From positions 1-41,549 of IMG/VR virus record IMGVR_UViG_3300037463_000028: a stretch of 41,549 nucleotides of DNA; one strand, 5' to 3'. Of this stretch, positions 1 through 41,549 are shown in pieces. The translations under genes were made by a program, and so were the position numbers. Each line of letters opens with the position of its first letter. Position 1 is the first letter of the stretch. The notes under the pieces are model-generated. The model did not search any database. It saw nothing but the letters and a program-made list of their open reading frames with translations, and was not told the origin of the DNA. The stretch is from a virus (Duplodnaviria > Caudoviricetes).

Positions 1-127
1 GGAGGCGGAGGCGCCACACGTTGCACTAGTGCGGTCTGCTCTGCTGCCTGCTGCTTAACCCTCCGCCTCGCGTTCGCGCTCATCCAGTTTCTTCAGCAGA
101 TCGTCAATGGCGAGCGCCTCGGCCTCG
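1..127. repeat. Terminal direct repeat, copy 1 (circular assembly overlap)
   Basis: 1-127 is identical to 41423-41549; the terS/terL junction reads across it; 127 is a common assembler k-mer. Confidence 0.95.
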
Positions 128-618
128 GCGTTGGTGGCGGCCAGGGAAACGGAAGCAGCAGCGCGCAGGAAGGCGGGGAGCTGACCGAGGCTGATCGGCT
201 CGTCTTTGGCCTCCGTGAGCTTCTGGTTCACCTTGGTCATCAGCCCGATCGCGGCCTCGGTGGCAGCCGCGGCGAGCCGGCGCTGCCGGTCCCGGAAGCT
301 GGTGAGGTTGGTGACGTGCTCGCTTTCGCGCTTCTCCCGATCCAGGCGGTCCAGGTGGGCATCGTAGGCTTCGGCGCGCGCTTTCCACTCGTTGCGCGCG
401 TACATCTGGTTCCACTGACCGGACGGCTGCCGTGCCTCTTTCCTGCCTGTTTCCTGCCTATATGCCTCGTAGAGCGAGCGCTGCGGCCCCATGTCCCGGA
501 AACGGGTAAACGCCGCCCAGGCGAGAGAGGTCTCGTCGGGACGGCGTTCCCACGGGAGCGGCGCAGGGGAATCGTCGAAAGGATCGGTTTCAGCCGACGG
601 CGAGCTGGGTGCGCTCAT
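55..618 (-). CDS. terS: Terminase small subunit
   Basis: WERRPDETSLAWAAFTRFRDMGPQRSL...W..RAEAYD pattern; lies immediately upstream of terL on the circle. Confidence 0.8.
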   Translation of the reverse strand: MSAPSSPSAETDPFDDSPAPLPWERRPDETSLAWAAFTRFRDMGPQRSLYEAYRQETGRKEARQPSGQWNQMYARNEWKARAEAYDAHLDRLDREKRESEHVTNLTSFRDRQRRLAAAATEAAIGLMTKVNQKLTEAKDEPISLGQLPAFLRAAASVSLAATNAEAEALAIDDLLKKLDEREREAEG

Positions 619-1232
619 TTAGCAGGGTCTTTCGCGGTTCGCCCAGGCCGAGATCCTTGATCTCACGGTACGCTTCCTCGCGCTCGGCCTCGTCATCGAA
701 CAGCATGACCAGCGCAAAGCGTTCCTCCCCTTTCGCCTTGGGCTTATCCGGCTCCGGAGGGGTAGCGGCTCGGGCCAGGTCGCGCACCAATTCATCCAGG
801 TCCTGCGCGCTGTAGCCGGTGCCGACAAGCTTCTGGTCCGAATCGACGGCAAGTTCCGAGAGCAGCTCGGCCAGGCGGTTGTTGTCGTAGGTCGCTTTGT
901 CCGATGTCCGGTTATCGGCCAGAAGGATGCGGACAGCCTGCTCGTCGTTCACATCGACCCAGATGACGGGCAGTTCCGAATAGCCGATGGAGCGGGCCGC
1001 GAGGTACCGATGATTGCCGGCCAGGATGTGGGAGGTACCGATGATTGCCGGCCAGGATGTGGCAGGTGCTCTTCTGGACGATCAGCGCGCCGTAGAAGCC
1101 GTTGGCCTGGATGCTCTCCGCGACGGCGCCGATGTCACCCTGCCGGGCGTTGCGCGGGTGCGGCCGCAGCAGGGTGACGGGAACCATCTCGACCTGCTGC
1201 CCGTCCACGGGGGCGTTGATTACCTTCGGCAT
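590..1232 (-). pseudogene. ParB/Srx-like protein, frameshifted by a 31-bp tandem duplication
   Basis: LRPHPRNAR...ILAGNHRY in one frame and LLADNRTSD in another; removing one copy of 1001-1031/1032-1062 restores a 203-aa ORF. Confidence 0.85.
1001..1062. repeat. Exact 31-bp tandem duplication
   Basis: GAGGTACCGATGATTGCCGGCCAGGATGTGG x2. Confidence 0.97.
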
Positions 1233-1402
1233 GGGGGCGGCGACCTTCGGGCCAGGCGCCGACGGCGCAGCACGGGCGGCGGCATCGGCGGAGGAGGATC
1301 AGGGGGCGTGCCGGGCATAAGTTGCAGGGCGGCGCACGCGAATGATGACAAAAACGACAGGAGGCGCCGGGTCCACGCGGGCGTGTACGGCTGCACAGTC
1401 AC
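1220..1402 (-). CDS. Small Pro-rich hypothetical protein
   Basis: Overlaps neighbouring genes in operon fashion. Confidence 0.4.
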   Translation of the reverse strand: MTVQPYTPAWTRRLLSFLSSFACAALQLMPGTPPDPPPPMPPPVLRRRRLARRSPPPCRR

Positions 1403-1831
1403 CCTCCTTCAGGATCGAGCGCATCGGCGGCGGCGTCCAGTGGGGCGGGCAGCTCCTGCTCTGCACTGAGGATGAACATGCTCCAAGGCCGTGCCGAGAT
1501 TCGGACCCGGTAGGTGTGGCCTGGGCGCAGCGCGTTATAGGCGGCCGGGTCGCACAGGTACTCGTCGCCGCGGTCGCTGACCACGTTGAAGCGCGGCACG
1601 TAGATGGTCACCTTCCCGCACAGGACGCAGGACGGGAGAGGCGATCTGGTAGCGGCGCGCGATGTGGAGCGTGCTCAACTGAGCATGACGGTCGGCGCGC
1701 GCAACGACCACCGGCAGCCAGACCACGCCCACGAAGATGCAGATGAGTGCGATGACTACGAGCAGTTCGGTGAACGTGAAGCCACGGCGGAAGTCGCCGT
1801 TCTTCGGGCGGGGGTGCGCTTTGCTGCGCAT
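1399..1831 (-). pseudogene. Prepilin-type (class III signal peptide) protein, frameshifted by a 7-bp duplication
   Basis: RRG|FTFTELLVVIALI motif; removing one CAGGACG (1621-1634) joins the two ORFs into 141 aa (SPVLCGKVTIYVPRF). Confidence 0.75.
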
Positions 1832-1902
1832 GGCGGGAGCCGCCTTTCCAGACACGCTCGCGTGTCATCAGGCGCGCAGGGAGAATGCGCGCGTCTTTTC
1901 GG

Positions 1903-2586
1903 TCAGTGGGAGGCCGGTGAGACACCAGGCCAAAATTCGCCCAGGCCGATCATGCCGGACCCCTTGGTTCTTCCGTCCGGCTGTTCGGCCTGGAGCAGGG
2001 CCTCGCGGAGCAGCTTGACCGCTCGTTCCTCGGCCGCGACGGCGCGGTCAAGCGACCGTTGTGCGGCGGGGGAACCGGCCAGCGCTTCGAGCCTGCGCTC
2101 CGCCTGGCGACGGGCGTCATACCGCTTGGTGAGGTTAGCGGCGGCTTGTAACGCGAGGTCCTGCTTCGGGAACATCGCAGCGTGCGCCGGGTCGGCGACG
2201 TGGATGCGGATTTGCAAACGGTCGGGGCGGTCCACCTACGCGGCCTGGGCGACGGCGTACTGCTCCGCGCGGCGCCGCTCGTCGTTCAGCAGCGGCGGAT
2301 AGCTCGGCGCGGCGCTGACCTGGACCAGCTCGCGGCCATCAGCCGAGCGCGCGACGGCGCCGCCGCCGTGGAGACGCTGGGCGAGCGCGATGGCATTGGC
2401 CAGGCGTTCGACCGGGTTGCGGCCCGGCAGCCCGAGCGAGGTGCCGACCGGCAACGCATCCGAAGCAATGCCAGCGGAACAGGTGAAGCGGCCCACCGTG
2501 CGGGGCATCCGGCTCAGGCCGGCGCGGTGGGGCTTGCGGGTGTAGGGGTTGTCGGCGAGGACGGCAGACGTGCGGGCTGCGGACAT
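1903..2586 (-). pseudogene. Hypothetical protein interrupted by an in-frame TAG
   Basis: ATG 2586 has an AGGAG RBS; TAG at 2238-2236 is followed directly in frame by a 110-codon ORF. Confidence 0.55.
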
Positions 2587-2639
2587 GCGGACTCCTGTGC
2601 TCTCCAGTGCTCTACAGATGACAGATGACAGACAGCGGC

Positions 2640-2733
2640 GAACCGAAACACCGAAACGAAGAGTGCCCCCCGTCACAGCGGCAGGGAGACGCGCGCACGA
2701 GGGCGCGGGCATTCCTGACGGGACGGGGGGCAC
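2640..2733 (-). terminator. Long-loop hairpin with U-rich tail in the late leader (candidate attenuator)
   Basis: 12-bp perfect inverted repeat 2663-2674/2722-2733, followed on the minus strand by TCTTCGTTTCGGTGTTT. Confidence 0.45.
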
Positions 2734-2974
2734 CGGGATTAGCCTTCGTTCACCGGGGCGCTGGATAGCGCGGTTCCGGTTCGTGGCCAGGGCCTCAGAT
2801 GATAGCTGATTAAGGAGGGGTGCTGGGCGCGCGGGCGGCGGCGAGTTCGCGGAGGCTTCAGGGGGTGAAGCGCGATGTCATCGCGTTGTCATCGGGGCCG
2901 ACGAGAGCAGCAGTTTTCAGTATCTATCATACGGAAACTGTGTACGGCCGTTACATCCGGTTTTTTACTGATTT

Positions 2975-3028
2975 TGCCCGGTATTCGGATATCCGATGTC
3001 CGGTTATCGACTATTCGGACACCGGACA
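2975..3028. repeat. Heptad-built palindromic element
   Basis: tgcccgg tattcgg atatccg atgtccg gttatcg...acaccgg aca. Confidence 0.8.
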
Positions 3029-3062
3029 AGCCGGAAGGTTGCGCGCGTGAGCGCTCGCGCGA

Positions 3063-3107
3063 ACTACTACACTACTACACTACAGCCCTGTCACAAGCCC
3101 TGTCACA
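3063..3107. repeat. Adjacent short tandem repeats at the recombinase 3' end
   Basis: (ACTACTAC) x2.6 followed by (AGCCCTGTCACA) x2. Confidence 0.85.
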
Positions 3108-4113
3108 ATCCGGCTTGTTTGGCGGCATTGTCGCGGAAGAGTTCGCCGTCTCTAATGTAGCGCCTCAACATAGTCACGCTCTTATGTCTGGTTGTCGCCA
3201 TTATCACCCGTTCCGGCACGCCGCTGGCCGCAGCGCTGGTGGCCAGGCCCGCGCGCAGGCTGTGCCCGGCGTAGCGCAGCGGGTCCAGGCCGACCCGCTG
3301 CACATGGCTCTTGACGGTTCCGGCGACGGCCTTGCCGGAGAGACGCATCTCACGGATGTTGCCGTGCCGGTCGATGGGACGGAACACCGGGCCGCGCTTG
3401 ATGCCCGATACCTGAAGCCATTCCTGGTAGGCCAGTACCGGGCACGTCTGGGGGTTCTGGCCGGCCGCGATGCCAATCTTGTGCCCCTCGCCCTCCTGGT
3501 CCGTCTTCGAGCGCCGGATCGTCAGGATCAGGCCCTCGCGGGTCTGCTGCACGTCGGCGACATCCAGGCCCACCAGCTCCGACCGGCGCAGGCCGCCCGC
3601 CCAGCCGATCAGCAGCAGCGCGCGGTCCCTGACGCCCCACAGGACCGTTTGCGGCAGTGCCTCGACGATGGCCTTCAGATCATCGAGCAGTAGCGGGGCT
3701 TTGGCGTCCGGTGCGGAGCCTTTCATCCGCCGGATGCCGGTCATCACCTCGCGCACGGCGTCTGACCGGGTGGGCGGCTCGTGCCGGTCCTGCCGGTGGA
3801 TCTGGGCGATGGCGACCAGGTGCCGTTGCAGCGTCGCGGGGGCGAGCGTGTCCGCATGGGCGCCCAGGTACTGCCTCACGGTTTCAGGAGACGCGGGCAG
3901 GGCGGCCTGGCCGTTGGCCTCACACCAGGCGGCGAAGCGGCCCCAGGCCGTCGCGTAGGAGCGGCGCGTCGCGTCCGAGCGGGCGGAGCGGGCCAGCGAC
4001 TCGGCCACGGCCGCGAGCTGCTCAGGCGTGGCAGCGGGCGCGGGCGGCGCGGGCGGATTGGCTGCCGCGCCGCCGGTCACGACCCGGAACCGGGGCGGCT
4101 TAGGGTCTGACAT
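3103..4113 (-). CDS. Cre-like tyrosine recombinase
   Basis: RDRALLL..GGLRRSEL, SKTDQ, GHSLRAG, RH..Y catalytic set; N-terminal core-binding domain. Confidence 0.92.
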   Translation of the reverse strand: MSDPKPPRFRVVTGGAAANPPAPPAPAATPEQLAAVAESLARSARSDATRRSYATAWGRFAAWCEANGQAALPASPETVRQYLGAHADTLAPATLQRHLVAIAQIHRQDRHEPPTRSDAVREVMTGIRRMKGSAPDAKAPLLLDDLKAIVEALPQTVLWGVRDRALLLIGWAGGLRRSELVGLDVADVQQTREGLILTIRRSKTDQEGEGHKIGIAAGQNPQTCPVLAYQEWLQVSGIKRGPVFRPIDRHGNIREMRLSGKAVAGTVKSHVQRVGLDPLRYAGHSLRAGLATSAAASGVPERVIMATTRHKSVTMLRRYIRDGELFRDNAAKQAGL

Positions 4114-4135
4114 CCGCTTTCAGATTTCTGAGGTC

Positions 4136-4154
4136 CGAGAATGACACGTTCTCG
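4136..4154. promoter_or_regulatory. Candidate recombinase (lox/res-like) or autoregulatory site
   Basis: CGAGAA-N7-TTCTCG inverted repeat just upstream of the recombinase start. Confidence 0.35.
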
Positions 4155-4206
4155 CCCCCTAGAACGGACGCCAGGCAATTAGGTCTGCTCGGTGTCCAAT
4201 CAGGAA

Positions 4207-4689
4207 TCAAGTATCGTCCTCAATCGGAAATTCGCCGACGGGAGGCAGTGCGGCCCCGCGCACTGAGCGGTAGCCGTCCATCATGCACTGTTCCATCCGA
4301 ACGTGAAGGGTCCGTATCTCTTTGATCTGATCTTCACGCCCCGGCTCGGCTTTACGCTCTAAGAAGCTGGCAAACATTTCCAGGCCATACATGGCCTCTT
4401 CGATCTCGCCATCTGTCAGGCTGATGAGATGTGGTCGCTCGGGACGCGTCGGATTAGTGTCTGCTAACTCGGCGCGCTCGATCAACTCAGTTTCCCTGCG
4501 TACCGCCGTTGCCAGGGCATCGAAGTAGTCTGCCAAGTCGGGACTCCCATGTGCTCCTGCTTCCGCGAAGGTCCGTTCGCGGCTGGCGGCGTGGGTGAGC
4601 GCAGTGATGCACTCTTGGAGCACCTCCTTCCCGCGCTTCGAATCCATCCGGGTGTTCAATTCATTTTTCAACCCACTCTGGTCGGTCAT
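4207..4689 (-). CDS. Hypothetical protein
   Basis: ATGA overlap with the upstream gene; GGAG RBS. Confidence 0.7.
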   Translation of the reverse strand: MTDQSGLKNELNTRMDSKRGKEVLQECITALTHAASRERTFAEAGAHGSPDLADYFDALATAVRRETELIERAELADTNPTRPERPHLISLTDGEIEEAMYGLEMFASFLERKAEPGREDQIKEIRTLHVRMEQCMMDGYRSVRGAALPPVGEFPIEDDT

Positions 4690-5453
4690 TGCTCCTCCTG
4701 TTCTGTCCCTGTTCTCACAACGCTGTCTGTATTCGCGGCGGGCTGCGCTACCTTCAGCCTGCGTCGTCGCTGTTGCCGCAGCGTTTCCTTTTCCTCGGCC
4801 TTGCGCCGGGCCTCGGCGATGCAGTTCTGCACCATCCGGTGCGACCAGGCCGGGGAAGCGCCGCCGCGCGCCGGCTTGACGTAGCGCCCCACGGCCGCCG
4901 GGTCACAGGCCAGCAGCTCCGCGGCCTGGTCACGGGTGAGCAGCTTGTCTTCGACGATAGGCCGCTCTTCCGGGGCGGGCAGCAGCCGGGACGCGGCGAT
5001 CTGCTCGATCAGCACGCCGCCGAAGCGCTGGGCGACTATTTCTGCGATCTGCCCGATGACCGCTATGCCGGCCTCGTCCGGTAACCGGATATCGAACATC
5101 CCGTTTTTGGGAGGGGGCGGAACGGCCGGAGGCAGCAGCGGGGGCAGTTCACCGTCCTGGCCGGGGGCGTCGGGGTTCTTCAGGCCGACCGCGAGCATCT
5201 TGGGCTTGACGCCGGCGCGGTACTTTCCGGCCATCCAGTGGAAAAGGGGCATCGACGAGGCCGGGTACTTCGGGTGCGTGTCCTTGCCGCCCAGCCACTC
5301 GCGGATCTCGTCTTCGGCGAGGAAGCGGTTCACGACGCCGCGCTCCAAGCCGGTCTCGCTGCACACGTCCACGATGCCGATCATGCCGTCCGTGTGGCCG
5401 TCGGCGCCGGTCCCGTTGGCACTGGGCGCGTCGTCGATGGTGGTCTCAGACAA
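4686..5453 (-). CDS. Putative DNA-binding protein with two HTH-like motifs
   Basis: IVDVCSETGLERGVVNRF and LLTRDQAAELLACDPAAVGRY; overlaps the rep stop. Confidence 0.65.
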   Translation of the reverse strand: MSETTIDDAPSANGTGADGHTDGMIGIVDVCSETGLERGVVNRFLAEDEIREWLGGKDTHPKYPASSMPLFHWMAGKYRAGVKPKMLAVGLKNPDAPGQDGELPPLLPPAVPPPPKNGMFDIRLPDEAGIAVIGQIAEIVAQRFGGVLIEQIAASRLLPAPEERPIVEDKLLTRDQAAELLACDPAAVGRYVKPARGGASPAWSHRMVQNCIAEARRKAEEKETLRQQRRRRLKVAQPAANTDSVVRTGTEQEEQ

Positions 5454-6450
5454 GGGGAGCCTCCTTGGTATCGATCACCAGGCGCACGCTGACCGCGTGC
5501 CCGAGCTGCGCGGCCAGCACGTCGCAGATCGTCTGTCCGTGGCGCTTGTCGATCCAGTCGCGGGTGAAGGTGTTTGGGGCTGCCAGCGTCAGGTGCGCGC
5601 CGGCGTCGGTCTCGTCCAGGGAGACGGGCCGCAGGGCGCGGATGTGTGTCTCGAACGTGGGCTTATTGAGGCACTCGGCCAGGGCGGGCAGGGCGGAGCG
5701 CCACAGGAACACCAGCGGGTCATCGACGGCCGTGGCGAAGTGGTCCGCTCCGGGGCTGCTGACTCCGGGTGGTCCGGATTCTTCATCCCCTGGGGGATCG
5801 CTATGCGAGGGGGATGGGTCCGGTGCCGTGCTCTCCTGAGTATTCTTTTGAGTAATCTCAGAAGTAGTCTCTGATATATCCTGCGGGAATCCCGCTTCCA
5901 AACTTTCGGCTTTCCCGCGTGCTATCTTGCGGAAATCCCGCACGCTAACATGCTGGAATCCCGCATGTTGGTGAGCGGGTTTCCCATCATGTGGGATTTC
6001 CGCATGTTCATCTTGCGGGATTCCAGCATGTTTGGCTGCGACGTACTCCCGCAGCAGCGCGATGAGGCGCTGCTTGTCCAGGCGGAACCAGAGCTTCATC
6101 GGGACGCCGCGCTTGTCTTCTTCGAGCAGGCCGAGCTGGCGCAGCCGCTTGCGGGCGGTCTCCTGCTCCGGACGCGATAGGCCGGTCTCGTCGCCGATCT
6201 CCGCGATAGTCTTCCAGAACCAGCCGTCGCGCGCCTCTACGGACGGCTGGTTGGTCCAGTACCAGAACTGAGACAGCAGCAGGCCCGCGGTGGTGCTGCC
6301 GACGGCGAGGGCGAGATCCACGCGGAAGGCGACGACGCGGCCGCCGCCGAGCAGATCCATAACGGGATCGATGGGAGGGGAGGCAGGAGCAGACGAGGGA
6401 GCCGGGGGTGCGTTGACACCTGCCCCGTCCCTGCGGTACGATTGTGGCAC
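5446..6450 (-). CDS. Replication initiator 1: phage O-like wHTH plus C-terminal DnaA domain-I-like module
   Basis: GWFWKTIAEIGDETGLSRPEQETARKRL; C-terminal W...LNKPTFETHIR...APNTFTRDWI. Confidence 0.85.
   Translation of the reverse strand: MPQSYRRDGAGVNAPPAPSSAPASPPIDPVMDLLGGGRVVAFRVDLALAVGSTTAGLLLSQFWYWTNQPSVEARDGWFWKTIAEIGDETGLSRPEQETARKRLRQLGLLEEDKRGVPMKLWFRLDKQRLIALLREYVAAKHAGIPQDEHAEIPHDGKPAHQHAGFQHVSVRDFRKIARGKAESLEAGFPQDISETTSEITQKNTQESTAPDPSPSHSDPPGDEESGPPGVSSPGADHFATAVDDPLVFLWRSALPALAECLNKPTFETHIRALRPVSLDETDAGAHLTLAAPNTFTRDWIDKRHGQTICDVLAAQLGHAVSVRLVIDTKEAPLV
5837..6028. repeat. Origin 1: seven palindromic iterons plus an AT-rich patch
   Basis: TGCGGGAATCCCGCA-like units start at 5882, 5905, 5928, 5951, 5974, 5990 and 6014; AT-rich 5837-5881. 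Confidence 0.8.
6413..6442 (+). promoter_or_regulatory. Antisense sigma70-type promoter
   Basis: TTGACA-18-TACGAT. Confidence 0.6.
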
Positions 6451-6571
6451 GGATTGACCTCTCTCGGTTTAGTCGCCTTGCGGTCAGTCCTCCAAGCGTA
6501 GCGTTAGCGCGCAAACGCTCAGAGACCCGTCACTCACAACTGCCCGGAAGTGAGTGACGGGTTTCGCTTTA
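6449..6571 (+). ncRNA. Putative countertranscript (copy-control) RNA
   Basis: Lies between promoter 6413-6442 and terminator 6522-6570; antisense to the rep1 leader. Confidence 0.55.
6522..6570 (+). terminator. Intrinsic terminator / leader hairpin
   Basis: 16-bp stem 6522-6537/6550-6565, 12-nt loop, then GCTTTA. Confidence 0.7.
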
Positions 6572-6587
6572 TATGGCTGTTGCGGGG

Positions 6588-6616
6588 ATGATAACAGCCA
6601 GCGGGCGGGCTGTCAA
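6588..6616 (-). promoter_or_regulatory. rep1 promoter
   Basis: TTGACA-17-TATCAT with extended TG. Confidence 0.7.
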
Positions 6617-6619
6617 GGG

Positions 6620-6672
6620 TGTTCGAATATCCGGTATCCGGTGTTCGGATATGCGCTATTCGGATACCGAAC
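6620..6672. repeat. Heptad-built palindromic element
   Basis: tgttcgaa tatccgg tatccgg tgttcgg atatgcg ctattcgg ataccga ac. Confidence 0.8.
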
Positions 6673-6688
6673 GCAGTTAAGTGGCTGC

Positions 6689-7450
6689 CTAGTTCTGACT
6701 CTCCAGGCCGTAGCGATATCTTGCTACCTTCTCGACTTCAGGCATGACGCAATCGGATAGTGTCCTTTGGGTCGAAATCCTGAATACAGCGCCTGGGTAG
6801 CGATTGTACAGCCAGTGGCGAACAAATCTGCCGTGACCGTCCGAAGTTGTATAGTACAGGTCATCAACATTCTCGGTTTCAGGCCACGGGATATAGCGGT
6901 TCGTTTCCTTGTCTGGCAACCCTAGCACTTTTATTATCTGGTCCGTGGTCATTTCGGAGCGCACAGGGACCTTAATAACCGAGATCGGGATGCGGATAGT
7001 GTTTGCTCCAGCAGCTACGGTCAGAACAACCTTGCCAGGTGTTCGAATATTGAAGACCCCGTAGCCGCCGTAGTGGTCTTTAGGAAAGTCAATAATTTTC
7101 GGATTGCTCGATGACAACTTAACGGTGTATGTCTGGCTTCCCGCCTTGAAGTATTTGTTGTCAATGGCCAAGCGACCGTTGACCTCTACCACGAACTGGC
7201 CACTGGGCGTGCCGCCGCCGATTATGTACCGAGTAGTCGGGCCGTAGTGAAAGGTAACTTCTGTTTCATCTACTTTCAACACGACGGGCGATTTCACTGT
7301 GGCAAGAAGCGCGTCGAAGTCAGCCGGTACTGATGGGGTTGGCTGAGGCGTCGAGGCGGCTTTTCGCGCTGGTGGTGCCCCTGCGCCTTGGCAGAAGTTG
7401 GTCATCCCGAAAGTAGTGATGGTAGCGATGGCCAAGCACCATAACAGCAT
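6689..7450 (-). CDS. Secreted/envelope accessory protein, lower GC
   Basis: Signal-peptide-like N-terminus, beta-rich body, MTTDQIIKVLGLPD motif; AGGAGG RBS. Confidence 0.75.
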   Translation of the reverse strand: MLLWCLAIATITTFGMTNFCQGAGAPPARKAASTPQPTPSVPADFDALLATVKSPVVLKVDETEVTFHYGPTTRYIIGGGTPSGQFVVEVNGRLAIDNKYFKAGSQTYTVKLSSSNPKIIDFPKDHYGGYGVFNIRTPGKVVLTVAAGANTIRIPISVIKVPVRSEMTTDQIIKVLGLPDKETNRYIPWPETENVDDLYYTTSDGHGRFVRHWLYNRYPGAVFRISTQRTLSDCVMPEVEKVARYRYGLESQN

Positions 7451-7496
7451 CTAGTTGACCTCCTTTCGCCGCAACGGCTCCATCCAGGGCAGCACG

Positions 7497-8237
7497 TTAG
7501 TTGGGGCGCTCGCCACCAGTGAGCCTGCGAACTGCTCGGCGCCGTGGCGTTGCTTCGAGCTTGTACCATACGACGCCGACCACTGTGAAGCGATCACTGG
7601 AGATTTTGGCCTCGCCGTTTGTAGGCATAAGGTAGCTTTCTCCGTCTGACTTTATCCGAATCACCTTACAGGTGATGTGGCGGAAGTCAATGAGAGCAAT
7701 CACGGTATCCCCGTCAAGAACTGTCTCGGCGGGACGGATCATAACGACATCCCCGTTTTTGTAAAACGGTTCCATGCAATTCCCACAGATGCGAATAGTT
7801 CTTGGCGTCACGTCAAATAGTTTCTCGCCCTCATCAGTGGCTTCCGTGAGGCGCTCGATGCCAGCGCATACGTCAATGGTGTTGTGAAAAGCATCCCCGA
7901 ATAGCTCCTGCGGGATTTCAGCCCCCACCATCAACAGCGGATCTCCGACTCCCCCCGATATCCCCGCCATCCTTGCCGTCGGATCAACCGCCAGCGGCTC
8001 TAGCCCCATCGCTTCACGTAGGGGGTTGAGTGGCACGCGGTATCCCGTCGCAAAAAGGAGGAGGGTGTTTGCCGACACTTTTTCTCCGTTCAGTAGTGCC
8101 GCGGCGGTCGAATGACTCAGCTTAGTGCGTCGCGCGACGACGCGAGTAGCAGCACCGCCCGCTATCTCCCTGACCAATTTAGCCAGGTTTGGATAGGGGC
8201 CGCTGGTCTCGTCGCCGGCTGTTCGGAGGTTTGGCAT
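7497..8237 (-). CDS. CI/LexA-like repressor (HTH + S24 domain)
   Basis: HTH, Ala-Gly site (VCAG), GNCMEP, TCK; start uncertain (8237 or 8312). Confidence 0.85.
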   Translation of the reverse strand: MPNLRTAGDETSGPYPNLAKLVREIAGGAATRVVARRTKLSHSTAAALLNGEKVSANTLLLFATGYRVPLNPLREAMGLEPLAVDPTARMAGISGGVGDPLLMVGAEIPQELFGDAFHNTIDVCAGIERLTEATDEGEKLFDVTPRTIRICGNCMEPFYKNGDVVMIRPAETVLDGDTVIALIDFRHITCKVIRIKSDGESYLMPTNGEAKISSDRFTVVGVVWYKLEATPRRRAVRRLTGGERPN

Positions 8238-8339
8238 CGCGCAGAATGGCCCGAAAAAGAGGCTCGCTCCGGGTTGATTCCATTCTGAAGTAGCCAGGTG
8301 CGCCGTGTCCATGAGTTTTACGAATCCCGTAAACTTTCT

Positions 8340-8398
8340 GTAAAAGTATTGACAGGGCGGGCAGAAGCCTCCCATAATCAACGTGTAAAAACTTTGAC
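8340..8398 (+). promoter_or_regulatory. Rightward early promoter with two operator-like sites
   Basis: TTGACA (8349)-18-CATAAT (8373); GTAAA-N4-TTGAC at 8340-8353 and 8385-8398. Confidence 0.65.
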
Positions 8399-8415
8399 AC
8401 GGGAAAGGAGAAGAG

Positions 8416-8622
8416 GTGGCAAAGCAGCTTACAGCCCAGCAGATCTCTGACTTCATTCGCTTGGTTGAGAACGAAGGCAGGACTCCCGAGCAAGCCGCGC
8501 TCGTGATCGGCGAGAAGGCGGGTTCCATCCGGAACCTGCTGAAGGAGTCGGGCTACCGCGTTCGCACCAAGCGGGTAGTCGAGCCGATTGAGCCGATCCT
8601 GCCAGCTTCTTCTCCCGCTTAG
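8416..8622 (+). CDS. Cro-like small regulator
   Basis: 68 aa, divergent from the repressor, strong RBS, HTH-like segment. Confidence 0.65.
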   Translation: MAKQLTAQQISDFIRLVENEGRTPEQAALVIGEKAGSIRNLLKESGYRVRTKRVVEPIEPILPASSPA

Positions 8623-8642
8623 CGGCGACCTAAAACGACGAA

Positions 8643-8675
8643 CCCCCGCGATGTGCTGTGAACACTTCGCGGGGG
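8643..8675 (+). terminator. GC-rich hairpin after the cro-like gene
   Basis: CCCCCGCGA...TCGCGGGGG; no clear U-tail. Confidence 0.4.
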
Positions 8676-8764
8676 AGCCGGGGCGGGGACCTAGTTCCGC
8701 CCAATGACCGACTGTACCACATGGCTTCAGCCTGTGGGAACACGCGCGATCCGAGGACCTAGAA

Positions 8765-9001
8765 ATGAATACCGATTTGATGCCTGCCGCCCAGCAGCAG
8801 GTGATGGTGCTGCGCGCCGCCTCTGCCAACCGGCAAGGCCGTGGCCCGTGCCCTTCCTGCGCCGGGGTCGAGCACCACGTCGAGACCGCCTACGTCGGCG
8901 GCCGCGGGCATGTGCGCTTCATCGTCTGCTCGCACTGCAAGCTGGCCGTCGGCGAGGTGCAGAGCGTTGACGACGTGCTGGCGCTGCGAGGCGTCCAGTG
9001 A
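8765..9001 (+). CDS. Zn-ribbon protein
   Basis: CPSC...CSHC. Confidence 0.65.
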   Translation: MNTDLMPAAQQQVMVLRAASANRQGRGPCPSCAGVEHHVETAYVGGRGHVRFIVCSHCKLAVGEVQSVDDVLALRGVQ

Positions 9002-9306
9002 GCGGGCTGCTGTGGCGCAACGTGGCGCCCTGTGAGGACACGCCGGGCGTGTCCTCGCCCGTGTGTGCGCAGACCTGGCAGCGGCCCGATGACGAGGCGG
9101 AGGCCCGGCGGGAGGCACGCCACTTCCGCGCCTGGCTGCGCTGGATGCGGCGGCGGGTCCGGAGAGCCGTGCGGACCCTGCTGCGGCTGTCTACGGGCAG
9201 CGCAGCGGGCTTCCTGGTGGCGTGGGTGATCGTGGTGGCGGCCGGCGCACTGACCGGCCATGTTCTCGGGACGGCCCATGCAGCCCTGAACCTGGGGCTG
9301 CGGTGA
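8998..9306 (+). CDS. Small membrane protein
   Basis: GTGA overlap; C-terminal hydrophobic helix. Confidence 0.55.
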   Translation: MSGLLWRNVAPCEDTPGVSSPVCAQTWQRPDDEAEARREARHFRAWLRWMRRRVRRAVRTLLRLSTGSAAGFLVAWVIVVAAGALTGHVLGTAHAALNLGLR

Positions 9307-9401
9307 AGAAGAAGGGCCGGGGCGCTGAAGACGCTCCGGCCCGACAAGAAAGGGTTGTACTTACACTATGCAGGATACCTGTCACACCGGGCAGGCGTCA
9401 A
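9306..9401 (-). ncRNA. Putative antisense sRNA with its promoter
   Basis: TTGACG (9401-9396)-18-TATCCT (9377-9372); hairpin 9316-9342 followed by TTCTTC. Confidence 0.45.
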
Positions 9402-9820
9402 GCACGCTGCCCCCGCTGCTGGTCCCGACCGTCCCGGCCTGGGCCGCCGACCTGGTGACCTGGATACTGGAAACCGGCGAGGCGCGCGCCTGGCAGTGCG
9501 CCGTCGGTGCGCTGCTGAACCAGTGGGAAGTGGATCCCCGGCGCCCCTACACCGTCGCTCCGGACCCCGAGACCGGCGAGCTGACCGTCACCGGCTTCCC
9601 CGAAGAGCTTCCCGGCCCGCCGGCCTGCGCCGCTGCCATCCGGCAGGGGCGCGTCGATTTCAAGAGCGACGGCCGCTTCCAGGTGGTCGAGGACACCGGC
9701 AGCGGCTTCTTCCACGCCATCGGCCCCTACAAGCCGGTAGAGCGCGGCTACCGCCTGGTGGCCCGCTTCAAGGTCAACCAGGTCACCGGACTCTGGGAGG
9801 AGGCGCACGGCCGTGGGTGA
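9368..9820 (+). CDS. Hypothetical protein
   Basis: Protein-like composition; operon position. Confidence 0.7.
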   Translation: MQDTCHTGQASSTLPPLLVPTVPAWAADLVTWILETGEARAWQCAVGALLNQWEVDPRRPYTVAPDPETGELTVTGFPEELPGPPACAAAIRQGRVDFKSDGRFQVVEDTGSGFFHAIGPYKPVERGYRLVARFKVNQVTGLWEEAHGRG

Positions 9821-10046
9821 CCCCTGGAACTCCTGGCAGTCCTGCGCGGGCGGGACACGCCGTTGCCGCCGCCGTCGGCGTCGCGCGGCTGGCGGGCCCA
9901 ACCCGCCTATCGTCGCCACGTCCGCGGCCCCCAGCTCGGAATACCACATGCGCTGCCGGAGCTGCATGACCGTGCTGGTCCTCACCGCCGACGATGCTCT
10001 CCTGTGCCCGCTGTGCGCCAACGTCACGGGCATCCCTATGCGCTGA
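9813..10046 (+). CDS. Zn-ribbon hypothetical protein
   Basis: CRSC...CPLC; GGAGG RBS. Confidence 0.5.
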   Translation: MGDPWNSWQSCAGGTRRCRRRRRRAAGGPNPPIVATSAAPSSEYHMRCRSCMTVLVLTADDALLCPLCANVTGIPMR

Positions 10047-10063
10047 AAGGACACGCTACGACC

Positions 10064-10510
10064 ATGTGCCTGATGCGTTACGACCTTAATTTCTCGGCAG
10101 AGGCGGCCCGCGCGGCTGCCTCTCCCGGTCTCGTCTTCCGGGCACCCGTGACCGGCACCTCCGTGGTGACCACGGCGGGGGACTGCCCCGATTCCGCAGC
10201 GCTGGCCGCTCTGAACGCCTTCCGCACGGCACGGCGGCCGCCGGTGATGCAACGCACCGTTGCGCAGATCGTGCGCGCCGGTCAGGTCTATGCGCCCGTG
10301 CTGGACCGGACCAGCGGCGCGGTCATCGGGCGGGAGGCTTCGCCCGAGCTGGTACGCCTGCTGCGCGGGCCGCATGGGGCGATGCGCGCCCTTGCCTTCA
10401 TCGCTTCATGCCGCGCCGACGACGCGCTGCGCGCCCAGGCCGAGAGCCAGGGCATCGACCTCGACGAATGGGAGGACTGGATACGTGTCTCTACCAGCGA
10501 CATTTGCTGA
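10064..10510 (+). CDS. Hypothetical protein
   Basis: AAAGGA RBS; 3' part of the 9863 ORF. Confidence 0.6.
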   Translation: MCLMRYDLNFSAEAARAAASPGLVFRAPVTGTSVVTTAGDCPDSAALAALNAFRTARRPPVMQRTVAQIVRAGQVYAPVLDRTSGAVIGREASPELVRLLRGPHGAMRALAFIASCRADDALRAQAESQGIDLDEWEDWIRVSTSDIC

Positions 10511-11078
10511 CTCTGTTGAGCAAACACACGCAAACTTAAATCTGCCAGGATTGTCTCCAACGGTCAGGATTAAGGGCCTGTCGCTGACTCAGCCCTGGGC
10601 CACGCTGGTCGCCATCGGTGCCAAGCAGATCGAGACGCGGAGCTGGGGCACTAACTACCGCGGCCTGGTGGCCATACACGCAGCGAAGGGCTTCCCGCCC
10701 GACGCCCGCGACTACTGCGACCACGACCTGTTCTCCCGTGCGCTACGCCACCACGGCTACGACTCCTGGAAGGCGCTGCCGACTGGCGTGATCGTCGCCG
10801 TGGCGGAGCTATACGACTGCTGCGTTTTCTCCTCGAAAGGCACCGACGGCGGCCCCTGGCACATCATGACGCCCGACGCGAACGGGCCGCACGGCTACCG
10901 CGACTTCGTGGTGGGCGACGACGAGTATGCGTTCGGTGACTACGCGTTGGGCCGGTACGGCTGGTTTTTGCGCAATATCGTCCGCCTGCCCGAACCGGTA
11001 CCCGTTAAAGGCGCGCTCGGACTGTGGACGTTGCCGCCGGACGTGCTGACGCTCGTGAAGGAGGCCGCCCGTGTTTGA
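10485..11078 (+). CDS. ASCH domain protein
   Basis: LSLTQPWATLVAIGAKQIETRSWGTNYRG..AIHA, KGALGLW. Confidence 0.9.
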   Translation: MSLPATFADSVEQTHANLNLPGLSPTVRIKGLSLTQPWATLVAIGAKQIETRSWGTNYRGLVAIHAAKGFPPDARDYCDHDLFSRALRHHGYDSWKALPTGVIVAVAELYDCCVFSSKGTDGGPWHIMTPDANGPHGYRDFVVGDDEYAFGDYALGRYGWFLRNIVRLPEPVPVKGALGLWTLPPDVLTLVKEAARV

Positions 11079-11364
11079 TCCCCCCGGCGGCTCCCCGCCG
11101 CAGATACAGCCGACCTACGGCCCCGGCTCCAACCTGCGCCCGTTCACCGCCGAGGAGGTCCTTTCCCTGGCCGGCCAGCGCTTCGTGGTGGCCACGCACG
11201 GCCCAAACAACGTGGAGCGCTGGCTGGTGGTCCGGGTGACCGGCGAGAGCGCGACGCTGGCCGGCGCGGTGGACCTGGACGTCCTGGGCACCTTCGACGG
11301 CGACGATGGGGAATGGCGCGCAAACGCCTTCCTGGAGACCGGGCGGGAGGTGGGGCACGCATGA
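11071..11364 (+). CDS. Hypothetical protein
   Basis: AGGAGG RBS; overlaps neighbouring genes. Confidence 0.65.
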   Translation: MFDPPGGSPPQIQPTYGPGSNLRPFTAEEVLSLAGQRFVVATHGPNNVERWLVVRVTGESATLAGAVDLDVLGTFDGDDGEWRANAFLETGREVGHA

Positions 11365-11801
11365 GCCGGTCTCTATTCTGGCGGGTGTACCGCACCCCGC
11401 CGTCCGATTGGACCCAATCGGACTTGGAAGGGCTTACCGGAAACGAGTTGGAAGCGGTCGCCCTGTTGATGGGAGTTCCGCACTCGGGCACTAAGTCGGC
11501 ACAGGTGGCGCGTCTGATGGATGCCGCCTCGCTGCGCACGGTTCTCAAACCCGTGGGAGACGACCCCGCAGAGTTGACGGAGCGGTACAAGCTGCGCGAG
11601 TTGCGGGAGTTATGTAAGCGCGCCGGCATCTACGTGCCGGGCAACAAATACGGCTGTGCCGCCGCACTGCTGAACTGGCGTAACGCCTGCCGGAGGAAGG
11701 GGCAAGCCGTCCTGCGTCAGTACCAGGAGCAGGCCGCCGCGCTGCCGCCTCGCCCGCGCCAACTCCGCTTCTCGTTGGAAGCGGTGGAGGCCCGCCGATG
11801 A
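11361..11801 (+). CDS. Protein with two SAP-like motifs
   Basis: LTGNELEAVALLMGVPHSGTKSAQVARL; YKLRELRELCKRAGIYVPGNK. Confidence 0.6.
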   Translation: MSRSLFWRVYRTPPSDWTQSDLEGLTGNELEAVALLMGVPHSGTKSAQVARLMDAASLRTVLKPVGDDPAELTERYKLRELRELCKRAGIYVPGNKYGCAAALLNWRNACRRKGQAVLRQYQEQAAALPPRPRQLRFSLEAVEARR

Positions 11802-12220
11802 CCGCCGCAGCTACCCGTACCCTGCCCTTCAAAGCGGCCGTAGCGAAAGCACCCGCGTTCGGCGACGCGCCCTGCCGCACGCTGCTGTACGACCTGGTTG
11901 CCCACCACGAGCGGTACCCCGCCGCGACCGAGGAGGGCCGGGCCTGGCTGGAGATATCGGCGCAGGTACTCGAATCCCCGAAGAAGAGCGCGACGGCCGA
12001 CGAGGTGATGTGCCTGCGGTCGCTGCGGTCGGCGCACACGATGATCTGGCGGCGACTGGAGCGCGAGTACCTGCCGCCCGCGCCGTTCGACCCGCCGATA
12101 CGGTTCCGGGAGCCGGATGCCCAGGCGCTGTGGGACCGGCTGGACGCGCTGATCCGGACTATCGACGAGCGCGCGCACAACGCCACGGAGCAAGCGGAAA
12201 AGGGGCGGCGCCGTGGCTGA
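11798..12220 (+). CDS. Hypothetical protein
   Basis: ATGA overlap; GGAGG RBS. Confidence 0.7.
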   Translation: MTAAATRTLPFKAAVAKAPAFGDAPCRTLLYDLVAHHERYPAATEEGRAWLEISAQVLESPKKSATADEVMCLRSLRSAHTMIWRRLEREYLPPAPFDPPIRFREPDAQALWDRLDALIRTIDERAHNATEQAEKGRRRG

Positions 12221-12800
12221 CGTGATTCCCGCCGAGTCGGACAAGTGGGCGCGACAGAGGGAAGGGGCTGCGGCTTTCGCCGCGTTGTCCGGCGTGGTGC
12301 ATGAGGTCGGTCGCAGCATCGTCATCTTCGCGCACCCGTCAAAGGTGGCTATGTTCGAGGCGGAAGCGAAGTTCTTCGCGTGTGGCGACGCGGAGCGCCT
12401 CGCGCGGATGCGCAAGGGCAAGCCCTACGGTGTGGCGTTCGTCGCGGTGCGCAGCAAGGATGCTTCGCTGGGCAGCGGCACGGTGGAGGTGCTAAAGCCG
12501 TATCTGCTGCCCGCCCCCTACCACCAGGTCGCAGACGTGAAGCCGCTCCTGCGGAAGCGGAAAGACCTGGCCCCGGCTCGCGCGTCGGACATTGCGTTCG
12601 TCACCGGCCGGCATGATGTCGGGGAACTGCTGCCGTGGGCAAACCGTGCCCGCCTCCTGCGGCTTCTAGAGGGGCGCTGTGCCTGTTGCGGCGCTACTTC
12701 CTACCCCGATCTGCTCGTCAACGCTGCCGCCCCCATCGGTCGAGGCCGTGCCACCAAGACGGTCACCGACGAAAGTGCGATGGAGGCGCTGGCCCTGTGA
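12213..12800 (+). CDS. Hypothetical protein
   Basis: Overlaps the upstream stop; protein-like composition. Confidence 0.65.
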   Translation: MADVIPAESDKWARQREGAAAFAALSGVVHEVGRSIVIFAHPSKVAMFEAEAKFFACGDAERLARMRKGKPYGVAFVAVRSKDASLGSGTVEVLKPYLLPAPYHQVADVKPLLRKRKDLAPARASDIAFVTGRHDVGELLPWANRARLLRLLEGRCACCGATSYPDLLVNAAAPIGRGRATKTVTDESAMEALAL

Positions 12801-13030
12801 TCGTGCCCCAAGCGCGCGGCCCGCCCTACCTCCCGACGGCGAGCACTAGCCCGCCCGCCGTCGCCTCCCACTAGGACACCCGCTAGTCCACCCCTCCCTT
12901 TTTGAGCGGCCCCGGTGGGCCGCTTGTCTGGTTTCTGCCCCGTTTTAAAACGCTCGGGCGGAGGCCCCGGATTTCTACTGCCTGTTTTTTCCTGTGCGCT
13001 TCGATGACTGGAGCTGGAGATCGAAAGGAC

Positions 13031-14368
13031 ATGACGACGTACGCTGCTGCAATCGGGGAAATGGCGGAGCTGCCCGCCCCGGACGAACGCCTGAGCTGGA
13101 TGGACGAGTCGTTCTATCGCTTCTTGTGGAAACGGATGCTCAAACAGGGCGGCGTCTGCACCGACACGAACGCCAAGCTGGCGCAATGGCAGAAGAAATA
13201 CCCTTCGACGATCACGCGCCGGGTGGCCCGGCTGGAGGCGAAGGGCTGGATCATGGTCGAGCAGCTCCCCGGCGTGGAGCGGCAGATCTACCCGCTGGTC
13301 CAGCCGCCCGACAAGGACACCCCGCGCCCCCCGTCGGCCTGGGAGCGCATCAAGGAGCGCCTGGCCCAGGCCCGCGCGGAACGGGCCTCCCGTGCCCACG
13401 GCGGGGAAGGGTTCGCGCCCTCGGTCGAGTCAGATCCGGCCGCTCGGGCGGACCCGGAAGCCCCCCCAAAAGGCAAACTTAGCGAGGGTGACGCGCAGGG
13501 TGATGCCGAGGGTACGCCCAGGGTTGGGCCTTCGGTACCTTTATGTTCTATTGTCAGAACACAAAACAACATTGTGCCCCCTGCGTCCGTGACGGTTGAC
13601 CCTGCGGGCGGGACGGCCGTCGCTATCGCTGCCGATGATCCTGATGTCGTAGCACTAATCGCCGCAGGGTTCGACGCCGATAGGGCACCTGGTTTCGTGA
13701 CGTTGGTGGGCCGGGAAGCCGTCCGGGAGGCCATAGCGGTAGTTGACTACTATAGTAGTGTAGGACAGGCGAAGAACCGGCCCGGCGGCTATATTTACAC
13801 CTTCGCCACGAACTACAAGGCCGGAAAGTACGAGCTGCCTGACGGCCTGGCCGCGCGCCGCGAGGAGGAGAGGCGTGCCCGCGAACAGGCCGAACAACGC
13901 GCCCGAGAACGGGAAGTGGTGATCTCCGCGGTCGAGGCCACGGGGCAACGCCTGAGCGACCAGGAGGCCGCACGCGAGGCGGACCAGGCCGCGGCCCTGC
14001 AACGCCGGGAGGCCGAACGGTGGAAGGATTCGCCGCCCGAGCTGCACGCGCCCTGGCAGGCTGCGCTGGAGTACCTGGCCGGCCTCATCCCTACCGGGAG
14101 AATCAAAAAGCCCGCGTTCGAGATGCACCTGCGTCCGCTCGTGCCGCTTCAGCACGTTTCGGAGCCGCCCGGCGGCGCTCCCGGAATCGTGACGCTGGGT
14201 GCTCCCAGCGCCTTCACCCGTGAGTGGGTCGAGCACCGTCTGGACGTGCTGCGCGAGGCCCTGACGCACGCCCTGGCCGCCCCGGTGCAGGTCCGCCTCG
14301 TGGTTCAGGGCAGTGGCGGTGCTAGTGGCTCCGCTGGAAAGACACGGCGCCAGGGCAGACGGATGTGA
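13031..14368 (+). CDS. Replication initiator 2: N-terminal wHTH plus C-terminal DnaA domain-I-like module
   Basis: TNAKLAQW...STITRRVARLEAKGWI; W...IKKPAFEMHLR...APSAFTREWV; AAAGGA RBS. Confidence 0.8.
   Translation: MTTYAAAIGEMAELPAPDERLSWMDESFYRFLWKRMLKQGGVCTDTNAKLAQWQKKYPSTITRRVARLEAKGWIMVEQLPGVERQIYPLVQPPDKDTPRPPSAWERIKERLAQARAERASRAHGGEGFAPSVESDPAARADPEAPPKGKLSEGDAQGDAEGTPRVGPSVPLCSIVRTQNNIVPPASVTVDPAGGTAVAIAADDPDVVALIAAGFDADRAPGFVTLVGREAVREAIAVVDYYSSVGQAKNRPGGYIYTFATNYKAGKYELPDGLAARREEERRAREQAEQRAREREVVISAVEATGQRLSDQEAAREADQAAALQRREAERWKDSPPELHAPWQAALEYLAGLIPTGRIKKPAFEMHLRPLVPLQHVSEPPGGAPGIVTLGAPSAFTREWVEHRLDVLREALTHALAAPVQVRLVVQGSGGASGSAGKTRRQGRRM
13485..13574. repeat. Candidate origin 2
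   Basis: AGGGT-core units at 13485, 13497, 13509 and 13520, followed by AT-rich 13537-13574. Confidence 0.55.
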
Positions 14369-14396
14369 GCTGGGCTACACCCGGAGGAAGGAAGCG

Positions 14397-14576
14397 ATGA
14401 TGCTGACGATGACACCGACGATCTGGACCGTGCTCGGGCTGGTGTGGCTGGCGGCGGTACTGCCGGCGCTGGCCGTGTGGGCGGGGCGCCGCCTGAAGGC
14501 GCAGCGGGAGCGGCGGGATGCTGCATGGCGCGAGATCCACGCGGCGCACGTGTGGCCCAACGACTGGAGAAAGTAA
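14397..14576 (+). CDS. Small single-pass membrane protein
   Basis: Hydrophobic helix; GGAGG RBS. Confidence 0.65.
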   Translation: MMLTMTPTIWTVLGLVWLAAVLPALAVWAGRRLKAQRERRDAAWREIHAAHVWPNDWRK

Positions 14577-14578
14577 CG

Positions 14579-14959
14579 GTGCCCGAAGAGGAAGACGATA
14601 CCGGGTTCTGGCTGTCGGATCGCGCCTTCGGGCGGCTGCTGGCCAGGGTACTAGCGCGCGCCCACGGCAGGCCGGCGCCGCGGCGGTATCGCAACGGAGT
14701 GCACAACCAGGGGATGATGCTCTCCCTGATGTATACGATGGGCGTCTGGGTGAAGCCGGTCAAGGAGCGCAAGCCCGACGTGGTGCGCGCGTTCCGGGAC
14801 CAGGTGCGGCTCGCGGTCGAGACCAGCGACCGGCAGCGGGCGATCATCGACGAGGTTGGCGCACGCCACGGCCTGCCGCCTTTCTCCCAGCGCGGGCCTG
14901 ATGGCGGCATGGCGTACTGGCTTGCCAGAGACACCCCGCGGTTCACTGACGAGTGGTAA
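14579..14959 (+). CDS. Hypothetical protein
   Basis: GGAG RBS with GTG start. Confidence 0.6.
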   Translation: MPEEEDDTGFWLSDRAFGRLLARVLARAHGRPAPRRYRNGVHNQGMMLSLMYTMGVWVKPVKERKPDVVRAFRDQVRLAVETSDRQRAIIDEVGARHGLPPFSQRGPDGGMAYWLARDTPRFTDEW

Positions 14960-14968
14960 CAGGAGGAG

Positions 14969-15239
14969 GTGTCAACTTTTGAACGGGAAAAGCGTGGAAT
15001 CGTCAACTTCTTTACGGGAAAATCACCCGGCGACGGTGGCCCTGGTCCAGGTACTTGCGGGCGACCTGGACGCCGCGCTGGTGACACTGCAAGCCGCCAC
15101 GCTGGCAGAATCCGAGCAGGCGCAGTCCGCGGCTCTGACCCTGTACTCGCTGGCAATGCGCCACCAATTTCGGCAGGACCCGGACCGAATCAAGGCGCTG
15201 CACGCCGGCATGACAATGGGGCTGGACCAGGAGGGATAA
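14969..15239 (+). CDS. Hypothetical protein; start/frame ambiguous
   Basis: Strong RBS at GTG 14969, but the protein-like body is in another frame ending at 15239. Confidence 0.4.
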
Positions 15240-15247
15240 CAAAAAAT

Positions 15248-15275
15248 ACCCCCGCACCGGAGGCCGGGCGGGGGT
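15248..15275. terminator. Terminator between convergent genes
   Basis: ACCCCCGC...GCGGGGGT with a flanking A-run. Confidence 0.65.
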
Positions 15276-15302
15276 GAGTGTCAGGAGAGAGAAACCGGGC
15301 GG

Positions 15303-15557
15303 CTAGTGCGCGCTGTCCTTATACGGCCACAGGTAGGAGGTCTCGTCGGCCTGGGCGAGCGCCGCGGCGAAGACGTCCGGGTGGTGCTCCTTCAGGCCGT
15401 CCAGCGAGAGCGGCCACGGGTGGGAGACCGACTCCTCGCCGACCTTCAGCAGGTCCTCGTCGATGACGATGATTTCGGCAGCGTCCGCGTCCGCATCGGT
15501 GGCCACGGCTTCGACCCGCCCGCCCGACACGTAAACGATGATGGTAGGTCCGTTCAT
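15303..15557 (-). CDS. Acidic hypothetical protein
   Basis: GGAG RBS; IIVYVSGG.V..V motif. Confidence 0.75.
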   Translation of the reverse strand: MNGPTIIVYVSGGRVEAVATDADADAAEIIVIDEDLLKVGEESVSHPWPLSLDGLKEHHPDVFAAALAQADETSYLWPYKDSAH

Positions 15558-15617
15558 TGCTTTGTTACTCCGTTACTCCAGGAAGGTGGGGGGAGGGTTT
15601 CCCCTCCCCGGAGGGGC

Positions 15618-15905
15618 TTACCAGCCCCTCTCCTCCGCGATCTCCTCGCCTTCGAGGATTTTCTTGTAGTCGTCGGCGAGTTTCTTGTGCTTGCAGGTGC
15701 CCTCCGCCTGGTCCTGTTCGCAGTTGCAGGTGTCCCGGAGGGTGTCCACGCTGTACTTGATGACGTAGAAGACGTGGGGGACGCTCCGGCTCTGCTTGAC
15801 TTCGTAGCCCTCGCGCTCGGCCTTCGCGGCGTTGCGGACGGCCACGGTGATGGCGGCCTGGGTCGGTTCGGGGCGGAAGTCGGCGGGGGTGCGGTAGATA
15901 TTCAT
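15618..15905 (-). CDS. SWIM-type zinc finger protein
   Basis: CNC...CKH; strong RBS. Confidence 0.75.
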   Translation of the reverse strand: MNIYRTPADFRPEPTQAAITVAVRNAAKAEREGYEVKQSRSVPHVFYVIKYSVDTLRDTCNCEQDQAEGTCKHKKLADDYKKILEGEEIAEERGW

Positions 15906-15935
15906 CGGTCTCTTCTCTCCTCCAGTGATGTACTT

Positions 15936-16053
15936 ATTATACTTCTAACGTTGGTTGTCTGTCAATGAAAACAGCGCAAATAGTTGGTTGTTTAATAAAC
16001 TTTTTACGGGGCGGGATTGCCTATTGCTAAACTACCATCGTTGGTAGTACAAT
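15936..16053. promoter_or_regulatory. Divergent promoter pair with palindromic operators
   Basis: Minus TTGACA-18-TATAAT (15965-15936); plus TTGCTA-18-TACAAT (16024-16053); CTACCAwCGTTGGTAG-like site in each spacer. Confidence 0.75.
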
Positions 16054-16086
16054 ACGCAAAGTTCTGAAGGGAGGAGGCGAACGCGG

Positions 16087-16386
16087 ATGGGGACGGAGAA
16101 GAAGAGCGGCGGCGGTGCCTCGCTGCGCTCGGGCGACCGGATCGCGGCCAGCGAGGCCGGGCGAGCGCTGGGCAGCATCAGCACCCCGGAGAAGGCGGCA
16201 GCGGCCAAGCGCAACCAGGCGCTGCGCAAGACCTACGGCGGGCCGCCCAAGAAGGACCCGCTCGAACTGCCCTGTACCTGCGGGGCGGGCACCGAGACCG
16301 AGGTTGGCGACAACCATAAGACGACGTGCCCGCGCGGCCGTCTGCTCTACCAGCGGGCGAAGCTGGCGCAGAAAGAGGCGAAATGA
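16087..16386 (+). CDS. Small basic, putative DNA-binding protein
   Basis: STPEKAAAAKRN..GGPPKK; CTC...H...C. Confidence 0.7.
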   Translation: MGTEKKSGGGASLRSGDRIAASEAGRALGSISTPEKAAAAKRNQALRKTYGGPPKKDPLELPCTCGAGTETEVGDNHKTTCPRGRLLYQRAKLAQKEAK

Positions 16387-16808
16387 AGACCGTAGACCGG
16401 AGCGCCCTCGACAGGGTAGCGGCGGCCGTGCGCCGGGCGCAGGAGGCCGCGGGCCTGGCCGAGATGGTGGCCACGTATGACGGGAAAACGGCGCACGAGC
16501 AGGCGCTGGCCGCCCGGCGCAGCTGCGACACGGCTATCGAGTACCTGGACGCGATGGGCGCGCACATCCCGGAGATCGGGGGCGGGCCGGCTCCGGTCCG
16601 TTCGCAGGTGCCATTGGAGCTGCTCGACACGCCAGAGACGCGCGCCCTGGTCGCCGCGCTGGAGGCCGCTGCCGCTGCTGGCGCCGCGGTGGACCGGCAG
16701 CGCGGGTGGGTGGACAGCGATGGAGATCCGGTCGGCTACGGCGAGACCTTTGCGGGCTTCCTCGCGGCGCTGCGCGTCGAGGTCTATGGGCCGAAAGGGA
16801 AAGAATAG
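16383..16808 (+). CDS. Hypothetical helical protein
   Basis: ATGA overlap; GAGG RBS. Confidence 0.7.
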   Translation: MKTVDRSALDRVAAAVRRAQEAAGLAEMVATYDGKTAHEQALAARRSCDTAIEYLDAMGAHIPEIGGGPAPVRSQVPLELLDTPETRALVAALEAAAAAGAAVDRQRGWVDSDGDPVGYGETFAGFLAALRVEVYGPKGKE

Positions 16809-16810
16809 CC

Positions 16811-17038
16811 ATGCCTGATATCAGCATCACGACGCCCAAAGGCTCGCAGCGTGGCGTATGCGCCTATTGTGGCCAGAGCAAAGACATCGCCTGGACCGTC
16901 ACCGACGGGACAAAGGCCGGTGCCCTGGACGCCTGCCATGACTGCTTCAATAAGGGCCACGGTAGTTGGCTGACGGACACCTATCAGGCAGCCCGCGCAC
17001 GGCGCGATCAGCAGGCTGGCACCGACCAGGGAACGTGA
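16811..17038 (+). CDS. Zn-finger protein
   Basis: CAYC...CHDC. Confidence 0.65.
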   Translation: MPDISITTPKGSQRGVCAYCGQSKDIAWTVTDGTKAGALDACHDCFNKGHGSWLTDTYQAARARRDQQAGTDQGT

Positions 17039-17343
17039 AGCAGCTCGCGCCCTGGTCGGTGCGTTGGTGGCAGGAGCGCCGTGAAGCGCGTGAGACGGCA
17101 CGCCTGCGCGAGAACGCGCGCCTGATCCTGGCCTTCTGGGGGTTCCCAGGAAGCGAAATAGTGACGATGCCCGATTCGGAGCTGTTCGAGATCGCCGACA
17201 TACTGAACCACCGCAGCCTGATGATGCTGTCCAAGATCGCCAGTTCGTTCCCGACTGCCGCCGAGGCCGCGAGCGCCATTAGTCGGCTGGGCGGCGACGG
17301 CCTATCCACCAAGAAAGCAAAACGCCCGCCCTTCACAATTTGA
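17035..17343 (+). CDS. Hypothetical protein
   Basis: GTGA overlap; ends inside the terminator. Confidence 0.55.
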   Translation: MKQLAPWSVRWWQERREARETARLRENARLILAFWGFPGSEIVTMPDSELFEIADILNHRSLMMLSKIASSFPTAAEAASAISRLGGDGLSTKKAKRPPFTI

Positions 17344-17356
17344 GGGGCGGGCGTTT
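17320..17356. terminator. Bidirectional terminator between early and late units
   Basis: 16-bp stem AAACGCCCGCCCTTCA/TGAGGGGCGGGCGTTT. Confidence 0.85.
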
Positions 17357-17376
17357 CGTCGTTATATTTACCGAGG

Positions 17377-17964
17377 TTATTCAGCGGCAGCCGCTGCGGC
17401 TCGCATCGCGGCCATCCTGGTGGCCACGGCCTGGCGCACGATCGGCAGGTTCAGCGAAGCGCAGTCCGGCTTTTTGTGCGGGTCCGCATCCGAGTGCTGG
17501 CTAATGACGAAGTGGCTCACGCCGGTCGCCGGGTGGACGAACTTCCCGAGCGGGTCCAGGCCGTACTTCAGGCATTTGACGCTGAGCCAGTGAATCAGCG
17601 CGTGATACTGCCGCTCGGTCAGGTACGCCTGCTTGCCCGGCTGCCGCACCGGGTCCGGGGCGGGTGTGGCGCCCGGCACGGCCTTCCCCGGCAGGCCAAC
17701 GCAGGATACGCCCAGGCTCACCACGTTCATGCCTTCCGCCAAACAGTGAGCACCCACCTGGCTCTCGTCGCGCCCCGGCTCGATCTTGCCGTCGAGCGCC
17801 TCGCTGTAGCCCGTGGCCCGCTTGCCGCCATAGCGCAGGCCGTTCAGGATGACGGCGTGGTACCCGATCCTGGCGAACCCACGCGCGATATGCCACTCAT
17901 TGACCTGGGCCGCGTCGCCGAACGCCGACGCCGTGTTATGGATAACCAGCCCGCGCACTTTCAT
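17377..17964 (-). CDS. Endolysin, N-acetylmuramoyl-L-alanine amidase (Amidase_2)
   Basis: VIHNT, IGYH, GAHC, H...K.DC zinc-ligand pattern. Confidence 0.9.
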   Translation of the reverse strand: MKVRGLVIHNTASAFGDAAQVNEWHIARGFARIGYHAVILNGLRYGGKRATGYSEALDGKIEPGRDESQVGAHCLAEGMNVVSLGVSCVGLPGKAVPGATPAPDPVRQPGKQAYLTERQYHALIHWLSVKCLKYGLDPLGKFVHPATGVSHFVISQHSDADPHKKPDCASLNLPIVRQAVATRMAAMRAAAAAAE

Positions 17965-18716
17965 TGTTTTTTTTCCTCTCGGACGGCTTCAACGGCTTCG
18001 GGAAAGGTGCAGACGATATCGCCGGCGATATCGTCTGCCCGAGCACCACGAGTCGGGCCTGTCAGTGACGGGTCATCCAGGATGCGCCGTACAAAATCCG
18101 CCTGCTCCTGCGCGACGCCGCTGCCGGCCAGTACCGCCGCGAACGCTTCGGCAAGGCCCTCGCGGGCGCTGGCAGCCGCATAGTCGGAGGGCAGCTCGTC
18201 GTTCATCCACGCCCGCAGCCAGATGCTTTGCCACTCCACGCGCAGCGCCTCGGTCAGAAGGCGCACATCGACCAGGTGGCCCCACTCATGCACGCAGATC
18301 CGGCGGAAGCGGCCGCCCCCGCTGCCGATGCGGGCGCCGCGCTGGTCGCCGATCAGGAAGATGCGATTGATCCCGTCCGGGCCGGGAGAGCGGTAGAACG
18401 CGGAGGCCGTCGGCGGCACGGTCGGCGCGACAATGGCCAGCTCCGCCCGGTCCAGCGTCCGGATCTCGGCCTGCTCGGTCGGCGGCGTGAGGTGGACCGG
18501 GTAGGCCGAGAGCACCACGCCCAGGGCGTCCGCGGCCTGGCTGTCACCGGAGGGCACCGATATCGGGGTGTGGCTGGCCGCGTCGCCGGGCGGGGAGTAG
18601 CCGCCGCCGCCGCGAGGTGTAAAACCGCCACAGCCGGCGAGAAAGGCGGTGAGGGTCAGCAGTACTGCGACCACGACCAGGATGGTCGTGTGCCGCGCGT
18701 TGCGATGGAGGCGCAT
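17961..18716 (-). CDS. Lipoprotein with HEXXH zinc-metallopeptidase motif
   Basis: Lipobox LAGC; HEWGH; YA....EGLAEAF. Confidence 0.8.
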   Translation of the reverse strand: MRLHRNARHTTILVVVAVLLTLTAFLAGCGGFTPRGGGGYSPPGDAASHTPISVPSGDSQAADALGVVLSAYPVHLTPPTEQAEIRTLDRAELAIVAPTVPPTASAFYRSPGPDGINRIFLIGDQRGARIGSGGGRFRRICVHEWGHLVDVRLLTEALRVEWQSIWLRAWMNDELPSDYAAASAREGLAEAFAAVLAGSGVAQEQADFVRRILDDPSLTGPTRGARADDIAGDIVCTFPEAVEAVREEKKQ

Positions 18717-18753
18717 AGTGCGCTCCTTTCTGAGGAGGTGGGGAAGGGGGGAA

Positions 18754-18777
18754 TGTTCGATGTCCGAACACCGAACA
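18754..18777. repeat. Heptad-built palindromic element (minimal 24-mer)
   Basis: TGTTCGATGTCCGAACACCGAACA. Confidence 0.75.
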
Positions 18778-18781
18778 GTGA

Positions 18782-19192
18782 CTAGCGGAGGCGCAGTGCC
18801 TCTTGTTTGGGCGGGAGGCCCAGATGCCAGCCGACGCGCCAGCAGAACTCCGGCAGCGGGCGGTCGCCGTCAGCGCTCGCGCAGTAGAGGACGCGTACGG
18901 CCTGGCCCGCGGGCGGGTACCAGACCAGCATCTTGATGACGCCTGCCGGGACCGGCTGCTCGATACAACCCTTCCAGGTGCCCGGCGACGGCCGCCCGCC
19001 CTGCTTGACCTGGATGGCCAGCACGTGCGCGCCTTCGACCTTGTGGGTGGGGCTGCCCTCGATGGAGAACGCCACCAGGTCGAACAGGCCGATGCTCGCC
19101 GCGGCCCGGATCACGTTGTAGCCCTCGGCCTGGAGCGTGTCCCGGACCTTCCATTCGGCGCGGCGGCCGGCCAGATAGTGCGCGTTAGGCAT
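18782..19192 (-). CDS. Hjc-like PD-(D/E)XK nuclease / Holliday junction resolvase
   Basis: GRRAEW...GYNVIRAAAS..FDLVA...IQVK. Confidence 0.8.
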   Translation of the reverse strand: MPNAHYLAGRRAEWKVRDTLQAEGYNVIRAAASIGLFDLVAFSIEGSPTHKVEGAHVLAIQVKQGGRPSPGTWKGCIEQPVPAGVIKMLVWYPPAGQAVRVLYCASADGDRPLPEFCWRVGWHLGLPPKQEALRLR

Positions 19193-19682
19193 CGGCGCCG
19201 CCCTCGCTGTCCTGTTCCGCCGGTTCTACCGGAGCCGCGGGATTGGCAGGAATCAGGGGAAGGTTCGGCTGCACGCCCAGGAACGCCAGACCGCGGTCGA
19301 GAACGTTCAGGACCGGGGCGAGGCGCCCGCCGGTGTCCAGACGGGCCAGCAGCCCGCGCAGGTTCTCGCTGATCGAGATCGCCTCGCAGAACATCACCGC
19401 CCACCAGCCCGCCACCAGCCAGGCCCAGTTGTTCCCCATGACCGCGATCCCGGCGAACAGGCCCAGGATCATCCCGAAGCACAGCCCCTTGTCCTTCATC
19501 TTGTTGCGGAACTCGGTGCTGCTCGTAGCGCCGGCCCGCCGGGCGCAGGCGACGCCGGTGACGGTATCGACGATCACGAACCAGACCGCGACGCCCGCGG
19601 TCTTGTGGACCAGGACGGGAGCGTGCAGGAGGAAGGAGCAGGCGGCCGCCATCAGCGTGGCGGCGCCCTTGGGGAGAGTCAT
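19185..19682 (-). CDS. Holin
   Basis: Transmembrane helices; DTVTGV...EAISISENL pattern of the phage_holin_4_1 type. Confidence 0.8.
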   Translation of the reverse strand: MTLPKGAATLMAAACSFLLHAPVLVHKTAGVAVWFVIVDTVTGVACARRAGATSSTEFRNKMKDKGLCFGMILGLFAGIAVMGNNWAWLVAGWWAVMFCEAISISENLRGLLARLDTGGRLAPVLNVLDRGLAFLGVQPNLPLIPANPAAPVEPAEQDSEGGADA

Positions 19683-19716
19683 CGGGGTGGCTTTCTAAGG
19701 GAGGGGCAGGGGCTAG

Positions 19717-19755
19717 TATCCGCTGTCGGGATATCCACTATCCGGACAGCGGACA
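19717..19755. repeat. Heptad-built palindromic element
   Basis: TATCCGCTGTCGGGATA-tccac-TATCCGGACAGCGGACA. Confidence 0.8.
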
Positions 19756-19775
19756 GGAGTGGCGTGGGAGGGCGG

Positions 19776-22283
19776 CTATGGGGTGCGGACGGTGAGGACG
19801 ACCGGCCCGAAGGTCTGATCGTCTTCCGCGTCGGCGTCGTGCAGTTTGACGGTGAGGCTGTAGCGCCCTGGCGCCGCCGTGTCGTCTTCAGAGAGGCGAT
19901 ACTCCAGCACGCCGCCGGCCGCGTACAGGACCTCGCACTCGCCGGCGGCGGTGATGACGGTGCCGCCGCTGGTGACCGTCGCGGTGAAGGTGGCGGTCGG
20001 GGGCAGCGGAATGGCCTGCTTCAGCTCGTCGGACAGGCGCAGCACGATGCCGAACTGGTCCCCGACGAAGGCGTTTATGGTGCCGCTGGAACCGCCCGAG
20101 AGCGGGGTCAGCACGATCTCCCCCTCACCGCGGACCAGGCGGATCGTACTCCCGCTGCCCGCCTCCGCGACGAGGCTGCCGGTATACTGGTTTCCGCCCG
20201 CGCCGAACTGCACGCCGCTCTCCACGTCGGCCGCAGCGGGCAGGGTGACGGTGCCGACCGTCGCGCCCACCGCGACGCCCGCGAGGACCTGGGCCGCCGT
20301 CGGCACGGCGAGAGTGCCCACCGTGGCAGCCACAGCCGTTCCCACCCGCACATCGGCGGCAGCCGGTACTGCCAGCGTCCCGAGCGTCCCGTCGCCCCGG
20401 TCGATGCCGCTGCGCACGTCGGTCGCCGGGGGCAGGGTCAGTTCCTCGCCGCCGCCGACTTCGACCAAAGCCCACGGCCCCCAGCCGCCGGCGTTGCCCG
20501 CCCGCGCCTCGATGGTGTGCGGCTCGGTCGCATCGTCCACCGGGACCGGCGTTGCCGTGGCAGCGTCGATGCTCGCCGGGGCGCCGCCATCGACGCGGTA
20601 CTCGTACTGCGTCGCGCCCGCGACGGCCGGGATCGTGATGGTGACCGTCCCCGCCCCGACGTTGATGATCGGCGCTGCGGGCGGGTCGGGCAGGACGGCC
20701 GGCGTCACCAGGGCGCGGCTGCGGGCGAAGTTGTGGTCCGCCTGGAGGGCGTTCAGGGCGGCAGTTCCGTGCTTGCCGTCGCCCGTGTAGACGGGGCGCA
20801 TCGAGATGTCGCCGCCGCCCGCGTCGTAGTGGACGCTCGGCCTGCCGTCCATGATGCCCAGCGGGTCGGCGTTCGTCAGGTCCACGTGCGCATCGAGCTT
20901 GTGGACCTGCGCGCTCCCCAGGGCAGCGATCTGCGTGTCCAGGCCCGTGCGGATGTCGGTGATGAAGGCGTCCGTCGCCCAGGAGCCGTAATAGGGGTAG
21001 CGGACCAGCACCTCCGCGGCGGGCTTGTCCGCCAGCGTCTCATTGACAGCCTGCATGGTCGCCGAAACGTTCTGAGCCGCGTTGTACCCGTCGGTGAGCA
21101 GCGTGGAGTTGATGTACTCGCTGAACCAGGCCAGGACCTTCGCGCCCGGCGTCATCGCCGCCTTGCGCCGCGCCCGGTTCGCGGCGTTGTTGATGTCCGA
21201 CCATTGCTTGCCGGGATAGGCCTCGAACCACCACGCGTATCGGGTGGCGTCCGCCGTCTCGTACAGGTCGAGCGTCAGTTCGTGCATGTTGCGCTGGACG
21301 CCCGCGAGCACGGGAACGTCCGGCGCGTTGCCGTCCGGCTGTACGCCGAAGTCGTTGGAGTGCCCGTCGATGACGAAGACGTGGGACAGGTCTGTCGGAT
21401 ACCACCGCTCGATGCCCGCCTCGGTCATGTCGGCCAGGATCATCGCGCGCAGCTCGTCGAACCGCCCATCCAGGCTCATCGCACCGGGGATCAGGTGGAA
21501 CAGGCGGTAGTCGCAGTTGGGCAGCGAGTACAGTTCGCTGGACCCGATGAGGAAGTCGCTGGCGGCGGCGGGCAGCGGGCCGACATGGTTGAAGATGGCG
21601 GTCGGGGTGCCGTCGATCAGGACCTGGGAGCGGTGGTTCGCGCCGCCGTCGGTCGGCTCGACGCAGATGGTGATGTCGGTCGGCAGCGGGTCGTTGCGCC
21701 AGGCGGAGTTGACATCGGGGTTGGAGCGTGTGCGCCGCTTGTTGGGCACGTCGATGGTGCCGTTGCCGGTCCCGACGGTCCAGTCCACCAGAAAGCCGAT
21801 GCGCCCGGTAGATTCCGGCACGCCGTACTGAAGGTAGCCGTTGCCGCCGGCCCAGTCGAGGATGCGGCAGTGGTTCAGGCCGGACGCCTGCACCTGGGGG
21901 TATTCGGGCAGCACCACCTGGAGGCGGATGGTGTATCCGCCGCCGGTGGACGATAGGTGCTGGTTGAAGTTGTTATGAGCCAGCATCCGCAGCTCGTGCT
22001 TGTTCGACCAGTGGATGCCGTAGCCGGGGCCGTCGCCCACCTCGAAGCCGTCCAGGTCGTCGAAGGGGGTGTGGTTGTGCCGCGCCCGCGCCACGGGCAG
22101 GCCGCCCACGGCGGCGTTCAGGCGGTACTTCATCTGGTGAGACGCGCCGCCGGAGACGGTCCACGCGACGCCGTGGGTGCCGGGGTTGAGGGCGCTGCTG
22201 ATGCGCGTGCCGTTGCTGGCCGCGACGCCGCCGGTCAGCAGGCCGGTAGCGGCCAGCATCGACAAGACCTTTGTGTGTGCCAT
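19776..22283 (-). CDS. Tail fibre / receptor-binding protein, multidomain
   Basis: SGNH-like GHSN...DGKH; FN3-like segment; four ~21-aa LPxAxDV repeats. Confidence 0.7.
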   Translation of the reverse strand: MAHTKVLSMLAATGLLTGGVAASNGTRISSALNPGTHGVAWTVSGGASHQMKYRLNAAVGGLPVARARHNHTPFDDLDGFEVGDGPGYGIHWSNKHELRMLAHNNFNQHLSSTGGGYTIRLQVVLPEYPQVQASGLNHCRILDWAGGNGYLQYGVPESTGRIGFLVDWTVGTGNGTIDVPNKRRTRSNPDVNSAWRNDPLPTDITICVEPTDGGANHRSQVLIDGTPTAIFNHVGPLPAAASDFLIGSSELYSLPNCDYRLFHLIPGAMSLDGRFDELRAMILADMTEAGIERWYPTDLSHVFVIDGHSNDFGVQPDGNAPDVPVLAGVQRNMHELTLDLYETADATRYAWWFEAYPGKQWSDINNAANRARRKAAMTPGAKVLAWFSEYINSTLLTDGYNAAQNVSATMQAVNETLADKPAAEVLVRYPYYGSWATDAFITDIRTGLDTQIAALGSAQVHKLDAHVDLTNADPLGIMDGRPSVHYDAGGGDISMRPVYTGDGKHGTAALNALQADHNFARSRALVTPAVLPDPPAAPIINVGAGTVTITIPAVAGATQYEYRVDGGAPASIDAATATPVPVDDATEPHTIEARAGNAGGWGPWALVEVGGGEELTLPPATDVRSGIDRGDGTLGTLAVPAAADVRVGTAVAATVGTLAVPTAAQVLAGVAVGATVGTVTLPAAADVESGVQFGAGGNQYTGSLVAEAGSGSTIRLVRGEGEIVLTPLSGGSSGTINAFVGDQFGIVLRLSDELKQAIPLPPTATFTATVTSGGTVITAAGECEVLYAAGGVLEYRLSEDDTAAPGRYSLTVKLHDADAEDDQTFGPVVLTVRTP

Positions 22284-22406
22284 AGGAGGGCCTTCCTGGG
22301 GATGGGTGGGAGAGGGGCCATGCCTGCCCCGCGCACGTCGTCAAAGAGGCGCGGCCGGAGCCGGAGTAGGTGAGGCCGCTCGCTCACGGCCTCGGGAAGT
22401 AGGCGA

Positions 22407-24794
22407 CTAGGGGGAGGTGGCTGTCTGCCGGGTGTTGAAGGCGGCGGCACGGGCTACCGCGATCTGGTTGATCAGGGCCTCGGTCGTGGGCTGCTCGCGC
22501 CCGAGTTCGAGCGTCCGGGAGAAGACGCCCGCCCCGTCGAAGGAGCCGCGCACGCGGGCGACGGGCAGGGGGGAGGGCGCGTGCGTCGGCCCCTCTTCTC
22601 CGGCCAGGCGGACCACCTGACCCGGCCAGTACAGCCGGTCGGCGTCGCCGGAGAGCGGCACGGTGGCCTTGCGCACGGGGATGGCGCGGGAGCGGAAGAA
22701 GGCGCGGGCGAGCGCGACGGCCGTGTCCAGGTCCGTCACGTCCTGCGCCGACTCGCGCCCCTCGCGGGTGCCGTACAGCGTTTCCGAGTCATGTTCGGCG
22801 CCGCTCTCGAACACGTCCGCGGCGCGCAGGCGGGCCGAGAGAGGTCCGTCGGGCTGATACGGCAGGTTCGGCCCCCAGCGGGCGCGCGCATCGCCGAACC
22901 ACAGGGCGTCGAAAATGTAGTCCCCGTCCGAGCGGAACGCCACGAAGGGTATGCCGTAGGCCGCGTCCGCCGGCGCCGTTCCCGTCACGTTGAAGAACGT
23001 CCAGCCGAAGGCGGCCAGGGCGGTGTGAGTCACCTTGACGGTCGCGTCCAGAACAGTGTTGTCCGTCTTGCGCCACTGGATCTGGTAGATCTGCTTCCCG
23101 CCCGCGTCCCCCTCGGCGCTGTCTCCGGTGCGGACCCAGCCGGTGAAGCGGTAGGGCAGCCCCGGCGTGATCGAAGGCTTCTCTATCGGTTCCAGGTGCC
23201 CGTCCTGCCCGTCGGCGTCGGCCGCGCCCACCGGCCGCAGTCGGATGGCGTACCCGCCATGCACCCGATCCGCCCCGTACGCCCAATCCGCGATGACCCG
23301 CGCCTCGTCGCCGTAGGCGGTGGTCTTCCAGTTCTCCTGGAACCAGCGCTCCGTGTCCCACAGTTCCAGGTTGTCCCACAGCAGGCCCTCGCCGACGCCC
23401 GCGCCGCCGCCAGCGACCGTATGGGTGGCGGTCAGGCGGCCCTTGTCGGCGAGCGCCGGGCAGAGGAAGGGCCGCTCATAGCGCTCGTAGTGGTTGGAGA
23501 GCGGAACGAGGGTGTACGCGCCATCGGTCGTGCCCGCGTCAGCGGCGTCCTGCCACACCCCGGCGACACGCCACTCCATGCGGACCTCGGCTTCTTGCGA
23601 GGCGGAACCCTGCCGGTTGACGTAGAACCCCACCCTCAGCTTGTGGCCGCGGCTCTCCACGGGAACGTCGAACTCTTGGCGGAACCCTTCGCCCACCGTG
23701 TCGGTCTGGATCAGCCACTGGCCGGAGTGCGCGGACACGCCCACGTCCTGCCCGTTCTGCTTCATGCTCGCGCCGTCGAAGAGCGCCCAATAGGCCGTAT
23801 AGCCCCGGCCCGGCGTCGGGTCCTCGTTGATGCCACCGCCGACGCCCGGACCCGCACCCTCCTGGTGGCTGTCCTGCTCGAAGTCGCCGTTCTCCAGGAG
23901 GCTCCCGAGGCCCGTGCCGCCGCCACCCGGCGTGATCGCCTCGAACCCGCCGTTCTTCAGCTTGTTGCCGCGCGCGCCCATGTCGCCGCCGTCCACCGTC
24001 AGCACGTTCACCAGGTCCGAAGTGGAAGCGCTGCCGGTGACCTTGCCCACGCCCGCCGAAGGCACGGCGATGGTGTAGTCCGGGTCGCCGGAGGCCGGGC
24101 GGAAGTACAGCCGGTCCTTCCCGTCGGCGGGGTCGTAATCGACGCCCCACACCGCCCCCCCGCCGCAAAGCTGCGCCAGGCCGGACAGCACATCGGAGAC
24201 GGTCTTGCCGCGGCTGTCGAAGGTGAGCAGTTCGACGCCGGTTGTCTCGAACTGGACGGTCAGCCACGGGAAGAGCGGCTCGATCCAGTCGGTCCACACC
24301 TGCTCGGCGATGAGCGACGCATCCACCGCCACGCCGTAGCGGTACAGCTTGTCGGCGAGGATCTTGGTCAGGACCTGGGCGCGGCCGTACAGGGTCACCT
24401 CTTCGGCGGACGGGTCGCCGCCGGACGTGTCGCGCTCGGCGACATAACCGCGGTAGTGCAGCGCGTCGTCCTGCCACATCTCCACGCGATCGCCGGGCAG
24501 CGTGAACGATTCGGCCGCCGTGGAGAGTCCGCCCTGCCCGAAGCCGCCCAGCCGGTCCAGCGTGTAAGTCGGGTTGTAGCGCTTCTCCTGCGGCAGGGCT
24601 TTGCGATTCCCCAGGGAATCGAACAGCAGCACGTGCAGGCCCTCGCCCGGCTCGGACAGCACGAAGGCCGGCTCCGGGTAGGGCGTGAGCGTAGTGGGGC
24701 CGCCGGGCAGGAAGGCCGCATCGGCGCCCGGCGTCAGGTCCTCCGCCGGCGGCTCGCTATCGGGATCTTCTCCAAGGTAAGAGGGGATGGGCAT
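22407..24794 (-). CDS. Tal/hub-like minor tail protein with CBM-like inserts
   Basis: Position after Dit; LKNGGFE and LENGDFE motifs. Confidence 0.7.
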   Translation of the reverse strand: MPIPSYLGEDPDSEPPAEDLTPGADAAFLPGGPTTLTPYPEPAFVLSEPGEGLHVLLFDSLGNRKALPQEKRYNPTYTLDRLGGFGQGGLSTAAESFTLPGDRVEMWQDDALHYRGYVAERDTSGGDPSAEEVTLYGRAQVLTKILADKLYRYGVAVDASLIAEQVWTDWIEPLFPWLTVQFETTGVELLTFDSRGKTVSDVLSGLAQLCGGGAVWGVDYDPADGKDRLYFRPASGDPDYTIAVPSAGVGKVTGSASTSDLVNVLTVDGGDMGARGNKLKNGGFEAITPGGGGTGLGSLLENGDFEQDSHQEGAGPGVGGGINEDPTPGRGYTAYWALFDGASMKQNGQDVGVSAHSGQWLIQTDTVGEGFRQEFDVPVESRGHKLRVGFYVNRQGSASQEAEVRMEWRVAGVWQDAADAGTTDGAYTLVPLSNHYERYERPFLCPALADKGRLTATHTVAGGGAGVGEGLLWDNLELWDTERWFQENWKTTAYGDEARVIADWAYGADRVHGGYAIRLRPVGAADADGQDGHLEPIEKPSITPGLPYRFTGWVRTGDSAEGDAGGKQIYQIQWRKTDNTVLDATVKVTHTALAAFGWTFFNVTGTAPADAAYGIPFVAFRSDGDYIFDALWFGDARARWGPNLPYQPDGPLSARLRAADVFESGAEHDSETLYGTREGRESAQDVTDLDTAVALARAFFRSRAIPVRKATVPLSGDADRLYWPGQVVRLAGEEGPTHAPSPLPVARVRGSFDGAGVFSRTLELGREQPTTEALINQIAVARAAAFNTRQTATSP

Positions 24795-24810
24795 GGTTTA
24801 GCACCGCGGT

Positions 24811-25608
24811 TTACCACCAGCGATCCCGCCACGAGGCCGAGGCGGAGGTGAGCTGCGCGCCGCCCGCGCAGGTGAGGGTGAGGTTGTTGGTGACGCCGGG
24901 CGCAAGTTCCAGCCAGCCGCCCACCAGCAGCAGCGCGGTGGCGTCCACGCCCGAGCGGATCAGGCGTTCCGCGTCCGCGTCATAGAGGACGGCCGCGCCG
25001 GTCTCCTTGGCGTTGAGTACCGCGCTCTTGCCCGTGGTCGTGTTGGTGACCGTCAGGAGGCTCGTGACCGGGCTTGCGACCGCGCCGACGGCGGCCAGCG
25101 TGTAGGTCAGGAGGAGGCGGGCCGGGGCCGTCCCGCCCACGGCCAGGGCGAGGCTAGCGGACAGACCGCCTCCGGCGACCGTCGCCGCCTGCGTGTTCAG
25201 CGTGTCGCCGCGCCAGAGCGGATCGTTGGCGACGAACTGCACCTCCCACGGGATCGCGCCGACCGAATTCTCGGCATCCACGTCGCGCAGCGCTTCGACC
25301 TCGGCCAGCAGGTAGCGGTCTGCCCGGTCCAGGTAAAGGGCCTGTGGGGCGCCGTCCGCGTGCGCGGCCATAAAAGCGTCCCACAGGCCCTCGATGTCGT
25401 CCCCGCCGCGCGCGATCAGCACGCCGCCGAGCGTGCTCCGAACCGGCCCGGTGAGACCTCCCTGCGTGTAGTGGCGCCGGGAGCCGGGCGCCTCGGCCAC
25501 GCGGGGCCGGTGCTGCCGCTCGCGGGGAGCGCGCAAGATGATGGAGCCGGAGGATTCCTCATCCACCGGCTCGTAGGCGTAATCTCCGAATTGATATTCA
25601 GGCATCAC
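24811..25608 (-). CDS. Distal tail (Dit)-like protein
   Basis: Follows the tape measure gene; F.ANDPLWR, L.PG.NNL, terminal RWW. Confidence 0.75.
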   Translation of the reverse strand: MMPEYQFGDYAYEPVDEESSGSIILRAPRERQHRPRVAEAPGSRRHYTQGGLTGPVRSTLGGVLIARGGDDIEGLWDAFMAAHADGAPQALYLDRADRYLLAEVEALRDVDAENSVGAIPWEVQFVANDPLWRGDTLNTQAATVAGGGLSASLALAVGGTAPARLLLTYTLAAVGAVASPVTSLLTVTNTTTGKSAVLNAKETGAAVLYDADAERLIRSGVDATALLLVGGWLELAPGVTNNLTLTCAGGAQLTSASASWRDRWW

Positions 25609-28600
25609 CAGCCTCCGGAGAAGGCCGCCGCGGGGGTGCGCAGGCCGATCTCGATGCCGCGGGCGGACTGTCGGCTCACTTCCTCCGCGGAGGCGCCGAC
25701 AGGACCGTAGAAGTTGTTGTTGACGTTGACGGACCGCCCGCTGATGGTGCCGCCCACCGGCCCGCCGGTACCAGGAGCCGCACCCCCGCTGCCGAACGCG
25801 CCGTTCAGTCCCGACAGGTCCGAGGTGCGCCCGAAGATGCCTGCGCCGTCAAGCGCGGACACGGCGCCCATACCAGCAATGAGCATCTGACCGGTATTAC
25901 CGGAAGATGCAGCGCCAAAAAGCGACCCCAGCGTAGTCGCCCCAGTGAACCACCCGATACCTGGGATCAGCGAACCGGCGATGCCGCCCAGGATGGTGCC
26001 CCAGAGCGCGCCCTTCTGCTGCCGCCGTCCCATCGCGCCCGTGAGAGCCAAAAGCGAATAGATCTGGCTCATCATCGCCCCGACGCTCATCTGCACCGCG
26101 CCCAGGGTCAGCTTCACACCTTGCAGGCCGGAACTGATGGCCGCGCTCATCTGCTGCGCGATGGGATCGATGACGGCCGCCTTGATGACGTTGCGCATCT
26201 GGTTGGCGGCAAGGTCGGCGAGCATCCCGCGCAGCATCCCGCCGAAGTTGCGGGTGAAGTTGCGCGCGGAGTCGCCGATGCGACCGCTGAACGCCTCGTC
26301 GAAGGCGGTGCGGAAGACGCCCTGCACGGAGTCGGCGACGCGGTTGACCTCGCGCTCATAGCGCTCGATCTCGCGCCGCTGGTCTTTGGAGAACTCCTTC
26401 AGGCGCTTTAGCATCGACTTGGTGGCCGCTTCAGTCGCCTTGTCCTGTGCCTTCAGCACCGCCTCGAACCCGCCGATGCCGCCGGGGATGTTGAAGCCGA
26501 CCGCGCCGAGTATCGTGTCGATGACCGCGTTGCCGAACGCCTTCTTCTCGCGCTCGCCGCCGAGCGCCTCCTTCACGTCCTTGATCTGCTTCTTGAGCGT
26601 GTCCGCTTTAACGGCGGCCTCTTCGAGACGGCGTACCAGTTCCTTCATGTACGGGGTCTGAGAGGCGCCCTTGCTGGCCAGCAGGTCCGCCACGGCAAGC
26701 CGGACCCGCTGCAACTCGGTCAGCTCCTTCTCGCCGGTCAGGAGGGCGTTGTACTCCGCTTCCTGGTGGCGCACCCGCTTTTCGAGGTCCTTGGTCACAT
26801 CACGGAGGGCGTCCGCGGTCTCCTTGCGGGCCTTGCGGATGGCTTCCTCACCGGCCTGGACTGTCAGCACGTGGCGGATCTGTGCCGCTTCGGCCTCGCT
26901 CAGCTTGTCCTTGGGGTCCGCATAGCGCTGCTCGATATCGAACTGCTTGACGGCCCGCAGGGGGTCGTCCGGATCGATCCGGGACAGAGCGAGCTGCTGA
27001 TTGACGCCGCGCAGGGAGGCCGCGTACATCTCCGCGTGCGCCTTGGCCGCGGCTGCCGCTTCCGCGTTCTTCTTCAGGGCGTCGGCCTGCTGTGCCAGGG
27101 AGATGGCCAGGGCCTTGACCTTCGGGTCCGCCTTGGAAAACTCGCCGTGCAGCAGCGCATACCGCATCGCGGCTTCCTGGGACTGGTCGCCCCCGAGCGC
27201 GACGGTCTTGCGCAACCCATCCAGGTGCGCCTGAAGGTTGGCTGTTGCGGCTGCCGCTTCCGCCTTCAGGGCTTCAGCGCGCTGACGGGCCGCAGCCGCC
27301 GCGGCAGCCGCGGCGCGAGCGTTCGCCGTGTTCTTGTTTCCGCGCTCCGCCGCGGCATGGACGCTGGCATACGCTTTGGAAACGTTGCCCAGCTCGGTCT
27401 GAAGGCTTTGAAGCTGCGTGAGCTGGTCCTTGAGACCAGGGATATCCTTGTCGCTGGCATTCAGGGCCGAAGCATAGTCGGACCCGTTGTTGTACTTCAG
27501 GCGGAGGCTTTGAATCGCTTCCTGCCGCTCGGTGATCTTCTGGCGCAGGTCGCGGATCTGCGCCTCCATATCCCGGAAGGCAGGCGACTCGGCAGCCTTG
27601 ATTCCGCCCTGGCTGTTCTGGGTCCACAGGTCGGCGATCTTGAGACCGGCGAGTACGGCAATCGCGGCCGCCAAGCCGTAAGGCCCGACGGCCGCCAGGC
27701 GCGCGGCGCCGAGCGCGCTGGCAAGCTCGCGCACCTGGTTCGCCATCAGCGCGATCGGGCCGGCAGCCGCAGCGCCCGCGCCCAGAACGACAAACAATTC
27801 CTGCGTCTGACCGGGAAGGTCGGAGAACGCACGGGAAGCGTTCTGTGCCTCGCCGGCCAGGCGGTTCAGCAGGCGCGCGGCGACAGGACCGGCCGCGTCG
27901 CCGATGCGCGTCAGGCTCTCGTTGATGGAGTCGGCCGCGTTCTCGAACTCGTTGGACAGTCCGCCGGTGGCCTTCTTGGCCTTCTCCAGTTGGGAGACGA
28001 TCCGGGTGATGGCCTGCTCCGAAGAGATGCCCATCTTCTGGATCGCTTCGGTGTCCGCCGTGCCGAAGGCGGCTTGCAGCGCGGCCCGGATCTGCGGCAC
28101 GCGCTCGGCGAGCTGGTTGATCTCTTCGGCGGAAACCTTGCCCTTGCTCTGGATCTGCGACAGGGCGAGGATCACCCCGTCCAGGTCGGCTTTGCCTTTG
28201 CCGACCGTGGCGAGCGCGTTGCCGAACGCCATCAGCGAGCGCTTTGCCAGGTCCGCCGACAGGCCCGCCGCCTGAAGGTTGATGGAGCCGCGCAGCGCTT
28301 CTTCCAGCCCCAGGCCGGGCAGCTTCGCCACTTCCTTCAGCTCCGCGAACTGCCGCTCGGCTTCTTCCGCCGAGCCGGTGACGGCCACCAGGCCGCGCTT
28401 CAGCCCGTCCATCCGGACGGCTGCATCTACCGACGCTTTGCCCAGGGCGACCAGCGGGACGGTCACCATCGCGGAGAGCGCGGTTCCCATCTTGGTCAGG
28501 CGCTCGGTCAGCCCTTCGGCCGCCTTGCCCGCCTTGTCGGTGCCCTGCTTGATCTTCTCGCCGGCTTCCTCGCCCTTCGCGCCGGTCTCGTCCAACTGCT

Positions 28601-28682
28601 TCCCGGCCCGGTTCATGGCCGTGCTGAAGTTGGATAGGTCCGCCTCTACCACCGCCCGGATCTTCGCTACTTCGACGGACAC
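25605..28682 (-). CDS. Tape measure protein
   Basis: 1025 aa, Ala-rich helical; ALSQIQSKGKVSAEEINQLAER. Confidence 0.93.
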   Translation of the reverse strand: MSVEVAKIRAVVEADLSNFSTAMNRAGKQLDETGAKGEEAGEKIKQGTDKAGKAAEGLTERLTKMGTALSAMVTVPLVALGKASVDAAVRMDGLKRGLVAVTGSAEEAERQFAELKEVAKLPGLGLEEALRGSINLQAAGLSADLAKRSLMAFGNALATVGKGKADLDGVILALSQIQSKGKVSAEEINQLAERVPQIRAALQAAFGTADTEAIQKMGISSEQAITRIVSQLEKAKKATGGLSNEFENAADSINESLTRIGDAAGPVAARLLNRLAGEAQNASRAFSDLPGQTQELFVVLGAGAAAAGPIALMANQVRELASALGAARLAAVGPYGLAAAIAVLAGLKIADLWTQNSQGGIKAAESPAFRDMEAQIRDLRQKITERQEAIQSLRLKYNNGSDYASALNASDKDIPGLKDQLTQLQSLQTELGNVSKAYASVHAAAERGNKNTANARAAAAAAAAARQRAEALKAEAAAATANLQAHLDGLRKTVALGGDQSQEAAMRYALLHGEFSKADPKVKALAISLAQQADALKKNAEAAAAAKAHAEMYAASLRGVNQQLALSRIDPDDPLRAVKQFDIEQRYADPKDKLSEAEAAQIRHVLTVQAGEEAIRKARKETADALRDVTKDLEKRVRHQEAEYNALLTGEKELTELQRVRLAVADLLASKGASQTPYMKELVRRLEEAAVKADTLKKQIKDVKEALGGEREKKAFGNAVIDTILGAVGFNIPGGIGGFEAVLKAQDKATEAATKSMLKRLKEFSKDQRREIERYEREVNRVADSVQGVFRTAFDEAFSGRIGDSARNFTRNFGGMLRGMLADLAANQMRNVIKAAVIDPIAQQMSAAISSGLQGVKLTLGAVQMSVGAMMSQIYSLLALTGAMGRRQQKGALWGTILGGIAGSLIPGIGWFTGATTLGSLFGAASSGNTGQMLIAGMGAVSALDGAGIFGRTSDLSGLNGAFGSGGAAPGTGGPVGGTISGRSVNVNNNFYGPVGASAEEVSRQSARGIEIGLRTPAAAFSGGW

Positions 28683-28920
28683 TACCCCTCACCCCCTCGC
28701 GCACGCAGCTGCGCCCGCTTCATCAACGTGGGCCGAACCTCGGCCTCGACGTCCTTGGCGACCAGCGCCCGGTTTCGCCACAGCAGCGGCTCGTCTTCAA
28801 CGCCCCACGGCGGGACGCCCAGTTCCTTGGCCGCGATCAGGTCGGCGTACCAGGAAGGCGCCGCCGCACCCCGGCCTTCGCTCAGGAGCGCTTGCCGGAG
28901 TTGGGCGCGCTCGGAGGGGA
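28682..28920 (-). CDS. Tail assembly chaperone, -1 frame extension (gpT-like)
   Basis: Overlapping -1 ORF (WYADLIAAKELGVPPW) between the chaperone and tape measure genes. Confidence 0.65.
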
Positions 28921-29352
28921 CACGTTCTGATCCTCCTGGATCTTGGCCAGCACGAAGGACATCAGGTTGAGGTCCACGTCGGCCGCTTCCAGGCCCTCGC
29001 GGGTCAGCTCTACCGGCTCGCCGTCGTTGGTGGCGTCCCACTCGGCCACGGCATCCAGGAAGCGATCCGTGGTGGTCTCGGCCAGGCCGCCGATGGCGCT
29101 GATCTGCGCGTCCAGCTCGGCCAGCGCCGCGGCCAGTTCCGGGTCTTCGGTCTGGGTCTCCGGTGCAGCGTCCGCTGCCTTGGAGCGCGCCTCGGTCAGC
29201 GCGGCCTTTGCCTTCGCGCCGGTCTCGGCCAGCTCCCGCACCTTGCCCGGCGTGAACCGGGCCGGGCGGTACTTGATCGTCAGCGTGTCGCCGTCGATGT
29301 CGATGGCGAGGGTGCGCAGCATCTCCCGCCGCTTCTTGAAGTCGAGTGCCAT
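28882..29352 (-). CDS. Tail assembly chaperone (gpG-like)
   Basis: Position; ATG 29352 with AAGGA RBS. Confidence 0.75.
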   Translation of the reverse strand: MALDFKKRREMLRTLAIDIDGDTLTIKYRPARFTPGKVRELAETGAKAKAALTEARSKAADAAPETQTEDPELAAALAELDAQISAIGGLAETTTDRFLDAVAEWDATNDGEPVELTREGLEAADVDLNLMSFVLAKIQEDQNVSPPSAPNSGKRS

Positions 29353-29381
29353 GATGTTTCCTTGCGAGCGCGGCTGGCGCG

Positions 29382-30617
29382 CTAGTCGCCAGCCGCCGTC
29401 AGTTCTGTCGCGCCGGACCACAGCCGCACGTCCGCCAGGCGGACGGTCGGGGTCGCAGGGGCCGCGTGGCCGTTGATGTTGTCGCCGAAGACGGCCGCCA
29501 CCCAGCGGAACTCGATGACCTGCGCGATCCCGTTGCCGCCGGGGCCGATGGTCTCTTTGCCGTTGGTGCCCCAGAAGTTCCACTGCTCCGGGATCGTCGC
29601 CGTACCGGTCACCGTGTCGGCCCGCCCGGTCGGGTCGCTCTCGCCTTCGAGGAGGTAGTTGTAGCCGACCGACGCGGTGTAGTTCCGCCAGGCCATGATC
29701 TGCCAGTGCGTGATGTCTACCGGCTCGTCGAAGCGCAGGCGGCACTCGATGGCCGCCTCGTGCCCCGCCGCCGCGAGACAGGTGGCCGTCTCGAACGTGT
29801 CCGGCGTCGGCGTCGCGTAGATGCCCGCCGCGGGGGCGTCCCCGTCGTCGAGGTTGGAGGTGGGGGTCCAGGCAGTATAGGTGAAGGGATCGAGGCTGGA
29901 CGCCCGGCTGCGCAGGCGCCATTCCAGCGCCCCGCCCCCGCCGCCCGGCCCGCCGCCGCACTCGCTGCGTTCGAGCACTTCGAAGGGCGCGTACACGCCC
30001 TCCTCCGGCCCGAGCAGGCCCGCCGCCTCGAAGCAGCGCAGGTAGTACCCGGCGCCCACCACGGCGCCGGCGCGCACGCCCTGCCAGGGGCAGTGCAGCA
30101 GGCCGCGGCCTTCGTCGAAGCGGGCGCGGAAGGCCCAGCCGTGGCCGCCCTTTTCCGCGCCGCCGCTGACCGCGTTGTCCGATATCCGGATACCGGACCC
30201 GGACGCGTCGCCGGGCCTGCGGATGTCCCACGGCTCGAACCCGCCGCCGGCGGGCTGCGCGCGGTCGCCGTCGCCGCTGTCTTCCAGGAAGGTGGTCTCG
30301 CCGTGCTCGATCTGGCCGGCGGTGCTGCTGACCTTGAGGATGAAGGAAACGCTCGCCGCGCCGCCGTCGCGGGTGGCGTCGGTGCGCAGCGAGTAGGTCC
30401 CGGCCGCAGCGCTGGGCGGCGCGATCACGCGCCAGTAATCCGCGTCCGGGTCGTACTCGACCTGCCAGTCCTCGTAGATCCCATCCGGGTCCGGGAACAC
30501 TGGAAGGTCGCCGTAGCTGGTCAGGAACTCGGCGACCTGTACCCCGCCGGGGCCGACGATCTCCAGCGTGTCGGGTTCAGACGGGGCGAGGGAGCCGGTG
30601 CTTTCCGCCCCGATCAC
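29382..30617 (-). CDS. Ig-like/beta-rich domain ORF, in frame with the tail tube gene
   Basis: APPSAAAGTYSLRTDAT...SVSFILKV; weak RBS of its own. Confidence 0.75.
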   Translation of the reverse strand: MIGAESTGSLAPSEPDTLEIVGPGGVQVAEFLTSYGDLPVFPDPDGIYEDWQVEYDPDADYWRVIAPPSAAAGTYSLRTDATRDGGAASVSFILKVSSTAGQIEHGETTFLEDSGDGDRAQPAGGGFEPWDIRRPGDASGSGIRISDNAVSGGAEKGGHGWAFRARFDEGRGLLHCPWQGVRAGAVVGAGYYLRCFEAAGLLGPEEGVYAPFEVLERSECGGGPGGGGGALEWRLRSRASSLDPFTYTAWTPTSNLDDGDAPAAGIYATPTPDTFETATCLAAAGHEAAIECRLRFDEPVDITHWQIMAWRNYTASVGYNYLLEGESDPTGRADTVTGTATIPEQWNFWGTNGKETIGPGGNGIAQVIEFRWVAAVFGDNINGHAAPATPTVRLADVRLWSGATELTAAGD

Positions 30618-30644
30618 CTGCCCCGGCTTCCCGCAGGGCAGTCA
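30618..30644 (-). promoter_or_regulatory. UGA plus hairpin, candidate recoding signal
   Basis: TGA CTGCCCTGC GGGAA GCCGGGGCAG. Confidence 0.55.
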
Positions 30645-31703
30645 GCCCGCCGCGGCGATCAGCGCTTCCGGCTCCTGCCCGCTGGCCACGTCCGTACCGG
30701 CGGCCCACGTGGATGCCGGCAGCGCGGAGCGGATGCGGATCTTCAGGAACCCGCCGAGGGTGGCGTCGTCCACGGCCTCCAGGTCGTACATGCCGCCGTA
30801 CACGTCATCCTTGTCGCCCCGGTCGGGGTTGGTGACGTTGAAGGGCATCGTGACCTCGAACTCGTAGGTGCCGTTGGTGCCGTCGCCGATGTTCGGCCCG
30901 GCCGCGTGGAACTGGTAGTAGCGGCGCGCGGCGTTGCGCAGCTGGCGCATCATCGCATCCGAATCGCTGTCCTGCTCTACCTCGATGTGGACGGTGCATT
31001 TGTTGGGCGTCTCGACGAGCGCCGTGAAGCTCTTATCGTCCCGGCGCTTGGGGAAGAGCGGCTTGCGTCGCCCGCCCAGGACGATGTTGCCGTCGAAGAG
31101 GCGGCCCAGAAGCCCGCCGGAAAGCCCGCCGATCGTGGTGGCGACGTAGTGGTTATCCTCGTCGGCGGAGATCGGGATGCAGGCGATCTTGGTGGGCGAG
31201 TCGTTGGTGACGACGCCCTCCTCGGCCAGGCGCCGCCCGATCATCGTGCCGCTGATGTCCATCGCGGTCGCCGAGAAGGAGAACGTCAGGTCCGTCACGG
31301 AGCCATAGGCGAAGCGGGACGCGCCTACCGCGTCATCGCCGTTCTCGACCGTCAGGAACTTGACGTCATCGGGCTGGTCCGCCTTCAGCAGCCACACGTA
31401 ATCGTGCGCCTGGTTCGCGCCCGCGCCACCGACCGGCGTGACCGTCGGCACGCCCGCCGACGAATACAGCAGCGGGATCAGGTCGTTATAGGCCATGTAG
31501 CCGGTGATGGTGCCGATGGTGTGCGCGCCCTTCTGGCGCCGCGTGAAGGTGGCGATCTTGCTGCCGCGCGCCTTCAGCATCTCGCTGGGCTGGACCGGCT
31601 TTGGCAGGATGCCGAAGGACGCCAGTTGCAGGTTGGCGATGACGGCCGCCGCCGTGCTCTGGATGCCGATCTTGGCCTTCTCGTAAACTGATGCTCTTTC
31701 CAT
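30642..31703 (-). CDS. Major tail (tube) protein
   Basis: Position between tail terminator and chaperones; 353 aa, beta-rich. Confidence 0.8.
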   Translation of the reverse strand: MERASVYEKAKIGIQSTAAAVIANLQLASFGILPKPVQPSEMLKARGSKIATFTRRQKGAHTIGTITGYMAYNDLIPLLYSSAGVPTVTPVGGAGANQAHDYVWLLKADQPDDVKFLTVENGDDAVGASRFAYGSVTDLTFSFSATAMDISGTMIGRRLAEEGVVTNDSPTKIACIPISADEDNHYVATTIGGLSGGLLGRLFDGNIVLGGRRKPLFPKRRDDKSFTALVETPNKCTVHIEVEQDSDSDAMMRQLRNAARRYYQFHAAGPNIGDGTNGTYEFEVTMPFNVTNPDRGDKDDVYGGMYDLEAVDDATLGGFLKIRIRSALPASTWAAGTDVASGQEPEALIAAAG

Positions 31704-31727
31704 AGTGCTTGTGCTTTCCTGCCAGCC

Positions 31728-32186
31728 CTACGGGGCGGCGTAAACGAAGAGGCGGTACTCCCCGCCGAGACGACGATAGATGACGCCGCCCTCGGCGGCT
31801 TCGGGCGGGGGCGCGAACGGGCGCTCGCGGTGGCTGCCGGCGACCTGAAGGCCGCCCTGGACGCCTCGGGCCTGGTTATCCTGGTCGCCGAACAGGGCGT
31901 CGATACGGTTGGCCAGCGGGCCGAGGGACACGAGGGATTCGGTCTGCCCGACGGCGTAGATCCGGACCAGCGGGCGCGTGGCCACGCGCAGCGCGCCGTT
32001 GCCGTTGATGTCCGGAGACACCAGCACGGAGAAGACCACGAAGGGATACTCGGCGCCCTCCGGAGCGGCGCCCTCGTACACGCCCGGCCCGTCCCCCTCG
32101 GGGTCGGGCTGGACCAGGGCGGCGAGCGCCGCGTCATTCTTCAGGCGCAGGTACAGGAAGGTGATGAGGTCCGCGACTTCGTTCAT
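31728..32186 (-). CDS. Tail terminator (DUF3168-like)
   Basis: L..DAALAALV...VYEGAAPEGAEYPFVVF. Confidence 0.8.
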   Translation of the reverse strand: MNEVADLITFLYLRLKNDAALAALVQPDPEGDGPGVYEGAAPEGAEYPFVVFSVLVSPDINGNGALRVATRPLVRIYAVGQTESLVSLGPLANRIDALFGDQDNQARGVQGGLQVAGSHRERPFAPPPEAAEGGVIYRRLGGEYRLFVYAAP

Positions 32187-32719
32187 GTGCCTGCGGCTCC
32201 TTCCTTGACGGCCCGGCGCAGCGCGCTTCCGACGGCCTGCTCGAACGGCTGCGTCTGGGCCTCGGCAGCGGGGCCGAGGAACGGGCGTGGGGCGGTCTTA
32301 CCGTCCGCGCTGCCCAGCTCTTGGGAGGCCGCGTATTCCTGGCTCGCATCCACGTGGGCCACCTTGCCGCGGCTGGCCGTCGGCGAGCTGGTGGCGATGT
32401 TCGCGGCCAGGCCGCCGTACAGGTTCGCGGGCGCCTCGCCGGGCGCGGAGGCGCGGTGGATGCGGCTGCCGATGATGAAGCGACCGTCCCCGTCGCGGTC
32501 CAGCCCGAGCGGGCCGAAGCGCTTGGTGTTGCGGCTGCCGCCGACGCGGGTGACGTTGCCAATCCGGTACCAGCGGCCGGTCTTCGGCCCGGTCTGGATC
32601 GCCGCCTTCGCGCCGGCCTCGATGTTGAAGGCGGCGGTGATGACGACTTCCGCCACCTCGCGCTCGGCCGCGCGCCCGACGGCCGCGAAGCCGTTCTTGA
32701 TGGTGACGCGCGTGGCCAC
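32183..32719 (-). CDS. HK97 gp10-like tail completion protein
   Basis: HRASAPGEAPA...YA...E.G...PRPFL.PA. Confidence 0.85.
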   Translation of the reverse strand: MATRVTIKNGFAAVGRAAEREVAEVVITAAFNIEAGAKAAIQTGPKTGRWYRIGNVTRVGGSRNTKRFGPLGLDRDGDGRFIIGSRIHRASAPGEAPANLYGGLAANIATSSPTASRGKVAHVDASQEYAASQELGSADGKTAPRPFLGPAAEAQTQPFEQAVGSALRRAVKEGAAGT

Positions 32720-32723
32720 GGGG

Positions 32724-32906
32724 CTACTTGGCGGCCTTCTCGAAAGCCGAAATGCTCTTGGCGGTCAGGCCCAGGCGCTTCACCTCATCGGCCGGGATCT
32801 CTTCACCCTTGCGGGCCAGCAGCGACACGCGGCGCGGGTCTTCCTGGCCGCAGACGGCATCCTCCGGGGTCAGGTACAGGGCGCGGGGGGCTATCAATTT
32901 CTTCAT
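32724..32906 (-). CDS. Small virion-region hypothetical protein
   Basis: 60 aa in the head-tail block. Confidence 0.6.
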   Translation of the reverse strand: MKKLIAPRALYLTPEDAVCGQEDPRRVSLLARKGEEIPADEVKRLGLTAKSISAFEKAAK

Positions 32907-32921
32907 CAGTGCGGGGCTTTC

Positions 32922-33323
32922 TCAGGAGGTGGGGGCTTGTCGACCGGGGCGGCGGCGGCGCAGCTGCACCGTCAGCACGAGGGCGTCATCGGTACGATCG
33001 CTGTCGTCGCCGATGATCTCGAACTCTTGGGTCTGGCCGCGGCGGCGCAGCCGGTCAGTCGTCTTGATCTCGGTGCCCCAGGGCAGCAGCGCTTCGAAGG
33101 CATCGACGGCGGCCTGCATATCGCCCGACGAGACCAGGCGCCCCGCCTGGCGGGACTGCTGGATGCGGCCGGGATAGTCCACTACGGGGGTCGGGGTAAG
33201 GACGCCGCGCCCGCCGGCGCCGTCGGAGGGGCGGATATCGCGTACCACCTCGATCCGGTCGGTCAGGTTTTCGCGCTGAAAAATTAACCGGTACTGGGCC
33301 AGGGCGGAAGCGGGCAGCGGCAT
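32922..33323 (-). CDS. Head closure protein
   Basis: DGAGG...LLPWGTEIKTTDRL. Confidence 0.75.
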   Translation of the reverse strand: MPLPASALAQYRLIFQRENLTDRIEVVRDIRPSDGAGGRGVLTPTPVVDYPGRIQQSRQAGRLVSSGDMQAAVDAFEALLPWGTEIKTTDRLRRRGQTQEFEIIGDDSDRTDDALVLTVQLRRRRPGRQAPTS

Positions 33324-33799
33324 CAGACGTACTCCGGAGCGTACACGGCGATCTGCGCCTTGCAGTGCGCGTGAATGGCCTCGCGGCTGAACTCCTGCCC
33401 GCCGGCCTTGAAATCGGTCTCGTTGACGGTGCGCGCGGTCTTGCGCTTCCAGGCTTCATGCGCCGCGCCGCGCAGGTCCCACTGGCAGCCGTCATAGGCG
33501 CCCAGCAGCCGCACCGACAGGGAGCCGGTGACGGCCGTGCAGCCGGGCGACGTGGGCCACAGCGGGGCGGAGGTGCCGCTGATCCCGCCTTCCACAACGA
33601 CGTAGCAGGCGCCGGCCTGCGTCGGGTCGGCGCCGACCGGCAGGAGGCGCTGCCCCGCGTTGTAGACGCCGCTCGGCGCCCACACGCGCGCCCGGACCTT
33701 GCTGTCCAGAAGCCGGGCCAGTTCGTCCGGTTGGATCTCCGGATACTGGTCGGCCTCGGCCAGGCGGCCCAGCTCTTCGAGCGCCTCCTGCCGGGTCAC
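33323..33799 (-). CDS. Head-tail adaptor with CBM-like insert
   Basis: DLRGAAHEAWKRK; internal W...Y..G...GISG..P.WPT. Confidence 0.7.
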   Translation of the reverse strand: MTRQEALEELGRLAEADQYPEIQPDELARLLDSKVRARVWAPSGVYNAGQRLLPVGADPTQAGACYVVVEGGISGTSAPLWPTSPGCTAVTGSLSVRLLGAYDGCQWDLRGAAHEAWKRKTARTVNETDFKAGGQEFSREAIHAHCKAQIAVYAPEYV

Positions 33800-34192
33800 T
33801 TACTCGCCGTCCTTCGGCGCCTTGTCGGCTTTGGCCTTGCCCGCGGGCTTGTCGGCGGGGGCGGCTTCCTCGCCGTCGTACTCGCCGGCGATGTAGACGG
33901 AAACGCCCTCCTGCCACACACCATCGTTGCTCTGGATGTTGCGCAGCAGGACCGGCGAGCCGTCCTCCGCCTCTACCAGCTCCACCATCTGGACCTTCTG
34001 GTCCTCGAACTTGGTGAGGGTGGAATCGACCGGGACCTTCTGCTCGAAGTCGGCGAGCGTGATGCCGCCGACGCGGACGGTCTCGACCTTCTTCAGGCCA
34101 GGGACGGAAAGGAACGGGGTGCCGTCGCCGACGAAGACGCGGACGTTGGCGGCCTTCTCTTCGGTCGTGCGGCCCTGGATCTTGTGGAACAT
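33800..34192 (-). CDS. Hypothetical virion protein
   Basis: Follows the capsid gene. Confidence 0.7.
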   Translation of the reverse strand: MFHKIQGRTTEEKAANVRVFVGDGTPFLSVPGLKKVETVRVGGITLADFEQKVPVDSTLTKFEDQKVQMVELVEAEDGSPVLLRNIQSNDGVWQEGVSVYIAGEYDGEEAAPADKPAGKAKADKAPKDGE

Positions 34193-34224
34193 TTTGCAGG
34201 GGCTTTCTGAATAGTGGGGAAGGT

Positions 34225-34286
34225 CTGTCCGCTATCCGGTTATCGGATATCGGTCATCGGACATCCGGTGTCCGGACAGCGGACAG
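34225..34286. repeat. Heptad-built palindromic element
   Basis: c tgtccgc tatccgg ttatcgg atatcgg tcatcgg acatccgg tgtccgg acagcgg acag. Confidence 0.85.
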
Positions 34287-34287
34287 G

Positions 34288-34315
34288 TCCCCTCTCCCAG
34301 GCCTGGGAGAGGGGA
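34288..34315. repeat. Perfect 28-bp palindrome (REP-like/hairpin)
   Basis: TCCCCTCTCCCAGGCCTGGGAGAGGGGA. Confidence 0.8.
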
Positions 34316-34383
34316 AGGGGATACCAGGCTAGAGGCAGGGGCGAGGTCACACAAGCGTGACTGTGCGCTTAGACCGCGGGGTG

Positions 34384-35718
34384 TTAAACCGCGGTGACGC
34401 CGGTGCTCTTGGCGAAGACCAGCGCGTTCTTCATGCGCAGCAGCTCGTACACCGTGATGATGAACGGGTAGACCTGCGGGGCCGCGGTGGTCGGGGCCAG
34501 CTCCTGGGCGGTGTAGCCCTGGATGTTCTGGTTCGGCGCAAGCTCGGGGAGCTGCACCTGCGGCAGGACCTCGACATCGATGGCCGGCTTGCCGTCCGGG
34601 CCGTACTGGGCGCCGTACTGGATGGTGCCCGCGGTCATGAAGCGGGACACGTACACCGGCACGATGTCGCCGGTGATCGGGTGCTTGATGCCCGTCACCT
34701 TCATGCCGAGGATGGTGTCGCCCTGGGCCGTGGCCATCATGCGGATGACCGTCCCCGACGCCTGCGCCAGGTTGACCAGGCTCTGCTGCTCCTGCGCGTT
34801 GATGAGCAGGAACGGGTTGCGCCCGCCCTGCTTCCAGATGCGGGTGAGCTGCGCGTCGATGTGCGCCAGGGTCAGCGCGCCGACGGCGGTCTGGACCTGG
34901 GCGGACGGGGTGCCGTTGGCGGTCGCCGTGAGCGGGATCAGACCGTCAAAGGCCATCGCCGTCGCGCCGTCGCCCCACGGGGCGGCCGTGCTCGTCGAGT
35001 CGCCCGCGATCAGCGCGTACTCCTCGTTGAGCATCAGGTTGTTGAGCGCGTGCGTCTTCTCGACCGCGAGCTGGTTCTGGAAGTTCGCGCCGGCCGCCGC
35101 GGCGAAGCCCGTCACGGAGCCGTAGGTGCCCAGCAGTTTGTACGCGCCGCTCTTGGACGCGTAGGTGCTGGTGTGCTCGGCCGGAGCGCCCGTTTCCGAG
35201 AAGAACGCGCGGATCGCGCCCCCGGTGCCGCCCTGGTCCAGCGTTGTGGCCCAGCCGCCGCCGAGCGACGTGAGCTGCCGCCAGGCCGACGCGGTACCGG
35301 CGCCGGGCCGACGCGGCAGCATGTTGCGCAGCGGGGTGTCGAGCGGGACGAGGCCGGTGGCCTCCGCTTCCAGGTTCTCGCGGATGGGCAGGCCGCTGGT
35401 GGTGCTCGTGATGCCGCGCTGGAGTTCGGCGATCGTCGCGCCGAAGTGGTGCAGGATCTGCGACAGGTCGCCCGTGACCTCGCCGCGCTGCACGTCGCCG
35501 CCGGCGCTCAGGCGGTTCAGCGCCTCCTGAAGCTCGGGGCTGATCTCCGGGCGGGCGGCGCCGCGCGTGAGGATCGGAATCGACGGCCCGAGGTCGATCC
35601 CGGAACCGGACAGGCCGGCCGGGAGGAAGCCTGCTTCGCGGAACATGCCGGGCAGGCTGAGGGAACCAAGCATCGGGGCGGTGGCAGCGGCTATGGCCGC
35701 AGCGTTACGAGAGTTCAT
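34384..35718 (-). CDS. Major capsid protein
   Basis: Position after the protease; ENLE...TPLRN.LPR, EEYALIAGD. Confidence 0.85.
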   Translation of the reverse strand: MNSRNAAAIAAATAPMLGSLSLPGMFREAGFLPAGLSGSGIDLGPSIPILTRGAARPEISPELQEALNRLSAGGDVQRGEVTGDLSQILHHFGATIAELQRGITSTTSGLPIRENLEAEATGLVPLDTPLRNMLPRRPGAGTASAWRQLTSLGGGWATTLDQGGTGGAIRAFFSETGAPAEHTSTYASKSGAYKLLGTYGSVTGFAAAAGANFQNQLAVEKTHALNNLMLNEEYALIAGDSTSTAAPWGDGATAMAFDGLIPLTATANGTPSAQVQTAVGALTLAHIDAQLTRIWKQGGRNPFLLINAQEQQSLVNLAQASGTVIRMMATAQGDTILGMKVTGIKHPITGDIVPVYVSRFMTAGTIQYGAQYGPDGKPAIDVEVLPQVQLPELAPNQNIQGYTAQELAPTTAAPQVYPFIITVYELLRMKNALVFAKSTGVTAV

Positions 35719-35756
35719 GGTTGGCTTTCGAAAACGGGGTAACGGGGTAGGGCAGG

Positions 35757-36929
35757 CTAAGCGGCGTCCGGGGACTCAGCGAGCTTCATTTTGATCACCT
35801 GCATCCGCGTCACGTTGGCCTTCCGCTTTTCGGCGTCGGGTTCGTTCTGCGTCTCGGTGCTCAGGCGCGTCAGCTCTTCCTGCAAGGTGGCGATCTCGGC
35901 GCTCGCCGGCTCCTGTCCGGCCGGTGTGAAGTTGCGGTCAAGCGCCTGGGGGATGCGAACGGGCTTGCGCTGGGTCGGGTCGGCGGACCGTTCGAGGGTG
36001 AGGACCCGCTCTCTTGCGGCGGCGAGTTCGCCCCGCACTGTAGCGAGATCCCGCTCGGCGGTCTCCGCCCGCGTCAGCGCGGCGGCCTGCTCGGAACGGA
36101 GGGTGATGGAGTCGCGGGTGGTGTCCGCGAAGCGGGTCAGCAGGTCGGCGGAAAGGCCGGCGCCGTACTCCAGCTCCTGCGGGATCGTGCGCGCGGCGAC
36201 CAGCGGCACAACGTAGTCAGCGAACTCCGCACAGACCTGGCGGGCCTCCGCTTCGACATCGGCGCTATTGCTGTTGCACAGGTCGTAGAGGAGGCAGTAC
36301 AGCGTGTCGAAGGCCAGGCCGCGGAGGGTGCCCGTCTCCCGCGCCGCGATCTTGATGGCGAAGGCACCGCGCGTCAGGTCCTCGTCACCAGTCACATCAG
36401 CAGGCAGCTCGTCGCCCTCGTCATACACGTCGGCGGCCGCCTCGGCATCGGTGCCGTCGGCCGGGGCGCCGGCGGCGCGGGCGATGGAGAGCATCGCGTC
36501 CGGGTCGGCCGGGCGGTCCACCAGGCTGGTCTCGTACCAGGTGCATTTCTCCACGTCGCTGCCGCGCACCACGGTCGGCTGCACGCCCACGGAGAAGCCC
36601 TTGTAGACGCCGGTCTCGACCTTCTTGATGGCCTCGGTGTCTACGACCAGGGCGCGCATGAAGCAGCCGCGCTCGTCCCACTCGATGCCGCAGCCGTCCG
36701 CAGTACTCGTGCCCGCCGCCGACGGGCTGTGCATCTCGCGGATGTTGCCCCAGAACGCGAAGTCCGGGCTGGCAGCCTCCATCGCCGAGCGCTTCAGGTT
36801 GTAGCGGTCGCTGGGGACCTTCTCATTGACGTAGCAGTAGCCTTCGACGAGCAGGCCGTCCTCGCGCTTCTCGGTGCGGGTGATAGGCACGAAGAGCCGC
36901 AGCGGCTTCATGGTTACGGTTCGCTTCAC
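35757..36929 (-). CDS. Prohead protease / scaffold
   Basis: GNIREMH, KKVETGVYKGFSVG, ETSLVDRPADP; coiled-coil C-terminus. Confidence 0.88.
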   Translation of the reverse strand: MKRTVTMKPLRLFVPITRTEKREDGLLVEGYCYVNEKVPSDRYNLKRSAMEAASPDFAFWGNIREMHSPSAAGTSTADGCGIEWDERGCFMRALVVDTEAIKKVETGVYKGFSVGVQPTVVRGSDVEKCTWYETSLVDRPADPDAMLSIARAAGAPADGTDAEAAADVYDEGDELPADVTGDEDLTRGAFAIKIAARETGTLRGLAFDTLYCLLYDLCNSNSADVEAEARQVCAEFADYVVPLVAARTIPQELEYGAGLSADLLTRFADTTRDSITLRSEQAAALTRAETAERDLATVRGELAAARERVLTLERSADPTQRKPVRIPQALDRNFTPAGQEPASAEIATLQEELTRLSTETQNEPDAEKRKANVTRMQVIKMKLAESPDAA

Positions 36930-39760
36930 GATTGAATCTCCAGGGATTGAAACAGGCCGCGCACGTCGGCGACGGTGGTACAGGTGGCGAGGCCGGCGTA
37001 GACGCCGTACCGGAGGGCGGACGGGAGGAGCGCGCTTTCGAACGGGCAGGGGGCGGTCTTGCCGCTCTTGATGCGGCCGATGGCCTTGCGCTCCCACTTG
37101 GTCAGCTCGGCGCGAATCGCGTTGCCGCCGGTCTGCCCCGCGTTTTGCAGGGCCTCGGCGACGCTGGCCGTGCTGCGCATCGTGCCCCAGGCCGGATCGC
37201 TGGACCGGCTCACCACGTCGGCAAGCGAAATCGTCCCGTCGGCATAGAGCGCGTGCAGCTCCGGCCCAAGCACGGAGCGCTGCCGGTCCAGGTCCAGCCG
37301 GGCGAAGAGATCGGCGCCGCTCTCGATGACCGGGCGCGTGTCAGGCAGATCGGCATCGCCCAGAATCTCGGCCCAGGAGCGGGTGCGCGGACACATCACG
37401 CAGCGGCACTGGCAGTGCCCGTCCAGGTGCTCGTCCAGGCCGTGCAGCGTGCCGTGCATCGCCCAGCAGCCGCCGCAGGTCCTCGCGTCCGTCGCGGACA
37501 GCCAGTACCAGCCGGTGACGCTTTCCCGGTTCGCCTGGTAGTTCAGGCGGGTGGCTTCGCGGGCGGCCCGGTGCGGCTCCGTGCGCGCCCAGTTCTCTGC
37601 CCGAGCGCGCTCCGTCCCCAGGATGCCTTCCAGCGTGCGCCGGATCTGGTCCGCGCCCTTGCCCTGCGAGACCCCGACGATCAGCGCGTCGGTGACCTTC
37701 TGCCGGGTGACCGCGCCGAATGCCAGAAGGCGGTCCGCCACGGGGGAGCCGTCGGCGCAGAAGCCGACGAGCGCCTCAACCTGCGCCTTGGGCAGCGCGT
37801 TCCACGGAAAGGCGGTCGCCTTATCCGGGGAAGGACCGGCGGCAGCCGCGGCGAGTCGGTACGCGCTGTCGTGCGCGGTCTCGACCATCGCCGCCTGCCC
37901 GTCCGTGACAGCAGCGGCTGCCGCCGGAGCGAACTCGGCGGTCGCCGCGTCGATCTGGCGCAGCAGGTCGGCCAAACGGCTTTCGCCGTGCAGCCAGGCC
38001 TCACTGACCACCTCGCCGGCCAGCTCCGCGGCCTCGATAGCGGCCGTCAGCGCATCGAGGCGCTCGCGGATCGCGGCCTCGGCCGTCGCCCAGGCTTCGC
38101 GCATCACGGCGACGGCGGCATCCTCGTTGGCCCGCAACGCCCGGCGGAACTCGCGGGCTACGCGCTGAAGGGTGGCCTCAGCGTTTTTTTTTACGTCGGC
38201 CGGGTCAAGGGGTCCGGTGTTCCGGAGCAGCTTCTGTCGGGACAGCAGGCGGCGGCCGTAAGCGAAAGAGCGGCCCGCGGCGGGGGCACCGGCGGGCTGT
38301 TTTCCCGCGATACCCCCGACCCCTTTGCCGGTCGCAGGGGGTAACTGGACCGGTGCGGGCGGCTCGGGCGGGTTGAGCGCGCGGTCCAGCGGCTGCACCG
38401 TGGTGGCCACCAGCAGCGCCTCGCCGCCGTCGATCGTGTCTTCTCCGTCCGTCTGGCGGCACTCGTTGATGGTGCGCTGCCCGGAGCGGATCAGGATCTC
38501 GTTGGTCTCGGCCTTCTCCTTGGCCGCGGCTTCCCGCGTGGTGACGTTGTGGCACTCGAAGTCGCCGTAGCCGTTGCGCTCCAGCAGGTCATCGTAGGTG
38601 CGCTTGCGCCAGGCGAGGATATCCCCGGCGCCGAACGCCGAGGTCTGCTCCATCGAGTTTTCCTGCGAGACCTTGTACTGCTCGCCCGCGAAGCCGATGG
38701 AGGCCGGCTGCACGCCCAGGATCGCGCACGTGCGCCGCAGCAGCCACAGTTCGAACTCCGAAAAGTCCTGATCCTTGCGGGAGGTCGATCCGACCTTCTG
38801 GCTGCCGGAAGGAACGAACTTGGTCTTGACCCGCCGCTTGATGTCGCCCGAGAGCATCGCGTCGAAGAACTGCTGGTACTGGATGAGCTGCTCGGGCGTC
38901 CAGTTCTCCGGCACGGCGAGCATATCCGCGGGCGTGTTTCCCTCGGTCAGCCAGTCGCCGTTCCACTGGTCGGCGGCGAGCGCGTTCTTGACGGTGACCA
39001 GCAGGTACTCGATGGGCGACTTGAAGAACGGCGAATAGGAGCGCGGGTCGATGCCGTCATACGTCAGCTCGGTCGCCGCGAACGTGGCGACCTGCATCCC
39101 GTAGACCCACTGCTCCCAGGCCCGCGCCGGGTCCGACCAGCCGTAGGCATCGACATAGGGCCGGATGGTCGCCGCGTCGATGGCGTAGGACTGGAACGCG
39201 CCGCCCAGGCGGTTACGCTCGTGGAAGACGGCGCAGGCTCCGATGACCAGGATGTCCTCTACGCACTCCTTTTCGAAGTGCTCGCGCGGCTTGCCCAGGC
39301 CGCCGATGCCGCCGGCGGTCGAGAACAGGGCGCGGGCCTCGGCCAGGCGCTTCTTGGTGGCGTCGCTGGTGTCTTTCGCGTTGCGCGTGGAGATCTCGAT
39401 CGGGACCGAGCACACCTCCCGCTTCAGATGGTTGATGCAGGCGCGCAGGACGTCGTAGTTCTCGGCCAGCGCCCGCAGCATATCGACGGTGACCTGGCTG
39501 CCGGGGTGGCGGCTCGGGGCCTGCGGCGTCGAATAATAGATGGGCCGGTCCCAGGCGTAGATCGGCCGGGGCGGACCGCCGGGCGTCGGGGCCACGGCGG
39601 GCATCGGGGCCAGGGCGCGCGTGATCTCTTCCACCACTTCAGCGCGCGCCTCGCTCCGGATCTCTGCTGCCAGCTCTGCCCGGAGCGAGGCGGCCAGCGC
39701 TTCCAGGTCAATCGGAGAGGCCGGTTCGGTCTTCGGTTTTCGCTGCCAGGGTAATCGCAT
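36926..39760 (-). CDS. Portal protein fused to a MuF (SPP1 gp7-like) head morphogenesis domain
   Basis: Portal motifs (IDAATIRP, TINECR); C-terminal ARTE...DARTCGGC...HCQCRC. Confidence 0.9.
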   Translation of the reverse strand: MRLPWQRKPKTEPASPIDLEALAASLRAELAAEIRSEARAEVVEEITRALAPMPAVAPTPGGPPRPIYAWDRPIYYSTPQAPSRHPGSQVTVDMLRALAENYDVLRACINHLKREVCSVPIEISTRNAKDTSDATKKRLAEARALFSTAGGIGGLGKPREHFEKECVEDILVIGACAVFHERNRLGGAFQSYAIDAATIRPYVDAYGWSDPARAWEQWVYGMQVATFAATELTYDGIDPRSYSPFFKSPIEYLLVTVKNALAADQWNGDWLTEGNTPADMLAVPENWTPEQLIQYQQFFDAMLSGDIKRRVKTKFVPSGSQKVGSTSRKDQDFSEFELWLLRRTCAILGVQPASIGFAGEQYKVSQENSMEQTSAFGAGDILAWRKRTYDDLLERNGYGDFECHNVTTREAAAKEKAETNEILIRSGQRTINECRQTDGEDTIDGGEALLVATTVQPLDRALNPPEPPAPVQLPPATGKGVGGIAGKQPAGAPAAGRSFAYGRRLLSRQKLLRNTGPLDPADVKKNAEATLQRVAREFRRALRANEDAAVAVMREAWATAEAAIRERLDALTAAIEAAELAGEVVSEAWLHGESRLADLLRQIDAATAEFAPAAAAAVTDGQAAMVETAHDSAYRLAAAAAGPSPDKATAFPWNALPKAQVEALVGFCADGSPVADRLLAFGAVTRQKVTDALIVGVSQGKGADQIRRTLEGILGTERARAENWARTEPHRAAREATRLNYQANRESVTGWYWLSATDARTCGGCWAMHGTLHGLDEHLDGHCQCRCVMCPRTRSWAEILGDADLPDTRPVIESGADLFARLDLDRQRSVLGPELHALYADGTISLADVVSRSSDPAWGTMRSTASVAEALQNAGQTGGNAIRAELTKWERKAIGRIKSGKTAPCPFESALLPSALRYGVYAGLATCTTVADVRGLFQSLEIQS

Positions 39761-41505
39761 TATTGTGGCGGTTGCTGCCCTTTGAGCAGCTCCTTGAGCC
39801 TCTCCAACTGCTTGGGGTCGGTAGCCCAGCCGCCGCGCGGCCGCAGCTTAATCATCGCGACGGCGATGGCCAGGCTCATCACCCTGTCATCGTGGGAACG
39901 GCCTTCGCCCCCTGCCCGTCCGCCGGGCAGGTTCACGAAGGTGTGCAGCTCGGCAGCCGTGCCGCGAGAGTGCAGCTTCAGATCGCTGTCCAGCAGCGCG
40001 GTGGCCAGGCCGTCCAGCGCGAAGAACTTGTTCTTCGGGGTCTCGGGCCAGCCGGGCCGCCGGTCTTTGGGGACCTGGTTCTCGTCGTACTCCTGGTGCA
40101 TGTACACACCGGAGCACTGCGTCTGCCTCTGCTCGGGGTAGCCCGCCTCGTACAGCGCGGCGTTGATGACCGCGTGTCCGTGGTTGTTGCGCTCGATGCC
40201 GAGCAGGGCGTTGTTGTACCAACGGGCAAGTTCCGCGAGCGTCAGGCCGAAGTAGCGGGGGTCCCAGCGGCCGTGAATGTGGGCGACCTGCTCCCACGTC
40301 TCGGCATCGAGCACATCGGCGCAGGAGAAGTCATGGTCGCCGTAGTCGTTGATGCCTTCGGCGGTGTCGGCGCCGATGACATAGGTGCGTCCCGGCTCCG
40401 GAGCCTTGAAGACTTCCAGGCCGCCGCGCTCATCCTCATCGCCCGATGCAATGGCCGCCAGGCGGATAGAGCCGGCCGGCAGGTTGAAGGCGTCGCGGGA
40501 AAGCGGTGCGTGCTCGGGCCGGGTGAGCGCGTCCGACAGGGTGGCCAGAACGTCGCGGTCGAAATAGTTGTTGCCGGAGGTGAGGAACGCTTCCTGAGCG
40601 TTGATCGGGTACTCCTGCTTGAACTTCTTCTTGGCCTGCCGCTTCTTCCAGCGGCGCCACGCGAGCTGCCAGTCGTCCAGGCCGTAGACCCGTGCCAGCT
40701 CTTCCTCTTCGGCGGTTCGCTCGAAGTCCGGCTCCGGCTGCCGGCGGTACTCGCGGTGCTGGTACCAGCCGAAGAACCGGGCGGTAAAGGCGGACTTGCC
40801 GCCCTGGGCCAGCTCGTACTCCGCGTGGTAATAGTTGCCTACGCCGTTGGCCGTGGTCTCGATGGTGGCGTTCCCTTCCTCGGGAACGGCTTCCAGGAGG
40901 CCCGTCACGATGTCCTCGGCGTTCTTGGGCCAGAACGCCAGTTCGGACATGTGGACGTTGTTGATGGTGTCGCCGCGGCCGAAACCGTCTTTGCCGACCT
41001 GCCCGACGAAGATGCTCGAACCCAAGTCCGGGTACAGGTACTCGCGCCGGTTGGCGTACTTGGTGCGCGGCTTGATCTCGGGGCGCAGGTTCTCGTGAAA
41101 GCGCTGGATCTGCTGGAACAGGGTGTCGGTCGAGCGCGGATTGTGCGCCAGGATGACGCTGCGCGTGTTGGGCGTGTTTATCGTGTCGAGATAATAAAGC
41201 GCCAGGATCAGGGTCGAGAAGCCGAACTGCCGCGCCTTCAGGAGGATCTCGCGCAGGCCACGCAGGTTGATCTCTCCCTCACGCCATCCGGGCGCCACCA
41301 TATCCAGGTAGACCGCCTGCACCTCGTTGGGGATCAGCGGAATCAGCTTGCGCTTCTTATCGCGGATCATCAGGTCTGAGAACGTGACGCGCTGGTCCGG
41401 GGTCCAGACCTTCGCGGCAGTCGGAGGCGGAGGCGCCACACGTTGCACTAGTGCGGTCTGCTCTGCTGCCTGCTGCTTAACCCTCCGCCTCGCGTTCGCG
41501 CTCAT
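39760..41505 (-). CDS. terL: Terminase large subunit
   Basis: LKARQFGFST, HMSE, ETTANG, IGADTAEG, HDDRVMS. Confidence 0.95.
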   Translation of the reverse strand: MSANARRRVKQQAAEQTALVQRVAPPPPTAAKVWTPDQRVTFSDLMIRDKKRKLIPLIPNEVQAVYLDMVAPGWREGEINLRGLREILLKARQFGFSTLILALYYLDTINTPNTRSVILAHNPRSTDTLFQQIQRFHENLRPEIKPRTKYANRREYLYPDLGSSIFVGQVGKDGFGRGDTINNVHMSELAFWPKNAEDIVTGLLEAVPEEGNATIETTANGVGNYYHAEYELAQGGKSAFTARFFGWYQHREYRRQPEPDFERTAEEEELARVYGLDDWQLAWRRWKKRQAKKKFKQEYPINAQEAFLTSGNNYFDRDVLATLSDALTRPEHAPLSRDAFNLPAGSIRLAAIASGDEDERGGLEVFKAPEPGRTYVIGADTAEGINDYGDHDFSCADVLDAETWEQVAHIHGRWDPRYFGLTLAELARWYNNALLGIERNNHGHAVINAALYEAGYPEQRQTQCSGVYMHQEYDENQVPKDRRPGWPETPKNKFFALDGLATALLDSDLKLHSRGTAAELHTFVNLPGGRAGGEGRSHDDRVMSLAIAVAMIKLRPRGGWATDPKQLERLKELLKGQQPPQ

Positions 41506-41549
41506 CCAGTTTCTTCAGCAGATCGTCAATGGCGAGCGCCTCGGCCTCG
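41423..41549. repeat. Terminal direct repeat, copy 2
   Basis: Identical to 1-127. Confidence 0.95.

Follow-up and report, generated by a model that had tools for sequence, protein, structure and literature searches.

A plausible recoding site at the UGA stop of a siphophage tail tube gene

The tail tube gene of this phage ends in UGA, and behind it lies a 411-aa open reading frame that could be either a gene of its own or the C-terminal extension of a longer tube protein. The locus thus raises the question of how this frame is translated. An initial annotation had proposed readthrough of the UGA, possibly with insertion of selenocysteine. Readthrough is the single most likely reading, with close to an even chance of being right: the coding, in-frame extension and the buried GTG at its start speak for it, but the hairpin behind the stop is not a SECIS element.

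A tail tube gene with an open frame behind it

The window, the whole 41,549-bp stretch of DNA analysed here, is an entire virus record with a 127-nt terminal repeat. It encodes a terminase, portal, protease, capsid, connectors, tape measure, holin, amidase, repressor, replication protein and integrase. This gene set is that of a temperate siphophage. All five capsid relatives found in named genomes were from Armatimonadota and close integrase relatives occurred in 11 of 71 genomes of the class Armatimonadia, which together suggest an Armatimonadia bacterium as the probable host. The window contained no Rfam family and no tRNA, so there is no phage-encoded suppressor, and no attP match to the host tRNA-Sec was seen. 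A recoded genetic code was rejected, as TGA is the terminal codon of 13 of the 28 genes in the phage genome and several of these overlap the next start. Phage DNA occurred in two runs, from soil and biocrust metagenomes that may be one data set; no RNA data set with this sequence was listed.

Fold comparisons identify the 353-aa ORF as the tail tube. Its best Foldseek matches were the siphophage tail tubes 8xan, 8ed0 and T5 pb6 (model pLDDT 52.5), and in the Atlas it scored 0.98 for features, with a TM of 0.80-0.90 to PF18906 clusters. The PF18906 HMM itself gave no Pfam match at E 0.01, and PF18906 was carried only by a distant relative, P0014. The gene sits between the tail completion gene and the chaperone and tape measure genes (Table 1). 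As had been described, its TGA (30644-30642) is followed by eight sense codons and the downstream ORF in the same frame, without an intervening stop. The frame stays open for 419 codons, to a TAG at 29384-29382, and reading through the UGA would give 773 aa with the junction G-X-L-P-C. A Logan contig over 28500-32500 had no differing letters at a depth of about 15; as it is probably from the same data set, it serves only as a check on the assembler.

Table 1. Features of the tail tube locus; positions are those of the window
Feature	Position	Strand	Basis or remark
Tail completion gene and 24-nt spacer, an internal control layout	31704..32186	-	
Tail tube protein, Phage_tube_2-like, 353 aa, TGA end	30642..31703	-	fold matches
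UGA stop, C at +4 (GGC UGA CUG)	30642..30644	-	sequence
In-frame spacer, 24 nt, LPCGKPGQ; folds as a 9-bp hairpin, GGGAA loop 9 nt after the UGA	30618..30641	-	
GGGAAG, SD-like, 9 nt before the GTG, within the hairpin loop	30627..30632	-	
CCGGGG, +16..+21; same sequence and spacing as the apical-loop region of one host selD SECIS group, weak 3-bp stem	30621..30626	-	
Alternative long stem, +14..+63, -26.7 kcal/mol, z -1.8; sequesters the GTG	30579..30628	-	prediction
GTG, first common start codon of the extension (codon 9)	30615..30617	-	opening cost 24 kcal/mol
Extension domain 1, about residues 6-105, beta strands, possibly Ig-like (lead)	30327..30626	-	low-confidence model, Atlas, Pfam
Extension middle part, about 49% identical to P0011, Cys/Gly linker at its end	29955..30326	-	
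Extension C-terminal part, possibly a galactose-binding-like (F5/8 type C) module (lead)	29382..29954	-	Atlas, P0011 PF00754
Probable tail assembly chaperone G/GT pair, after the extension	28682..29352	-	before tape measure gene; overlapping -1 frame

By its composition the extension is real coding DNA: its GC3 is 0.93 and its codon-usage scores are like those of other late genes, in the tube frame only. It had been labelled Ig-like, and no family or fold search confirmed this. Searches of Pfam, PHROGs and NCBIfam gave no significant match to an Ig or any other family, and Foldseek gave no informative match to the AlphaFold model, which has a pLDDT of 28.6 and shows four strands at residues 60-102. 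Pfam NPCBM_assoc matched domain 1 at E 0.059, and the Atlas rows, led by F5_F8_type_C (0.87-0.88) with He_PIG/BACON at 0.83, fell under the tool's 0.9 bar. Residues 6-105 are read as possibly Ig-like partly from a sequence pattern, and both the Ig-like and the sugar-binding folds are leads only. Kelch matches were rejected, as they came from a single short motif, YDP..W, added up across repeats.

Among 1.84 billion representatives the extension had a single homolog, P0011, whose C-terminus matches PF00754 at E 0.01. P0011 lies on a contig of length 16,633, which agrees with none of the contigs listed for the tube relatives. It was called from an ATG that corresponds to extension residue 43, inside the first beta-rich domain, and the similarity reaches right up to that ATG. 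This hints at a gene caller's treatment of a frame that has no start of its own.

The tube has nine close relatives (41-61% identical), all ending within about 25 residues of the same point and either 356-376 aa long or sharing the phage tube's endpoint; the closest (61%) stops one residue before it. Because the nine end at nearly the same point, we take the tube stop to be ancestral. No longer, fused tube was found among 7,991 scored candidates, although this was a weak search, and scans of viral, metagenome and genome contigs and of annotated phages gave no DNA relatives of the tube or extension. There was no extension homolog in 401 Armatimonadota genomes or 127 fetched loci, and a degenerate motif scan for related loci returned seven, none of them a relative. 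Distant tube loci were found in 15 of the 401 genomes (16 loci, one fragmented and one weak). None of the 16 has the extension; nine end in TAA, five in TAG and two in TGA, the last two with 0 and 3 codons behind the stop. Among related major capsid genes, 3 of 13 end in TGA.

RNA structure and the start of the extension

In-frame neighbours are ordinary in this phage, where 3 of 16 adjacent late gene pairs share a frame with no intervening stop, and related phages have many such pairs. Directly upstream, the TAG of the tail completion gene is followed by 24 nt, again exactly eight sense codons, and then by the in-frame tube ATG. The eight codons behind the tube UGA do not look like coding sequence: 91.5% of coding 8-mers have a higher score, and 139 of 415 intergenic 24-mers do at least as well. 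The frame alone therefore proves nothing, and the question becomes whether the extension has its own start.

The 24 nt directly behind the UGA do fold as the hairpin that had been described (-13.9 kcal/mol, z -2.48, equalled by 3 of 200 shuffles). None of the other 28 stops examined with it has a stronger 24-mer behind it, the next being -9.5, and only 0.55% of 21,705 late-region 24-mers are as stable. It also spans exactly from stop to start. The stem depends on its context, however, and is one of several folds: its pair probability is 0.15-1.0 with downstream sequence only, and at most 0.02 once 30-100 upstream bases are added. The long stem at +14..+63, which is in the top 1.8% of windows, replaces it in the predictions once a ribosome covers the first 9-12 bases. 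An intrinsic terminator was rejected, as no U tract follows the hairpin.

The ribosome-binding site of the GTG at 30617 had been called poor, which holds for its structure but not for its pairing. With an anti-SD taken from a 16S gene of the host class, the pairing was -6.6 kcal/mol, stronger than at 14 of the 24 other start entries, and 16% of 188 internal ATG/GTG codons pair equally well. Opening the site was predicted to cost 24.0 kcal/mol at equilibrium; a scanning ribosome could still reach the GTG. This exceeds all 24 other start entries; the runners-up (23.0, 21.6 and 21.1 kcal/mol) are all at overlapping stop/start pairs, and 14% of internal ATG/GTG codons are as buried. With a terminating ribosome holding everything to UGA+9 open, the predicted cost was still 24.3 kcal/mol, because the second stem forms after the first hairpin melts. 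The next start candidates, at codons 48 and 72, are no better.

How the extension may be translated

That ordinary UGA readthrough makes a minor 773-aa tube in this one genome is a reading to which we give nearly the same weight as to all others combined; the weights given here are a judgement from the counts and were not computed. A small share of ribosomes would decode the tube UGA with a near-cognate tRNA, probably that for Trp or Cys, and so make a 773-aa subunit (about 82 kDa) beside the normal 353-aa one (37.7 kDa). Since the RNA structure behind the stop is predicted to keep GTG 30617 closed in both folds, the extension would lack an efficient start. The long subunits would co-polymerise into the tail and display a beta-rich arm, possibly with Ig-like and sugar-binding domains, which may help the particle to hold the host surface or biofilm polysaccharide, as is thought for the long tube of SPP1.

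Readthrough is favoured by an extension that is coding, in the tube frame and placed between the tube and chaperone genes, and by the stop itself: 14 of the 16 distant, extension-less tubes end in TAA or TAG, but the phage tube uses UGA-C. According to excerpts of PMC7026636, readthrough is highest on UGA and a C at +4 is linked to leaky termination, in mostly eukaryotic data; in SPP1, the genes of all abundant virion proteins end in UAA (PMC6316719, in part). Against it, in-frame adjacency and TGA stops are both common in this genome, the spacer has no coding signature, the SD pairing is fair and the hairpin's exact span fits a coupling element. The contig scans gave no close-relative DNA that could show a kept stop, frame or hairpin, and no fused long tube was found. 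Searches of open-access literature found no report of readthrough or selenocysteine in a structural gene of a tailed phage; PMC5221750, in the text available, concerns frameshifts, and PMC2398784, in part, had nothing further.

Several of these points would follow if the 411-aa ORF were a separate gene, started at GTG 30617 and translationally coupled to the tube, which we consider a serious though somewhat unlikely alternative. The hairpin would then keep the SD hidden, until the ribosome that ends translation of the tube at the UGA either melts it or re-initiates, and the product would be a low-copy, non-covalent tail decoration or a minor tail protein. Structures that hide a ribosome-binding site and are opened by an upstream ribosome are a described mechanism; in MS2 coat-lysis and f1 VII-IX, as here, a hairpin covers the downstream SD and lies where the terminating ribosome can reach it (PMC12548453, in part). 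The GGGAAG before the GTG resembles the phage's GAAAG and GGAAG sites, its pairing beats most other starts, the hairpin runs from the stop to the start, the spacer codons look unlike coding sequence, and the upstream tail completion-tube pair likewise has an in-frame spacer of 24 nt, there leading to a real start. Unlike in MS2 and f1, however, melting of the first stem is predicted to leave the start closed by a second one, and structure directly behind a stop correlates negatively with coupling in the accessible text of the same paper. SD pairing of equal strength at 16% of internal codons also tells against a dedicated start, as does the calling of P0011 from elsewhere than the equivalent position. 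Coupling leaves the choice of UGA-C unexplained, when 14 of 16 extension-less relatives avoid UGA. Readthrough and a separate coupled start can coexist.

If the UGA were decoded as selenocysteine by host SelB and tRNA-Sec, inefficient insertion would set the ratio of long to short tubes and U-L-P-C would lie in the linker; we regard this as improbable. The host could be checked for the necessary genes at the level of the class only. Among the 71 Armatimonadia genomes, selA was over the cut-off in 43 and selD in 46, and a tRNA-Sec model matched in 58, with some cross-matching. The selA gene was present in 8 of the 11 genomes with close integrase relatives, but in only one of the four in-class genomes with capsid relatives, which are incomplete. 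As the host class often has the Sec machinery, we measured its own SECIS elements, a set of 43 that comprises 21 from selD (25 regex matches, four off-target ones dropped) and 22 from fdhA (of 26 loci) and falls into three sequence groups only. Like these host sites, the phage site has an in-frame UGA, structure directly behind it, the CC-GG loop sequence at +16 and UxxC, a frequent Sec motif (PMC13188914, in part). The CCGGGG at +16..+21 (Pro-Gly, codons 6-7) is identical to that of one host selD group, a match spotted after seeing the phage. Of 213 background TGA, 9 are followed by the loop motif and 8 have a Cys codon at +3, both counts including the phage site. A 40-nt fold whose lower stem starts at +1 and whose G-rich loop is at 17 nt is also like host selD.

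The structure itself speaks against a SECIS element. In most host-class folds the apical loop comes 17-19 nt after the UGA, and the published model, as far as PMC13188914 was accessible, places it at 16-37 nt with an upper stem of 4-16 bp; the loop of the hairpin first named as the element comes after 9 nt. Alternative folds behind the tube UGA have loops at 17 and 35 nt (under an apical-loop criterion of a G within the loop's initial two positions). The SECIS-type upper hairpin, which closes the loop at 17 nt, reaches only -4.1 kcal/mol with three contiguous pairs, against -7.0 to -14.6 kcal/mol at all 43 host sites, and 86 of the 213 background TGA attain that value. A geometry test passes 39 of the 43 host sites and 15 of the 213 background sites, and the phage site fails it; a loose SECIS filter is passed by 77 of the 213. 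In the context of +12..+63 or longer the upper-stem pair probability is 0, as other folds out-compete it. Unlike in bacterial selenoproteins, the UGA is in a domain linker of a structural protein with no Cys homolog and no redox fold. None of the nine close tubes has Cys or Trp among its final 15 residues; they stop there, and no homolog spans the junction. It is just as doubtful that a deliberately weak SECIS and the host Sec machinery form a selenium-dependent switch for tubes with a 420-aa adhesion arm.

Two further readings seem very improbable to us. In in-frame ribosome hopping, the peptidyl-tRNA-Gly would leave the GGC before the UGA and land on the GGC at codon 16, in the manner of T4 gene 60. 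The site has the Gly take-off codon, the stop, a stem-loop and, about 50 nt further, a matching codon directly preceded by GGAAAG, elements to be compared with the bypass features given in excerpts of PMC7026636. GGC is a very common codon in this phage, however, so that chance should give a match within 16 codons, and the accessible text of PMC5009743 knows no natural case of hopping over an in-frame stop. The TGA could also stem from faulty assembly, or from a nonsense change that recently split a fused 773-aa gene, since one base change turns TGA into several sense codons and there is a single genome. The identical second assembly speaks against an error, and the lengths of the nine close tubes, the closest one residue shorter, and the failure of the weak candidate search to find a long fused form argue against both.

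Comparison with known systems

Long and short tubes made by frameshifting are known in tailed phages, and stop readthrough is known from Q-beta, an RNA phage; what we have here is a plausible recoding site in one genome. As would be the case here, the SPP1 tube gene has two products, a short form and one with a C-terminal extension, gp17.1 and gp17.1*, and the long major tail proteins of the Listeria phages A118, A500 and PSA follow the same principle (PMC5009743, in part). In these phages, as in ours, the extension ORF lies between the tube and tail-chaperone genes. The SPP1 extension is an 87-aa, FN3-like, non-essential domain with a proposed role in cell-surface binding, at a ratio of 3:1 (excerpts of PMC6316719 and PMC5009743). 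The extension described here, known from sequence alone, is about 420 aa and multi-domain. SPP1 and the Listeria phages use +1 frameshifting (CCCUAA in SPP1), whereas our extension is in frame 0 behind a UGA; no frameshift can join it to the tube, and it thus falls outside the SPP1 class. Its decoding would be like that of the coat/A1 gene of Q-beta, in which readthrough was first found (PMC8310308, in part) and where an open frame likewise goes on behind the UGA of a gene for a major virion protein. In Q-beta, an RNA phage, that protein forms the capsid, while the readthrough here is putative and concerns the tail tube of a dsDNA siphophage.

If readthrough or selenocysteine insertion does occur at this site, comparable extensions are mis-annotated as separate hypothetical genes, and decoration of the virion would hinge on the host's termination efficiency or on selenium. 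This Armatimonadota tube family decorates its tubes in other ways too, judging by the in-frame N-terminal domain of about 175-225 aa at 5 of the 16 distant tube loci. Among the nine close tubes, four have Gly-Phe or Gly-Asn in the last six residues, against about 4-6% expected for each in a post hoc comparison. These tube ends could be -1 slippery sites, in which case recoded extensions would be a trait of the family.

Phage ribosome-binding sites and host-class selenocysteine use

Most ribosome-binding sites of the phage, judged from the late genes in the window, read (A/G)GAAAG. Their pairing partner in the 16S tail of the host class (L036:3002-3020) is the 3'-most CUUUCU rather than the CCUCC core. 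The match to the inner anti-Shine-Dalgarno (anti-SD) sequence at the candidate extension start GTG 30617 has no start codon at a usable distance 3' of it.

Selenocysteine use is widespread across genomes of the Armatimonadia, the class of G001. The gene selA was found in 43 of the 71 genomes. Sec-type forms of SelD and FdhA also occur in the class, and the loops of their SECIS elements are compact and lie 17-19 nt after the UGA.

Features located in the window
Feature	Position	Strand	Remark
AGGTGATC	30619-30612	-	8-nt match to the inner anti-SD, overlapping the GTG itself
Probable tail chaperone G/GT pair	29352-28682	-	second part in the -1 frame
Portal with Mu gpF-like head morphogenesis domain	39760-36926	-	single 944-aa ORF

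Fusions, insertions and C-termini in related tubes

In several Armatimonadota prophage loci distantly related to the window's tube (L034/L024, L028:67-733, L029, L116 and L119), about 175-225 beta-rich codons precede the tube as an in-frame fusion without a stop. In L028 and L029 the normal tube start position holds an ATG with an SD-like sequence, and such N-terminally fused tubes may use two in-frame starts to give long and short forms. A further mode of tail decoration in this family is an internal insertion of about 95-135 aa, which interrupts the tube in L024-L029 and in the distant relative P0014.

The last six residues of the close relatives P0004, P0005, P0006 and P0012 include Gly-Phe or Gly-Asn, and two of these proteins end in PGFS. 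Such ends, read from protein sequences only, would be compatible with the -1 slippery sites G-GGU-UUU and G-GGA-AAC.

Tail chaperone and portal

In the probable chaperone pair, no canonical X XXY YYZ heptamer occurs within the final 160 nt of its first ORF. The full-length portal-Mu gpF-like fusion is shared with locus L014; several relatives retain the portal part alone, without the Mu gpF-like part.
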